A stretch of 63,178 nt of DNA, counting the filler, from Lenisia limosa (Eukaryota > Protista > Breviatea), in the NCBI GenBank assembly GCA_001655205.1. It is 8 parts of 8 records of this genome, joined end to end, with 100 filler letters (N's around TTAATTAATTAA, not from the genome) between each part and the next. Parts side by side here need not be neighbours in the genome. Positions count along the whole stretch, not along the records: positions 35,964 to 63,178 come from LPNZ01009902.1; 7 more parts are not named here. One strand, written 5' to 3'. The position numbers and the translations under genes were made by a program. Positions within the stretch are counted from its first letter, which is position 1; the number at the start of each line of letters is the position of its first letter. The notes under the pieces were generated by a model. That model did no database searches. It saw only the letters and a program-made list of their open reading frames with translations, and had not been told where the DNA came from. Shown piece after piece: positions 1 through 63,178 of the stretch.

Positions 1-149
1 CCGTCCACACCATCACGCATATAAGGGATATTCAATTATTGAATAATATTGATTCACCCAATCATTTGCCTTACAACTCTATGCACACAGCTTTGTGCGT
101 GCCTCCAGCAATGTACATTATACAAGATCCATATAATCTACAATACAAA

Positions 150-990
150 AACTCTCCTACCTGGCTCTTTGGAACAACAATGTTGTTTTCTTCGTCACAA
201 AGGAAACAGAACACCTCTTGTTTGGCATCCTATATTAACTAAGCCCTTTGTACAACAATCCCATCAATAATCATGAGCTGTGAAAGAAGCAATTAAAGAG
301 ACGGCAACGATTATTCAGAGAAAAAAAAAAAACTTCAATAGAATCGGTTCAGTTGCTGGAATTCCAAAACTATGGAAGTAGATTCCATTTTTGGATTTTT
401 AGGTACAAACAACGATAGAATACATCTATGAAAAGAACCCGGCTTACAGTGTTCCATAAAACAATATTGTCAGTAACCTTCTGTCCGTTAACCACACGCT
501 CTTGCTGGAAGGGTGTTGGGGCTCCCTGGGAGTATCAATACAATTCAATTCCGTACGCGAGAGCAAGAAAACAATATTGAGACAATACCCCAAAATTAAC
601 ATAATCATTCATACCTTAAGCGAGATAGTAAGCTTCTGGGTGGGCGGCTGCTGGAAGAATGTGGTGTTTGTGTTAAATCCAAGAGTTTCTCCAGGATAGG
701 AAGATCCAACGAAGTAGTCCGGGGTGTGCATGGGAGAGTCGCCAGAGAACTCCATCAAAGGGGCCATGAGGTTGGGATTGAACTCTTCCTCCACTGACGA
801 TGATCGGTGGGAATAGGGTGAGCCTGGTGACAGGATAGATGTTGTGTATGAATTTGTTGAATCTGGAGAATTAAGTGCTCCACTGTCGTAAAGGTTATCC
901 ATTGTGTCGGGTTCTCTTTTTTGAGAAGCAAACTGCTGATTAGACTGGGTATTAAGGCTGGAGGTGACCTGATGAGCTTGACAGTCTAGG
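150..990 (-). CDS. Multi-exon gene fragment, Ser/Pro-rich N-terminal region, unknown protein (divergent from U1A)
   Basis: Long exon 902-609 (MDNLYDSGALNSPDSTNS...QKLTISLK|gtatga), then short GT-AG exons reading GAPTPFQQERVVNGQK and DAKQEVFCFLCDEENNIVVPKSQ. No family recognised; ends uncertain. Confidence 0.5.
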
Positions 991-1198
991 CTTAAGGTTG
1001 ATAGTTGGCTTTTTCTTCAAACAGTATATTCTAAAATGAAAAAGAGATCCAAAATGCAACACAAATAGAGATAAAGGTTTTTGGAACTGCAACATAAAAT
1101 TTTGGATTCACAAAAAAGGGATTAGTTTTGATTAGGTTTATTCACTAAAATCGAAAAAAAATTTCAAAGCTGCCTTTTCAAAGGCTTTGACAATAAGT

Positions 1199-2594
1199 AT
1201 GAGTGCTGTCGGGCCTGTAAATGCAACTAAGGGTCCCAAACCCTACACAGTGAGGAACTACCCTCCTAATCAGACAATCTACGTCAACAACCTTGCAGAT
1301 ACCATTTCAAAGAAGAGTAGGAACTTGTGATAGATGAAGAGAACGATTCCTCAACCTTTGCTGAAGAGTATCTCACCTTATAGTTCTTAAGAAGAAGCTG
1401 TATGACTTGTTTGTCAGATATGGAAAGATTCTTGACATCAAGGTTGGGTTTTAACGTTCGCAAGTTCCATCTTACTTTGCAGATGTTCCCTCGTCAGAAA
1501 GGCCGTGGCCAGGCCTTCATTGTCTTCACAACAGTTGCTGAGGCAACAGAAAGTTTGATCTTAAATCAATTTAGGCTATTTGACAAACCCCTGGTGAGTT
1601 TTAGACCTCTAGAACAATTTCTTTTTTTGTTCTAATGATTCTCATGCGCGCTGGCTGTTATAATTATAATTGCTCAGTGTGTATCATTCGCACGTATGAA
1701 GAGTGATGCAGTTGATATCATGGAAGGAAGAGTTATCGTTCCTGGAGAAAGAATGAGAGGTAAGGAGAATATTGTTCGTTCGCACAGCAATATGTTTTGA
1801 GAATGTCATCATTTTTTTTTTATTTGGAGTGCTATGTTAACTGGGTGATATCTAGGAAAGTTGTTTGTTATTTCTCTCAATTCAAGCAGTGTTTAGTCTT
1901 ATATTCAACTCTCAAGATATCATTGCTACTAGTAACTTCTTGAAGTGCACCCACCCTCATACCCCCTCTCCCACCATATCGTCTCACCCCCCTGTAGAAG
2001 AGGCCAAGAGCATCGCGGCTTTCGGCTTCAAGGCCGACAAACCATCCAAATCTACTGCCCCCTCCGTCCCCGACCTTCCTCCCCACAAAATCCTGTTCTT
2101 GGAAAACCTTCCCGAGAGCGCCAACACGGCCATGGCTGGCGTCCTCTTCCAGCAGTATGGGGGGGGGGGNNNNNNNNNNNNNNNNNNNNNNNNNNNNNNN
2201 NNNNNNNNNNNNNNNNNNNNNNNACCTATTTTGCTGTGTCCCTTAAATTAATTAGTTTCTTTTTTGGTTCATACCTGTCTATAGTTCCAATGAGTACCAC
2301 CTCCCCAGATTTCAATTATACCCCTCCCCCTCCAATCCAATATTTACTGTGCAGTTTTGCTGGTTTCCTGGAAGTGCGTATGGTTCCCGGCCGCCCGGGG
2401 CTTGCCTTTGTGGAATTCGACACAGAACCCCACGCCACCGTATGGGGACAATATTACTACAAGTGCATTATATTTGAAAGTTGAGCTCACGCTGATTTTT
2501 GTAGGTTGCCAAGAAAGCCCTTCAGAACTTCAAGGTCACTCCCGCCCACAAGCTTCGCATCACATACTCCAAAAAAGAGGAAGCTCCCCAGTAA
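1199..2594 (+). CDS. SNRPA: Spliceosomal U1A/U2B''-type two-RRM protein
   Basis: Spliced reading MSAVGPVNATKGPKPYTVRNYPPNQTIYVNNLADTISKK / LKKKLYDLFVRYGKILDIK / MFPRQKGRGQAFIVF / LFDKPL / VSFARMKSDAVD (RRM1), then PPHKILFLENLPE / FAGFLEVRMVPGRPGLAFVEFD / VAKKALQNFKVTPAHKLRITYSKKEEAPQ* (RRM2). Cannot separate U1A from U2B''. Confidence 0.9.
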
Positions 2595-2765
2595 TTCCGT
2601 CCCCCTGTTTCTATCCTATCAAGGTTGTGTATCATTCGTTCTATGCATTGTACAAGTCTTTTTTCCTAATGCTGTGTTACATGAAAAGGTCCAACGAAAG
2701 TGCTACAGGATTTATGGATACCAATAAGAAAAACAAAGAAACACAGAAAAAAAAGCTAAAAAAAA

Positions 2766-4948
2766 CTAGAGAATTCTCATAATCATGTAAACGGTGAGGT
2801 GAGGAGGCGTGACGGTAGCCTGAAAGGAGGGGTAAAACGAAGGAAATTTTGAAGAATATGGGGGGAGGTAGGTAAATTGGACAATTTCTGAAAAAAAAAA
2901 CAAAAAAAAAGAAGCCCAAAATCAACTCTGGCATCCTCCCAGATAGAAATCTGTATATCAATCAGAATACTATCCGTATGTATGGTGTATCCCTAAATTA
3001 TCTCTGTTATTTCAGTTGCCAAGCTAGCCCCGCAAGGCGCTGACCTCAGTGGACGTGAGATGAAGTTCTTCACCCTCGAGAGTCACTTCATGAGGGTCAA
3101 GGTCAACCGTGATGGAGTGGGTGTGGTCTTCAACAACCCTAGGAACAAATGAGATGGTTTTGGAAGAGTACCCTGAAGAACCCATTGCTCCCGCATACGA
3201 GGTGTATAAATGAAGGTCAGCGGTATTGGAACGACAGAAGGGGCAGATACCCTGCAGCGTTAGAACGGGTAATTCGCATTTTATTCTAAATTCAAAAAAA
3301 CTATATTAGAGGGAAATGTCTTCACTGTTCTGGTTTTGGATATAATCAACTCAATGGTAATTATTGGAGAACTTTCTAATGCCTGTTATTTAGGCAGGCA
3401 ACATTATGCGAATACTATTAACAAGATTCATGTGGTTTCACTTCACTGGGATCTTGTAAAAGTATCAATATACTATTTCAGCGCGGTCTCGTGAAACGAA
3501 AAATATAAGCCAGATCACCTTGCCACTGTTTCCGATTCCATTCTTCCACTGAACTCCTGTACGGCGCTCTCCGTTCTCATAGAACGTGAACCTGTACAGT
3601 TATAAGCTTATCAAGAGTGACAGCATGAATGTAATAAAAACGAAGATGAAAAAGAAGCACGGTTTGGGACTAAGAACTAAATCATCAAACACCCCACCAT
3701 CCCTTGCTGAGCATGGCCGCGAATTCATGTGAATGTCCACCACCAGGGCCGGATTTGATGGTTGTTGGCAAATGATCGTGATGCACCTGAAGGTCAAACA
3801 TATCGGGAGGCACGCAGAAAGCTGTGTACACACACAGAGTTTTAAGGCAAACGATTGGGTGAATTAATATTACTATATGTACTATAATCCAATATCTCTT
3901 ATAGATATAACTTTAATTGTTATTTCTCATTGCTATTTATCAACCCACCACCTCATGATACGTTAAAATCTGGCTTTGGGTTGAATTTCAATACCCCACC
4001 TCCTACCTCATGGGTGCTTACCCCACCTCCTACCTCATGGGTATGCTTCGGCAGTACAACGTCATGAGAATGGGGCTGACTAGCGTACTCAGAGCCGACA
4101 TCATCACCTTCCTTCGTGCCCCTCAGAAACTTGTTCCTCAGATCAGGGATTGTCATATTGTTGAACACACTATGTTTTGTCATTTTTATCAAAAAAAAAG
4201 GGGGGGGGGGTAAAATGCCATGAACATGCTATGATATGAAAAGCAATACAAAGAAATGTTTCAATTCACAAAATAGGCATTCTTAGCTTTCTTGAGTTTT
4301 TCTACAGCAAATCCCATATGTTTCAAAAAAAAACCCTAAGCGTGTGGTTGAGAATACAAACGATTGGTCACCCAGTTTTCCACAGAAAGGTCATCCATTA
4401 ACATGTGGCAGTGGTAATTTTACAGCATTTTTGATAAAAGGGTTTGTGGAAGATGATCATGAAGGTTTTCTTTTCTAGAATCCAGTCGCAGCAATCAGAA
4501 GAAGAAAGTGGGTATCGCGAAGTCAAAAAAAAAACAATGGTCACCCAATTGCGAATCCTTTGGAGATGAACATCACCCAATCCTACCTCAAGGGATGGGT
4601 AATAACGGACCCGTCACAAATCATCCAGCCCTCCGGTGGCAGTTTGCCCTCAGTGCTCGGCATCCAAGGCATGATGGAGCCAAGAGGTGGCGCTAAGAAG
4701 TCAGGTAACAACTAGCTTGCAAACCGATCTGGCTGACTTGAAGTCCCTGCATCAGGACTTTTCCTTTCACATCAAGGTTATCTTCAACCACCATGGTATC
4801 TGCAAACAGGTGAAGAAAGGGGGTACATGGGAAACGCGGAAGAAGAAAGAGATCAGGAGAAAAGCAAACCTGCAGTGAAAGAATTATCTTTTTTAATTTC
4901 TAGGGCAAATGTGGCTGCAAAGAGCAGCAAAAGAAGCGAGAGCATCAT
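2766..4948 (-). CDS. Secreted phage tail-collar-domain protein, paralogue A
   Basis: Signal peptide MMLSLLLLLFAATFA. Spliced APPLGSIMPWMPSTEGKLPPEGWMICDGSVITHPLSVFNNMTIPDLRNKFLRG (tail-collar motif P-x-G-x-I...GW-x-x-CDG...PDLR), then HSH/HTH/HDH/HSH/HTH motifs and a final exon ATVTPPHLTVYMIMRIL*. One internal junction near 3300-3500 is unresolved. Confidence 0.8.
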
Positions 4949-5247
4949 GTTATGACCTTCACCAAAAAACGTATGAATACCTGTTCTCAATTCCTCCGTT
5001 TATATGATTAATAATACTTTATATAAGACGATCGTTGGAAAAGGAGTGAAAGGAGTGAAAGGAGCTGGAGCAGCTGGAAGGAGTGAGAAAAAAAGTCGAA
5101 CTTTTGAAGTACGCCACCGGATCTCACTAAAATGAAAAATCTTCTATTTTTGAGTCTCTTCCCGGTAAATTGTTCTAATTGGTGTGTATAACGATATTTT
5201 AAGGATATATTTTTAGACTTGAGCATTGTTCGCCTGGTCACCCAAAT
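4949..5247. promoter_or_regulatory. Probable bidirectional promoter between the two tail-collar genes
   Basis: Only ~300 bp separates the two divergent ATGs. It contains a purine-rich GAAAGGAGT/GGAGC repeat at about 5037-5086. Confidence 0.45.
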
Positions 5248-6451
5248 ATGAAGTTGCTAGTTTTAGTCACTTCCCTTCTTCTCCTTTGCACATGCTGGGC
5301 AACGGTTGAAATCCAGTTTGACTCAACATCATACTTCGATGACCTGGATGTCAGCTGCGATATGATTGTCAAGGGCAACGTCTACAGTAAAGGAGGACAG
5401 CTTGATCTTGCTTGTAAGCGGATTAAGAAGCATATTTTTTCGGTGTTCCATTGTTTCTTACGAAAACTCGAGGCAAGTGGTGGATTTATTAATTATTATA
5501 TCCCTTTATTCCGCTTTCCTTTGTCGGAATCTTGAGGCTGCCATTGGTTCTACCCAATAGTTTTGACACTGTAGACCCTCCCCTGGGTTCGATCTACGCC
5601 TTCCTCCCCTCAGAAGCCCAGCCCAATGTGCCTGAAGGGTGGCTTCTCTGTGACGGCTCAGTTGTGAACAACACTGAAAGGTATGAAGACCCCTTCTCTG
5701 ATAAAATGTGGAGATATTACTTGGTTTGGTCACCCAATATTGTCTTGAGGGTATTACAGTATAACCCACAATTTTCAGAAAACCCCGAGTTTTTTTTTCC
5801 TGGGAGTGGTTTTTTTTATTTTTTACAAGGAGTTTCCTCAACAGAAACTCCGAGTAACAAAAGGAAGACAATCACGAGAAAAAAACGAGGGAATTCGATT
5901 GGAAAACACTGGGATTTTCCCACTTTTTCAGTAGTGAATTTTCTGGGGAAAGTTATTTCCATGGATGAAATAATTTACACCCTGAGTGTGTAATCTTACT
6001 TTTTTTCAACATGCGGTGCTGCAGAAGCGATTTTGTTTTTCACAACCCTNNNNNNNNNNNNNNNNNNNNNNNNNNNNNNNNNNNNNNNNNNNNNNNNNNN
6101 NNNNNNNNNNNNNNNNNNNNNNNNNNNNNNNNNNNNNNNNNNNNNNNNNNNNNNNGTTATGTTTATACATCATGTTGTATATTAATGGTGTCCGTCACAA
6201 TGAGTCTCAAATGATTAGCATATTGCGTTCTCTAGTCTTTTGCTATAAGCTTACACATTATTTGTGCTTTTGCTTCCTTCATCTTTTATTACGATCGTAG
6301 CACGTATCACAACAAGACGATCCCGGACCTCCGCGGAGTCATCCCAATGGGTGCCGCCACCCTTGGGTCACAGAACGCCACCGCCTACCATCAGCATACC
6401 GTCGACATCCCGAGCCACGTGCACGAGATGAACCACAACCACACTATTGGG
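5248..6451 (+). CDS. Secreted phage tail-collar-domain protein, paralogue B (3' end unresolved, runs to contig join)
   Basis: Signal peptide MKLLVLVTSLLLLCTCWA. Spliced YPPLGSIYAFLPSEAQPNVPEGWLLCDGSVVNNTESTYHNKTIPDLRGVIPMG...YHQHTVDIPSHVHEMNHNHTIG. Exons about 5248-5413, 5574-5680, 6301-6451. Confidence 0.8.
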
Positions 6452-6642
6452 GTGGGCTAAGAGGATTTCTGAAAATAGGGGAAATATGTTTACCTTCAGC
6501 GGATATTGTCATCAGTTTTAGCCCGGATTAAATGGACATAATTGGGTGACTAGTGTTATTTTTAGAACTCCATATTAACATAATTTGTAATTAAAGGGNN
6601 NNNNNNNNNNNNNNNNNNNNNNNNNNNNNNNNNNNNNNNNNN

Positions 6643-6654
6643 TTAATTAATTAA
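6643..6654. other. Assembly linker (six-frame stop TTAATTAATTAA inside N runs)
   Basis: The identical 12-mer sits between N-runs at 6643, 11784, 17386, 27391, 32103, 34159 and 35908. Artificial contig joins. Confidence 0.95.
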
Positions 6655-8257
6655 NNNNNNNNNNNNNNNNNNNNNNNNNNNNNNNNNNNNNNNNNNNNCC
6701 CCTACCACTCTTCCTGACACGTCCTCGTGGCATCACGAATCAACTCCTTCCAAGCAGTCTGCTTCCACCGGTGCTATTCCCGAGGTATGCTAGCAGGCGA
6801 AGGATAGCGGTGTGTAGAGGGTTTTCAGGTAAATGATTGGGTGAATTAATATGCTGGGGAGGCACACAGAAAGCGGTGTGTACAAAGCTGTAAGGCAAAT
6901 GATCGGGTGAATTATTTAATAATCCAATATCTCTTATAAAACAGCAAAAGACTAAAGTGCTATTCACAAGGTATGCTGGGAGGCGAAGGAAAGAGTGAAC
7001 AAAAAGCGAGGCGTGATTGAGGCGCCCATTAAATGAGATAAACCACGCACACTTGTGGAAGATAGTGTTCAGACAGTGTTTCACTTCCGTAAAACAAATA
7101 ACTCAATCCTCGATAAACCCTCGATTAAACCCTCGATAAATACAGTGAGGATTGACCCCATTTGGGTCTATTGATATTTTAGCCTATTTTGACGATATTT
7201 AGGCCTATTCTGACGATATTTGGGACGACCACCGCTCTTCCCAATCTTCCTTCAATGTTTGGGGAAAAGAAATTTTTGTCATAGGCATTGTTAAAAAAAA
7301 AATGGTTACCGTATTAGGCAACCACGTCCTAACCAGCAGCTTCACAACCCTGGGCTGGCCAATCACAATCATGGTAGATGGTTGTAGTTTTTAAGTTTTT
7401 GTGTTTTCGTTCTTGATATATGATATCCTGTTTGATTGATGGGGTTGCAAAGCTTTTTTTTTTTGTTTTGTTTTTTTTGTTTTTTTCAAAGTTAAGGAAA
7501 GAGTTGGATAAAAGATAATTGGAGCCCCAACTTTTTCATGATAAGTCTCTCTTGAAACAAGGACCATTAAAACCCAGTGGAACGGGTGACGTTTGTCTTG
7601 GCTTGTATCAGCGCGTTCAACTTTGGTCAAATATTTTAGCACAATATATGATATATTTTGCTAAAATATTTGACCAGAACAATGGAGCACAGGCCAATTG
7701 CTAATATGTAGGGCTCCGGCAATTAGTTAATTGACAAAATTAGAAATTAAAATGTCTGAACGGGTTCTCGTTACTCCGACTTCAACTTGAAATTATTTTG
7801 TCAATACTGCACTAATGTGTTTATAAAGTGACACAATTGGCTAAAAATATAGCACAATATTGCCTAAGCCTTTACCCTGAGGTCTAAATGTTCTAGCTAA
7901 CAACATTTATATTAGTGTCTTAGAGACATCTGACTTTGAGCATGAAATGAGGGGCATATTAAGGAAACATTCTATCAATAAAAAAAAAAAAAANNNNNNN
8001 NNNNNNNNNNNNNNNNNNNNNNNNNNNNNNNNNNNNNNNNNNNNNNNNNNNNNNNNNNNNNNNNNNNNNNNNNNNNNNNNNNNNNNNNNNNNNNNNNNNN
8101 NNNNNNNNNNNNNNNNNNNNNNNNNNNNNNNNNNNNNNNNNNNNNNNNNNNNNNNNNNNNNNNNNNNNNNNNNNNNNNNNNNNNNNNNNNNNNNNNNNNN
8201 NNNNNNNNNNNNNNNNNNNNGCAACCCAGGCTAGTCGCTTCTGCCCCCCAAGCTCAC

Positions 8258-11200
8258 CAGAATTGCACTTTATGCCTGAACCGAAGGCAATTTGCCAGAT
8301 TTTGTCACCCGAAGAAATACGACCATCTCTTTCCTAATAAGGAAGGTTAAAATTTATATAGGAACGTGTCTTTCCTTATAAGGAAAGTATTATTAAAATA
8401 GCGCAGTTTTTTTTGCCAAATCTGGAAGGTTAGCATGGAATATTATACATTCCCCCTGCTCACGGAGTATTGCAATTCGTACTATATTGAAGAAGATGAG
8501 ATGAGACAATATATTGTATATTTTACCTAGGGCTTCACAATTTCTCGATAAATCCTCGAAAACTATCAATCTTTTATCGGTTTTTTTCGAACCGAAGTGG
8601 GGCCCTAATGATATCCCCTTTTCTCTCGGATTACAACCAAATAGAAGATAATATGATACCTCCTCTCGCTCACTGAATATTGCAATTCGTACCAAATTGA
8701 AGAAGACGACGTATTCCCAAATCGATAGAGAGTCGCGCGTGAGGGTTGGACCTAGGGGGGGGGGAGTAAAACGAAGGAAATTTCGATGAAGAATATTGAG
8801 GTAAAGGTAGTAACAAAAAACAAACAAAAAACAAACAAAAAACAAACAAAAAAACAAACAAAAAAACAATAAACAAACACATACAACCAACATTAAAGCG
8901 AGACAAAAAGCCAGATGACAAAAACACAATAACAAAACAAAAAAAGCCCGAGCCAGCCTTTGAAGAGTCCCACCACCATTGGAAATTTATGAAACAAAAA
9001 AGCCCNNNNNNNNNNNNNNNNNNNNNNNNNNNNNNNNNNNNNNNNNNNNNNNNNNNNNNNNNNNNNNNNNNNNNNNNNCACTGGGAGTAAAACGAAGGAA
9101 ATTTCGGAAAGAATATTGGCGTAAAGGTACCAATCACGAACGGGGAGCAAAATTGGAAAATTTTATACGCAGTGAAGTGTGAAGAAATTTATGGTATTCC
9201 AAACACAACAAGGAAATTCCAAGTGTATGCGCCTTAGTGTAGCACATATGATATGATAGTAGCAAGGGCTTCTCTATGGTCTGAAAAGACCCTTTAAATA
9301 TCGATATTTATCGAGGATTTATCGGGAGATTCGGTCGTTTCTGGGACTGTAGAGTACCCCTGATAGTAGCCCCTGACTACCTTCACCATCTTCACCATCT
9401 TCATCATNNNNNNNNNNNNNNNNNNNNNNNNNNNNNNNNNNNNNNNNNNNNNNNNNNNNNNNNNNNNNNNNNNNNNNNNNNNNNNNNNNNNNNNNNNNNN
9501 NNNNNNNNNNNNNNNNNNNNNNNNNNNNNNNNNNNNNNNNNNNNNNNNNNNNNNNNNNNNNNNNNNNNNNATACCATCTTCACCATCTTCACCACCTTCA
9601 CCAAAGTCTTAAATTCACCATCTTTATCATCTTCACCACTTTCACCATTCCCCCCACCACCTCACCATCCAATCGGTGAGCTGCAGATTCTCCTGTAGTC
9701 CGTCGATCACTGCTCGTCCCCCGGCATGGATGCAGTAGTGGTCAAAGGCTTTCTTGAAGTCTGGGACATATGGGGCTATCTGAGGGAGTAAAACGAAGGA
9801 AATTTCAATGAAGAATGTGAAAAACGGGCTGTGTGGGGGGGGGGGATAAAACAAAAAAATAGCCCAAAATCAACTCAGCCCCTCCCCACTTTATGGCAAA
9901 GAATGCGCCGCCGCCCCGCGTTAATGAGGAACTTGATCTAGAGAAATAAAATTGAGATTTTGAAGTGGAGGAAGGCCCCCTCCTCAACCTTCCATATCAG
10001 GAAGGTCACCCCCAAACCTGTTCCGTATAAGGAAGCACCAGAGGGCCCAGAAGAGTCAAATTAGTCTTAAGAGCCTTCCCGACGGAACTGACCAGTTCTT
10101 TGGACAGTCGAACCCCCAGTTGACCCTTAAAAATATTAGATTATTCCTGAATAATTTCAGCAGCAACATGACAATTTGCTTATGGCATCCCTATGTATTT
10201 ATTTCTGATTTTTTTATATATTATTGGCCTCTCAAAAAATTTCATGAAGTATTTTTTTATTTTTATTTTGATGTATTATATAATATTGGCCTCTCAAAAT
10301 ATTTATGAAGTATTAGGAATGCTAGTTTTTGTTTGGAACCTTGTATTACTAACTAAGGCTTCCCTATGGTCCGAAAAAGACCGTCAAAATATCGATATTT
10401 ATCGAGAATTTTTCGGGAAATTCAGTCTTTTTTGGGACCGTCGGTAAGCCCTAATACTAACCCCGCCCACAGTTTCATCTTCACACTGGTACACCGCGTT
10501 ATATGCCACGTCATCACCACCTTTATGCACCTGTGGGAGTAAAATTGGAAATTTCGATGGAAAAAATTGGCGTAAAGGTAATACGAATCGAATAATCTGA
10601 TAAACAAAAAACAATAAAAATTACACTATAACCCTCTTTAAAAGAAGTCCCGCTTTTTATCATTCAAAAATACAGCCACTTCATCATTCAAAAATACAGC
10701 CACTTTATCATTCAAAAATACAGCCACTTTATCATTCAAAAATACAGCCACTTTATCATTCAAACATTGTGAACGCGATAAGTCCTGACCTAACTATCAG
10801 TGTTTCAATGTATATAACTTGGGCTTCACTTCGGATCAAAAAAAAGACTGAATTTCTCGATAAATCCTCGAAAACTATCGATATTTTAACAGTCTTTTCC
10901 GAACCGAAGTAAATATTACATATTATATGATATACTAATATATATCGATATATATATCTAACTCTAACCGTTTTAAAAACATTGCATATACTCTGACCTC
11001 CCCCCCCCCNNNNNNNNNNNNNNNNNNNNNNNNNNNNNNNNNNNNNNNNNNNNNNNNNNNNNNNNNTCTAAATCCGTAAAAAACGATATTAAGGCTCTGT
11101 GCAATTAAACTGAAAAATTAATTGCAAAAAAGGTTATGTGAAATTAATTAAAACACTAATTGCAAATTTGAAGTGAAAGTGTAATGTAAACTCATTTACA

Positions 11201-11739
11201 GACACTTTCTTGTTAAAAAAAATTGTATTGAAGTAGTAGGACATATTGTAATGAAACTCAATTTCAGACTCTTTAATTTCAAAAGACAAACCTTGTTAGA
11301 AAGGCAGATTGCCGCTCCCCCCATTCTGAATAGAGTGTTTGTGATAAGCATTGACTAAAATGGTCAATAAGCATGGACTAAAATGGTCAATGTTCCAAAA
11401 TGTTGACTAAAAATATCAGTATTAGTAAAAGGTATGGACAGAAAGAGTTAATATATGGCAATGAGAAATAAAAAAATAAGAATGTATCTGGCCGAAGCCG
11501 TCCACATCATCACGCTTAGAAGAGATATTGGATTATAGTATTAAAATAATACACCCAATCATTTGCTTTAAAACTCTGTGCACACAGCTTCCTGCGTGCC
11601 TCCGGAAAAGTTAAGATACTAAGGCCCTGTGCAATTGACGGAAGAGTTAAGGCCCCGTGCAATTGACGGAGAAATTTTGAATTGAAGTGGAATACCCCCC
11701 ATACCTTCCTATCGCCATTGTACCAATTCTGGGTAATGG
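8258..11739 (-). CDS. 3-ketoacyl-CoA synthase (FAE1/KCS-type very-long-chain fatty acid elongase condensing enzyme), C-terminal half
   Basis: Exons in order: [11 protein letters not shown] / [21 protein letters not shown] / [20 protein letters not shown] / [33 protein letters not shown] / [16 protein letters not shown] / [32 protein letters not shown] / [26 protein letters not shown] / [25 protein letters not shown]. All match KCS motifs, including the catalytic His and Asn. The 5' half is lost at the join at 11740. Confidence 0.92.
8528..8607. mobile_element. hAT-like MITE (family 1), internally deleted
   Basis: TAGGGCTTCAC...GAAGTGGGGCCCTA with the same core. Further partial or diverged copies at ~9265-9340, 10820-10910, 13155-13223, 28455-28495, 28750-28840, 28917-28955, 45098-45183. 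Confidence 0.7.
9380..9645. repeat. 9-bp tandem repeat (TTCACCATC)n flanking an N-gap
   Basis: CTTCACCATCTTCACCATC... on both sides of the 9408-9570 gap. Confidence 0.75.
9781..9888 (-). repeat. Intron built from family-3 repeat (shared 3'-splice-site module)
   Basis: On the minus strand GAGTTGATTTTGGGCT...ATTCTTCA...AAATTTCCTTCGTTTTACTCCCTCAG. Homologous acceptor ends at ~2821-2935, 8746-8815, 9080-9130, 10532-10585. Confidence 0.7.
10354..10453. mobile_element. hAT-like MITE (family 1)
   Basis: TAAGGCTTCCC...GGTAAGCCCTA; flanks TTACTAAC / ATACTAAC (7/8). Confidence 0.78.
10655..10765. repeat. Tandem 24-bp minisatellite (~4.5 copies) in a KCS intron
   Basis: Unit TTTATCATTCAAAAATACAGCCAC. 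Confidence 0.85.
11458..11603 (+). repeat. Dispersed ~150 bp element (family 2), no TIRs
   Basis: GCAATGAGAAATAAAA...GTATCTGGCCGAAGCCGTCCACATCATCACG...GATATTGGATTATAG...CACCCAATCATTTGC...CTCTGTGCACACAGCTT...GTGCCTCC. Other copies at 1-108(+), 3806-3905(-), 6830-6940(-), 15920-15990, 28228-28270, 38887-38915, 40872-40903, 43040-43190, 57141-57315 (spans a gap). Confidence 0.8.
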
Positions 11740-12044
11740 NNNNNNNNNNNNNNNNNNNNNNNNNNNNNNNNNNNNNNNNNNNNTTAATTAATTAANNNNN
11801 NNNNNNNNNNNNNNNNNNNNNNNNNNNNNNNNNNNNNNNATACAATTTCAAAAAACTGGGCCCCTTCATATGCACTGGGCCCCTTCATATTCCCTGACCA
11901 ATATATTATACTATACAGTATATGTGTACTTATAATATAAATCAATATGAATTATTTATTAGTTGTTTCAGGGTTTCAAGGTTCACAGTTAAAACAATAG
12001 GAAATATGACTCTGAAAATTACACATACCTTCCCAATAATGCCT

Positions 12045-15000
12045 TCAATTCCGATAATTTGCTCCGCAGTGGAGGGGAAGGAGCACTTGTCTCCAAGAAA
12101 TGGGGTGGCTTTGTGGGTTTCCAAGAGTCTGAGTGTGAATGATGTACTCATGTCCATGATAGAAACTGTCCTCCAAATTTTTAGACAAAATGAAACCAAG
12201 GTAAATTCCAGTGACAAAGACGTTTTGCGTAGTAGGCACGGGTGATGATGCCCAAATTTACCACATTCGCTGATCTTTCAAAGTATCAGCAACTCTCTTT
12301 AATACAAATCACACCTATATTTGAACGCAGCACCCTTGACAATTCTGGACACTGTGATAGTGTACGAAGGATATGGTCCTGTAGGGGGTGAAAATACAAA
12401 ACTCATTAGGTTTTTGGGCCAATTTGATAAAAACGCATCATTTCCACCAATAATGTTACCTTGTTTTAAAAGAACTTTATGAGTCATATTACTACATTCT
12501 ATTTGTTGTATTGATTACTGTTTGGCATAGTCACATTGGCTGCACTTCTGTTCTGTCTCTCATATAAGAAGTTTATTGAAATTGTAAATGATATATTATA
12601 GTCTTGTGGAAAAGTGTAACTTTAAACGCTACTCGTATATCATGAATATATCTTACCAGTTTTTGGTTTGAAGCTTGTCCCCGCCTTGAGCTTCCAGAAA
12701 TTCTGAGGAATTAGATTTTCAATGGTGAAATCATAAACAAAAGCTAACGCCTCGGTAAGGGTATGGTGAAAAAAACAGTACGTATTTTCCATGATGCCAC
12801 CAAGCGTATTTCAGAAAATGTATGAGTGTTAAAAAACAAATACCAAATTATCTAGACATATTACCTTATCTTGAGCCCAAGATGTAATACATACATATCA
12901 TATATTTATTGAAATCATAACAAACCTGAAGGTTACCCCAGTTGCATTTGATGTAGAGAGGGCCACCTGCAGGGTTGATGGCCTCAGTCACTTCCTGGTT
13001 CAATTCTGGAAGACGTAAACATCATAATATATATCTATGATATGTCCAAATAATAAGAAAAATAATAAAATAATAACAATTGTTGTTAATTAGGGTTCCA
13101 ATTTCGGGCAGTTCAAGATTGTGAAATTTCGGTGAAGCTGTTGCGTAGAGTAACAGTGAAATATCGATAGTCGTCGAGGATTTATCAGAAATTCTGTCAT
13201 ATTTCGAACCGAAGTGAAGCCTAACTTCCTACGGATAGTTTTGACAAGGCCTGAGGGAATTCTTTTCCACGTGTCGAGCTTCGAAAGATTGTCAGAATGA
13301 ACCCCCATCTAGAAGAGGACGGTAAAATATTGACTAAAAAAGAGAACTGGAGTTTATTTAAAATGAGAAATACAACAACAAAGATTCGGTTCAGAACTGT
13401 CCACACTAAATCATATGTAGCAAAATATTCAAACTTTAGTCCGTGAATACTTTATCTATCATTAGGAAGCTAAATAAGAAAACAACTCGTTCCCACCTTT
13501 AAATTGCAACCAATATTGGCCAATTCTAGGGGGATAGTGACAGTAATTTTACGGCCAGGAAGGGAGCTTACACCGAGGTAAGAGAGGCCATTTTTCAGAC
13601 TAGGAAGTGAGTAAAGGCACTCTCCAGCATCTTTATTATATTTCTGTGAGCGTTTTCTTTGTGAACTAGCCGACACATTGATACATCTTTCAATTAAAAG
13701 CAAAAAAAATAAATATATATATATAAAGTGGATGTATCAAATGCCCTTTCCAACGTGTAAGTCATTGTGACATCAGAGGTGTCGGACAGGCTTGCGAAGC
13801 TATTCAAGCCTGATGAAATCACAGTCAATGACGAATTAAAGAGAGAAGTAAAAGATGTGATGGCCTCAAATGAACCCAGTTCTTGGTGACATCAGCGAAA
13901 TGTCAACCATAGAAAAGACGAAATTGGGGTTTATGGTTAGGACACGTAAAAAATGAAAGTGCAAGATAATACTGAGAGAAAAAACACAATATGTAAGTCG
14001 TATCTGAATATCGTAAATGACAACAAATTACCAGGGAAGGTATCTACGGAGGCCAGGGCGGGAACGTCACCGTTAATATCGGCTAAATATGTCAGCAGTG
14101 ACAAATAGGCGAAAACGAGAAACATATTGAAAGCAAAAATGCACATCCACAATATGTAATGTATACTAGTTTATACTATATCTATATATTCCCACCTGGG
14201 GGGTTGAACTCTGGCCGCAAATCCATGAGGGACTGAAGGAGCAAACAGGTCTCGACAGCCGTGTTAGAATTCTGTTTGGAGGAGGGTGAGTGAAACATAG
14301 AAAACTGTTTTATTTTTATAAAAAAAGCTGAGGTGCTTGTGAGGTAGAAAATGGAATACTTTGGGAGAATAAAACTGAACAGAATATAACAGAAGATTCG
14401 AAATGAAAATGAGAGACTACACCCCCTCCCTCTTTCCTGAAAATGTTCTTATTGTTTAGGGTGCAACATTTGATTGCTTAATTTTCATTCTAAAACAGAC
14501 TGTCTTCTTTTTTTCTTCCATCCATTTTTGTGATCAANNNNNNNNNNNNNNNNNNNNNNNNNNNNNNNNNNNNNNNNNNNNNNNNNNNNNNNNNNNNNNN
14601 NNNNNNTGCAGTGAGTGATAGCGATGTTGTGGATCAAGTTGCTGAAGTAACTCACGTCGTCCTGTATGTGTGTCAAAGTAGGTCATACAAGGGAAACGAA
14701 CCGTCAACGAACATGATTTGCGTCATTTAGATTAAGTGTAAGTAAATAAATTATTAGGGCAACCTCAGAAAGTAAAACTGTTATTTCACAAGGCATCCTG
14801 AAACAGAAACCGAATTTTGATCAACTACTGTTCATAATAAACATACAACGCAACATCAACTGGATTAGAACGTTAGATATCAAAAACAAAAGCAAGATGA
14901 TACAAATTAACAAAAATATTGATACAATCGAAAAGTCCCCAGCCTACTGCGTCAGTAACCATGGGACTCATGTATTTACGGTCTGAGAAGGGCCGTTTGA

Positions 15001-18000
15001 GATTCTCCTGGGGGTGATATGGGTAAGTTTCAATGTTACACACAATATACAACACACAATTGATATGTATATAACCCACCGTTCTATGATGAATGATTAT
15101 TTAATCCGGTGCGTAATGAACGATACTACAATATGTGCTAATTAATAGAATAACATCGGAAACTTACAAATTGAATGTCTGTGAGCGACTCAATAAATGA
15201 CTGGCCGCCAGATGACATATCCTCAAGAAGCTGCATGTGTTAGATGGGCTTTAGCAAAAAGGAAAGTAGTTATTGATTAATTGTTTCCCCTAAATTTCTC
15301 ATGTAATAAAACTCCTCCTGTTCAAAAAAAATAAAAAATAAAAAATAGCAAGATGGGAAGGAAGGTCATTGTTTTCGCTGGTTTCGGAAGTTTAAGTTCC
15401 GTAACTGTCACAAAAAATGCCCCAAATAAACAACTTCAAATAGATATTCTCTCACTTTAATTGACGAGAGATCTCCAACTCCAGAGGGAATGGGTTTGAT
15501 AAACGAGCTGACTCCCCACCTGAATCGTAATACTCAGTTATGTTAGTAAAAATTATGTATTTCTGTAGGAATAATTACATGCATAGTTCTCTACGATGAG
15601 TAACAAATTAACAATAAAGTCAAAGTAAATTTAAATCTTGTTACAATCGATGATCATATCATATCTATCCTGGAATCTATGAACGATAATTCACAAGCAA
15701 TATAAGGATTTACGTAAAACCAACCAGTAGAACGGAATATTGATGCCTCCCTTCATGAGCGTCAGTTTGTGAGCCCACATGTGATGATAGTAGTTTCCCC
15801 AGAGTAGCTACGTAATATCAATAACAAAGTGATGATAGTAGTTTCCACAGACTAGCAAAATGGAATAACAATTACAAAGTGGTGATAGTAGTTTTCCAAG
15901 AGAAGTTACAGAATATTAGACATGAGAAATAAAATATGGTTCTATCTGGAGAAGCTGTCTATACCATCACACTAAGAAGAGATATTTGATTATTAAAATT
16001 ATATATGTATACTAATTCATCTCTGCAGAATAGAAATTAAAAATTTGAAAAGGGAGTGGCTGGGGGAAGTCGTAAGAATAATACGCCAAAGAAAAGCAAA
16101 GAAAAAATAAAAAGGGAGATGANNNNNNNNNNNNNNNNNNNNNNNNNNNNNNNNNNNNNNNNNNNNNNNNNNNNNNNNNNNNNNNNNNNNNNNNNNNNNN
16201 NNNNNNNNNNNNNNNNNNNNNNNNNNNNNNNNNNNNNNNNNNNNNNNNNNNNNNNNNNNNNNNNNNNNNNNNNNNNNNNNNNNNNNNNNNNNNNNNNNNN
16301 NNNNNNNNNNNNNNNNNNNNNNNNNNNNNNNNNNNNNNNNNNNNNNNNNNNNNNNNNNNNNNNNNNNNNNNNNNNNNNNNNNNGTTTCATCTATGAAGTA
16401 GACAAAAATAAAAGTCTTGATGGGTATTAAACGACAGTTACATACATATGATGTCTCTGAGTAATCATTATGATTATACACTTTTCTCGATCTTAATACA
16501 TACAGTGTATCTGTTGACAATGAAAGGATATCACATCATATGAATGCCTTGGTAATTGGAATATATTACAATAATAGTTGTCACGGAAATAGTAAATGAT
16601 TATGAGGAAAACCAAACTACAATGGCAATATTTCAAGTACTCCAACCTATACCAAATTTGAAGTTACCCCCCCCCCCATACCAGGATTTCCTCGGTCATG
16701 ATACTGCCCATTAACAACGATAACGTCCGCGGCATCTATTGCCGCTTTAGTGCCGTTGACGTCATCCATCATCTCGTTGTTGGCAAATACTGTGACCTGG
16801 GGGGTCGTCAATAAACCAACTTTTGCTTTCTCTTGGAAGACAAAGGAAACAGGTTAACAGAAAGAAAATGCAGTATATTTACATAAGTCATGGAAGAATA
16901 AAGATGCACTTTCGGTTCCAAAAAAAACAAAAAATTCTCTAGAAATTCTCGATACATATTATCCACATGCAATTTGAAACAAAAGGGGTAAACTTGGAAA
17001 ATTTATGAAACAAAAAGCCTGTGAGGTGGGGGGGTTGGCAATAAATGAAGGGGGTGAAAATAAGGAATTATTGCTGGAAAGGAAGAGGACGAAATGCGAA
17101 TAAAGGAGGTGGTGAAATGAAGGAAAATCTCAGAGATAATATCTTGGACCGAAGTAGGGCTTCACTTCAGTACGAAAAATTCTCGAAAAATATCGATAGT
17201 TTTCGAGTATTTATCGAGAAATTCAGTCTTTTTTTCGAACCGAAGTGAAACCTTAGACCGATGGGAAGGAACCTACAGAGCAGCCAAGAGAAGTCGCCAG
17301 CTGAGCGTCAGTGGAGGCCTCATTGCCGATCACAACAACCTNNNNNNNNNNNNNNNNNNNNNNNNNNNNNNNNNNNNNNNNNNNNTTAATTAATTAANNN
17401 NNNNNNNNNNNNNNNNNNNNNNNNNNNNNNNNNNNNNNNNNCCAGGCCAGTCGAAAATGTATGAACACAAAAACAAAACCCCAGGATCAACTCTCTTGAC
17501 AAGCGTTTGGGAAACAGATAAGGGTTGATTGAAAACAACAATTATATAAGAGTAGAAGTATGACTATTATCCCACCTGATCAGCATTATCCCCCCCCCAC
17601 CCCTTCACCTTATTTACATGATAGCACCCACCTTATTAGCAGCATGAAGGTCAGCAGTGGGAGCGTCAACTTCGATTGTTGCGGTGCCATTAGTGCTCAA
17701 AGTAAGACCACTACGTGTGGAGTAAACATGAAATACAACAAAAACAACAGAATCTAGCATTTGCAACACAAAACAAAGCTCTAATCAGAGTTCTTTTGAA
17801 ATAGATTTGTAACATATACCCATCTGTCAAATTGTTTTCATTGAAAACTGATTGACAATCACCCCTANNNNNNNNNNNNNNNNNNNNNNNNNNNNNNNNN
17901 NNNNNNNNNNNNNNNNNNNNNCATTGTGATCCAATCATTTCTTTGGAAGATAGGAATCACCCGAAAAACAACTTCCCGACATCAAAATAAACAACCCGGC

Positions 18001-18070
18001 CCAGTTCTCACGTAATGACACAAATCAAATTGCTCAGCAGCAGAGCGCAGATAAGAGCGGCATTCATCAT
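12045..18070 (-). CDS. Large multi-exon, probably secreted protein of unknown function (crosses contig join at 17342-17441)
   Basis: Signal-like first exon MMNAALICALLLSNLICVIT|gtgag at 18070. Co-oriented GT-AG exons follow: GLTLSTNGTATIEVDAPTADLHAANK, VVVIGNEASTDAQLATSLGCS, VTVFANNEMMDDVNGTKAAIDAADVIVVNGQYHDRGNP, LLEDMSSGGQSFIESLTDIQF, ADINGDVPALASVDTFP, ELNQEVTEAINPAGGPLYIKCNW, terminal ...LHCGANYRN*. Could be two genes. Confidence 0.45.
17155..17255. mobile_element. hAT-like MITE (family 1)
   Basis: TAGGGCTTCACTTC...GAAGTGAAACCTTA; flanks GACCGAAG / GACCGATG (7/8). Confidence 0.8.
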
Positions 18071-18798
18071 GGAGTAACGGCAAAGGATGGTCAGGAAGGT
18101 ATCTATTCCTCAGGTTGTTGCAGCATTAATTACTGTTGTTTTTTATTATAAAACGACGGCGAAAGGCCAGGAAGGGCAGCGAAGCATGCACAAACACAAA
18201 AAGCGATTTCGGTTGAATTTACTGAAATTTTACGATTTTTGGTCTTTTGCAGTCATACCAAGTCGCGTGCGGCTGCGTGGGGCCCCCTCTCACTTATGCT
18301 AATTGCCTGCTAATGCACGAATACAAATAAGAAAAAAAAACACACAATAGCGCAGGAAAGCAGATTGGCAGAACATTGCAAATACACCCTCTCAGAGGTA
18401 TGCGCTTCTTCCTCATCGTTTCCTTTGATATTTCGATTTTATTATGTATCTAATCTGTGTTTTAGACTGGTTTTAGAGATTCATTAGTTTATTCCCAACT
18501 GTTGGATTTGTCAAAATTCAAACCCCTCTATTATCTGCAATTTGATAGACCAGATTAAACTATCTTTTTGTTAACTCTGGCCGGATACCCCTTCCAAGCT
18601 TCACTAGTAGAACGTTATATACAAGGAATATATACCCGGCTGTATTTTTGAATCTGGCATTAATTATTAACGGGTCGATTTCTCCGCATTCCGACATATC
18701 CCCTGCCTTTTTTGGTTCTCTTCTATCAAGTATGCTTTTCTCTGTTTTGTATCATATCAATGGTTTTTCTGCTTTTCTTAGTCCGCCGTAATGTTTAG

Positions 18799-21700
18799 AT
18801 GATCTGGTGGTTGGTGGCCTTAGCCTGCTTTCATTTCGCTACTCCGCTTGCCACGTCATCATGTGTAACCACTCAACTTCCGTGCCCCTTGATACCTGAA
18901 GAATTGGAGGATTTGTTCTCACCATGTCCCGGACCAACAGAGCTTTTTCGATCCAAACTGTCGAATTCCGATCTTGATCAGTCAAAAAGCTGTGCTGGCG
19001 CAGTATGTGGGGTATAGGGTAAATTGATAAGAAAGGAACTGGTGGGGGAATATGCCATTTCTTATAATACATACATATATAACTTCAATGACTATCTTAT
19101 TGTGGTGTTGAGAGCTTGTTCCAACTTCGTTACTTTTTTTAGTTTGTGAATTACGACTCAATTGACAAACCTGGAGGAGGCTGGCGGTACTCAAGGTAAG
19201 GGCACTTGTACCATTGACAAATCTTCAATTGATTTGCTATTTATGATTTAACAACGATAAGCAGCACTTTTGGAATGAGCATTTGTAACTCAATTCACCA
19301 TAATTTGTATTATGTTAGGTTGGGAAACATTTTTTGATTTCCTAAGTTTGAGATGAGGATGTTGTGTACTGCTATACGTCAGGTACTACCTATACATATA
19401 AAGTTAGAAGCGCTCACGTTGCAGACTTGTCGACCCCGCCACATGGCCTCAAAAGGTCCACATTGTGGGAAACTTTACTGCACTCCAAGCTGCTCTGAGT
19501 GCCGTTGAAACCGGTGACCTTGTTTGGATCCAAGTCAGGGGGGGGGGTGGCATCAAATCAGATAGAGCTTCACTTTGGTTCCAAAAAAGACTGAATTCTC
19601 GATAAATCCTCGATAAATATTGATATTTTGTCAGTCTGTTGGACCGAAAGTGAAGCTCTCAGATTAGAACATTGTCAAATAGAGGAGAAGCGGCAATATG
19701 AATGTAAAACCATGGTCTGTTTTAGCAGCAATCCAATCCATTCAAGTTAATCTGTTCCAACTTGAACCCCTTACTGTTTAGATCATAGATCAAATGTGTA
19801 GATAGAGGGTATTGGGTTTTGACAGCCCTCCACACACACTCCCCCCCCCCNNNNNNNNNNNNNNNNNNNNNNNNNNNNNNNNNNNNNNNNNNNNNNNNNN
19901 NNNNNNNNNNNNNNNNNNNNNNNNNNNNNNNNNNNNNNNNNNNNNNNNNNNNNNNNNNNNNNNNNNNNNNNNNNNNNNNNGCTCATTTAGGATGGTGCTA
20001 TTATTGACCTGACCCCTCTCGAAGGTTCAATCATGTATGTCGATAAGATAAGTAGGCGGTTTTCCAATTTATTATTATTATTTGGCACTTCATCGGATTC
20101 TATGCATTCAATTATTTCGAAAAACTAGTCTCTGAAATGGCGATCTCGTTGATTTTGTGTTCCACTTCAAATTCCAAACAGAGTTTTAAAACTAATTTAC
20201 AGAGTTCTTCTCTCTGTCAATCTTTCTAATTCCTGAATTTCTTTTGATAATTGAACTTTTTTTGAAAATCATAAAATTTGATTCAGTCATTCTGAAAATA
20301 GTGAAATGGTTGTTTTTGTCATGGCATTCCTGGATAAAAAAACGAACATCCGTTTACCCTACAGTTACCATTGCCGGTGGCAGAGGCGGACCAGTTCATG
20401 ATGCCCCCTACAGGTAGGCTGAATTCTTTTGGTCAATATTGCTCCATATAATGTTGAAATACTCTTTGATCTTTGATCAATAGTCTAAGAGCATTTTAGC
20501 CTTGAAGGAGCTTCAACAGGGGGTGCTATTCTCAAGTCCTCAGCTGGAAAGGCCAGGCCCTTACAGTTCAGATAGTAAGGATCTAAGGGATGTATTAAAG
20601 CTTATTTCTGATTCCATTGGGAAACTCTGATTATTGTCTCTTCTTAAGTTATGACTATTTGGCTACAGTTTCCAGTTATCTGCCGACAAGTGTGTTGTTG
20701 CAGTTGTTCATATGGTATAATTTCACTCCATGCGAAAGCCTTTTTACCCGCTTCCCTAGTGCTGGAAACAATACCCATCCATTCCGAGTAACAGGCCTAA
20801 CCATTATCGGGCCCCGAATGGCGGTTGGCGACTACTTCGAGTACTACNNNNNNNNNNNNNNNNNNNNNNNNNNNNNNNNNNNNNNNNNNNNNNNNNNNNN
20901 NNNNNNNNNNNNNNNNNNNNNNNNNNNNNNNNNNNNNNNNNNNNNNNNNNNNNNNNNNNNNNNNNNNNNNNNNNNNNNNNNNNNNNNNNNNNNNNNCTTT
21001 CTCTCACAACTAGGGCATTTTAATGTTATATTCAAGTTTTTATATTTTTATGTGTGTTATACATTTGCCTACTATTTTTAATGATACAATATACTGTCTA
21101 CCCCACGCTATATTCACATACCAGATCTCTCACTGGTACTATGGTGGGGTTGTAGTGTCCGCTGCAAGCGTGAATGTGCATCACTGCTATATTCACGATA
21201 ATACAGGGTTGGTGGTTTGCTGGTATGTTCTATCAATAACACCTCAAATTTTAAGGATTAATGTTTGCCTGAGAATGATTCCAATATATTCACTTGCCCT
21301 TTTAGTCTGGTAGTGACGTTTATTTTATGGAGTATTTAAAATTTAGTTAATTTCGTTTTTCAAAACAACACAACAACCAAGATTGCACAAGGTTTCTGTC
21401 ATATTTATCTGCCCAGCCCCGGTTTGGGATATGGAGTCGTTATTGGGAGGGGTAGATCAAAGATCAGTTATGTGGTCTTCGACATGAATCGTCACGATAT
21501 CGCAGCGAGTGGTGAGTTGGTGTTGAGTTATCCATACAAACGTACTATTTGGTGAAGGTGATATGATATTTTTACAAACAACGAAACACATTGAACCTGT
21601 ATTTACTTTTGATTTCTCTTCGTTTTTCTCTTTTGAAGAAGCCTTTTTCAAACATACTAATTCTGATACAACAGGTTATGTTACGGAAGCTTACGAAGTT

Positions 21701-24700
21701 TCAAATTCCATTTTCCTGCCAAGATGTCTTTCAACTAGGGTATGAAATCAATGGTACCATATGAGGTAATTATTGATTGTATGTTGTGTTTTTTAAAACA
21801 TGTAATAACCTGTCTAGCAATTATTTTTATGTAAGATATACCGTGTGATTAGTTTTTGAATCATAACTGTTTCAGCTTGACATGCATGGAGAAGAAGACC
21901 ACTATAAATCCCATCACACCGCAATTTATCGTTTTGACGCCTCCTCAAACCTTGGTCTTTCTTCAGGTGGGATGAGGTGAAACAAATTATACTTTTACTA
22001 CAAATGGGTTCCAGCGTTTTGAGAACATATCCGATGTTATCGACTTAATAGCACTTTTTGTGACCAATATCTTTAAACATTCCAGCTCAGCGCATAAAAT
22101 GCCCTTTGACTCTCAGTGGGGGCACGTTTGAGTCCGTTGGAAAAGTGGAAGGTGGTCTCCGGTTAGTTGGTAGTAGTATAATCATGATTGATTATATCGT
22201 TTTTAGGTGGTTTTTTACCATTTAAACTTGACCTTGTACTTTCTCTCTTATGGTATTTCAAAACCTACTGGCTTACATTGATAGTTCTATTATTATTTCT
22301 CATTTTTCTGTAGTCTGAATGGGGTGTCAGATTTTGGCTCAAGTACATGTACTGAACTCCACTCATCAAAGGTAGGTGACTTATTGTTGAAAGGATATGG
22401 ATTATTAAGTAGGTTTATTTTTATCACTTTCTTGAATGTTTTTGTTTTGAGATCGTGAGTAATAATGCTGAATGAGTGACACTTGACAAGATTGAATTTT
22501 CCTCTGTGTTAAGATATTAGGTGACTTTCCATATTTGGATAAAACCGGAGACTGTGACAACGTATCCTATTGCGCAAACCATCAATACTGGCCTAAAATC
22601 CGGGTTAGTTGTTTTGGTGCTACATATTTATTCAAGGTGTGGTACTTTTATTTTTAGATATTGTGTATCTTTTATATTTACACAGGTAACATTCTTCAAA
22701 GGTGATCAGCATTAACATTACCAATTAGTTGGGAGCTCGCTGTTGTATCCAGTATTGCCACTTTGCGCTACTACACGTCTGACGGAACTCTAAGAACTGA
22801 AACGGCGTCATTGCATTCGATTCCCCTTGCATCATGGACGCACGTCGCCTTCCGCATTCGAGCGGACGGCCAGGCAAATATCTGGGTTGACGGAAATGTC
22901 ACGCATTCCACCGCACCTGATTCAGTGACTTTCAGCTACGATGATTCCGGCACTTCAACGTTCATTTTGGGCCATGATGGCGCTTCGGGCTTTTTTAATG
23001 GGATGATAGATGAGGTAGGTGCTGATTCGATAGTAACTACCAAATAATTGAGTTTGTTGTCTTATTTTTTTGTTTGGGAAGAGGTCCATGTTGTTTATAT
23101 GGTGAATCGTTTTTTGTTTGTGTCATTCAAACAATGTATAACTTTCAAAATTATCAATTCAGGGATCAGTTTTGCTCCCTCACTCTTCCAGATGAGAATG
23201 TACAAAATGGAGGGCACGGATGACGAAATTATATATCGTTCAACTAAGTCTTTGGATGTTGCGGGTGAGTTGGGCAAGAGAGGGGGTGTAAGTAAAGAAA
23301 TACGTACTTCAACTGAATATTCACGAAGTTGTTTTTTTTTATCAGTATTTATATTTTGCTTCTTTTTTCACACTTTTTTTTTCACCTTTTACAATATCAT
23401 TTCATCATATATCATATTTATAGCTTGATATGATATAATATATGTGCTAATTACCGAAAAATTCATTTTTTTTTCAGGAGACTACATTCACATTCACCAC
23501 AACACTGCTTTCAGCCGGGACACTGTCTTCGATTTTATTGGGATCAGAGGAGTGCCAGATCTTGGTATGTGATATGCAGTCCCTTGAATAACACACTACA
23601 TTAGTATTTCTATATAATTCCATAATATGATTTCAAGGAACTAAGCAAATGGAAACTAGGTTTAACTTTTACAGGAGTTGTTGCAAATGAGAATTGGATT
23701 GAGGGTGGTGGTGTCTTTTCTGACGAAGTTGTTACTCCCTCAGATGATGACTTCTTTCAAATTAACCAAAAGGTAGTCTATTCCTCTGTATCAATGTTAT
23801 GTGAAACTCCATGATATGATGTTACTTCTTTTGGATATTTGTTCTCTGGATTAAATGGTAACCAGTTTGTATTGTTTCAAGCTGACAAACTGTTATTTTT
23901 CGCGCTTTATTTTACCACATTCATCATCATTTGATTTTACAGGGTAATGACCTTCTCAAAAACAACCTACACGGCTCGTACAACCCTGGTACAACAGTGT
24001 CGTCGTTATATGGTACCCTGATCCCATCAACAATGACCCTCTATCCCGGACCTGTCACATTCACTTTGGAGATTATTGAAGATTTCGAGCCGGTTACGCT
24101 CTATGTTTACGACAATTCTGGTTAGCTTTCTAAGGGCATTCACTTCAAAAGGCAATTTTTTACGATATGATATATCTTATTTAACTGATTTGTGTAATTG
24201 CTGATGGTTTGTTTCACTTCATGCAATTGTACATATATTTAAAGTTTGCTCATACCATTAACAGGATTGGACCCCCTGGTATTCGACCCGGCAGTGGATG
24301 AATTCACGCTAGATCTCCAAGACAACTCTGTCTATACTGTAGGTATTTCTCATAATACACAGTATTCTGTGGGTTGACTTGGGTATATTATTACACGGGG
24401 CTTCGGGTACGTATTCTTCATAATGTGTAATGCTGTTAACAGCTCCGACCAGGTACCAGCTTTTTGTTTCTCTTCATATTATGTGGGCCTCTTAAATAAG
24501 CAAAACTGTAATATCAATTGAAAAAAATGGTAAAATATTTTATTTTTATGAAGTGTAACAAATCAGATTGAGGCATTCGCTATTGACACTGTCGGAAACG
24601 TAGTCAATTTTGTGGCTCCTGCCGTAACGGTAGGAAACTATTAATTCTCTTAGTTAAATTTATACATTGGACAAATGTGGAATGAAGTAATTCTTTCTTT

Positions 24701-27046
24701 CTTGACCTTATACTTCAAGGTGCTTTCTGAGCCTGATACTACAGAGGCTCCTCCTAAACCATCTCTGACCTACTATGCAATTGGCTCATACAACGGCAAC
24801 GATACTGGTAAACTAAATGGCTTTTTTGATGCAAGACACTACGATAAATACAATTTTGAGATCACAATACTACCAAGGGATATCATAAAACATCGATGGC
24901 TTCTCTAACGAATACCCCACCCCTCTCGATCTCTCTTAAGCACAATTGGCGGTGATCTGGCTGAGGGAGCACCTATGTTTGCTGAAAGCTTATTCAATAA
25001 CGTTTTGTAATTATCCTTCTCCGGTTTTTTTGTGGTACCCAGATGCTTTGAAACACAAGTAATATGTACATACATCTCCAGTTCGGTGTTTTTAATCAGC
25101 AGAGAAGTTGGTTTATTCTCTGAAGGTTTCGTAATTAGATGAATGTCACTATTTCTAGATATTGCCTCACTACAGCTGTGGAAGGATGGTGTATTAGTTC
25201 CCTCCGCCGCCACCGACATCATCAGTCTCAATGACCAACTGTGGCACAAGGTTTGAAAAGAGGGATGTATGTTGGTGCAACATGGTGGGGATAAAATGTT
25301 TTTTTTATATACAAGTTTAACAATTCAGCCCAAAACACATGCTTTCATGCTTTGCTTATCACATTAGTTCGAACACCCCTTTGATTGGAGCCATTTTTCA
25401 AACGATACCTGGACTGACCTTCTATTGGAGCAAGCTGTGACTTGTCAAAATGTAAGCGGTGGATGGGGGTTTTCTTTAAAATAACAGCTGAAAATATTGA
25501 CTGTATTGTTTCCCACTATTCTCTCTTCCGAAATTCATGATATAACCCTGTATTTAATCCCTGACAAATAAGCCTATACCTGGAAGTGACCGTCTTTGGA
25601 TCACCGTGCATGTTGACGACTTTACTTTCGCTGGCAAAGCCTTGGTTAATTCCGACATTCCTGGTGGTTATGTCACAGCCTCCAATGGGGTGTCATTTTT
25701 CGCCCATTCTCAGGATCAGCGCTCTGGCGCATTGTGGGCGGCGATAGTCTGATAATTTGCAAATAGAATAATTGTAACTCTCTTTAGTTCTCACCGACAC
25801 TACCATGGTCAGCAATGTTCAATTGGCGCACAGTCATCAAAAGTGACTGTCAGGACTTCGGTTCCTCCGAAGAATCTTCTGGGTTCTTGGCAATTCTTTG
25901 GTTGGTGTAGCTTGAACTATCCGCTTCTGTCTGAGCATACATATAACACACCATGATATCATAGATTATATTGTCTAATATATTGATTTTTAGGACTTTC
26001 TCCAGCAATTGATGAAACAAGTTATGGACGCCTTATCCCATTTGAAACAGTTGAAAAGGTAGGTGGTAGCACATAGCACACATCAGTTTTCCTTCTTGTA
26101 CAGTATCTCTGCAATCCAAAAATTACCAAACTTATTAATGGGAATTAGTATCCACCCTGCAATCAAATGCTGAAATCATAAACACAAATTTCCAACACTT
26201 TTTATAATGCTACACAGGTTGACGCAAACATCCGCACAACAGCCCCGTCAGCAACCAGCCCGAGGCTCCCAACCAGTGTCAGTTCCATGGCCTTTGCTTT
26301 TGACAGCCTAATCAGTGGCTACGTCATTGCACTTTGGACTGGGCCAGCCGCTAGCTTTGCCGGCTGCCAGGGATGTGCGTTCCTGTCAGTTCGGAATTCC
26401 GGTGGCACCATAAGCATCACCACTCCTGACGGAAGCCTCGAGCATCCGGCGTCACCCGGAGTTTTCAGCCTCGGTTGTTCCGAGGGGCTTTTAGTGGTCC
26501 AAACGCCTTCTGCTATAGTCAACTTGACTGATAGTTTAGTATGTCCTCAGGTGTTCTTGGAAAAGCAAGTCAAACGGTAGGGTTTTGTAATATTAGGACT
26601 GAAAAACTCCGCTTTTTCTCCTAATTTTCTTGTAGCTTTTCTCTAGGTGCTGAACTCAATGAAGAGTGGAGCCCTGTGAGGTTTGCTAACCTGGTAACTT
26701 TTTACATAATATATTTCATTTTCATCAATGCAGATTTATTATACTTTTTTGAAGATCGATAAAATACAGCATTAATTTATCTACCACGCTGCAAAAAGAA
26801 TTCTAGATTATTTAATCAAACAAATAGTGTATTAATATCACACGTTCTGCAGTTTCATTGCCGTCTTTGCGGTGGAATTCCCTTCTCTGGTTCTTCTTCA
26901 AAGTGTGTTACCTCTTGATATTGTCAAAACCATCATGCCGCTTCCGACGTATAGGTTGGCTCTATTATGTCCATCAGCCAGTGTGTATTCCTTCTGTACT
27001 GGTTTTATCGCAACATTTTCAACTGCCCTTGTTCCATTATGATTAA
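18799..27046 (+). CDS. Large secreted protein: parallel beta-helix-like region with inserted LamG/ConA-like domain and a cadherin-like beta-sandwich
   Basis: Signal MIWWLVALACFHFATPLA. Exons VGNFTALQAALSAVETGDLVWIQ, GLTIIGP, NVHHCYIHDNTG, GLGYGVVIGRGRSKISYVVFDMNRHDIAAS, LDMHGEEDH (beta-helix-like). VTFHIWIKP...SWTHVAFRIRADGQANIWVDG...TFILGHDGASGFFNGMIDE (LamG, 22521-23015). LVFDPAVDEFTLDL...IEAFAIDT (cadherin-like). 3' end uncertain. Confidence 0.65.
19563..19660. mobile_element. hAT-like MITE (family 1)
   Basis: TAGAGCTTCACTTTGG...CCGAAAGTGAAGCTCTC; flanks AAATCAGA / AGATTAGA (6/8). Confidence 0.75.
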
Positions 27047-27462
27047 TTGATTAATAATATTGTCAAGAACAAGAAAACTTACAGTATGTTGAATGTGAAA
27101 TTCTGTAATCATACGATTAAATTCAATTTGCTTTTTTAGTATGATAGGCATTATGTACTTTTTACACATTTCTTTTCCTTGAAATCTTCAGTTCTTCATT
27201 TTTATTTGTTTTCTCGGACGTATCATGTCATTTTCCCAGTAATAAAGAACAATCTATATGTTACCGGCCAAAAACCCCGCCATTACATCATTTTCCCGCC
27301 ATTAAATCATTTCCCCGTCATTATTGCTTTTTTGGTGATTGTTTACNNNNNNNNNNNNNNNNNNNNNNNNNNNNNNNNNNNNNNNNNNNNTTAATTAATT
27401 AANNNNNNNNNNNNNNNNNNNNNNNNNNNNNNNNNNNNNNNNNNNNCCCCCCCCCCCCCAAC

Positions 27463-30119
27463 CAGAGCAGTATGGGAACTCCTTCTCAGTATTTAAGCCG
27501 CCCCATTGAATAACGCTCTCCATAGCCGAGTACATGTAACCGCCAAACATGCCGCAGTTATTTTTGTCACACTCCACTAGCTGCTCCACTGACAAAGGCG
27601 TGATGTTGGTGTTGTTGTGGGAAATAGCCCATGCGCTGACAAATGTGAGATCCCATCAGTCCCAAAAAAATACCCTTTTCAATAAATCCTCAATAAATGT
27701 CAATTTATCGATAATTCCTATATTCTCATATAAAATTCTTTTCAAAGTGATTAGATTTATGCATATCAATATTAAACAAATTCGATACAGAGAGCCATTA
27801 TAAATGAATGCCAATTCAGAAAAGCCTCGTACCTTTCGATTGTCTCGGACACACTATGGGCCCAGCAGGTACCAGCACTGCCTTGGTCTATGGGGGGGGG
27901 GGTAAAGCAAAACAAATCAAGCCCGGGCCAGTCNNNNNNNNNNNNNNNNNNNNNNNNNNNNNNNNNNNNNNNNNNNNNNNNNNNNNNNNNNNNNNNNNNN
28001 NNNNNNNNNNNNNNNNNNNNNNNNNNNNNNNNNNNNNNNNNNNNNNNNNNAGGTTATTGTTGGTCATCAGAGGCGATGTGAGAGGAGGAAAGTCGGGTGA
28101 TTTGTGGGTATTACCACGGAAATGGATTCATTTTGGCTCAAAAAGACCGATACAACATTACACCATTTACTTTCAATTGACTTTTTATATGAATGCTATA
28201 CGTAGAGATAAGAAATGGGTGTATCTTGCCTAAGCCGTCCACCCCATCACACTTAAAAGAGGTATAATATTCCATCCAATCACTGTGTGCCTCTTATTGG
28301 TTTATAAGTAATGATTCACACCGAAGGATGCTTGAATACAGCGTAATCAAAAATATTTCATGAGTTGGAATAAAGCCGTGCCTACTTCTTGGAGGGGACA
28401 CAAAACCTTGGTCACGCCTATAGAATAAGCATTGGGAGCAATGATCGGTTGTGACAAAATATCGATATTTTGACAGTCTTTTAGGGAAGCCCTTGTAGTG
28501 ACCAAGTAAATGAGATTTCGGAAAAGGAATCCATATTTACAACCTTATTAAACACCATTACTTTCATTGCACAGTTTAACATTCTATTAGATAAGAAGGA
28601 TATCCAGAATAGGAGAGTTTAGTGTTGAAATGTGAGATGCATATATTGTTAGAAGGCCGTTATTGGAAAGAATAAATCCGCAAGTGCTGATTTATCATTC
28701 AAAAAGGTAAAAAAAACAAAACAATGGCCTTCTAGTAGCAATAACTAGCTTCTTCACTTTAGTCCGATAAAAACCCAGATTTTTCGATAAATCCTCGAAA
28801 AATAAAGAAATTTGCCCAGTCTTTTCCGAACTGGGGTAAAACCCGCCCACCAGTCAAAGGAATCAGGAACCGAGGCAATATTCTGAAAGGGTTATTCCAG
28901 TCATTAGTTACAGTTTTAGGGCTTCCCTAAGGTCCTGAAAAAGACTGAATTTCTGTGTTAATGTGTCAATGATCATTATGTTTGGGTTCAGGAAACCATC
29001 CCCACCCCCCACCACCTTGGGTTCAGCTTGGTGGCTTTGACGGACAGCTGAGTGATCGCTAGATTTACAGGACGACAGAACCTTAGGAGTCAGTCCAAAT
29101 GGTAAAAATGCTACAGTAGGTTATAAAAATATGAAAGCACACACATAAACTCATAACATAATATCTTATTAATATATAAAAATATAAAAAATCCCACCAC
29201 CATGTGGAAATTCGAACCCACTTGATCCCTGAACTCCTGCGGGGTCATATCCGCAAATTGGTTAACTGCAAACTCAGTCACGCCGTCATGTTTGATGTTC
29301 ATTTCATTGATGAGCGCTAAGTTTTGCTAAACACATTAATTCAATTTGATTGAAAAGCTTACATACAACTAAAAGAAAAAAGGGACATTCAACTGTTTTG
29401 TAAATTGGACGAGAGAAATAGCTCTCACAATTGATAGGGTCCAGAAGTTACCTTGAACGTCTCAAATTTCGCCTGTACAGCGTCTTGGGCATAAACCTTG
29501 CCATATTCCTTAATAATGAGCAGAGTAAATCCAAATTCGAAAATAATCTGGAAGATTCGATCAAGTGCATCCATATCTATTAGTCAAGTGCACTTCATAT
29601 CTATTAGTCAAGTCCATCCATATTTATTAGTATGCTAATAGAATGCTAAATTGTGCAATGAAAATAATGGTGTTTAATGGTTGTAAATATGGATTCCTTT
29701 TCCGAAATCTCATTTATTAGTATAAGTATGATATAGTATATAGGAGACATCGTATGTTCATATAATTAGAATTACAGTGACTGGGATAAGTCTTGACCGA
29801 TTTACCATAAGATTTCCCAAGGAAAATTGGTCAAGACTTATCCCGGTCGAACAGTTAATCACAACAAGAAGAACATACTGAGAGTTTTTATCACCAAACC
29901 TCTTGGAAACTGTGAAAGTGGTCTTCCATCGTTTTCTAGAATGAGGTTAAGAGGGGCGGATGGGATTGTCGGAAAGCGGGATGATGCAGAGGAATGCAAT
30001 AAGGTACACAATGAAGGAGAGTTGCAACCCTGCGATACAATAGGATGCGTGCTTACAGTGGCAATGACACCTGAGAGCAGCGCCAGAATGGCCAGGAGAA
30101 CGCCAAAAAAAGATGTCAT
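27463..30119 (-). CDS. Papain-family (C1A) cysteine protease with I29 prodomain, 5' part (truncated at contig join)
   Basis: MTSFFGVLLAILALLSGVIAT / KTMEDHFHSFQE / EYGKVYAQDAVQAKFETFK / QNLALINEMNIKHDGVTEFAVNQFADMTPQEFRDQ / DQGSAGTCWAHSVSETIES (catalytic Cys) / AWAISHNNTNITPLSVEQLVECDKNNCGMFGGYMYSAMESVIQWGGLNTEKEFPYCS. Confidence 0.9.
28508..29715. repeat. ~82 bp inverted repeat pair (28508-28590 and 29635-29715)
   Basis: AAATGAGATTTCGGAAAAGGAATCCATATTTACAACC...CATTCTATTAG and its near-perfect reverse complement 1.05 kb away. Confidence 0.85.
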
Positions 30120-30188
30120 GACTTATCTCTTCTTTTAAAGCTTGATCTTTCTGATTTAAACCCAGTTTGTCAACCTCCTCTCTTTGTC

Positions 30189-32050
30189 TCAGCGTTTGCC
30201 AGAGCTCTTGTTGGCTCTTGCTTGCTCTTGTGCAAAAATGGCAACCCTGACCTGGCTCCTTTTCGGCTCGACCGCGGTCGGTCCAAAGGACCGTGAAACA
30301 CCCTCTTCAGGTTGGACCGGGGAAACAGGATATTGTAGAGAGTCAGACCTTCTAATTAGGTTGACAGGCTGTATGTGAACCACGTGTATGAAGTCACTTG
30401 TTTTGTACTTGTATGAAGGGACTATCACGGTATAGAGACCTCCAATGACTTGCCTAATAGGGAAGGTTTAATAGGTCTTTTGTTCAAGATTATTTACACC
30501 ATCACCGACCAACAGTTAAACAGTTGGTGGTGTTAAAATAAGGGTGTTAAAATATCTTCCGGTCCTCCAATGTGTCATTTCTTGAGTTCAAACGTACCAA
30601 GAGATTTCCATAATATTACCTTTACCAACTTCCCGCTGCATGTTGCTATTCCATCATCACTTGTCTCAATTTGGCATTCCAGCTCAATTGCCCTCACTCC
30701 ATTGAGTTCAGGACCTATGAAATTGGGAATCAGCAGTTGCCTTTGGCCATCAAATAGATAACTCTGTATTGTATTGTCTGACACATATTACTGCACCATG
30801 CTCTTGTTACCTCATCATTACTTGTAGTTGAAACAGAAGATGGAGCCCTCCATGTATGTACAAATAAAGTTGGCACTTGATAAAAGGAGGCGTATTGAAA
30901 ACGTTTCAATCAATATAATTGATTACGCCCACCATATATTATTAATTGTCTCAAAATAATTAGCAAAAAAGAAACTTTAATTAGGTTGAACCACTGAAGC
31001 TCTTTCACCAATGCCTCAACGGGTTTGAAGGATGAAATGATGAATTCACCAATATAATGAAGAACGCCACCCAAACTAATGAAGCCAACATAAAAGAACG
31101 TCAACCAACAACATAATGAACAATTCAACCAATTCAATAATGTCGCTAACAATGAATAATTCAGCTTGAGAGATATATTCTATAATTAGGAAAATCATAT
31201 GAGGCAAATCAATTCCAGAAGATTATCGTGGCGATAGAATCGAAACCATCCACTACGGTACATGGACTTGGGATTCCCTTGTAGTATTTGGCAATCCCAT
31301 AAAATTCCATGGGATTCCCATGTGATGTATGACAATTCCCGTTTTCATCCAAGTAGATTAGTAGGATGACCAAATCACCCGAGTATTTTGAATGTTACTA
31401 TTTACCGCACTCAACGACAGTTTAATATCAACATTTCAGTATGGCATGTCTTTTGTGTCAGTGTAAAGTCACACTTTCAGGATATCTCAGAATCACAGTC
31501 CAAGAAGAGAAGAACTGCCTATTAGTGCTTTTGGGGTGCACCAATCAATCAATCACTTTATGTATTTAATATTTCTTTATGCCGAGTAAATCATAGTATT
31601 CCATAATTTTAAATAAAATCATATTTAAATCAATCTCGATAATTCCACAAAATAATGCTACAGAACCTGTCTTTGGATCAGACATTAAGCTCTTAATATG
31701 AATGTGTGTAACTTGAATGTTTCTCAAATTGATACAAAACAAGCAAAATGACGCAGGAAGAGGTTTCCATTTGAAACCCTGCGGTCAGGTTCAAAAGCAG
31801 CGTCCCAGAATGTGAAGGGAAAGTATAAATAATAACATGGGGAAACAGAGAAATATGGTGAGACAAAATGAAAAACAAAGACCTGAAAGGAAGGAAAGAA
31901 AACACGAGGCTAGAACGACGCAACAAAGTCGTAAAAGATAGGGTCGGAAAGAGGCTCGTCACAAAGCAGGTCAGAGGAATCACTGAAACTGTAGGCGGGC
32001 GATGGTGGTGTTGGCGGCGCCGGCAGCGTAATGAACATGGATGCAATGTT
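30189..32050 (-). CDS. Probable multi-exon gene with a hydrophobic (TM-like) segment, unknown function
   Basis: Co-oriented exon-like ORFs: FWDAAFEPDRRVSNGNLFL, DENGNCHTSHGNPMEFYGIAKYYKG, hydrophobic CSLCCWLTFFYVGFISLGGVLHYI, SYLFDGQRQLLIPNFIGPELNGVRAIELECQIE, terminal ...RSQVRVAIFAQEQARANKSSGKR*. Confidence 0.4.
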
Positions 32051-32158
32051 CATCGTATNNNNNNNNNNNNNNNNNNNNNNNNNNNNNNNNNNNNNNNNNN
32101 NNTTAATTAATTAANNNNNNNNNNNNNNNNNNNNNNNNNNNNNNNNNNNNNNNNNNNN

Positions 32159-33069
32159 GCTGCTGTGTCTGTTGGATCTTCAGCAACTCGAGTTGGTGGA
32201 ACTGCTCATCCACCTTCGTCTCGAACTCAGCCTTTTCTAAGTTGGCTAAGTCCTCCTCGGCTGTGACTCCTCCAAGGGATTGCTAGAGGGTGATTATATA
32301 AGAGACATATGCATAACAGACAGAGAGAGTGAGAAATAATAAAATATATATATGTATATATAAAAATTCTCATAATAAAGAAATAAGAAAGAAGAAAGAA
32401 GAACGTGCCCTAACACCCACCTCCTCAAGTTCAAGCTTCTTCAGCTCCTCCTCTAGGTCTCTCATGGTGGTGGCAGCGCGGGGGGCTGGGGCAGTGAAAA
32501 GATGTATACTGTCCCATATCCATTTTCGAGTTGAAATTAGGTCCCAGTGGTAAAATGATAATATAAGTATCACTGTGACTTGCTGGTTAATTATCATTCG
32601 AGTAAAGATGAGTTCTCATTTCAAGAAAAGTGAAGAGAGAATATGAAACAATATTTCTCTATTGATGGGTCCCCATCCATTTGTACAACAAATAAATAGT
32701 ACTACAAAAACACAGCAAGTGAAATGAATGAAAAGCATATGCTACACAAGAGTAAACTACGTTAACGGTTAAAGGGAAGAAGGTCAAAAGAAAGGAGGAA
32801 TTCAGCGAGGTAACTAAAAGCAGGTTACTTCGGACCATTTACAAACTTCTATGCAACAATACAGTCCTAAACCAACCTGGCTCGTCGTCGCTCTCGCTAT
32901 CAGGCTCCGAAGGCTCGCTCAGATCGCTACTGTCCTCGCCTGAGTCTTCATCAGAAGATGGCATTGATGGAGGTGGAGGCGGCATCTCCTCTTCGTCGTC
33001 TTCAGGGGGTGGTGGTGGCATATCATCGTCTTCAGGAATGGGAGGAGGGGCATCATCAAAATCGGACAT
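32159..33069 (-). CDS. N-terminal fragment of an acidic, proline-rich, coiled-coil protein
   Basis: MSDFDDAPPPIPEDDDMPPPPPEDDEEEMPPPPPS...; MRDLEEELKKLELEEV; QSLGGVTAEEDLANLEKAEFETKVDEQFHQLELLKIQQTQQ, running into a contig join. Confidence 0.6.
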
Positions 33070-33277
33070 TGTGGGGCTTTTCGGCAAAATCAAGGAACTA
33101 TCTTTTTGAAAGTTAGCTATCAGTTTCTTTGTGCTAAAACAGGCCTGAAAATTAGCAAAGAAACAGGCTTAAAAAGTAGTTACGATTTTAGACCTTATTT
33201 AAATGAAAACAATTGTTTTCTCGTTTCAAGCTCGTGAACCACTTGTTTAGGTTATATTTATGTTCTAGTTACTAAAA

Positions 33278-34114
33278 ATGGACCGAACGTCCTCGGAAAG
33301 GGCCTCCCCGCCCCTTCGCCACCCAAACACTAATCAGGTCAGTGAAGCATGCTTTGCGTTTAACTCTCTGTTGCTCTTGACTGAATAATATAAATTATGA
33401 AGCCCACGTGAGACTTGCTCTATATATTGTCGACTCCCCCTCGAGCCGGGTAATACAATGTTTGGCTCTTTGATGATCATTCTGTGACTGATGTTGTTGT
33501 AACTTTCTTGTTATGTCGTATCTTCCTCTTTAAATCTAAAGTAAGGCAAAGTTTCTCTGAGGAATTTATTCATGTGTTTTCTAAATCTGTTATCTTTTTA
33601 CTAGTTTCTCTTATCTTATCCTATCTCGATACTCTCTTTTGGTGAATTGAGTAGAAAGAACGTGTTTTGAAATAGGAATAAGTTTCAGCTTTTTCAGTCA
33701 ATTTTTTTCTCTAATTTTTTGAAATTCATCTTGCTTTATACATGTATAATATTGGATTAATCTTTTAATTGCATTTGTATTGCAACAATTGATGTGTAAT
33801 CTTTGATGCAGGTGTAAAACGTCATTATTCAACATCCTCATGGATTATTAATACCTCTTGTAAATGTGATGGGGTGGAGTGCTTTAACTTGTTACATTAT
33901 ATGATGGGAAGACAGTTCCCAACTCCTCCCAATGGGACTCCCTCCCTCCTCCATGAATAATCCTAACAGTTACAAACCAAGAGATCCCATCACCCTCCAG
34001 ACCCCGGCAAGCTACACCTCCGCGCTGCTCCTCTCAAGTCGGCCCGGGACGTCAGGCCACCAGAGGGCGCCCTCCCCAGACCATCGCACGGGAAAGTTCG
34101 TTATAGAGCCGCCG
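33278..34114 (+). CDS. N-terminal fragment of a Ser/Pro-rich protein
   Basis: MDRTSSERASPPLRHPNTNQ|gtcag and ORF 33932-34114 (GLPPSSMNNPNSYKPRDPITLQTPAS...). Ends at a contig join. Confidence 0.45.
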
Positions 34115-34214
34115 NNNNNNNNNNNNNNNNNNNNNNNNNNNNNNNNNNNNNNNNNNNNTTAATTAATTAANNNNNNNNNNNNNNNNNNNNNNNNNNNNNN
34201 NNNNNNNNNNNNNN

Positions 34215-34252
34215 AAGGCGTGAAGTACTGGAAGATCGCTAACTCGTGGGGA
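34215..34252 (+). CDS. Isolated C1A cysteine protease C-terminal exon fragment
   Basis: Reads GVKYWKIANSWG followed by a GT donor (catalytic-Asn motif). It lies directly after a contig join; no downstream exon was found. Confidence 0.55.
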
Positions 34253-34710
34253 GGGTGGGTGTCTTTATGATACTCGCTGTTCATACTCAGCACAATACTC
34301 GGTTTTTGAAACTTGATTTTGAAAAGACTTTAATCTCGGTTTTCAACACTTGTTCTATTCAAAAGGCCACCATGTTTGTTACTGTGCCGCAGAGATATTT
34401 CTTTTTTTGTTAGTAAGATATGAGCGCGAACGCAGATTCCGAAAATAAAAGCGCAAAACTGAAATCAGCATCAAGGCTCATCAATAGGTTAGCTTCTAGT
34501 GTAATGTGTCCTCTGGCTTCACAACCCCAAGCCCTTGAACTTGTATCTCAAATCCAGTGGCATACAGTTCCGGGTTACTGTGATCGTGTTTACAGCAGTG
34601 AACCCTGGCTCACCACCGTAAATGATCCATCCTTCAATTCGTAAATTTATTTTAGTAGACCTCTTGTGAACTCATAAATTTGATGGTGTCGTCATCCTGG
34701 GCCTTGGGCC

Positions 34711-35400
34711 TTAGCCACTTTTTTACCACAGTTTTCAGCTTTTCAGCGAACATCTTCGGGCGCAGCATGGCAAACCTAAATACTCAAGATACCGCAGTAT
34801 GACAAAGCCAAATACTCAAGATACCGTAGCATTACAAACCAGAGTGTTTCAATAACTTCCTTCCCAGGAACAGCAGAGGAGAACAGACACAAACATGACC
34901 GTCGTCAACCAGGCTCACACCAGCCAGAACTCCACCCTTCTCTCATTCTTACATTTAAGCTACCGTCAAAGATAACACTGAAAATATTTGTCAAATGAGA
35001 TTCAGCAACTGCAGTTGGACCAAAGTTCCGTGAAGATCTTCTCAAAAGAGCACAGTTGCAGGGACGTCACACTCCATCAATCCAATATGTGGTTCTTCCT
35101 GACTGTCAATGATGTCTACAATATTGTCAAATCGGTATTTCTGTGATTATTTTAACAAATATTGCGAGGACATACCATTAAAGAAGCAAAGAGTTGCCTC
35201 AAAAAGCGCTCTAAAGCGCTACAAGGGGTGTAACTTGCACCAGATAGTTACATTACCATCTGAAAATGTAAAACTGATAATAGTTAACCAGTTAATAGAA
35301 GCAAAAAACCTTACCTTGGGGAAAGTCTCCGTTAGGAGGGATGCGCTTTTTGCATTTTGATGCGTCAGTAGCCCCAATGAAAACTTCTTTCGCAGACCGG
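34711..35400 (-). CDS. 3' portion of an unidentified multi-exon gene
   Basis: Spliced AGVSLVDDGHVCVCFSSAVPGKEVIETLW / FAMLRPKMFAEKLKTVVKSG*; upstream exon DASKCKKRIPPNGDFPQ|gtaag. Confidence 0.4.
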
Positions 35401-35963
35401 GAAAATGATTAGGACTCGGTGCAATTAATTAAACATTAATTGCACCACTTGAAGTGAAACATAGCATAGTAGCCAGAACGCTCTTTCAGACACTTTAGTT
35501 TCAAACTATGTCAATTCATTTCTTTATGAAATTTATCGGGTCAGTTTAAATCTTCTGTGGCACACTCTTTTTTGAAGACTTATGAGGAGCCTTTCTCACC
35601 AATTTCCTTATATTGTAGGTGGGGATCCTACTGGGGTGAAAAAGGCTTCTTCCGAATCAAAAGAGGTGTCAATGAGGTGGGGGGGGATGAGGAGGCCACC
35701 TTTTATTGCCGAAAAGATCATCATATCATTTTGTAGTATGCATTTGATCTTTCTTAATTCGTAATATATTTAGTGTGGTATTGAGTCTGAAGCAGCTACT
35801 GGCATCCCCCAAATTTAAAAGCTTTTGTTGTTTACTTTTCTTCTATGTTCTGTTTTTAGGATTNNNNNNNNNNNNNNNNNNNNNNNNNNNNNNNNNNNNN
35901 NNNNNNNTTAATTAATTAANNNNNNNNNNNNNNNNNNNNNNNNNNNNNNNNNNNNNNNNNNNN

Positions 35964-38900
35964 GCGAGGGTTGACAGGCGTTTCTACAACACCGTAGCCC
36001 ATCACTCCAGCATACTGAAAAACAAACAAAAAAAAAATATTATTTCAAAAAATCGAGAGGCAAGAACCCGAAAAAAATAGGGGTAACAGGTCAACTAACC
36101 TTGAAGAGACGGTCACTAAAGATTTTGGGTTTAACATCCATAACAACGGACTCTCCAGTGTCGCCTGGGATCACAAGGCGGCCCTGAAAGGTCAATAGCA
36201 AGCCACTTGAGAAACAGTAAAGGGGGATTCAGACCTTATGAGTGGCAACCATCTCCTTGAAGAGCTTCTTCTTGAGAATCTCATTCTTGCTGTTGAGAAG
36301 AGACTCCCAGGTCCGGTCGTCAACCAAGGACTGCCCGCCAAAAGCGAGGGTCGCCAGCCCCCGTGTTCGACCCTCAATCTGAAGAGTAAGCCCTGTGCAA
36401 CACATTGTATATCTTGAGCGCACCCAGCACACCTTTTCAAAGAGCGGACGGCCGATGGCACCGGGTTCGCCGGTGGTGATGGACATTCCGACCCGGAGGC
36501 CACGCCAGAGCCACCCTGGATCCTGCGAAGTGAGCACATTGTTGGGGGGGGGGGGCAGCAAAAGAAGACTGAAGCTTACACGTTCGAGGGGAACTTCGGC
36601 CAGGGTCTCATGGAGGGATTTGAGCACAGTAGGCCAACGAACGTGTGTAAGGGCAACCTAAGAGGGTAAGGGTGGAATGTCAAAGACTGAGCAAGGTGAA
36701 ATAACTAATTCACACCTGCATCTTGAGAACGTATTGCAGCGCGTCAAGAGGATTGTCGAAGCCACAAAGCATCATGTCATGCTGTACACTAAACTATGTC
36801 AACCTCCACAGAGCCATATCCAAAGAAATGATCCAAGACCACATTATTATGCCACACGCAGCTCACGCAATCTGCGCTCCATCAAGCTCCGGAAGGGACA
36901 TAGCCAGACGCTCCATACAAACGTCACGTGATGTCTGCACCACCTTCGGACTCAAGTTCTCAAACACAGTGAGCCCGTCGATCCTGAGGGCAACGCACGT
37001 GACCTGTCCCTTGAACAGCGGGCTTTCGGTGAAGTCAACCTGCCGCCGTCAAGACAGCAAAACGAGGATGTAACGGGTTGACAAGAATAACAAGGGTATT
37101 AAACCCATTGATGCATACCGACTGTGGCATGACCGAGAAGAAGCGGAATCCTTGGAGGCCATCCTTGCGCTCAAACATCATGCTATTCGTTCCGACAGGC
37201 AACGTCTCTGATGCCGTGCCCTGCTTCTTCTGCAAAGTCAGTCCTCAAAAGATGGAATTCTGCAAAGGCCTATGAAACAATTCGGCCGCAAACCGCGACA
37301 AGGTCGAGTTCAACTTGTCTCAGCTGATTCTGTTTGTCTTGCGCTTGTTGCTTGCGGTATGTTTGGATCTAAGCAGTGAATCAGGCATTTCCAAGAGCCA
37401 CAGCCCCNNNNNNNNNNNNNNNNNNNNNNNNNNNNNNNNNNNNNNNNNNNNNNNNNNNNNNNNNNNNNNNNNNNNNNNNNNNNNNNNNNNNCCCCAAAAA
37501 ACCCCCCAATATTCGATTTTTTGGATGGAAAGAATACAGCTTACCTCTTTAATGAAAACGATGGCGAAGATGAGACAGGTGAAGAAGATGAGGGCCCACA
37601 CGACACAGATCAGGAACCAGTGCGAGAAATTATTTGGCATACCAGCCTAATGCAGTTAAAAGGACAGAGTAGCAGTAGCGACACATACCACAAAAGCGAG
37701 GGCGAAGAAGAGAATCAAGAAACTACTGGCTAGAGAGAGCGTTTCAAGTTGAATGAGTGTCCATCTTTCATGAGGCTTTGCAAAGAGATGCAACCTAAAT
37801 TGTCAGAAAATGAAAAGGAAAAGAGTGCGGTCTGCAATGGTTGAGGACATACGAGTAGAACAGGAAAATAGCAAGAAGACCGAACATGATTTGGAACACA
37901 GTTGTCGTAAAGTAGAGGAAACTGGTCAACACGAGGACCTGAAGAATGAGAATAACGGGAGTTCAGCTACCTTTCTGATGATGATAGTAAGCTCCCAGAG
38001 GTAGCGTCTTCTGTTGTAGCGCAGGTAAAGGGCACTGAACATCATGCGGAACCGAGGCTCGTCAAGTCGATGACGATTCTTGACCAGAATAAAGATCACG
38101 AAGGCTGGAATGCCAAGACCGTATCTGAGTCGTCATTTTTGCAATGATGAACCCATGCTGAATCAAAACGGTAACACACCCAAGGACGCAGGCAGCAACG
38201 AGGGGGAACCATCTCCACCACTCTGTTCCGTAGCACTCATATTCAGGGGCCTCATCCATAGTCATTGTGCCATTGCTCTGAAAGAATTAAAAACAAAAGC
38301 TACGAGGCTTCACGAACCTGTTCAGTGCACTTGAAGAACATAAGGGCAGCGATAGTGATGAGGGGATAGAAGAGGGTCATGAAGTAGACGAACACATTGA
38401 TACTTGCAGCGGCAAAAGTCCGGCGGAACACCTGGTAAGATCAGATATTGCGACAAAGGCTTCCACAAATGACCCTCAACAAAAAGAAAGATATTCTCAC
38501 AAGAAGGTTTTGGAACTCCAAGCCGCGACGGCGGCGAGATGCGGCTCTTCGGCTCATTATGATCCGCATCAGAATGTTGGCGGCAAGGAAGAAGATGGCA
38601 AGCACAAAGGGGAAGAGGAGCTGCATATGGTAAATCAGGAAATTGTAGGTATCTACCTTGAGCAGGAAAAGCGTAAAGTAAGTTGTCGCGACAATGCAGG
38701 GGATTGCAAGAATGTCCATATTCAGCGAGGCGAACTGCAGGAAGTTGAAAGTGTTCTGCAAGGTTTCAGGCCAGGCATTGACCTGCGAGTAGAACGCCAT
38801 GATCTGGGCCTGAGGGGTCATGTCTGACTACACATGCATACAATTAATATATAGTACATGTGGAAATGAGTGATAATAGAGTGAGTATCTGGCAGAAGCC

Positions 38901-41900
38901 GTCCACATTGATTCCAGTATAAAGAATATTGACTACGGATACATATGATATAATATAATATAACATACATACATAACATACATACATATTAATAGTATAC
39001 TTTTTCATATATGATGTATTCTAGTGTTATCAGTGGGGGCCTCGACACAATGTCGCTAATTCTCAATTACCCCCCCCCCCCCCNNNNNNNNNNNNNNNNN
39101 NNNNNNNNNNNNNNNNNNNNNNNNNNNNNNNNNNNNNNNNNNNNNNNNNNNNNNNNNNNNNNNNNNNNNNNNNNNNNNNNNNNNNNNNNNNNNNNNNNNN
39201 NNNNNNNNNNNNNNNNNNNNNNNNNNNNNNNNNNNNNNNNNNNNNNNNNNNNNNNNNNNNNNNNNNNNNNNGTGCATGATTATCCCATAGTGTAACACAT
39301 TAGGAATACGTGCATGATTATTCTATCTGTTTAAAGATTCCTGCTTTCAAAAAAGGAGAGCCCTCTTACCAACGAAAACGAGCCAAACGTACTGCGGACA
39401 CTCAACACATTCTCCATTAAGCCTTGGAGAGTTACAACACAAAATCCTGATCATCTCCAAGCAGAAATGAAGCGACCCCTCTTAAGAGCCCTCATACCGG
39501 TAGTGGGTCTGCTCAGTCCCGACAGAAGCGCATTTTCCGCAGTCAATGCCCTCGTAACCCTCATCACACTCGTTACGGCCAAGGCATGACTCCGCTGGCA
39601 GGCAATTGTAGAAGACGTCTTCATCATGCTTGTAATATCTAGGGGGGGGGGGNNNNNNNNNNNNNNNNNNNNNNNNNNNNNNNNNNNNNNNNNNNNNNNN
39701 NNNNNNNNNNNNNNNNNNNNNNNNNNNNNNNNNNNNNNNNNNNNNNNNNNNNNNNNNNNNNNNNNNNNNNNNNNNNNNNNNNNNNNNNNNNNNNNNNNNN
39801 NNNNNNNNNNNNNNNNNNNNNNNNNNNNNNNNNNNNNNNNNNNNNNNNNNNNNNNNNNNNNNNNNNNNNNNNNNNNNNNNNNNNNNNNNNNNNNNNNNGC
39901 CGACAGAACAAGCCTCGCAAGGACCGCCGTTTAGGCCGTAGTAGCCCGGTGAGCAGATACACGCGAACACTGATGTGCTGCCCTCGACTAGGGCGGTGGT
40001 GGTGAACTCAGGACACGACGCACATTGGAACACCGGACACGACACACAGGGTTCGTTAGGGAGGTCTAAGGCATTGTCACGGTCATCGTACGTGTCCTAT
40101 TTGGTGAGACTTATGGTGGTATGAAAACGTTGCAGAAAACTGTGCGTTGTGGCAACTGGGTGTGTGAAAATCTTTACGAGGTATCTTGCAATAAAAGCAN
40201 NNNNNNNNNNNNNNNNNNNNNNNNNNNNNNNNNNNNNNNNNNNNNNNNNNNNNNNNNNNNNNNNNNNNNNNNNNNNNNNNNNNNNNNNNNNNNNNNNNNN
40301 NNNNNNNNNNNNNNNNNNNNNNNNNNNNNNNNNNNNNNNNNNNNNNNNNNNNNNNNNNNNNNNNNNNNNNNNNNNNNNNNNNNNNNNNNNNNNNNNNNNN
40401 NNNNNNNNNNNNNNNNNNGGAACCAAGGGGGCATACCGAGCCGACGAGCATGGCCTTGGGCGAACCGTACATGTGACTACCCGCAAACTGTGCTCGGACC
40501 TGAACAGTAAACTCTTGTGTGTTTTGTCTTATACCACAGCATATTACTTGTTTTCTATGATATCGGGTGTAAATGCGAGAAATACCCCCCCCCCCNNNNN
40601 NNNNNNNNNNNNNNNNNNNNNNNNNNNNNNNNNNNNNNNNNNNNNNNNNNNNNNNNNNNNNNNNNNNNNNNNNNNNNNNNNNNNNNNNNNNNNNNNNNNN
40701 NNNNNNNNNNNNNNNNNNNNNNNNNNNNNNNNNNNNNNNNNNNNNNNNNNNNNNNNNCGGAATGATTATGTTGTCTCCGTCCTCGTAGGGCAATTGCCGG
40801 ACTTCAACCTGAACTGTCAACGTGCCTCAACTCCATAAGACGAGGTCCAATACACCATCATTACTTTATATAGCAATGAGAAATAAAACAATAAGGTTGT
40901 ATCATAACTTACTTCAAGGGATTTCCCACGGTCCCAAAAAAAGACTGAATTTCTCGATAAATCCTCGATAAATATCGATATTTTACCGGTCTTTTTCGGA
41001 CCGTAGGGAAGCCCTACTTACTTCCTATAGCACCATATAGACCCCCCCCCCACAGTAAAGTTGCCTGTCCCCAGGACTCCGTCCAGATTCTGGTTGTCGA
41101 ATGCGTCGAAAGGAGTCAGAATGGCGTGAGTCTCCTTGAAGGCGAGGGCTGATGTGAAGGCCGGACCGGTGAGCCGCGAGTGCGGCGCCGACGTTTCACC
41201 CGGTAAGACGGAAAGAGTGACAGTGCCGTTGCGGGATACTCCGGGGTACTTCCCTGTTGTCATTTCGAAGGTCACTTCATAGTCGCCGGCATTGCCTGGA
41301 CTGTTAGACGTTAATTCGATCGAAATATCCACGGCATTGCGAAACTCCATTCTCTCTCACCAATAATGAGCATTGCTCTGTACTGTCCGTCAGTCAAATC
41401 AGTGAGCTCCACTGACTACAAAGGTTAAAGATGAACGATGATCAATGGTTGTTGTCTGTGAAACAAGACTAACCAAAAGAGTTCCGTTGTTGACAGGAAT
41501 ATGGGGGAGCGACCTGGTGCCAGTAACACTGTACAAGGGGTAGACAATTTCTTCCTGCAGATTCTGGGTCTGGAGTGTCTCTCCCCTGAAAAGTAACCCA
41601 ATTGGCGTAAATGCCACTTACGTCTCCAGACTTGTCACGGTGATTTTCCACACGTTGCCTCCCGAGGTTTTGTAGATGCCTTCTTGACTCACAGCCTGAG
41701 AGATAAAGAGGGCATTATACGACTTCTGAGGGGGGGGTTCTTGGGATTAAGAATAAAACAGCCACCAACTTGCAGGATAATTTCAGAATACACGCCAGCA
41801 ACAAGTTCGCCGGGAAGAATGGTCAGAGACTATAGCGATGAAATCCATTCGACAGTTGACGTTTAATGTGCAAATGATACCAAGAGAGATTTAATGTGGA

Positions 41901-44900
41901 CCAAAAAAAGAGGGAATTTCTTGGGGAATTCATGGAATAACTACAATATTTTATCAGCCATTGTTAAAACATCATGGTACCCAATGTAAGCCAACCAAAT
42001 TGGCCTGTGTTGGGACGAGCTCGAATTCGTAAGGGTCGTCATTGACCTGCATGAAGCCCGGTGCGGGATAGGGCAGCACTCCGACAGGACACACACCGCC
42101 GAAGGGACACGGCAAACACGTGTTCTCTGTGGCGTACGTCCCACCAAGACAAACAGGCACAACAGTTCCTAAAGTAGCGGTCAGCATCACCTACATGTAT
42201 ATATGATATATGTAGCTGCAACGCTACGACGCAACAGTTCTCACCGTGGGGGCAAAGGGCACCGTCAGGGCACGGCTTACAGTCCATGCCACCAATGGGG
42301 CCGTAGTAACCCGCAACACAACGGCAGCTACATGGTCATTAAACCGAAGATAATGTAGGGTGTGGAAATGCAGCGGGTTTGTTGATTCATAAACCATAAC
42401 GAGTGAGCTAACCTGTCTTGAGAAATTGCACCGACGTCGTCGTAAGTAGACGACAGCGCGGGGCAGGGTGTGCAGAAAGACGACCCGTTGTTGGGAGCGA
42501 AGGTGCCAAGGTCGCAGGCATAACACTCGATCAGGCCTAGAGAATGACGCAACTAAGAGGGCTTACCCGTGGAGTTAGTGAAGTAGCCCATTGGACAGTC
42601 AAGACATTCGGTTTGACCCAGGGCCTCAGCAGGAGCGTACTGGCCGCCGGGGCAAGCTTGGCAGGCCGCGAGTTGTTGGGGCTCATCAGAATACTGGAGG
42701 GTCAAGACAAGGACCGACGTTACTGCTGGTTTTCGACATTAAACATCCCAAGAACGCTCACCGATCCTCCCGGACAGTACTGACACGGGCCACTCATTGT
42801 TGCTAACTCCTGACCAGGCACACACAGCGGCTGCCAATAGACATACTCCTTGGAGACCAGCAGGTCGTCGAGGCCTCGGATGGTTACGACGAGCAGCATC
42901 GGCCGCGTGACAGCGTACGTCACGTTGTACATGCCGACTCCACCGTAGGTCTGAAACACCTACACCATATCATTATCGGTAACGAGCATCCTTAATGTCA
43001 TTGTGAAACTGAAGGATTCTATCATATACTATATGATATAGAATGAGAAAAAAAATAAAATAAGGTTGTATCTGACCGAAGCTGTCCACACCATCACGCG
43101 AAAGAGATATTGGATTATAGTATAATAATGATTCACCCGATCATTTGCCTTACAACTCTGTACACACAGCTTTCTGCGTGCCTCCCCAGCGTACCATATA
43201 GTCAGCGAATTCTACCAAAGCTGCGCCGTCTGAATCCTCAAACTCCAGCTCAAATCTAGAGGTAAGAAGAAGCGTGCGACGACTTACCGATGATCTACGT
43301 CATCATAAACGTTGTCAAACTGGTCTCTAGCGAAGATGGTGAAGTGTTTCGACCCCTGTCCGACCTAAATAGTTACCATCGAAAGAGTAACAAGAGAAAC
43401 ACACAATTGCGTTTTCCAAAGCGCTTGTAAAAGACTTGTCACTTGGAACACTTGAGAAGATGGTGACGTTGAATGGAGAGTTGGCAATGGCGGGGTAGGG
43501 TGCAGAGGCTCCGAAGGCCTTATAGCGAATCTTGATAAGTCAGTACATGCAGAGTTTGTACAAAGAAGTCGGTCAGCCCACATGGAATTGGAAGACACCA
43601 GCCACAGTCGGGGTGTACTTAATGACATAAGTTCCGTCGTAGCGGTCGTCGTAGGGGACGTTCAGCGTTTGGTCGTCCATTTCAAGGGTCACCTCCCAGT
43701 CGCTTCCGCCTGGTGGTGAGATGCCGGCAATGAAATAGTCTACCAAGTACAAGCCCCNNNNNNNNNNNNNNNNNNNNNNNNNNNNNNNNNNNNNNNNNNN
43801 NNNNNNNNNNNNNNNNNNNNNNNNNNNNNNNNNNNNNNNNNNNNNNNNNNNNNNNNNNNNNNNNNNNNNNNNNNNNNNNNNNNNNNNNNNNNNNNNNNNN
43901 NNNNNNNNNNNNNNNNNNNNNNNNNNNNNNNNNNNNNNNNNNNNNNNNNNNNNNNNNNNNNNNNNNNNNNNNNNNCCTAACAAGATGGACATTATCATGG
44001 ATTTGTGTCAAAATACCCAAAATTTCTAAATACAGCTTCAATAAATATCCGTAGTTTGTTAGTCCTTTTGTGACCACAGGCAATCCTATCAAGTTTGCCG
44101 CATACCGTAACACAGCTTGGCACCAGGGTGGGGAACACACAGATACCCTTAGTTGGGCAGTCTTTGCAGCTGTCACCGCCAGCGGGCCCGTACATGCCGT
44201 ATGAGCACCTAGGTAGGGAGGGGGTGAAATCACATCACTGATAAGCACGGAAAAGTAGCAACTAAGCAAATAAAAGACACGAAAAGAGAGAAATGGCAAG
44301 ATAATGACTGAACTACCAGCATTCAAAAGTACCAATTTCGCCTCGCCTATTCCTACAAAAAGGCCCACAAACAGGCATTCTTCAGAGAAAATAGCACCGG
44401 TGTCCTGGGTGGTCGTGCTATTGGGGCAAATGGTGCAGTTGGCAGCACCTGCAAGAGCGGAATAGGAACCAACCTGAGGTATCAAAGGAAGATTGCGGAA
44501 CCAAAGAAAACAATACATTGCCCAACCCCGAACCGGACAATCTATACAACTTGCAGTACCCGCGTCAGGGTTGTACGTTCCCGGACTGCAANNNNNNNNN
44601 NNNNNNNNNNNNNNNNNNNNNNNNNNNNNNNNNNNNNNNNNNNNNNNNNNNNNNNNNNNNNNNNNNNNNNNNNNNNNNNNNNNNNNNNNNNNNNNNNNNN
44701 NNNNNNNNNNNNNNNNNNNNNNNNNNNNGATTGCTAACCAAGAATACTCCATTCTCCAGCCTTGCATAGTTTGCATGAAGATTGGTCAGCCTCGTTTTGG
44801 AATGTTCCTAATATGGTAAGTCGGCCATGTGACGAGCAAACCGGGTAGACACTGCTCGCATGGGCCGATAGACGAGGCCAACGCCGTGCCGACAAGACAG

Positions 44901-47900
44901 TACGGCCGCCAGATGACAAGGTCCTGAACGCCTTGGGACAGCGGCGTGCCCTGGGCTCGGATGAGGAACCGGACTTCCGCCCCGATGGCAATGTCGTAGT
45001 CTATTTTGTGTGTTCCTGAAGGGTGAGTGGTTGTCCTCCAAAGAAAGTTGCATTAAGTGAAATGAGGAAGAAAAAAAGAGAAAATAAACAGGGCCAAAGA
45101 TGGTTTTCGATTCGAAAAAAGACTGAATTTCTCGATTAATCTTCGAAAACTACCGATATTTTCCCGAACCGAAGTGAAGCCATGTTTTAAAGCTAGCCCA
45201 CCATTGACGACACTGGTGTAAGTCAGGGTGACAGAAGGCTCGTTGAACTCCGGGCATATGTAGCCGTCGGTGCTGTTACTGCAGTAAACCAGGCCGGAAT
45301 TGGCCATGTAGTTGTTATACAGAAGACTGATGGAAAATCCTGGAGAGTCACTTTATTGAAGGGAAACAGGGGGGTTGGCTGCTTATCATCACCACTTGTT
45401 CTGATGGTTCAAACACAAAAGAGGGAATAAGAGCTCACTATAATCCTCATCTGGCACTTCATTGCCCCATTGGTCAACTGCATGAATTTCAAAGGAACCT
45501 GAAGATCCCAGAATCTGAAGAGTTAGAACAATGAAAATGAAGAGGTGCTGCTACGCTCACAACAATTAACAAAGATTGCAAAACCCAGACTAAGCCTACA
45601 AAGAGGCTGTCCATGCCGGTGACATAGGACGTGGCTGAGTGCGGCAGATTCGGTTCGAGGGACACATTAGAGGCACAGCCGATGTTGGACCACTCCAGAG
45701 TGAGGGGGTCCTGCCATTGAATGTCAATTTCGTAGTCGCCTAGCTCGTACACCGCAACATCGCCGCTGTACCTAAACCAGTCAGAAAAGGACTCCCAGGT
45801 GATAGACCATCGATTGTGATCTGCCCAGCTTGATCAAGGAGCCCTGGGCCTACTTTCCAGCGGAATCGGTGACATGGTCAATGCTGACGTTCCAGGGAAG
45901 AAGGTCATTGCCGGCAGTGGGGGTGATCAATGCCCGGAATGCATCTAATCCCTCCTGCTGCACATTGCCAAGACTGTTGTAGGCCTAAAGATGGTAAGAC
46001 TGTTGTAGGCCTGAAGATGGTAAGAAGACGCCTCGTCTACTCAATGTGATTGTTAGGCTGGGTGGATAACAAATGTAGCATGCCAGTTACCACCCTCATC
46101 TTATTTTTTATTTGGTAGTTCGCTTCCCCTCTTTTTTAATAAATAAAAATGTTCTGCAAGAAGTATATATGTGTGTGTACATATGATACGTAATATTATA
46201 TGGTTAAGCTCGAAAATATGTATAGTATATGGCAACCTGTAGATGAACGACGAACGGTCTGCCAGCCTCAGTCTTGTTACCCAGGCCGGAGCAATCCGTG
46301 TTGCCGGGTATCGTGGGGTACAGAATGCATAAGCTGTCAAGAAGTCTGGATAGGGGTTAGCGCTTATTTGACAAATTGTCTTGTCAACAATAACGGTTAA
46401 ATAACGAACGTACCTGTAGTCTGGGTCGCACAAAGGTTCCAACGTATTGGGGAAGACACATGTTGCATGGGGTGGACACACAGTGCAGTTGGTGTCGCCA
46501 GTGGGACCATGCGAACCGGACTGGCATCTAAAATGTAATGATGTCGCCCCTTTGAGAGTAGCACAGAATACAAGCAAAAGAGTCGCCTCCATCCAACATA
46601 CAGGCAGTCATTTACGCTTGTCGACTTCTGGAGAAGCGTGGTTCTGCCATCGATACAGAGCTTGCAGGACGGAAAGGCCTCCTCATCAGCATAAGCGCCA
46701 ACTTCGCAGTCGTCACACACCACGGCCGAAGAGTTGGCCACAGCCGTTCCGACCAAACAAGGGTCACATTCGGCTTGGCCCTCCACTGAGGGGTAGGCAT
46801 AGTAGCCCGGGACGCAAGGCTCACACCCAGGTCCTGCTGTGCCGCCGGGACAAGGCTACTGGATTAGCACCATGTGTCAACATAATCATCATCGAGGCGA
46901 ATACCAAAATCAACAATTAAACTCGCACAACTATGGTATATTCGATCTTCACAGCTATTTGCCCCGGCTTTTCGGCTAACCGAGCAAACGTCAGAACCGA
47001 TATGGAAGGTCTGCTTGCCAGGGGCACATTCAGTGCACTCAGTTGTGCCCAATTCACTGAATTCAGCAAACCAGTTCAAAGGGCATCCTGTACATTCTAA
47101 CAGCTACACGGTCAAAGGCTGGCATGTTGCCTACCTGTGCGGTTTCACTGAACCACCCGGCAGGGCATGGGTTGCAAGGCCCCACGACAGTGTCCAAACT
47201 GAAGCCGGCAAGACAGTGCGGCTGCCATTTTGAGTCGTAGGACGAGGCGTGGAGCAGAGGATTGCCGTCGGCCCTATATCGTTATTCGCTGCCAAAAGAG
47301 CATCAATATCTGAGAGTTAATACCCACCTAATGTCCCATTTCATGAGGCCCATTATGTTGCTTGTCATTGTGATGGTGTGGAGGGGAGCGACAATGGGTT
47401 GATACACCAGCGTGATGTTGGCGGAGTTATCAATACCCTCGCAGGTGGTTGCTGAAGGCGACGTGCCAGGAAGACAGTAAATATCCGTTCGATTGGGGTT
47501 CTATAGTATTAGTGTTGGTACAACCATCGTGGAAACAGAACTAATGAATAGGTTGGACACTGTACCCACCTCCATGTACACGACAATACTGTACTTGAAG
47601 TCGGTGTCAGGATAGTCGTTCCCGAAAGCGTCACGAGCGTGAATGGAAACGGTCAGCAATTCGCCTGTAAGTTTCACTGGCCATGTTGTGGTAATCTNNN
47701 NNNNNNNNNNNNNNNNNNNNNNNNNNNNNNNNNNNNNNNNNNNNNNNNNNNNNNNNNNNNNNNNNNNNNNNNNNNNNNNNNNNNNNNNNNNNNNNNNNNN
47801 NNNNNNNNNNNNNNNNNNNNNNNNNNNNNNNNNNNNNNNNCACCTCAGAGGTGTCCTTCAAATGGCTTGGCAGAGCAGGATTGACGGTCACCGCAAAAGG

Positions 47901-50900
47901 CGACCCCTCGATAACCTTGGTTTCGCCGTAGCCGTTGATGATCGACATTTCAATGCTATACTCTCCCTAGGGTGATATTACTTCAGGACAACATTGGCCA
48001 GTCCAGCAGCCCGCAACTCACCACAATTCTCAGTTCCAAGAAAGCTTCGTAGAGCCCGTTGTCATTGTCGACCTAGGCCTAGTTAACCCATCCAGGAGCA
48101 GCAGGACCAACCGGTGTGTTTTTGACAACGTTGACAGTGTCAGGTCCGGATGCTACTGTGATATTGACTATTTCGCCTCCGCCAACCTGGGGGGGGGGGG
48201 GGNNNNNNNNNNNNNNNNNNNNNNNNNNNNNNNNNNNNNNNNNNNNNNNNNNNNNNNNNNNNNNNNNNNNNNNNNNNNNNNNNNNNNNNNNNNNNNNNNN
48301 NNNNNNNNNNNNNNNNNNNNNNNNNNNNNNNNNNNNNNNNNNNNNNNNNNNNNNNNNNNNNNNNNNNNNNNNNNNNNNNNNNNNNNNNNNNNNNAGTGAG
48401 GGAAATGTTTTTTAAAAAATCCGACTTATTAACGATCACAATCCAATCATAACGCTTAGAGCCGTCCCAAGCATACGACCCCCGAGGGGATCAAAGCTTA
48501 TGGACAGAGCGCGGACCAGACCAGACTGCAGAAAAGATTCTCTACAGGTACGAACAATATGGTGTCAAGCAAACTGTGACTATTCTAAACCATACTGATG
48601 CTGAGCAAAAGAGTAGTAATGGTATCAACAAAAAGTGACTGGGCAAACATAAAGTACAAAACAAACACATACAGCAAACATTATTAAAATTAAAACAACA
48701 GCACAAAAAAAACAAAAAAAAAACAAAGGGGCACAAGTCGAAGGTTAATTAAAAAAAAAATTAGCTGAGGGGAATAATAGCACTTCCGCTTTGAAAAAGC
48801 TCCCCTAGTTAATCTTTGAACCTAGACATTAGACATTGTGACAGACTTGGCGCGGGAATCTGTGGTATACTCTAGAAGATGGAAATACAGAAGCATACCA
48901 ATGTTACTTAATAGCACATGAAAATGTGAAATAAACATTGGAGAAAAAAACAAAACAATAGCACTTCGGTGCTGTATAACTTTACAACTGTTATGAATCT
49001 CACAAATCTACTGAGGTACAAAACAAACCTGGGGGACCAGTTTGGCAAGGTCAGTGAAGCAAGCAATTGGGATGCTCATGGTTCCGCCTAAACCACCAAT
49101 AAGAGAGCCTGCCGAGTACTGGAATGCCCCTCGCTATTAGACCAACCTGCAATGGTATCGGAAGCGACAGTGGCAGTGGCAGTTTCACTGGGGATGACGT
49201 TACACATGGACGTGTTGGCGTGGAAGTAGTAGCCCGGGTCACACGTCGGCTCACGCGACGGAAACAGACACGTGGCATGAAGCACAGGACAGATAGTACA
49301 AGGCCCGCCTGGGACGCCATACCACCCATCGCGGCACAGACACTGCGTTTTGTTGACGGCTCCAAGTACGCCACCGGTGACGGTGTTCTCGGGACAACTC
49401 AGACAGTCTGCCTGAAGCTCAATGGGGTTGTACGTGTCGAGAGGACATTTCGAGCACGCAACAGAGCTGAAACGTGAGGAGGAGCACCAAACTGCTTACA
49501 ATTGTCCGGAGTATTCACCGGCAGGACACGGGTCGCAGAACTCAGTTCCGTTGTTTGGAGCAAAAGCTCCCTCAGGGCACAGAAGGCATTCAAAGAGGTC
49601 TGCGGTGGGGGTGTACTTTCCAGGGTCGCAATTGATGCAGGGACCAACAACACTCTCGAGATATTGGCCATTGTTGCAGATGGGAACCCAGTTGGCGTAC
49701 CGGGATACGAGCTGAAGAGCGTCAGTGTTGGGGCAATGGAATAGAGTTAACCCACCTTGGTGTCATCGGCAACGAGAACAATTCCAACTTCCCACACTCC
49801 TGGCGAATGCCCAGTGTAATTCAGGCTCCAATATCCTTTGCTGTCAGAACTCTTAGGCTCCTTACCATTCCCCTCGTTGATAAACTCGTATGTGATATCT
49901 CCTGGTTCAGCAAGCTGAGAAAAGGGCATCAATTTAAACGTCACATTCAGCTCATGGTATCCTAAAGAGTCATGTTTATCGCATTCCGAGAACAAACCGT
50001 CAACTTGCGCGTCGTCGTAAATATCATAAGTTAAAAAACGAAGATATCTACAAAGTCAAACAGCAATATTTGTGAAGCCTCCATGCGCTCGCCACTCACT
50101 GCGACTCCTCAACAGTCCTGTCCTCAAGCAGAGGGAACGAAGCATTTGTTGGCCCTGCTGCTGGCTCATGGGGGTAGACCTGGAGAATAAGTATCGCCCA
50201 GAACCTCAAGCCCAGATAACTCTGGAATCCCGGCGCACATAGAACCAGTTTCTTTCGGTACCATCTTTGTAGTGCGTGACTTCAGCACCATCACTGATGC
50301 GCCACATGTAGTGGGTGTAGTTTCCTAAAAAGTAAGATCCGGCGGAGAACTAACCGGAGGCGAGGGTCAAACTATAACGGTGCCTGTAGGTGCTTATCCA
50401 CATGTTGCGGTTACTGTATTTCAAAACTCCTCCTCTAAAAATGTGTCAGATAGAAAAAGTCAACTACTAACTCTTCGTATAAGTTGAACTTGTAGTCCTC
50501 CAGTTGATACTGCAGGTAAGCTTTTTCTTCCGTTTGGGTGACACACTCCAGTCTGCACGATAAAATCAGAAAACACAGGAGTCACACCAGTCAGCTAGAC
50601 AAACCTGAACCGCACTCCTGACAGTGGGCGAGCGGCGTCAGGTCTCCAAAACGTGTTATTGACGCTCACGGCTCCAACCGACTGCCGCGTAAAATGGAAA
50701 AACCAAAGCCTACCTGGAAGTGTTTGGTGGGGACTTCAATGGTAGAGAGAGGGTCTGTGATATTTTGGATGTAAAGCTGGAGACAGTTCCTGAAGAGGTC
50801 AATCGCTTGGCAAGGCAAGGGATGAAACGTACCTGTTCCAACTGGTGTACAGCCAGATGTCCACGGGATGGAAGCCCTCCGTGAGATACTACAAATAAGA

Positions 50901-51596
50901 TCAACCAATAGCTAGCCTACAATGTTGTGCTGCTGGCCATCGGACATACAGAGCGTGTGGCTCTCAGGGAAGCCGAAAGTCATTGTACCTAAACGTCAGA
51001 TGACGCAGACGACCAACCAATCGTTGCGTTGGCTCCCCTCCTCGACTCCATTGAAAACGCATAAGTGCCGTTTCCTTCAACTGAAATCTCTCCTAGACAA
51101 TAAAAACGACTTTTGGTCACCAACCCGTTGCCCGCATGAAGAAGGCGTCTCTGTAATACCAGGGGCGATATGGGATTGTGGCTTGATGATGGATGATATG
51201 GTCGGCGGGAAGCGTTTCATTGGGGAAACTGTTCTCAAAGTAGGAACCATGGTACAGTTCCAACTTAAGCCCGTATACGTGGCCATCTTTGAGTGGAGCA
51301 ATGTAGGCTGAGGAAAAATGAACATTTCGACTGTTTAAAAAAAAACAGGAGATGAAACCGATCTTTAAAGAAAAAATCTAAAAAGCTGATTTAGGACAGG
51401 AAAGCTGGGAGAAGGCATGAGATGGAGGGCCTTGAAGCCATAAAGTTGAAGAAGAACCAATCACAAAACCAAGCCTAAAATTACAGGTAAATTTTAAGCA
51501 TTTGATAATTATACCCTGCTTACAGAAGGCAACAACTTGTCCTGTGAAAAACAGCAACAGCGACAGAATCAATGGAAGCCCCATTGTAGCCTTCAT
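35964..51596 (-). CDS. Giant receptor-like membrane protein: signal peptide, filamin/Ig-like domains, GCC2/GCC3 (ephrin-receptor-like) Cys-rich repeats, multi-TM domain, class III cyclase-homology domain
   Basis: Signal MKATMGLPLILSLLLFFTGQVVA at 51596. Filamin-like YDGTYVIKYTPTVAGVFQFHVG, KVIEGSPFAVTVNP, GVGMYNVTYAVT. Cys repeats CSPGTYNPDAGTASCIDCPVGSYSALAGAANCTICP, CDPCLVGTAVANSSAVVCDDCEVGAY. TM region 39400-37500 with YGLGIPAFVIFIL...FSALYLRYNRRRYLWELTIIIRK. Cyclase region LWRGLRVGMSITTGEP...LAFGGQSLVDD. Many exons lie in N-gaps; the 3' end is lost at a join. Confidence 0.8.
36100..37040 (-). other. Adenylyl/guanylyl cyclase-homology domain exons of the giant receptor
   Basis: Spliced KGQVTCVALRIDGLTVFENLSPKVVQTSRDVCMERLAMSLPELDGAQIAVQHDMMLCGFDNPLDALQYVLKMQ...DPGWLWRGLRVGMSITTGEP...IEGRTRGLATLAFGGQSLVDD...GRLVIPGDTGESVVMDVKPKIFSDRLFK. 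Collinear with the class III cyclase pattern VTxVFTDI / GDAFMVAF / GLRVRMGIHTG / NxAAR / GGQ. Confidence 0.8.
40916..41016. mobile_element. hAT-like MITE (family 1), full-length copy with perfect 8-bp TSD
   Basis: Ends AAGGGATTTCCC...GGGAAGCCCTA, flanked on both sides by CTTACTTC. Core AAAAAAGACTGAATTTCTCGATAAATCCTCGATAAATATCGATATTTT. Confidence 0.8.
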
Positions 51597-51945
51597 TTCT
51601 GTTTAATGCTAAAAAAAAGGCTATAACTGCGCAGATTTTTACTGAATACGTGTTACATTCTGTGACAAACTTTCTAAACTGGATTAGTTAAATATATAAT
51701 TTATACTGCTGACTGCTTTGAATCACACAAGATTTTTTGATATATGAGTGTGAGAAAAAAAATAAACAGCTTCCGATGGTCACGGCGCCGCAGCTTTTAA
51801 CGTTTACGCAGCCCGGTAATTAGTACGGTACGGGGCTTCTTTATAAGTAAAAATGTTGTCAAGTTTCAATTTTTTCGTGTTTTGTTCTAGTTCTAAGATT
51901 GAAACTCTTTAAACTTTAACATTTATTTTTTATAACCTTCACAAA

Positions 51946-54900
51946 ATGTCTTACGGACTTAGTGAGTTCTAAGCCTTATATCGTGATTTAACATTCAGAA
52001 AACATCTATGCTGCCTGCCCTAACACTATCCGTGGCCAAGCTCACCATATGGGAGCTCACCCCAAGAAAAACCAAAAGTTTCTGTATTGCTGTGGAAACC
52101 ATGTTGTTATTCGTGACATGAAGGTGGGTAACTTGTGTATCTGAGTATTGTCATTTAAATAGGACCCTCTCATCTCCGATGTTTACTATGATCATTCTGC
52201 TCAAACTACTGTCGCTCGTTACTCCCCTTCTGGATACTACATTGCTTCTGGAGGTGAGTCAGGGCGGTGATACATTTTATTTCTTCTCCTCGCGCCTGAT
52301 TTTCAAATTTTGTGATTCCCCTAACATGATTGCAGATGTTACCGGTACCATCCGTATCTGGGATACTGTTAACGCTGAGCACATCTGCAAAATTGAGCTT
52401 CGGTTTGGAATGGGTGCAAAGGGGAAGATGCCTTATTATTATTATTATATTCCTTTCTCACGGAGCAGCCCTCTCTCAAGCCAGATTACTGACATTGCCT
52501 GGTCTGAGGATTCACAGCGCATTGTTGTGTGTGGTGAAGGCAAAGAATGGTATGTGTGGTGTTCAAAAGACCAACTTATCCTTTAGCTTCTCCAAGGTAT
52601 TTGTCTTTGACACTGGTGCCACCATCGGTGACATGTCTGGACACAGCAAGAACATCAACTCTTGTGATTTCAAGCAGGTAAGCCGGACTATGGTTCTTCG
52701 CTATTGATATGTCGGTTTTTACAACCAAAGTTTGAAATAAACGATTCCGTGATTTCTGTTTAGACCCGTCCCTTCCGCATTGTCACCGGTTCTGAGGATC
52801 TCAAGGTTGGTGCATGAATTAATAATCTCATTCTCATATCGATTGTTTATAGTCCAGGTCAACTTCTACCAAGGCCCTCCTTTCAAGTTCAATACCAGCC
52901 ATTCAGTGAGCAGAATATGGCTTTCTACTAACATTTGCCTGTTATCATGTTCGAACCTCCTATTGACCGTTTGTAGACTCATGAGCGTTTTGTGAACTGC
53001 GTCCGCTTCTCTCCCGACGGTACCAAATTCGTTTCCGTCGCCTCTGACATGAAGGTAAGGCATTTCCCCGTGCTAGACGCAACCGAAATTTCGTTTCTAC
53101 TATTTGACACAAAAGCTTCTCCCTATGATGGTTTGTAATGATGTCAGGGATTCCTCTATGACGGCAAGACCGGAGAGGCTCTCGAGACTAAACTGGAAGG
53201 CCACACCGGCGCCATCTACGCGTGTGCCTGGTCGCCTGACTCCAAGAAGGTACGCCACGGCACACTTTGCAGAGCTCTGTTGATGACCAACAAAGATTAA
53301 AAGATACTCGTGACCAAAATAGAATCCGTTTTTCTGGTACTTTCAAGGTTTACTGTGTTTGTAGATTGTCACCGCTTCCGCTGACAAGACTCTGAAGATC
53401 TGGAATGTTGAAGACGGCGCTTGTGAAAAGTGTGTTTGTTTTCTTTTTCTATTTCAAACATTTGACTGTCTATCTGTTCCAACTCTTTAGCACTCTCACC
53501 CTTGCCGCCAAGCCCACTGTTGATGACATGCAACTCGGCGTTTTATGGCAGGCCGACACCATCATCTCCGTTTCCTTCAACGGCAACCTCAACTATTTTA
53601 CTCCTGTACGCTTCTTATGATCCAAAATAACACCAAAAAAAAACACGGAAAATTACGCTACAACCATACATGTGTGTATATCTTGCATTTGTTGCCTCTC
53701 CATGTCCACACGTCACAACCTAGGGACAGGACGGTATGCCTACCCGCGTGTTAACCGGACACAACAAGAACGCCACGGCTGTTGCCTTTGATGCGGCCAC
53801 TAACATGATCTTCTCCGGATCCACTGACGGCAAACTGTGTACGTTGTCTTGACGCACACCAAGGTCTCACTCTCCAGGCTCATGGAAGCTCGGTGAAGGA
53901 TGTGGTCCTCGCTTTGAAGGAAAGATGCCCACTTCCAAGGTCGTCCAGATGAAGGTGAGCCACAGGCTTGGATTCCGCTTTTCTCACCTCTTAGGTTGTT
54001 GGTGATAAGCTCTACGCTGCTTTCAATGCTGATATTCTCGAAGTCATCAACACTTCAACTTTGAAGATTGGGTGGGTAATACTGGTTGATACACCGCTCT
54101 TTGATATGTTGTTTNNNNNNNNNNNNNNNNNNNNNNNNNNNNNNNNNNNNNNNNNNNNNNNNNNNNNNNNNNNNNNNNNNNNNNNNNNNNNNNNNNTCAG
54201 CCCTGTGCGTTGCTACCGACGGAACTGTTGCGGTTTCTTGTCTGGGCGGCCAAGTGAGCTTCTTTTCGTTACTTTGAACAAATCGTGACAGTCCCTTATT
54301 AGTCAACTGTTCTCTCCCATTTATCATCGTACCAGGTCACCATTATTCGTGATGGAGCTGTTGTCAACACTATTGAAGTCAAGTACACCCCCCACGTACG
54401 CTGGAGTGATGGGATGCGGTGCTGCAGAGCGACAGGCCTAGGCTTTGTTTGTTTTGTTGTCATCAACCCTCGNNNNNNNNNNNNNNNNNNNNNNNNNNNN
54501 NNNNNNNNNNNNNNNNNNNNNNNNNNNNNNNNNNNNNNNNNNNNNNNNNNNNNNNNNNNNNNNNNNNCCACGCTATGATGTCATGTGATTTATTTTTCTT
54601 GTACCTGACATTCCAGGCTGTTTCCATTCGTTCCGACGCTTCCGAAGTTGCTGTTGGCTCAGACACGGGCAAAATCCACATCTACTCCCTCAAGTGAGTT
54701 CTGCAGTCTCAAGTCTCACTCTCCAGTGGCAGTGATCTCACCGAGACCAAGACCCTTGAACACCATCGTGCTGCTATCACCGCTCTGTCTTATTCGAAAT
54801 GTGGCGCCTGGCTCGCAGCCTCTGATGCCAAAAGAGAGGTGGGACTGCTGGTTAAACAATGTAGAAATGGAACATCAAACTCACTTTTCAATAAAAACAA

Positions 54901-55361
54901 GACCGTCACTTCTCTGATTTTTGTGTCCGGTTTCATTGCATAGGTTGTCGGGTGGTTCACTGAGACCTTCGAGGCCAAATTGACTGGATGGTGCTTCCAC
55001 AGCAGCAAGGTTCTTGACCTTGCATGGGACGAGGATACTACTTACCTCGCTTCTGCCGGACTTGACAAGTTGGTCATTGAGCTTTTGGATTTTAGCATTG
55101 TTTTTTATGACTTGACCATTTAGCAATACCTTTATCTGGAGCGTTGAGAACCCCAAGACTCGCATCAACATCAGACAGGCTCACCCCGGTAAGAAGATGC
55201 CATTTTTGCTGATGACTTCTTGTTTTCTTCTTTGGTCCACTGCTGCGCTGAGTGGATATTAACGTGTTACAGGTGGAGTCAACGGAGTTGCCTGGGCCGG
55301 CAAGGACCTTGTGACTTGTGGTGCGGACTGCAACATCAAAACTTGGACTATCAAGCATTAA
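51946..55361 (+). CDS. WDR1: Actin-interacting protein 1 (WD40 repeat, WDR1)
   Basis: [18 protein letters not shown]..., [113 protein letters not shown], ...[12 protein letters not shown]. About 19 exons. Confidence 0.95.
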
Positions 55362-55429
55362 GTCTTCCTTTATCACCTTTATCAATATAATATTTATCTA
55401 TACATTACTACTCGTAGTCACTCTACTAC

Positions 55430-57477
55430 ACAATCAAAAAAGAGTATAATTTTTGGCTACAAAAGGGCCTTAGCTTCGCGAAGCTCTTCTTTGAGCTACA
55501 AATATCAGTTACAGTTTCAAAGGTGACCTTTTTTATTTGGAGCTGAACTTCAGGGTATCTCTCTGCCCTTCCAAGGTTTTCCATATCCTTCATAAACTGT
55601 TGTCGGTCCACAAGCTCAGCTGTCACTACAACCATCACATTCAGTTCATCAAATTTATTTTGACGTGCCCCCCTACACTCTCTCACACGGAGCACTTCTG
55701 GAGGCTCAGAGCTCTCTTTCCTCTTCACTCTTCCTAAAAAATAAAGATTTTTTTTTGCTCCATTCACATTATTGCGTTTTCTAAAATACAATATCAATAT
55801 CAGGTTTGAATATGAATAAAAATGGTAATTTCAATTTCAAAAAGCATTATTGTATATAATAAATAAGACTGAACAAAATATACCACTCATAAGGAGCTCC
55901 AGATTGAGGCAATAGAAATGACACATGAATGAACGCCGAAAGCTGCTCACTCTTGCAGTGTTTTTGGCAAACCCCCCGTACCAACAACTGGCTCCTTTGG
56001 CTCAAATGCTATCTGCAGCTTCTTCTTTTCTGTTGAACTATTCGAAGCTGAAATGTCAGATTCTTGAGTGTCTCAACAAAAGAATGATTCACATGTAATA
56101 ACAACAATGTCCTGTCATTTTGGGAACGGGTTTTCTGGGATTCAGAAACTAATTGTTAACTGATATCCAAAATGAAATGGGGGAGTTATATACATTTCAA
56201 ATTCCAGCTCTCTTATGAACAAACAATTATATAAGAAAGAAAAGGTAGATGGGACGAAGTAAAACAAGAACCTGAAAACATGATCTGGTCGGGAGTATAT
56301 ATGTAAACAGCTTTTAGCTCGCTTCTGCTAAATCCGTTTCGAAGTGTTTGTGAATTGCAATACTCGAGTTAGACGAGTAGATATGAGCTCGCCAAGAGGG
56401 GAATCATTTGGGCAGTTTTTTAAGGTGTTTTTGTCCAAAATCTTCATTCAAGTGAAAGTCCTTACATTTAAAGGAAAAGGGACCGAGGGTGACTAAATGA
56501 ATGATACTTACCAGCTGAGCTTTTCTATTATAATTTTTGAGGGAAAATATAATTACATGTAATTGGAAATGACATTCCAAACTTCCAAACTCCTACAATA
56601 GTGGGTGGGCGTGAAATTATCCCTTTGGTAGAGCCCCTCAGCCTTGATTTGGCTTAGTGGTTTCCGACTGGGTATTGTAGAAACAGCAGAGGATTTTGGA
56701 GCAGCACGTGGGACAGGGGCCTATCAGAACGTAAAATGGCAATTTGGAAGATGTAGCGTTAGAAATGTTTTGAAAAATATTTGTTGTATAATATCATAAT
56801 ATCAACCAAAAATAGTATTCTCTGAAAACAGTTGTATGAGACTACGTTCCAACCTTTCGTGAATATGGATTGAGCTGGCTTGCTGGAACCTGCTGCTGAC
56901 TTGCTGTTGAAACAGAGAGGATACCCTGAGCTATTTGGTGGGTGAGTGGTGTTCAGTGAGGAGAAAGAACTTTTGAAGCAACACAAAAATCACACCACCT
57001 GGTAAACTGTCCAAAACGGGGTGTAGTTTTGTCCAACCTTTTGTATTAGACTTGAGTGTTGTCTTTTGCCGAAAGCTTAGATTTGATTTCTTGTCAATCA
57101 TACCTAAGAGTTTTGAAATCCCAAACACACATATATATAGCAATGAGAAATAAAAAATAAGGATGTATCNNNNNNNNNNNNNNNNNNNNNNNNNNNNNNN
57201 NNNNNNNNNNNNNNNNNNNNNNNNNNNNNNNNNNNNNNNNNNNNNNNNNNNNNNNNNNNNNNNNNNNNNNNNNNNNNNNNNNNNNNNNNNNNNNNNNNNN
57301 GGCCTCCCCAGCATACACATATAGGGAGAGCGAAGAAATATGTTTATGATTTCCATTCCATATCATACCATCTAACAAGGCCTGGGTGTCAGCGGAGATA
57401 GCGGGCTGACCAGAGCGGCCCTTTGCTTTGGCCGTTTTTGGGCCTGGCGCAGCACGATGCCCGCCACCAAGTACCAT
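55430..57477 (-). CDS. UPF0193/EVG1 (C22orf23)-like protein
   Basis: N-terminal ISADTQALLDGMIDKKSNLSFRQKTTLK and C-terminal FDEL...AELVDRQQFMKDMENLGRAERYPEVQLQIK resemble the two conserved UPF0193 blocks (recognised from memory). Stop position uncertain. Confidence 0.6.
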
Positions 57478-57588
57478 GACTGAGGGGGGGGGGGGTAGCT
57501 TTTGCTTAAACCAATGCTAAAATACAATTAATTAAANNNNNNNNNNNNNNNNNNNNNNNNNNNNNNNNNNNNNNNNNNNNNNNNNNNN

Positions 57589-59602
57589 GGCACTCCCCGC
57601 CCCGGTTTCGCTTTTACCAAAATTGGTCGTGAGTTGAAGCCACTGAACCCGCCTGCGTCTTACTACCTCCGTCGTCGCACCAAAAAAACAAGTATGGAAG
57701 ATCCTTAGATCTTTGCTTACTTTGGTTTTTCCTTTTTTTTGGCTTGTTGTATTCTTGTATTTAAGTCATAAATATTTATACAAATGGTTTCTGTAACTAT
57801 CAAATCACAGGAGGTCCCAGTTTCCTGCCACTCTTCTATTAAGGTTGAAGATGCCCTCGAGTCCTCTCTCTTCAAGGTAAGGAATAAATATAAATAATAG
57901 TGTGGATAAGCGACGGAAAAGTGGGCTATGTGACTACCAAAAAGGATGATACTGTTATGGACTTTCTCAATGCTCCAGAACTGGATGGCTGATATGGAAA
58001 GCTCAACTTTGACTGTCAAGAACATTGATATCCAGTGCATTGGTAGGGAAATCTCAGATGCGGTTAAACCGATTGACACGATTGACACATTCTCGTTGTA
58101 ACTTGAAAGATATGTTTGGCCCTCGTGTTGGTTTCCTGAAGATCAAGTGTGATGTGTTCGATACTGCTGGAAAGAGGGTTCCTGGAATCTGTGTAAGCAA
58201 CGCATCATTGGACCTCCCATCTCACATCCTAGTTCCTTCGTGGTGGCGCTGTGGGCGTTCTTCCCGTTCTTCACTGCAACGGCGAACAATACACCCTTCT
58301 TACAACCCAGCCTCGGTTTGTGGCTCAGTTTTGCTTTTAAATGACGGGGAGCATTCACCCTCCAGAGTTCCCATTGGTGCCAGCCAGTTCCCTGAAATTC
58401 CTGCCGGCATGATTGTTGGGGGGGGGGGGNNNNNNNNNNNNNNNNNNNNNNNNNNNNNNNNNNNNNNNNNNNNNNNNNNNNNNNNNNNNNNNNNNNNNNN
58501 NNNNNNNNNNNNNNNNNNNNNNNNNNNNTGAACATCATTTTGCTGGTGTTGCTGCCAAGGAAATGAAGGAGGAAACCGGACTTGTCATGGAAGCTTCTGA
58601 GATGATTGACCTTACCCATATGGTAGGGCTTGTGACAGAAAGTGTTGTTCTTTGTCTTTCTTCAGTGTTGCTTGTTGCGTTAGTGACAATCTTGCAGGCC
58701 TACGGCGACAAGTACAAAGGCATGTACCCCTCCGCTGGCGGGTTGGTGGGAATCTGAGGCTTTTATTGCAAACACGCACTTGCCATTACATCTTTGCCAA
58801 CATATGTACAACACTCTGAGTTCGCCCCTCAGAGTAGTGTTTTGTTTTTTCACTCGCCACCCTTATTATAAAAATGGGCTTCACGAGATATCACTATTTA
58901 GTTGTGATGAATTCCTCCGCCTCTACCTTTGGGAGAAGGACGTCGACCAGAGCCTTATTGATGACCTTCATGTGAGTGGCAGCCTTGTATTCTTCTCTCC
59001 TGACATCCACAGGGAAAGGACACCGGAGCCGAGAACGAAAACGAGAACATCATTCTCCGTGTCATCAAGCTTGAGGATCTCTGGAGAGAAGGTGGGTCAA
59101 AGGAAATCAAAGAATGATCGGAGACTGGTTTTATCGTCTCGTTTGATGATACTGAGCATGCAGCACCCGAATCCAAGGCTCTTGCTTGCCTTGCTCTTGG
59201 CGGTCAGCTCTCCGCCTCTGGAGAACTCAAGTGCAAGGTGGGCTTCCTCGGTTCTTCAATGTATCCTTCATGCTGCCTATTCATTTGTCACTTTGTTCTC
59301 ACCTTTAAAGACCAACTTCTGCCCCGCCTCACACAAGAAGAAGTGTTGCAAGTGCCCTCTCACCTGCATGCTCGTAAGCCCACTGGAGTAATATTGGTGT
59401 AGCGTGTAGCTACTACCCATTGTGTAGCTGGATGCGCTGTTGCGGACAACTATCATGGAAAATTTTATTGCTAATACGGTATTATTATCTCACCCCCTTG
59501 CAGAAGAAGGTGAACATGACCCCCGTTGATGCTGCCCACTTCGCCTTTGGTGCTGCTTTCTTTGGGCTGGCCGCTGCCTATATCTGGGAGAAGTTCTGTT
59601 AG
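57589..59602 (+). CDS. Nudix hydrolase (plant NUDX14/ADP-sugar pyrophosphatase-like) with C-terminal hydrophobic tail
   Basis: DMFGPRVGFLKIKCDV...KRVPGI / FLRGGAVG / RVPIGASQFPEIPAGMI / FAGVAAKEMKEETGL (Nudix box) / GMYPSAGG / CDEFLRLYLW / GKDTGAENENENIILRVIKLEDLWRE / APESKAL; ends HFAFGAAFFGLAAAYIWEKFC*. The start lies in the N-gap. Confidence 0.88.
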
Positions 59603-59713
59603 ATTGAAAATAATGTATCTCTGTATATTTGTGCTGTCTTTCTTTAACTCAAAAAATGGAGAGCCTTAGCTTTCCTCCACTCTCATCACAAAATTAGAGA
59701 GACTACAACATGT

Positions 59714-60800
59714 CTACATCTTTGCTCCTCCACTAATGGCATACACCTACGGAGTAAGTGAGTGAACAAGCCAGAGAACAACTATCAGAATTAGCTTCGC
59801 ACCTTCAGTAATCCAGCACTTTCCAAAACAAAGTCCCAAGCGGATGCTGAACGGGGCATTCCACTCATGGTTGTTGAGTCACTACAAGGTCATAATTACA
59901 TGGTAAATAAAAATATCATTGGATTTTACTTCTGCATACATATCCGCCTTAATGAAAATATGATATCATTGGTAATATCTTCCTTGCTCCCTTGCTATAC
60001 ACCTACAATCTAATCTAAAATCACAAAAGGGCCTACAAATGAACAAAGCTTGAATCTCTTGACAAGAGACGAATACGGTTGGGGCTGTGGTGTCAAAAAT
60101 GAACATCAGCTTTATCGGTCACATGCATTCAATCCTCACCTTGCCATGACAAATTGACATCCAATAACCCTCATACCTTATGTGAAATACTCAGAAAACT
60201 TGATTTTCATTGCTCAGCCCNNNNNNNNNNNNNNNNNNNNNNNNNNNNNNNNNNNNNNNNNNNNNNNNNNNNNNNNNNNNNNNNNNNNNNNNNNNNNNNN
60301 NNNNAGGGCCTGGATAAGTCTGTTCAGGCCACCGCTGAACCCTCAAGACCGACTTGCTGGGCTAGGATGGTCACTCAAGATAAATGTTGCAACATGTGCA
60401 CGATAATCGGTTCAATTTTGAAACAAAAAGATGGACCCTCCCCCTTGTGATACGCGTAGCATACTTGTACTCCAGAAAGACGCCTGCCCCCGGCATTGTT
60501 GTCGAACTGGCCTACAGATCAAACTAAGGGGTGTGCGCGATTCTAAAAAAATTTATAAATAAAACCAAACAACAGTAAATTACAAATCATCTGATCCCCC
60601 AGAGGCTCCTCGGGCCGGCCAGCGACCATCGGGAGCTGACGCATGTTTCTCTCTTTCTTCACTCCCTCTGCCTCTGCTGCAGAGAAGCACCCAAGCACCC
60701 ACTCCCAAGCGCAGAACAACATCTTGGAACTACAACAAAGGCAATCCCCGCTCATCAAGAGGTGTTCATCTTTTACTTCTTGACTGTTGATCCCATTCAT
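59714..60800 (-). CDS. Small multi-exon protein, unknown
   Basis: ORF 60800-60543 (MNGINSQEVKDEHLLMSGDCLCC...) plus downstream GT-AG exons PNRIRLLSRDSSFVH, DSTTMSGMPRSASAWDFVLESAGLLK, VYAISGGAKM*. Confidence 0.4.
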
Positions 60801-60838
60801 CTTTTTGAAAATTAAGTTTCTTCAATTTTGGAGGTGAA

Positions 60839-62731
60839 ATGGGTGCGTCATGGCTCATTGGAGTGTGCATCTCCCTCGTGTCATCAACAATTGTAAGTAC
60901 CTACCTGTTCTCTTTTTTGACAACTCAGTTGAATATTGGTGTCAATATGCAGAAATATAGTCATCTTCAGGATCAGCAGAAGCCAATTGAGCGAAGAACA
61001 CCTCCATGGAGGGTATGGTGAACCAATATTGTTTTCTTAGGTTATTCGTATAGAGGCCAAGATGGTTATGTGGCATGGGTATTTTTGCACTTGGGAACGC
61101 AGGAGACTTTGTGGCCCTTGGATTTGCTGCCCAATCTCTTCTTGCTCCCCTTGGCTCTATTTCTTTGGTTTGTGTTACATTAAAGGACTTCTCCTGACCC
61201 TCCAGGTTGCTAATGCGATTATTGCACATTATTTTCTTGGTGAAACATTCACCATCAATGACCTGTATTCCACAATCACCATTATTTCCGGAGCCACGAT
61301 CACGGTAATATTTTCTGACCATGAAGAAAGAGGTACGTCACATTTCTACTATGACAAATATGTAAATATTCGGCTAACATCCACAGACTATACTCTAGAT
61401 GAACTACTTGACCTTTACAAGCGGCTGATTTTTGTGATCTACGCAGTGTTCCTGTTCTTCTGCATCGCGCTTCTCTACTCGGGATTTAGAATTGTAAGCC
61501 AAGTTTTCTTGGGGTTGAAAGTGGGAGACCATTATTTTTTTTTTTTGAAGACTTAAAAATTCACTCTAGCCGCAAATAAAAGTTGTCACCAAAGCCAATT
61601 TCACTTCAAGGTCAACTTGATTTTCTAACTTAAAACAGTGTTATAATTGGATACCACACAATAATACAGCCACTTTCGTGGATTTGGCAATATTGTAGAT
61701 TTGGACTTGGGGCATAAATATATAAATAATGTATAAAAAGAAAAGTAAAATAAAAAAAAACTGTTCCTGAATAGACCCTCCAAAAAACTAATGGTCTCTC
61801 GCTTTAAGGAGTATAATAACGGTTACAGCTTGGATCATTCCATAAAGAGAACCACCATAAAACTCTTGTCAACAAACTACTTCCGTTCTGTACTGCAGGA
61901 ACCGGAGCTCTGATAGGTTCCATTACCATTCTCACAGCAAAATCAACGTACGTTTGTTAATTTGCAAACTAAATCCAATAGAAGCGAACTTTTTCAAACG
62001 TCTTTGAAGGGAGATAATCAATTTGTACACTACTACGCTTTCATAATCGTTATTGTTTTCATTTCAACTGCGATTGCACAAGTAAGGAGGAAGCCAACAA
62101 ATTTATCTCTTAGGTTTATTGGATCAATGTTGGTATTGCAATGTTTGACTCTCTATACGTTATTCCTGCATTTTACTGTGTTTGGACAGTTTTTGGTGTT
62201 ATTGGAGGGTCAGGTAAACTCACTTCTCAATCCTATTACATCCAGTGTATTTTGATGAGTTTTCGCACTTTGGGACCCTCCAGTTTATTTTCTTCCCTAT
62301 TGGAGTCTTTACCACCCTTCTTGGCGTTGTTCTGCTTTCTAGACGCAAAATGACAGGTTTGTGCTGTTTTTAGACTTACCCCCTAGTTCGAGCATCAAAG
62401 TGGGGAGTTCTCCGAGCAGTATTCAAAATAAGGTGAGCTGACTGAAAAAGAAAGTGTTTAATTTGCAATAGCCTGAGATATCGACATAGATTTTTTAAAA
62501 AAAACACCTCGTAATAGGTGGTTGAAGACAGATTCGAATCTATACTGACAGTTTAGAACGGATTTTTCGAGGCGAGAAAAGCTTCGCCCCTCGTCTGACC
62601 AACAAAAAGTGGATCTGAACTCTGGTTCACTCGATCAATTGTTTGACGCAACGGAACCAAGGAATACAGATATTGAGCTTGAAGTGATTGATGATGATAT
62701 TGATCTTGGAAGCAGATCAAGCCAAGACTGA
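60839..62731 (+). CDS. NIPA-family (DMT superfamily) magnesium transporter
   Basis: MGASWLIGVCISLVSSTI / LNIGVNMQKYSH / WLCGMGIFALGNAGDFVALGFAAQSLLAPLG / VANAIIAHYFLGE...GATITVIFSDHEE / YTLDELLDLYKR / MFDSLYVIPAFYCVWTVFGVIGG; acidic tail ending ...GSRSSQD*. Confidence 0.88.
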
Positions 62732-63178
62732 CATCTTCTGACCGAAAATGGCATGAATGACCCTCGTCAAAAAGGATATCTAATTCAGTTTAATTGTCTG
62801 ATTCTGAATTCTTGTTTTTTGTGTTGTGTATATTTACATTGTATTTTATACCAATGTCCTTTTTCACAAGACAGCGCGTGCAACATACCTTATTTATTTC
62901 ATTCACCTTCCTCCTCGTGGAGGAAGTCAAAGACGTCTGTTAGCCTGCAAGAGGGGTTAGATACATATCATCATGTATGACAGGGAAAACAGACACTTGA
63001 AGACAAGACAAGGGTCAAGGGAAACAAACACATTGGTGGCAGCTGCTTGTCTTCCTTTTGAACCACCATACCAAACGTTGGCAACACCGTTGCCAACGGA
63101 TTTTTGAAAGGATGTTGTTGTGTCATTATAGAAACCAGAATCAAATTCATGCCATCCTTTTTATCATTTAATATATAT

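Follow-up and report, generated by a model that had tools for sequence, protein, structure and literature searches.

A CRMP-like nine-helix receptor gene of Lenisia limosa with a possibly cyclase-related cytosolic tail domain

Results and discussion

Overview of the gene and its predicted product

We analysed a window of 63,178 nucleotides, joined from eight records of the Lenisia limosa genome (assembly GCA_001655205.1), and all positions given here count along this window. Our main reading, to which we give a probability of about 0.55, is that a stretch of record LPNZ01009902.1 holds one gene for a type-I-oriented, CRMP-like multi-pass surface receptor, whose tail is likely to contain a diverged, catalytically degenerate cyclase-homology (palm-like) fold. 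In the proposed product, a signal peptide would precede an ectodomain in which one unit recurs four to five times, each copy combining filamin-like beta-rich modules with cysteine repeats of the Ephrin-receptor-like (GCC2_GCC3) type and an EGF-like cap. Next to the membrane would come a cysteine-rich region, then nine transmembrane helices and a cytosolic tail of ~350 amino acids. The features are listed in Table 1.

The single co-oriented exon chain of the original prediction is present, and all of it (35964-51596) lies on the minus strand, with its start ATG at 51596. Direct reading of the sequence from this codon gives a signal-peptide-like N-terminus, as had been predicted. The gene is very large and has many introns, most of them tiny. 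Its stop codon lies ~180 nt past the edge of the piece and was read on contig L121 (near L121 3271), into which the last tail exon runs on to encode a Pro/Ser-rich end. The plus strand was rejected as the coding strand, there being no coding chain on it. A divergent WD40 gene faces the receptor start across about 500 nt.

Table 1. Features of the receptor gene and of its assembly, in window positions.
Feature	Position	Strand	Basis or remarks
Start codon and signal-peptide-like N-terminus MKATMGLPLILSLLLFFTGQVVAF	51525..51596	-	direct reading of sequence
Beta-rich filamin-like module 1	49750..50055	-	motifs only; no Pfam match
Ephrin_rec_like block 1 and EGF-like cap	49091..49762	-	PF07699, E 2.7e-12, 3.9e-9
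Filamin-like module (GEYSIEMSIINGYGETKVIEGSPFAVTVNP ... HARDAFGNDYP)	47504..47966	-	reading; no Pfam match
Ephrin_rec_like block 2	46400..47103	-	PF07699, E 3.2e-5, 1.1e-10
Filamin-like module (GDYEIDIQW ... FEIHAVDQWGNEV)	45392..45833	-	reading; no Pfam match
Ephrin_rec_like block 3	43976..45000	-	PF07699, E 1.1e-9, 1.2e-3
Filamin-like module end and Ephrin_rec_like block 4	42331..42959	-	PF07699, E 1.6e-7, 1.1e-8
Filamin-like modules (GDYEVTFEM ... LTPFDAFDNQNLDG)	41021..41617	-	reading; AF2 model
High-copy repeat in ~245-nt intron	40870..41020	-	repeat family D2 and its alignment
Membrane-proximal cysteine-rich (EGF-like) modules	39485..40096	-	DUF7630, L123 reading
Exon LNGECVECPQYVWLVFV, TM1 start	39370..39422	-	reading and L123
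Eight exons with TM2 to TM9	37545..38827	-	reading, RNA contigs, in-frame hydropathy
TM2-TM9 exons, first four	38657-38827, 38501-38620, 38318-38431, 38180-38277	-	
TM2-TM9 exons, last four	37971-38124, 37853-37938, 37689-37794, 37545-37646	-	
RNA-confirmed introns	38278-38317, 38125-38179, 37937-37968, 37793-37850	-	RNA contigs
Intron, TM9 exon to 25-aa exon	37369..37544	-	truly 145 nt; holds gap 37408-37491
25-aa Gln/Lys-rich helix-like exon (IQTYRK...LDLVA)	37294..37368	-	reading
37-aa linker exon (KKQGTASETLPVGTNSMMFERKDGLQGFRFFSVMPQS)	37119..37229	-	reading; no family match
Seven exons, putative cyclase-homology-like domain	35964..37039	-	reading, chain test, hhalign placements
Putative cyclase-like domain exons, first four	36867-37039, 36716-36788, 36580-36657, 36433-36522	-	
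Putative cyclase-like domain exons, last three	36235-36378 (e5), 36100-36183, 35964-36014	-	
Gap	37408-37491		really 54 nt, inside 145-nt intron; L121, 100% identity both sides
Gap	39084-39271		really 124 nt, frame kept, holds the remainder of TM1; filled from L123
Gap	39653-39898		really 225 nt, exon end and ~179-nt intron, frame kept; L123
Gap	40200-40418		really 63 nt; filled, frame kept
Gap	40596-40757		really 77 nt; filled, frame kept
Gap	44592-44728		really 81 nt, intron end and in-frame exon start; filled from L122
Gap	47698-47840		really 67 nt, intron; filled, in frame
Gaps	43758-43975, 48203-48394		scaffold joins with no bridging contig

Ectodomain and nine-helix core

The several blocks of GCC2/GCC3-like cysteine repeats in the original prediction were recovered by profile search. 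Ephrin_rec_like (PF07699), the current Pfam name of the former GCC2_GCC3, was found above the Pfam cut-off in eight separate pieces (E 3e-5 to 3e-12), and more weakly in one further piece. The alternating filamin/Ig folds proposed at the same time held up in part: there are beta-rich modules with filamin-type motifs seen by eye only (G-x-Y-x-[IV], GSPF-x-V-x-V and D-x-[FW]-GN), but a Pfam search of all beta-rich pieces gave no match to the filamin repeat (PF00630) or to an Ig family. The AF2 model of the filamin-like piece next to the high-copy repeat, made from an internal-repeat alignment, was all-beta with a low pLDDT of 47. Closer to the membrane, DUF7630 matched the exons with E 6e-5 and 23.5 bits, under the cut-off of 27, and DUF7631 matched the cysteine-rich exons with E 0.013.

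Hydropathy of in-frame exon translations and of L123 gave nine hydrophobic helices in total, within the range of seven to nine that had been predicted; the motifs quoted for that bundle sit at 37971-38124. TM1 was recovered by gap filling, as the remainder of this helix (VLIGGGVVLSALSLLLM...) lies inside gap 39084-39271 and was read on L123 3799-3895. In the TM block, RNA contigs confirm four introns of only 32-58 nt, each spliced exactly at the predicted GT-AG sites. The results support a giant ectodomain-bearing multi-pass receptor and, because of the signal peptide and the odd number of helices, its N-terminus would be outside the cell and its C-terminus in the cytosol.

Searches for relatives of the TM core returned little. 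When a 128-aa TM piece was compared by phmmer with 1.84 billion representatives, only the contig's own ORF (P0001) was found; a 51-aa TM exon gave no candidates in a word search and no relatives in a JGI metagenome scan, and a PDB search with TM and membrane-proximal exons was blank. ESM Atlas with a TM exon gave eukaryote fragment clusters only, including PF06011 TRP at 0.79, which we take as a mere lead.

The cytosolic tail and its resemblance to cyclases

As read, the tail starts with a short polar helix, which leads through a linker into a globular alpha/beta domain of ~230 amino acids, and the Pro/Ser-rich end follows. Where a short coiled coil had been predicted there is indeed a 25-aa Gln/Lys-rich exon, helix-like by reading only. 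The class III cyclase domain predicted beyond it found no significant match at the level of exons. Class III cyclase (PF00211) gave no Pfam match at E<=10 with any exon piece searched singly, a PDB search of the tail exon pieces was blank, and neither an own-built cyclase profile nor tblastn produced anything significant with these pieces. tblastn of a tail piece against plasmids gave chance matches only, ESM Atlas returned nothing usable for a 142-aa tail piece, and the AF2 model of this stop-free piece had a low pLDDT of 43. In hhalign alignments to the cyclase profile, the two larger tail pieces fell on the columns expected for a cyclase (12-45 and 109-162), the e6 piece was off-register, and P was 0.15-0.56, with no piece significant.

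The blank exon-level searches, the hhalign values and the misplaced e6 piece would all be expected if the tail were an unrelated alpha/beta domain of another family, in which chance hydrophobic strands and glycines resemble a cyclase. We therefore consider this alternative together with a chain test, in which collinear exon-wise alignments of the seven C-terminal exons were scored against a 42-sequence cyclase profile. With free skipping of columns the chain was not significant (z 0.4-1.0), which again favours an unrelated domain. With a penalty on unaligned columns, picked after the free-skip result was known, columns 1-191 were covered in exon order with z 2.5-3.4. Of 400 shuffles, 0-3 scored as high as the chain, as did 1-12 of 1500 windows of real non-cyclase proteins (P about 0.001-0.01), and permuted exon order gave such a score in 14-18 of 300 cases; the reversed profile scored as null, and four unrelated profile blocks gave z -0.1 to 1.7. 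Both the penalised chain and the fit of domain length and segment order to the entire cyclase profile argue against an unrelated domain, which we regard as a serious but rather unlikely alternative. The collinear seven-exon chain thus lends weak support to the predicted cyclase fusion, but this is a weak statistical signal and no single exon reaches significance. The class III identity of the tail is weakly supported by these alignments, and the ~230-aa domain is perhaps a degenerate cyclase-homology fold.

Continuity between the helices and the tail

The TM9 exon is joined to the 25-aa exon across a GT..AG intron, phase 0 to phase 0, and from there the reading frame runs uninterrupted across eight further exons to the stop codon. 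Because RNA contigs were absent over the C-terminal exons (35964-37700), we infer, rather than observe, one transcript through to the gene end. The same absence of coverage would suit two genes, one encoding the receptor up to TM9 and the other a small cytosolic protein that starts from the Met-Met of the linker exon; this exon does have an in-frame ATG, and the 145-nt intron exceeds most introns of the gene. Such a division is nevertheless quite improbable, as the intron is canonical with matching phases, the TM9 exon ends without a stop codon, and the 25-aa exon is open, contains no start codon and is flanked at either end by good splice sites.

Catalytic residues

Readings of catalytic residues are valid only if the alignment of the tail with cyclases is correct. 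In the best alignment the first metal Asp of the invariant FxDIxGFT is replaced by Arg (VALRIDGLT in the tail, LFADIVGFT in cyclases), and the catalytic Asn by Glu in the chain alignment or Gly in the by-eye alignment. The second metal Asp (GD) faces HD by hand only, and the substrate Lys becomes Ala by hand extension; the computed chain leaves the columns of both unaligned. On the transition-state Arg the two alignments disagree, one retaining it and the other showing Leu. If cyclase-like at all, the tail looks catalytically dead on these alignments: it lacks several residues that catalysis requires, and the coupling to cyclic-nucleotide synthesis put forward originally is not supported. A working adenylyl or guanylyl cyclase of the receptor type, with ectodomain contact switching on cyclic-nucleotide synthesis in the tail, would suit the weak collinear match and the polar helix, located where cyclase signalling helices sit. 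We hold it to be very improbable, given the replaced first metal Asp, Lys and Asn, which would leave just the second metal Asp and perhaps the Arg in place, and given the lack of a Pfam match to PF00211.

CRMP-type proteins are thought to sense outside contact and to relay it via the nine-TM core to the cytosolic tail. In our main reading, a degenerate cyclase fold in that tail would be an output module that dimerises or binds partners, not a cyclase.

Comparison with known systems

Rhodopsin-cyclases combine seven or eight transmembrane helices with a coiled coil and a cyclase domain. In trypanosome receptor adenylyl cyclases, metazoan receptor guanylyl cyclases and rhodopsin-guanylyl cyclases, as in the predicted protein, an outside sensor is followed by membrane, a short helix and then the domain, and the tail domain has a fitting length, with segments that in the penalised chain line up in order with the cyclase profile. 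The receptor differs from them in having no significant family match, in the key catalytic residues missing from the best alignment, in its nine helices of another kind and in its far larger ectodomain. It shares with metazoan adhesion GPCRs a giant modular adhesive ectodomain and a multi-pass core, but has nine helices instead of seven, and no Pfam match to 7tm_2, GAIN or GPS was found in TM or membrane-proximal exon pieces.

A cysteine-repeat ectodomain on a nine-TM core defines a known class, the CRMPs, with Plasmodium CRMP1-4, Toxoplasma CRMPa/b and Tetrahymena CRMP1/2 as members and similar proteins in Dictyostelium (PMC9815656, PMC9670195). The architecture is less unusual than originally thought. 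The two papers (PMC9815656, PMC9670195) give CRMPs a large N-terminal ectodomain with Ephrin-receptor-like repeats and EGF-like modules by the membrane and, in apicomplexans, nine TM helices with the N-terminus out and a cytosolic C-terminal tail, much as predicted for the receptor described here, whose membrane-proximal EGF-like modules are tentative; an adhesion-GPCR-like sensing role has been proposed for them. The CRMPs described there differ in bearing Kringle, lectin or MAR domains, not filamin-like modules, and excerpts of the two papers make no mention of a globular cyclase-like tail domain. In architecture the receptor resembles CRMPs, and its receptor part is probably an unremarkable representative of a class that is widespread among protists.

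It is doubtful that the protein is a CRMP-type nine-helix contact receptor with a genuine cyclase-homology tail domain, be it a working cyclase or a regulatory pseudo-cyclase. If true, the gene would be a naturally occurring fusion that ties the CRMP-type receptor class straight to cyclic-nucleotide signalling. Exocytosis in the CRMP-bearing organisms Toxoplasma and Tetrahymena is controlled by cyclic nucleotides. Toxoplasma cannot discharge its rhoptries or invade its host without CRMPs, and Tetrahymena depends on them to release mucocysts; how they relay their signal into the cell is an open question (PMC9670195). A CRMP-like receptor-cyclase fusion in a free-living organism would then point to the missing link and provide a testable hypothesis. 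A literature search for cyclases fused to GCC2/GCC3 proteins returned nothing relevant.

Assembly of the locus

Seven of the nine gaps were bridged by contigs L121, L122 and L123 (identity 99.96-100%), which, like sequencing run X2, may share their source reads with the window; each bridged gap proved to be intronic or in frame. A scaffold chimera, with ectodomain and TM parts from separate loci joined at the high-copy repeat or at an unbridged gap, is scarcely credible: two gaps are still unbridged and gap 40596-40757 adjoins a repeat matched by ~3000 X2 contigs, but L123 is free of N from 43303, through the repeat, to 39148, L121 comes next after L123 with a 2966-nt X2 contig overlapping both, and the same strand and module types flank both unbridged gaps. 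On a 5937-nt stretch there were ~2958 X2 contigs, with a summed depth of ~96000 in the repeat's bin, and more copies of repeat D2 lie near 45115-45166 and 44010-44061.

Membrane core and assembly gaps

The motifs quoted in the original prediction all lie on the minus strand, and no chain of coding exons was seen on the plus strand over 35964-51596. The receptor gene starts with an ATG at 51596, encoding an N-terminus that resembles a signal peptide, and extends past 35964, which is the edge of a piece. A WD40-repeat gene lies ~500 nt upstream of its start.

The predicted bundle of 7-9 transmembrane helices (TMs) was resolved as nine hydrophobic helices by reading the exons together with a gap fill. 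TM1 begins in exon LNGECVECPQYVWLVFV and is completed within the fill, and TM2-TM9 are encoded by eight exons from 38827 down to 37545. In RNA contigs of sequencing run X1, four introns, of 40, 55, 32 and 58 nt, had been removed at precisely their predicted boundaries. The RNA-confirmed introns, at 37793-38317, are all GT..AG and very small. No Pfam family matched the TM exons, and a phmmer search of 1.84 billion representatives, a word search, JGI metagenomes and the PDB yielded no relatives of the core; the ESM Atlas returned for a TM exon solely clusters of unnamed eukaryote fragments.

The sole phmmer match to the TM piece, P0001, is an ORF called from the same stretch of DNA as present in a different public assembly. 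Its record led to contig L121 (7050 nt, without N), and two further ORF look-ups led to L122 and L123. The three contigs are 99.96-100% identical to the window and fill seven of its gaps, although they and the window were possibly built from common reads and are then not fully independent. The reading frame was maintained over all seven filled gaps, and three of the gap lengths were reproduced by a 2966-nt contig from a second run, X2.

Runs of 11-16 G or C occur at or near every scaffold gap (e.g. 37492, 39083, 39652, 40595) and also on the contigs (L121 1640-1655; L122 150-165 and 3595-3610; L123 2253-2265). We attribute the assembly breaks to these runs, and exact frame counts there are therefore uncertain. 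Several introns have a pure C-run directly before the AG, and some begin with GT followed by a G-run. In the ORF calls on L121-L123 (ENA ERZ3820729) TGA is read as Trp, and W in P0001 is TGA in the DNA. These calls come from a bacterial-style caller that was applied with code 4 to the DNA of a eukaryote; the database 'proteins' of ERZ3820729 are consequently artefacts running through introns.

Gaps, intron repeats and neighbouring genes (window coordinates)
Feature	Position	Strand	True length	Remark
Gap	37408-37491		54 nt	within 145-nt GT..AG intron
Gap	39084-39271		124 nt	TM1, second half
Gap	39653-39898		225 nt	exon end and intron
Gap	40200-40418		63 nt	coding
Gap	40596-40757		77 nt	coding and donor site
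Gap	43758-43975			unbridged
Gap	44592-44728		81 nt	intron end and exon start
Gap	47698-47840		67 nt	intron
Gap	48203-48394			unbridged
Intron repeat	40870-41020
Intron repeat	~44010-44061
Intron repeat	~45115-45166
Multi-exon WD40-repeat protein gene	52100-55400	+		divergent from receptor gene
NIPA-type magnesium transporter gene	61040-62350	+		neighbour

Ectodomain

The GCC2/GCC3-like Cys repeats were recovered as PF07699 (Ephrin_rec_like, earlier named GCC2_GCC3) matches above the Pfam cut-off in eight stop-free pieces (E 3e-5 to 3e-12), with a weaker match in a ninth (E 1.2e-3). Beta-rich pieces alternate with these blocks. Of the filamin/Ig folds proposed for them, filamin-like motifs were seen by eye (GEYSIEMSI...GSPFAVTVNP, GDYEVTFEM, HARDAFGNDYP), and the Pfam filamin model gave no match. 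An AF2 model including the internal repeats of a beta-rich piece was all-beta at low confidence (pLDDT 47). The exons adjoining the membrane are cysteine-rich and putatively EGF-like, with a sub-threshold match to Pfam DUF7630 (E 6e-5).

Passages of two papers (PMC9815656, PMC9670195) describe cysteine repeat modular proteins (CRMPs) of apicomplexans and ciliates as combining Ephrin-receptor-like and EGF-like repeats with a nine-TM core, N-terminus outside, discuss them as analogues of adhesion GPCRs, and report similar TM cores predicted in Dictyostelium proteins. The gene has this plan in common with the CRMPs as there described. We regard the receptor as real and, by its architecture, as belonging to a known class.

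Cytosolic tail

The putative signal peptide and nine helices together would place the tail in the cytosol. The TM9 exon ends in phase 0 and is followed by a 145-nt intron, a 25-aa polar exon (phase 0), a 37-aa linker exon and the seven exons assigned to a class III cyclase domain in the original prediction. The last, on L121, carries a Pro/Ser-rich extension with a stop near L121 3271, giving a tail of ~350 aa. No RNA contig covered the tail exons; the co-orientation of the proposed exon chain stands, and we infer a single transcript of core and tail from splice sites, phases and open frame. Two tail-domain introns, 36523-36579 (57 nt) and 36379-36432 (54 nt), are in frame and stop-free, and their retention would leave the frame open.

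Singly, the tail exons gave nothing significant: Pfam was blank even at E<=10, as was the PDB, tblastn of the tail piece against plasmids gave chance-level matches only, and tblastn matches were not enriched on tail exons. Against a profile of 42 cyclase sequences (bacterial cyclase genes fetched with the FADIVGFT motif), none exceeded its own shuffles except the LRVGMSITTGEPGAIG exon, whose score was equalled by 1 of 200. With hhalign, the two larger pieces (P 0.15 and 0.16) fell on columns 12-45 and 109-162, where a cyclase domain would put them; of two short, uninformative pieces, one was on register and one off. Part of one of the stop-free introns was also aligned to the profile by hhalign.

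In a chain test, exon-wise local alignments were linked in exon order, as in BLAST HSP linking, without a joined query. Free skipping of profile columns gave z 0.4-1.0; a penalty on unaligned columns, set after that result was known, gave z 2.5-3.4. The chain score was matched by 0-3 of 400 shuffles, 1-12 of 1500 windows of real non-cyclase bacterial proteins and 14-18 of 300 permuted exon orders. The reversed profile scored at the null level, and four unrelated profile blocks gave z -0.1 to 1.7. The best chain covers, in exon order, columns 1-57, 65-84, 85-108, 109-129, 137-167 and 172-191. These alignments point to a real but weak collinear signal (P ~0.001-0.01).

In the best chain the first metal Asp is replaced by Arg and the Asn by Glu, and the transition-state Arg may be retained; the substrate Lys and second metal Asp columns are unaligned, and hand extension places Ala and Asp there. 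These replacements make an active cyclase unlikely. A cyclase tail on the receptor may exist but is not proven, and if genuine would probably be non-enzymatic.

Intron repeat

At least three introns of the receptor gene hold a repeat of ~100-150 nt, which is also present in RNA contigs. The intron with the copy at 40870-41020 measures ~245 nt, whereas most others span 32-90 nt. The repeat may be a MITE or introner-like element. In run X2, ~2958 contigs mapped to a 5937-nt stretch, and depth summed to ~96000 in the bin where the repeat lies.
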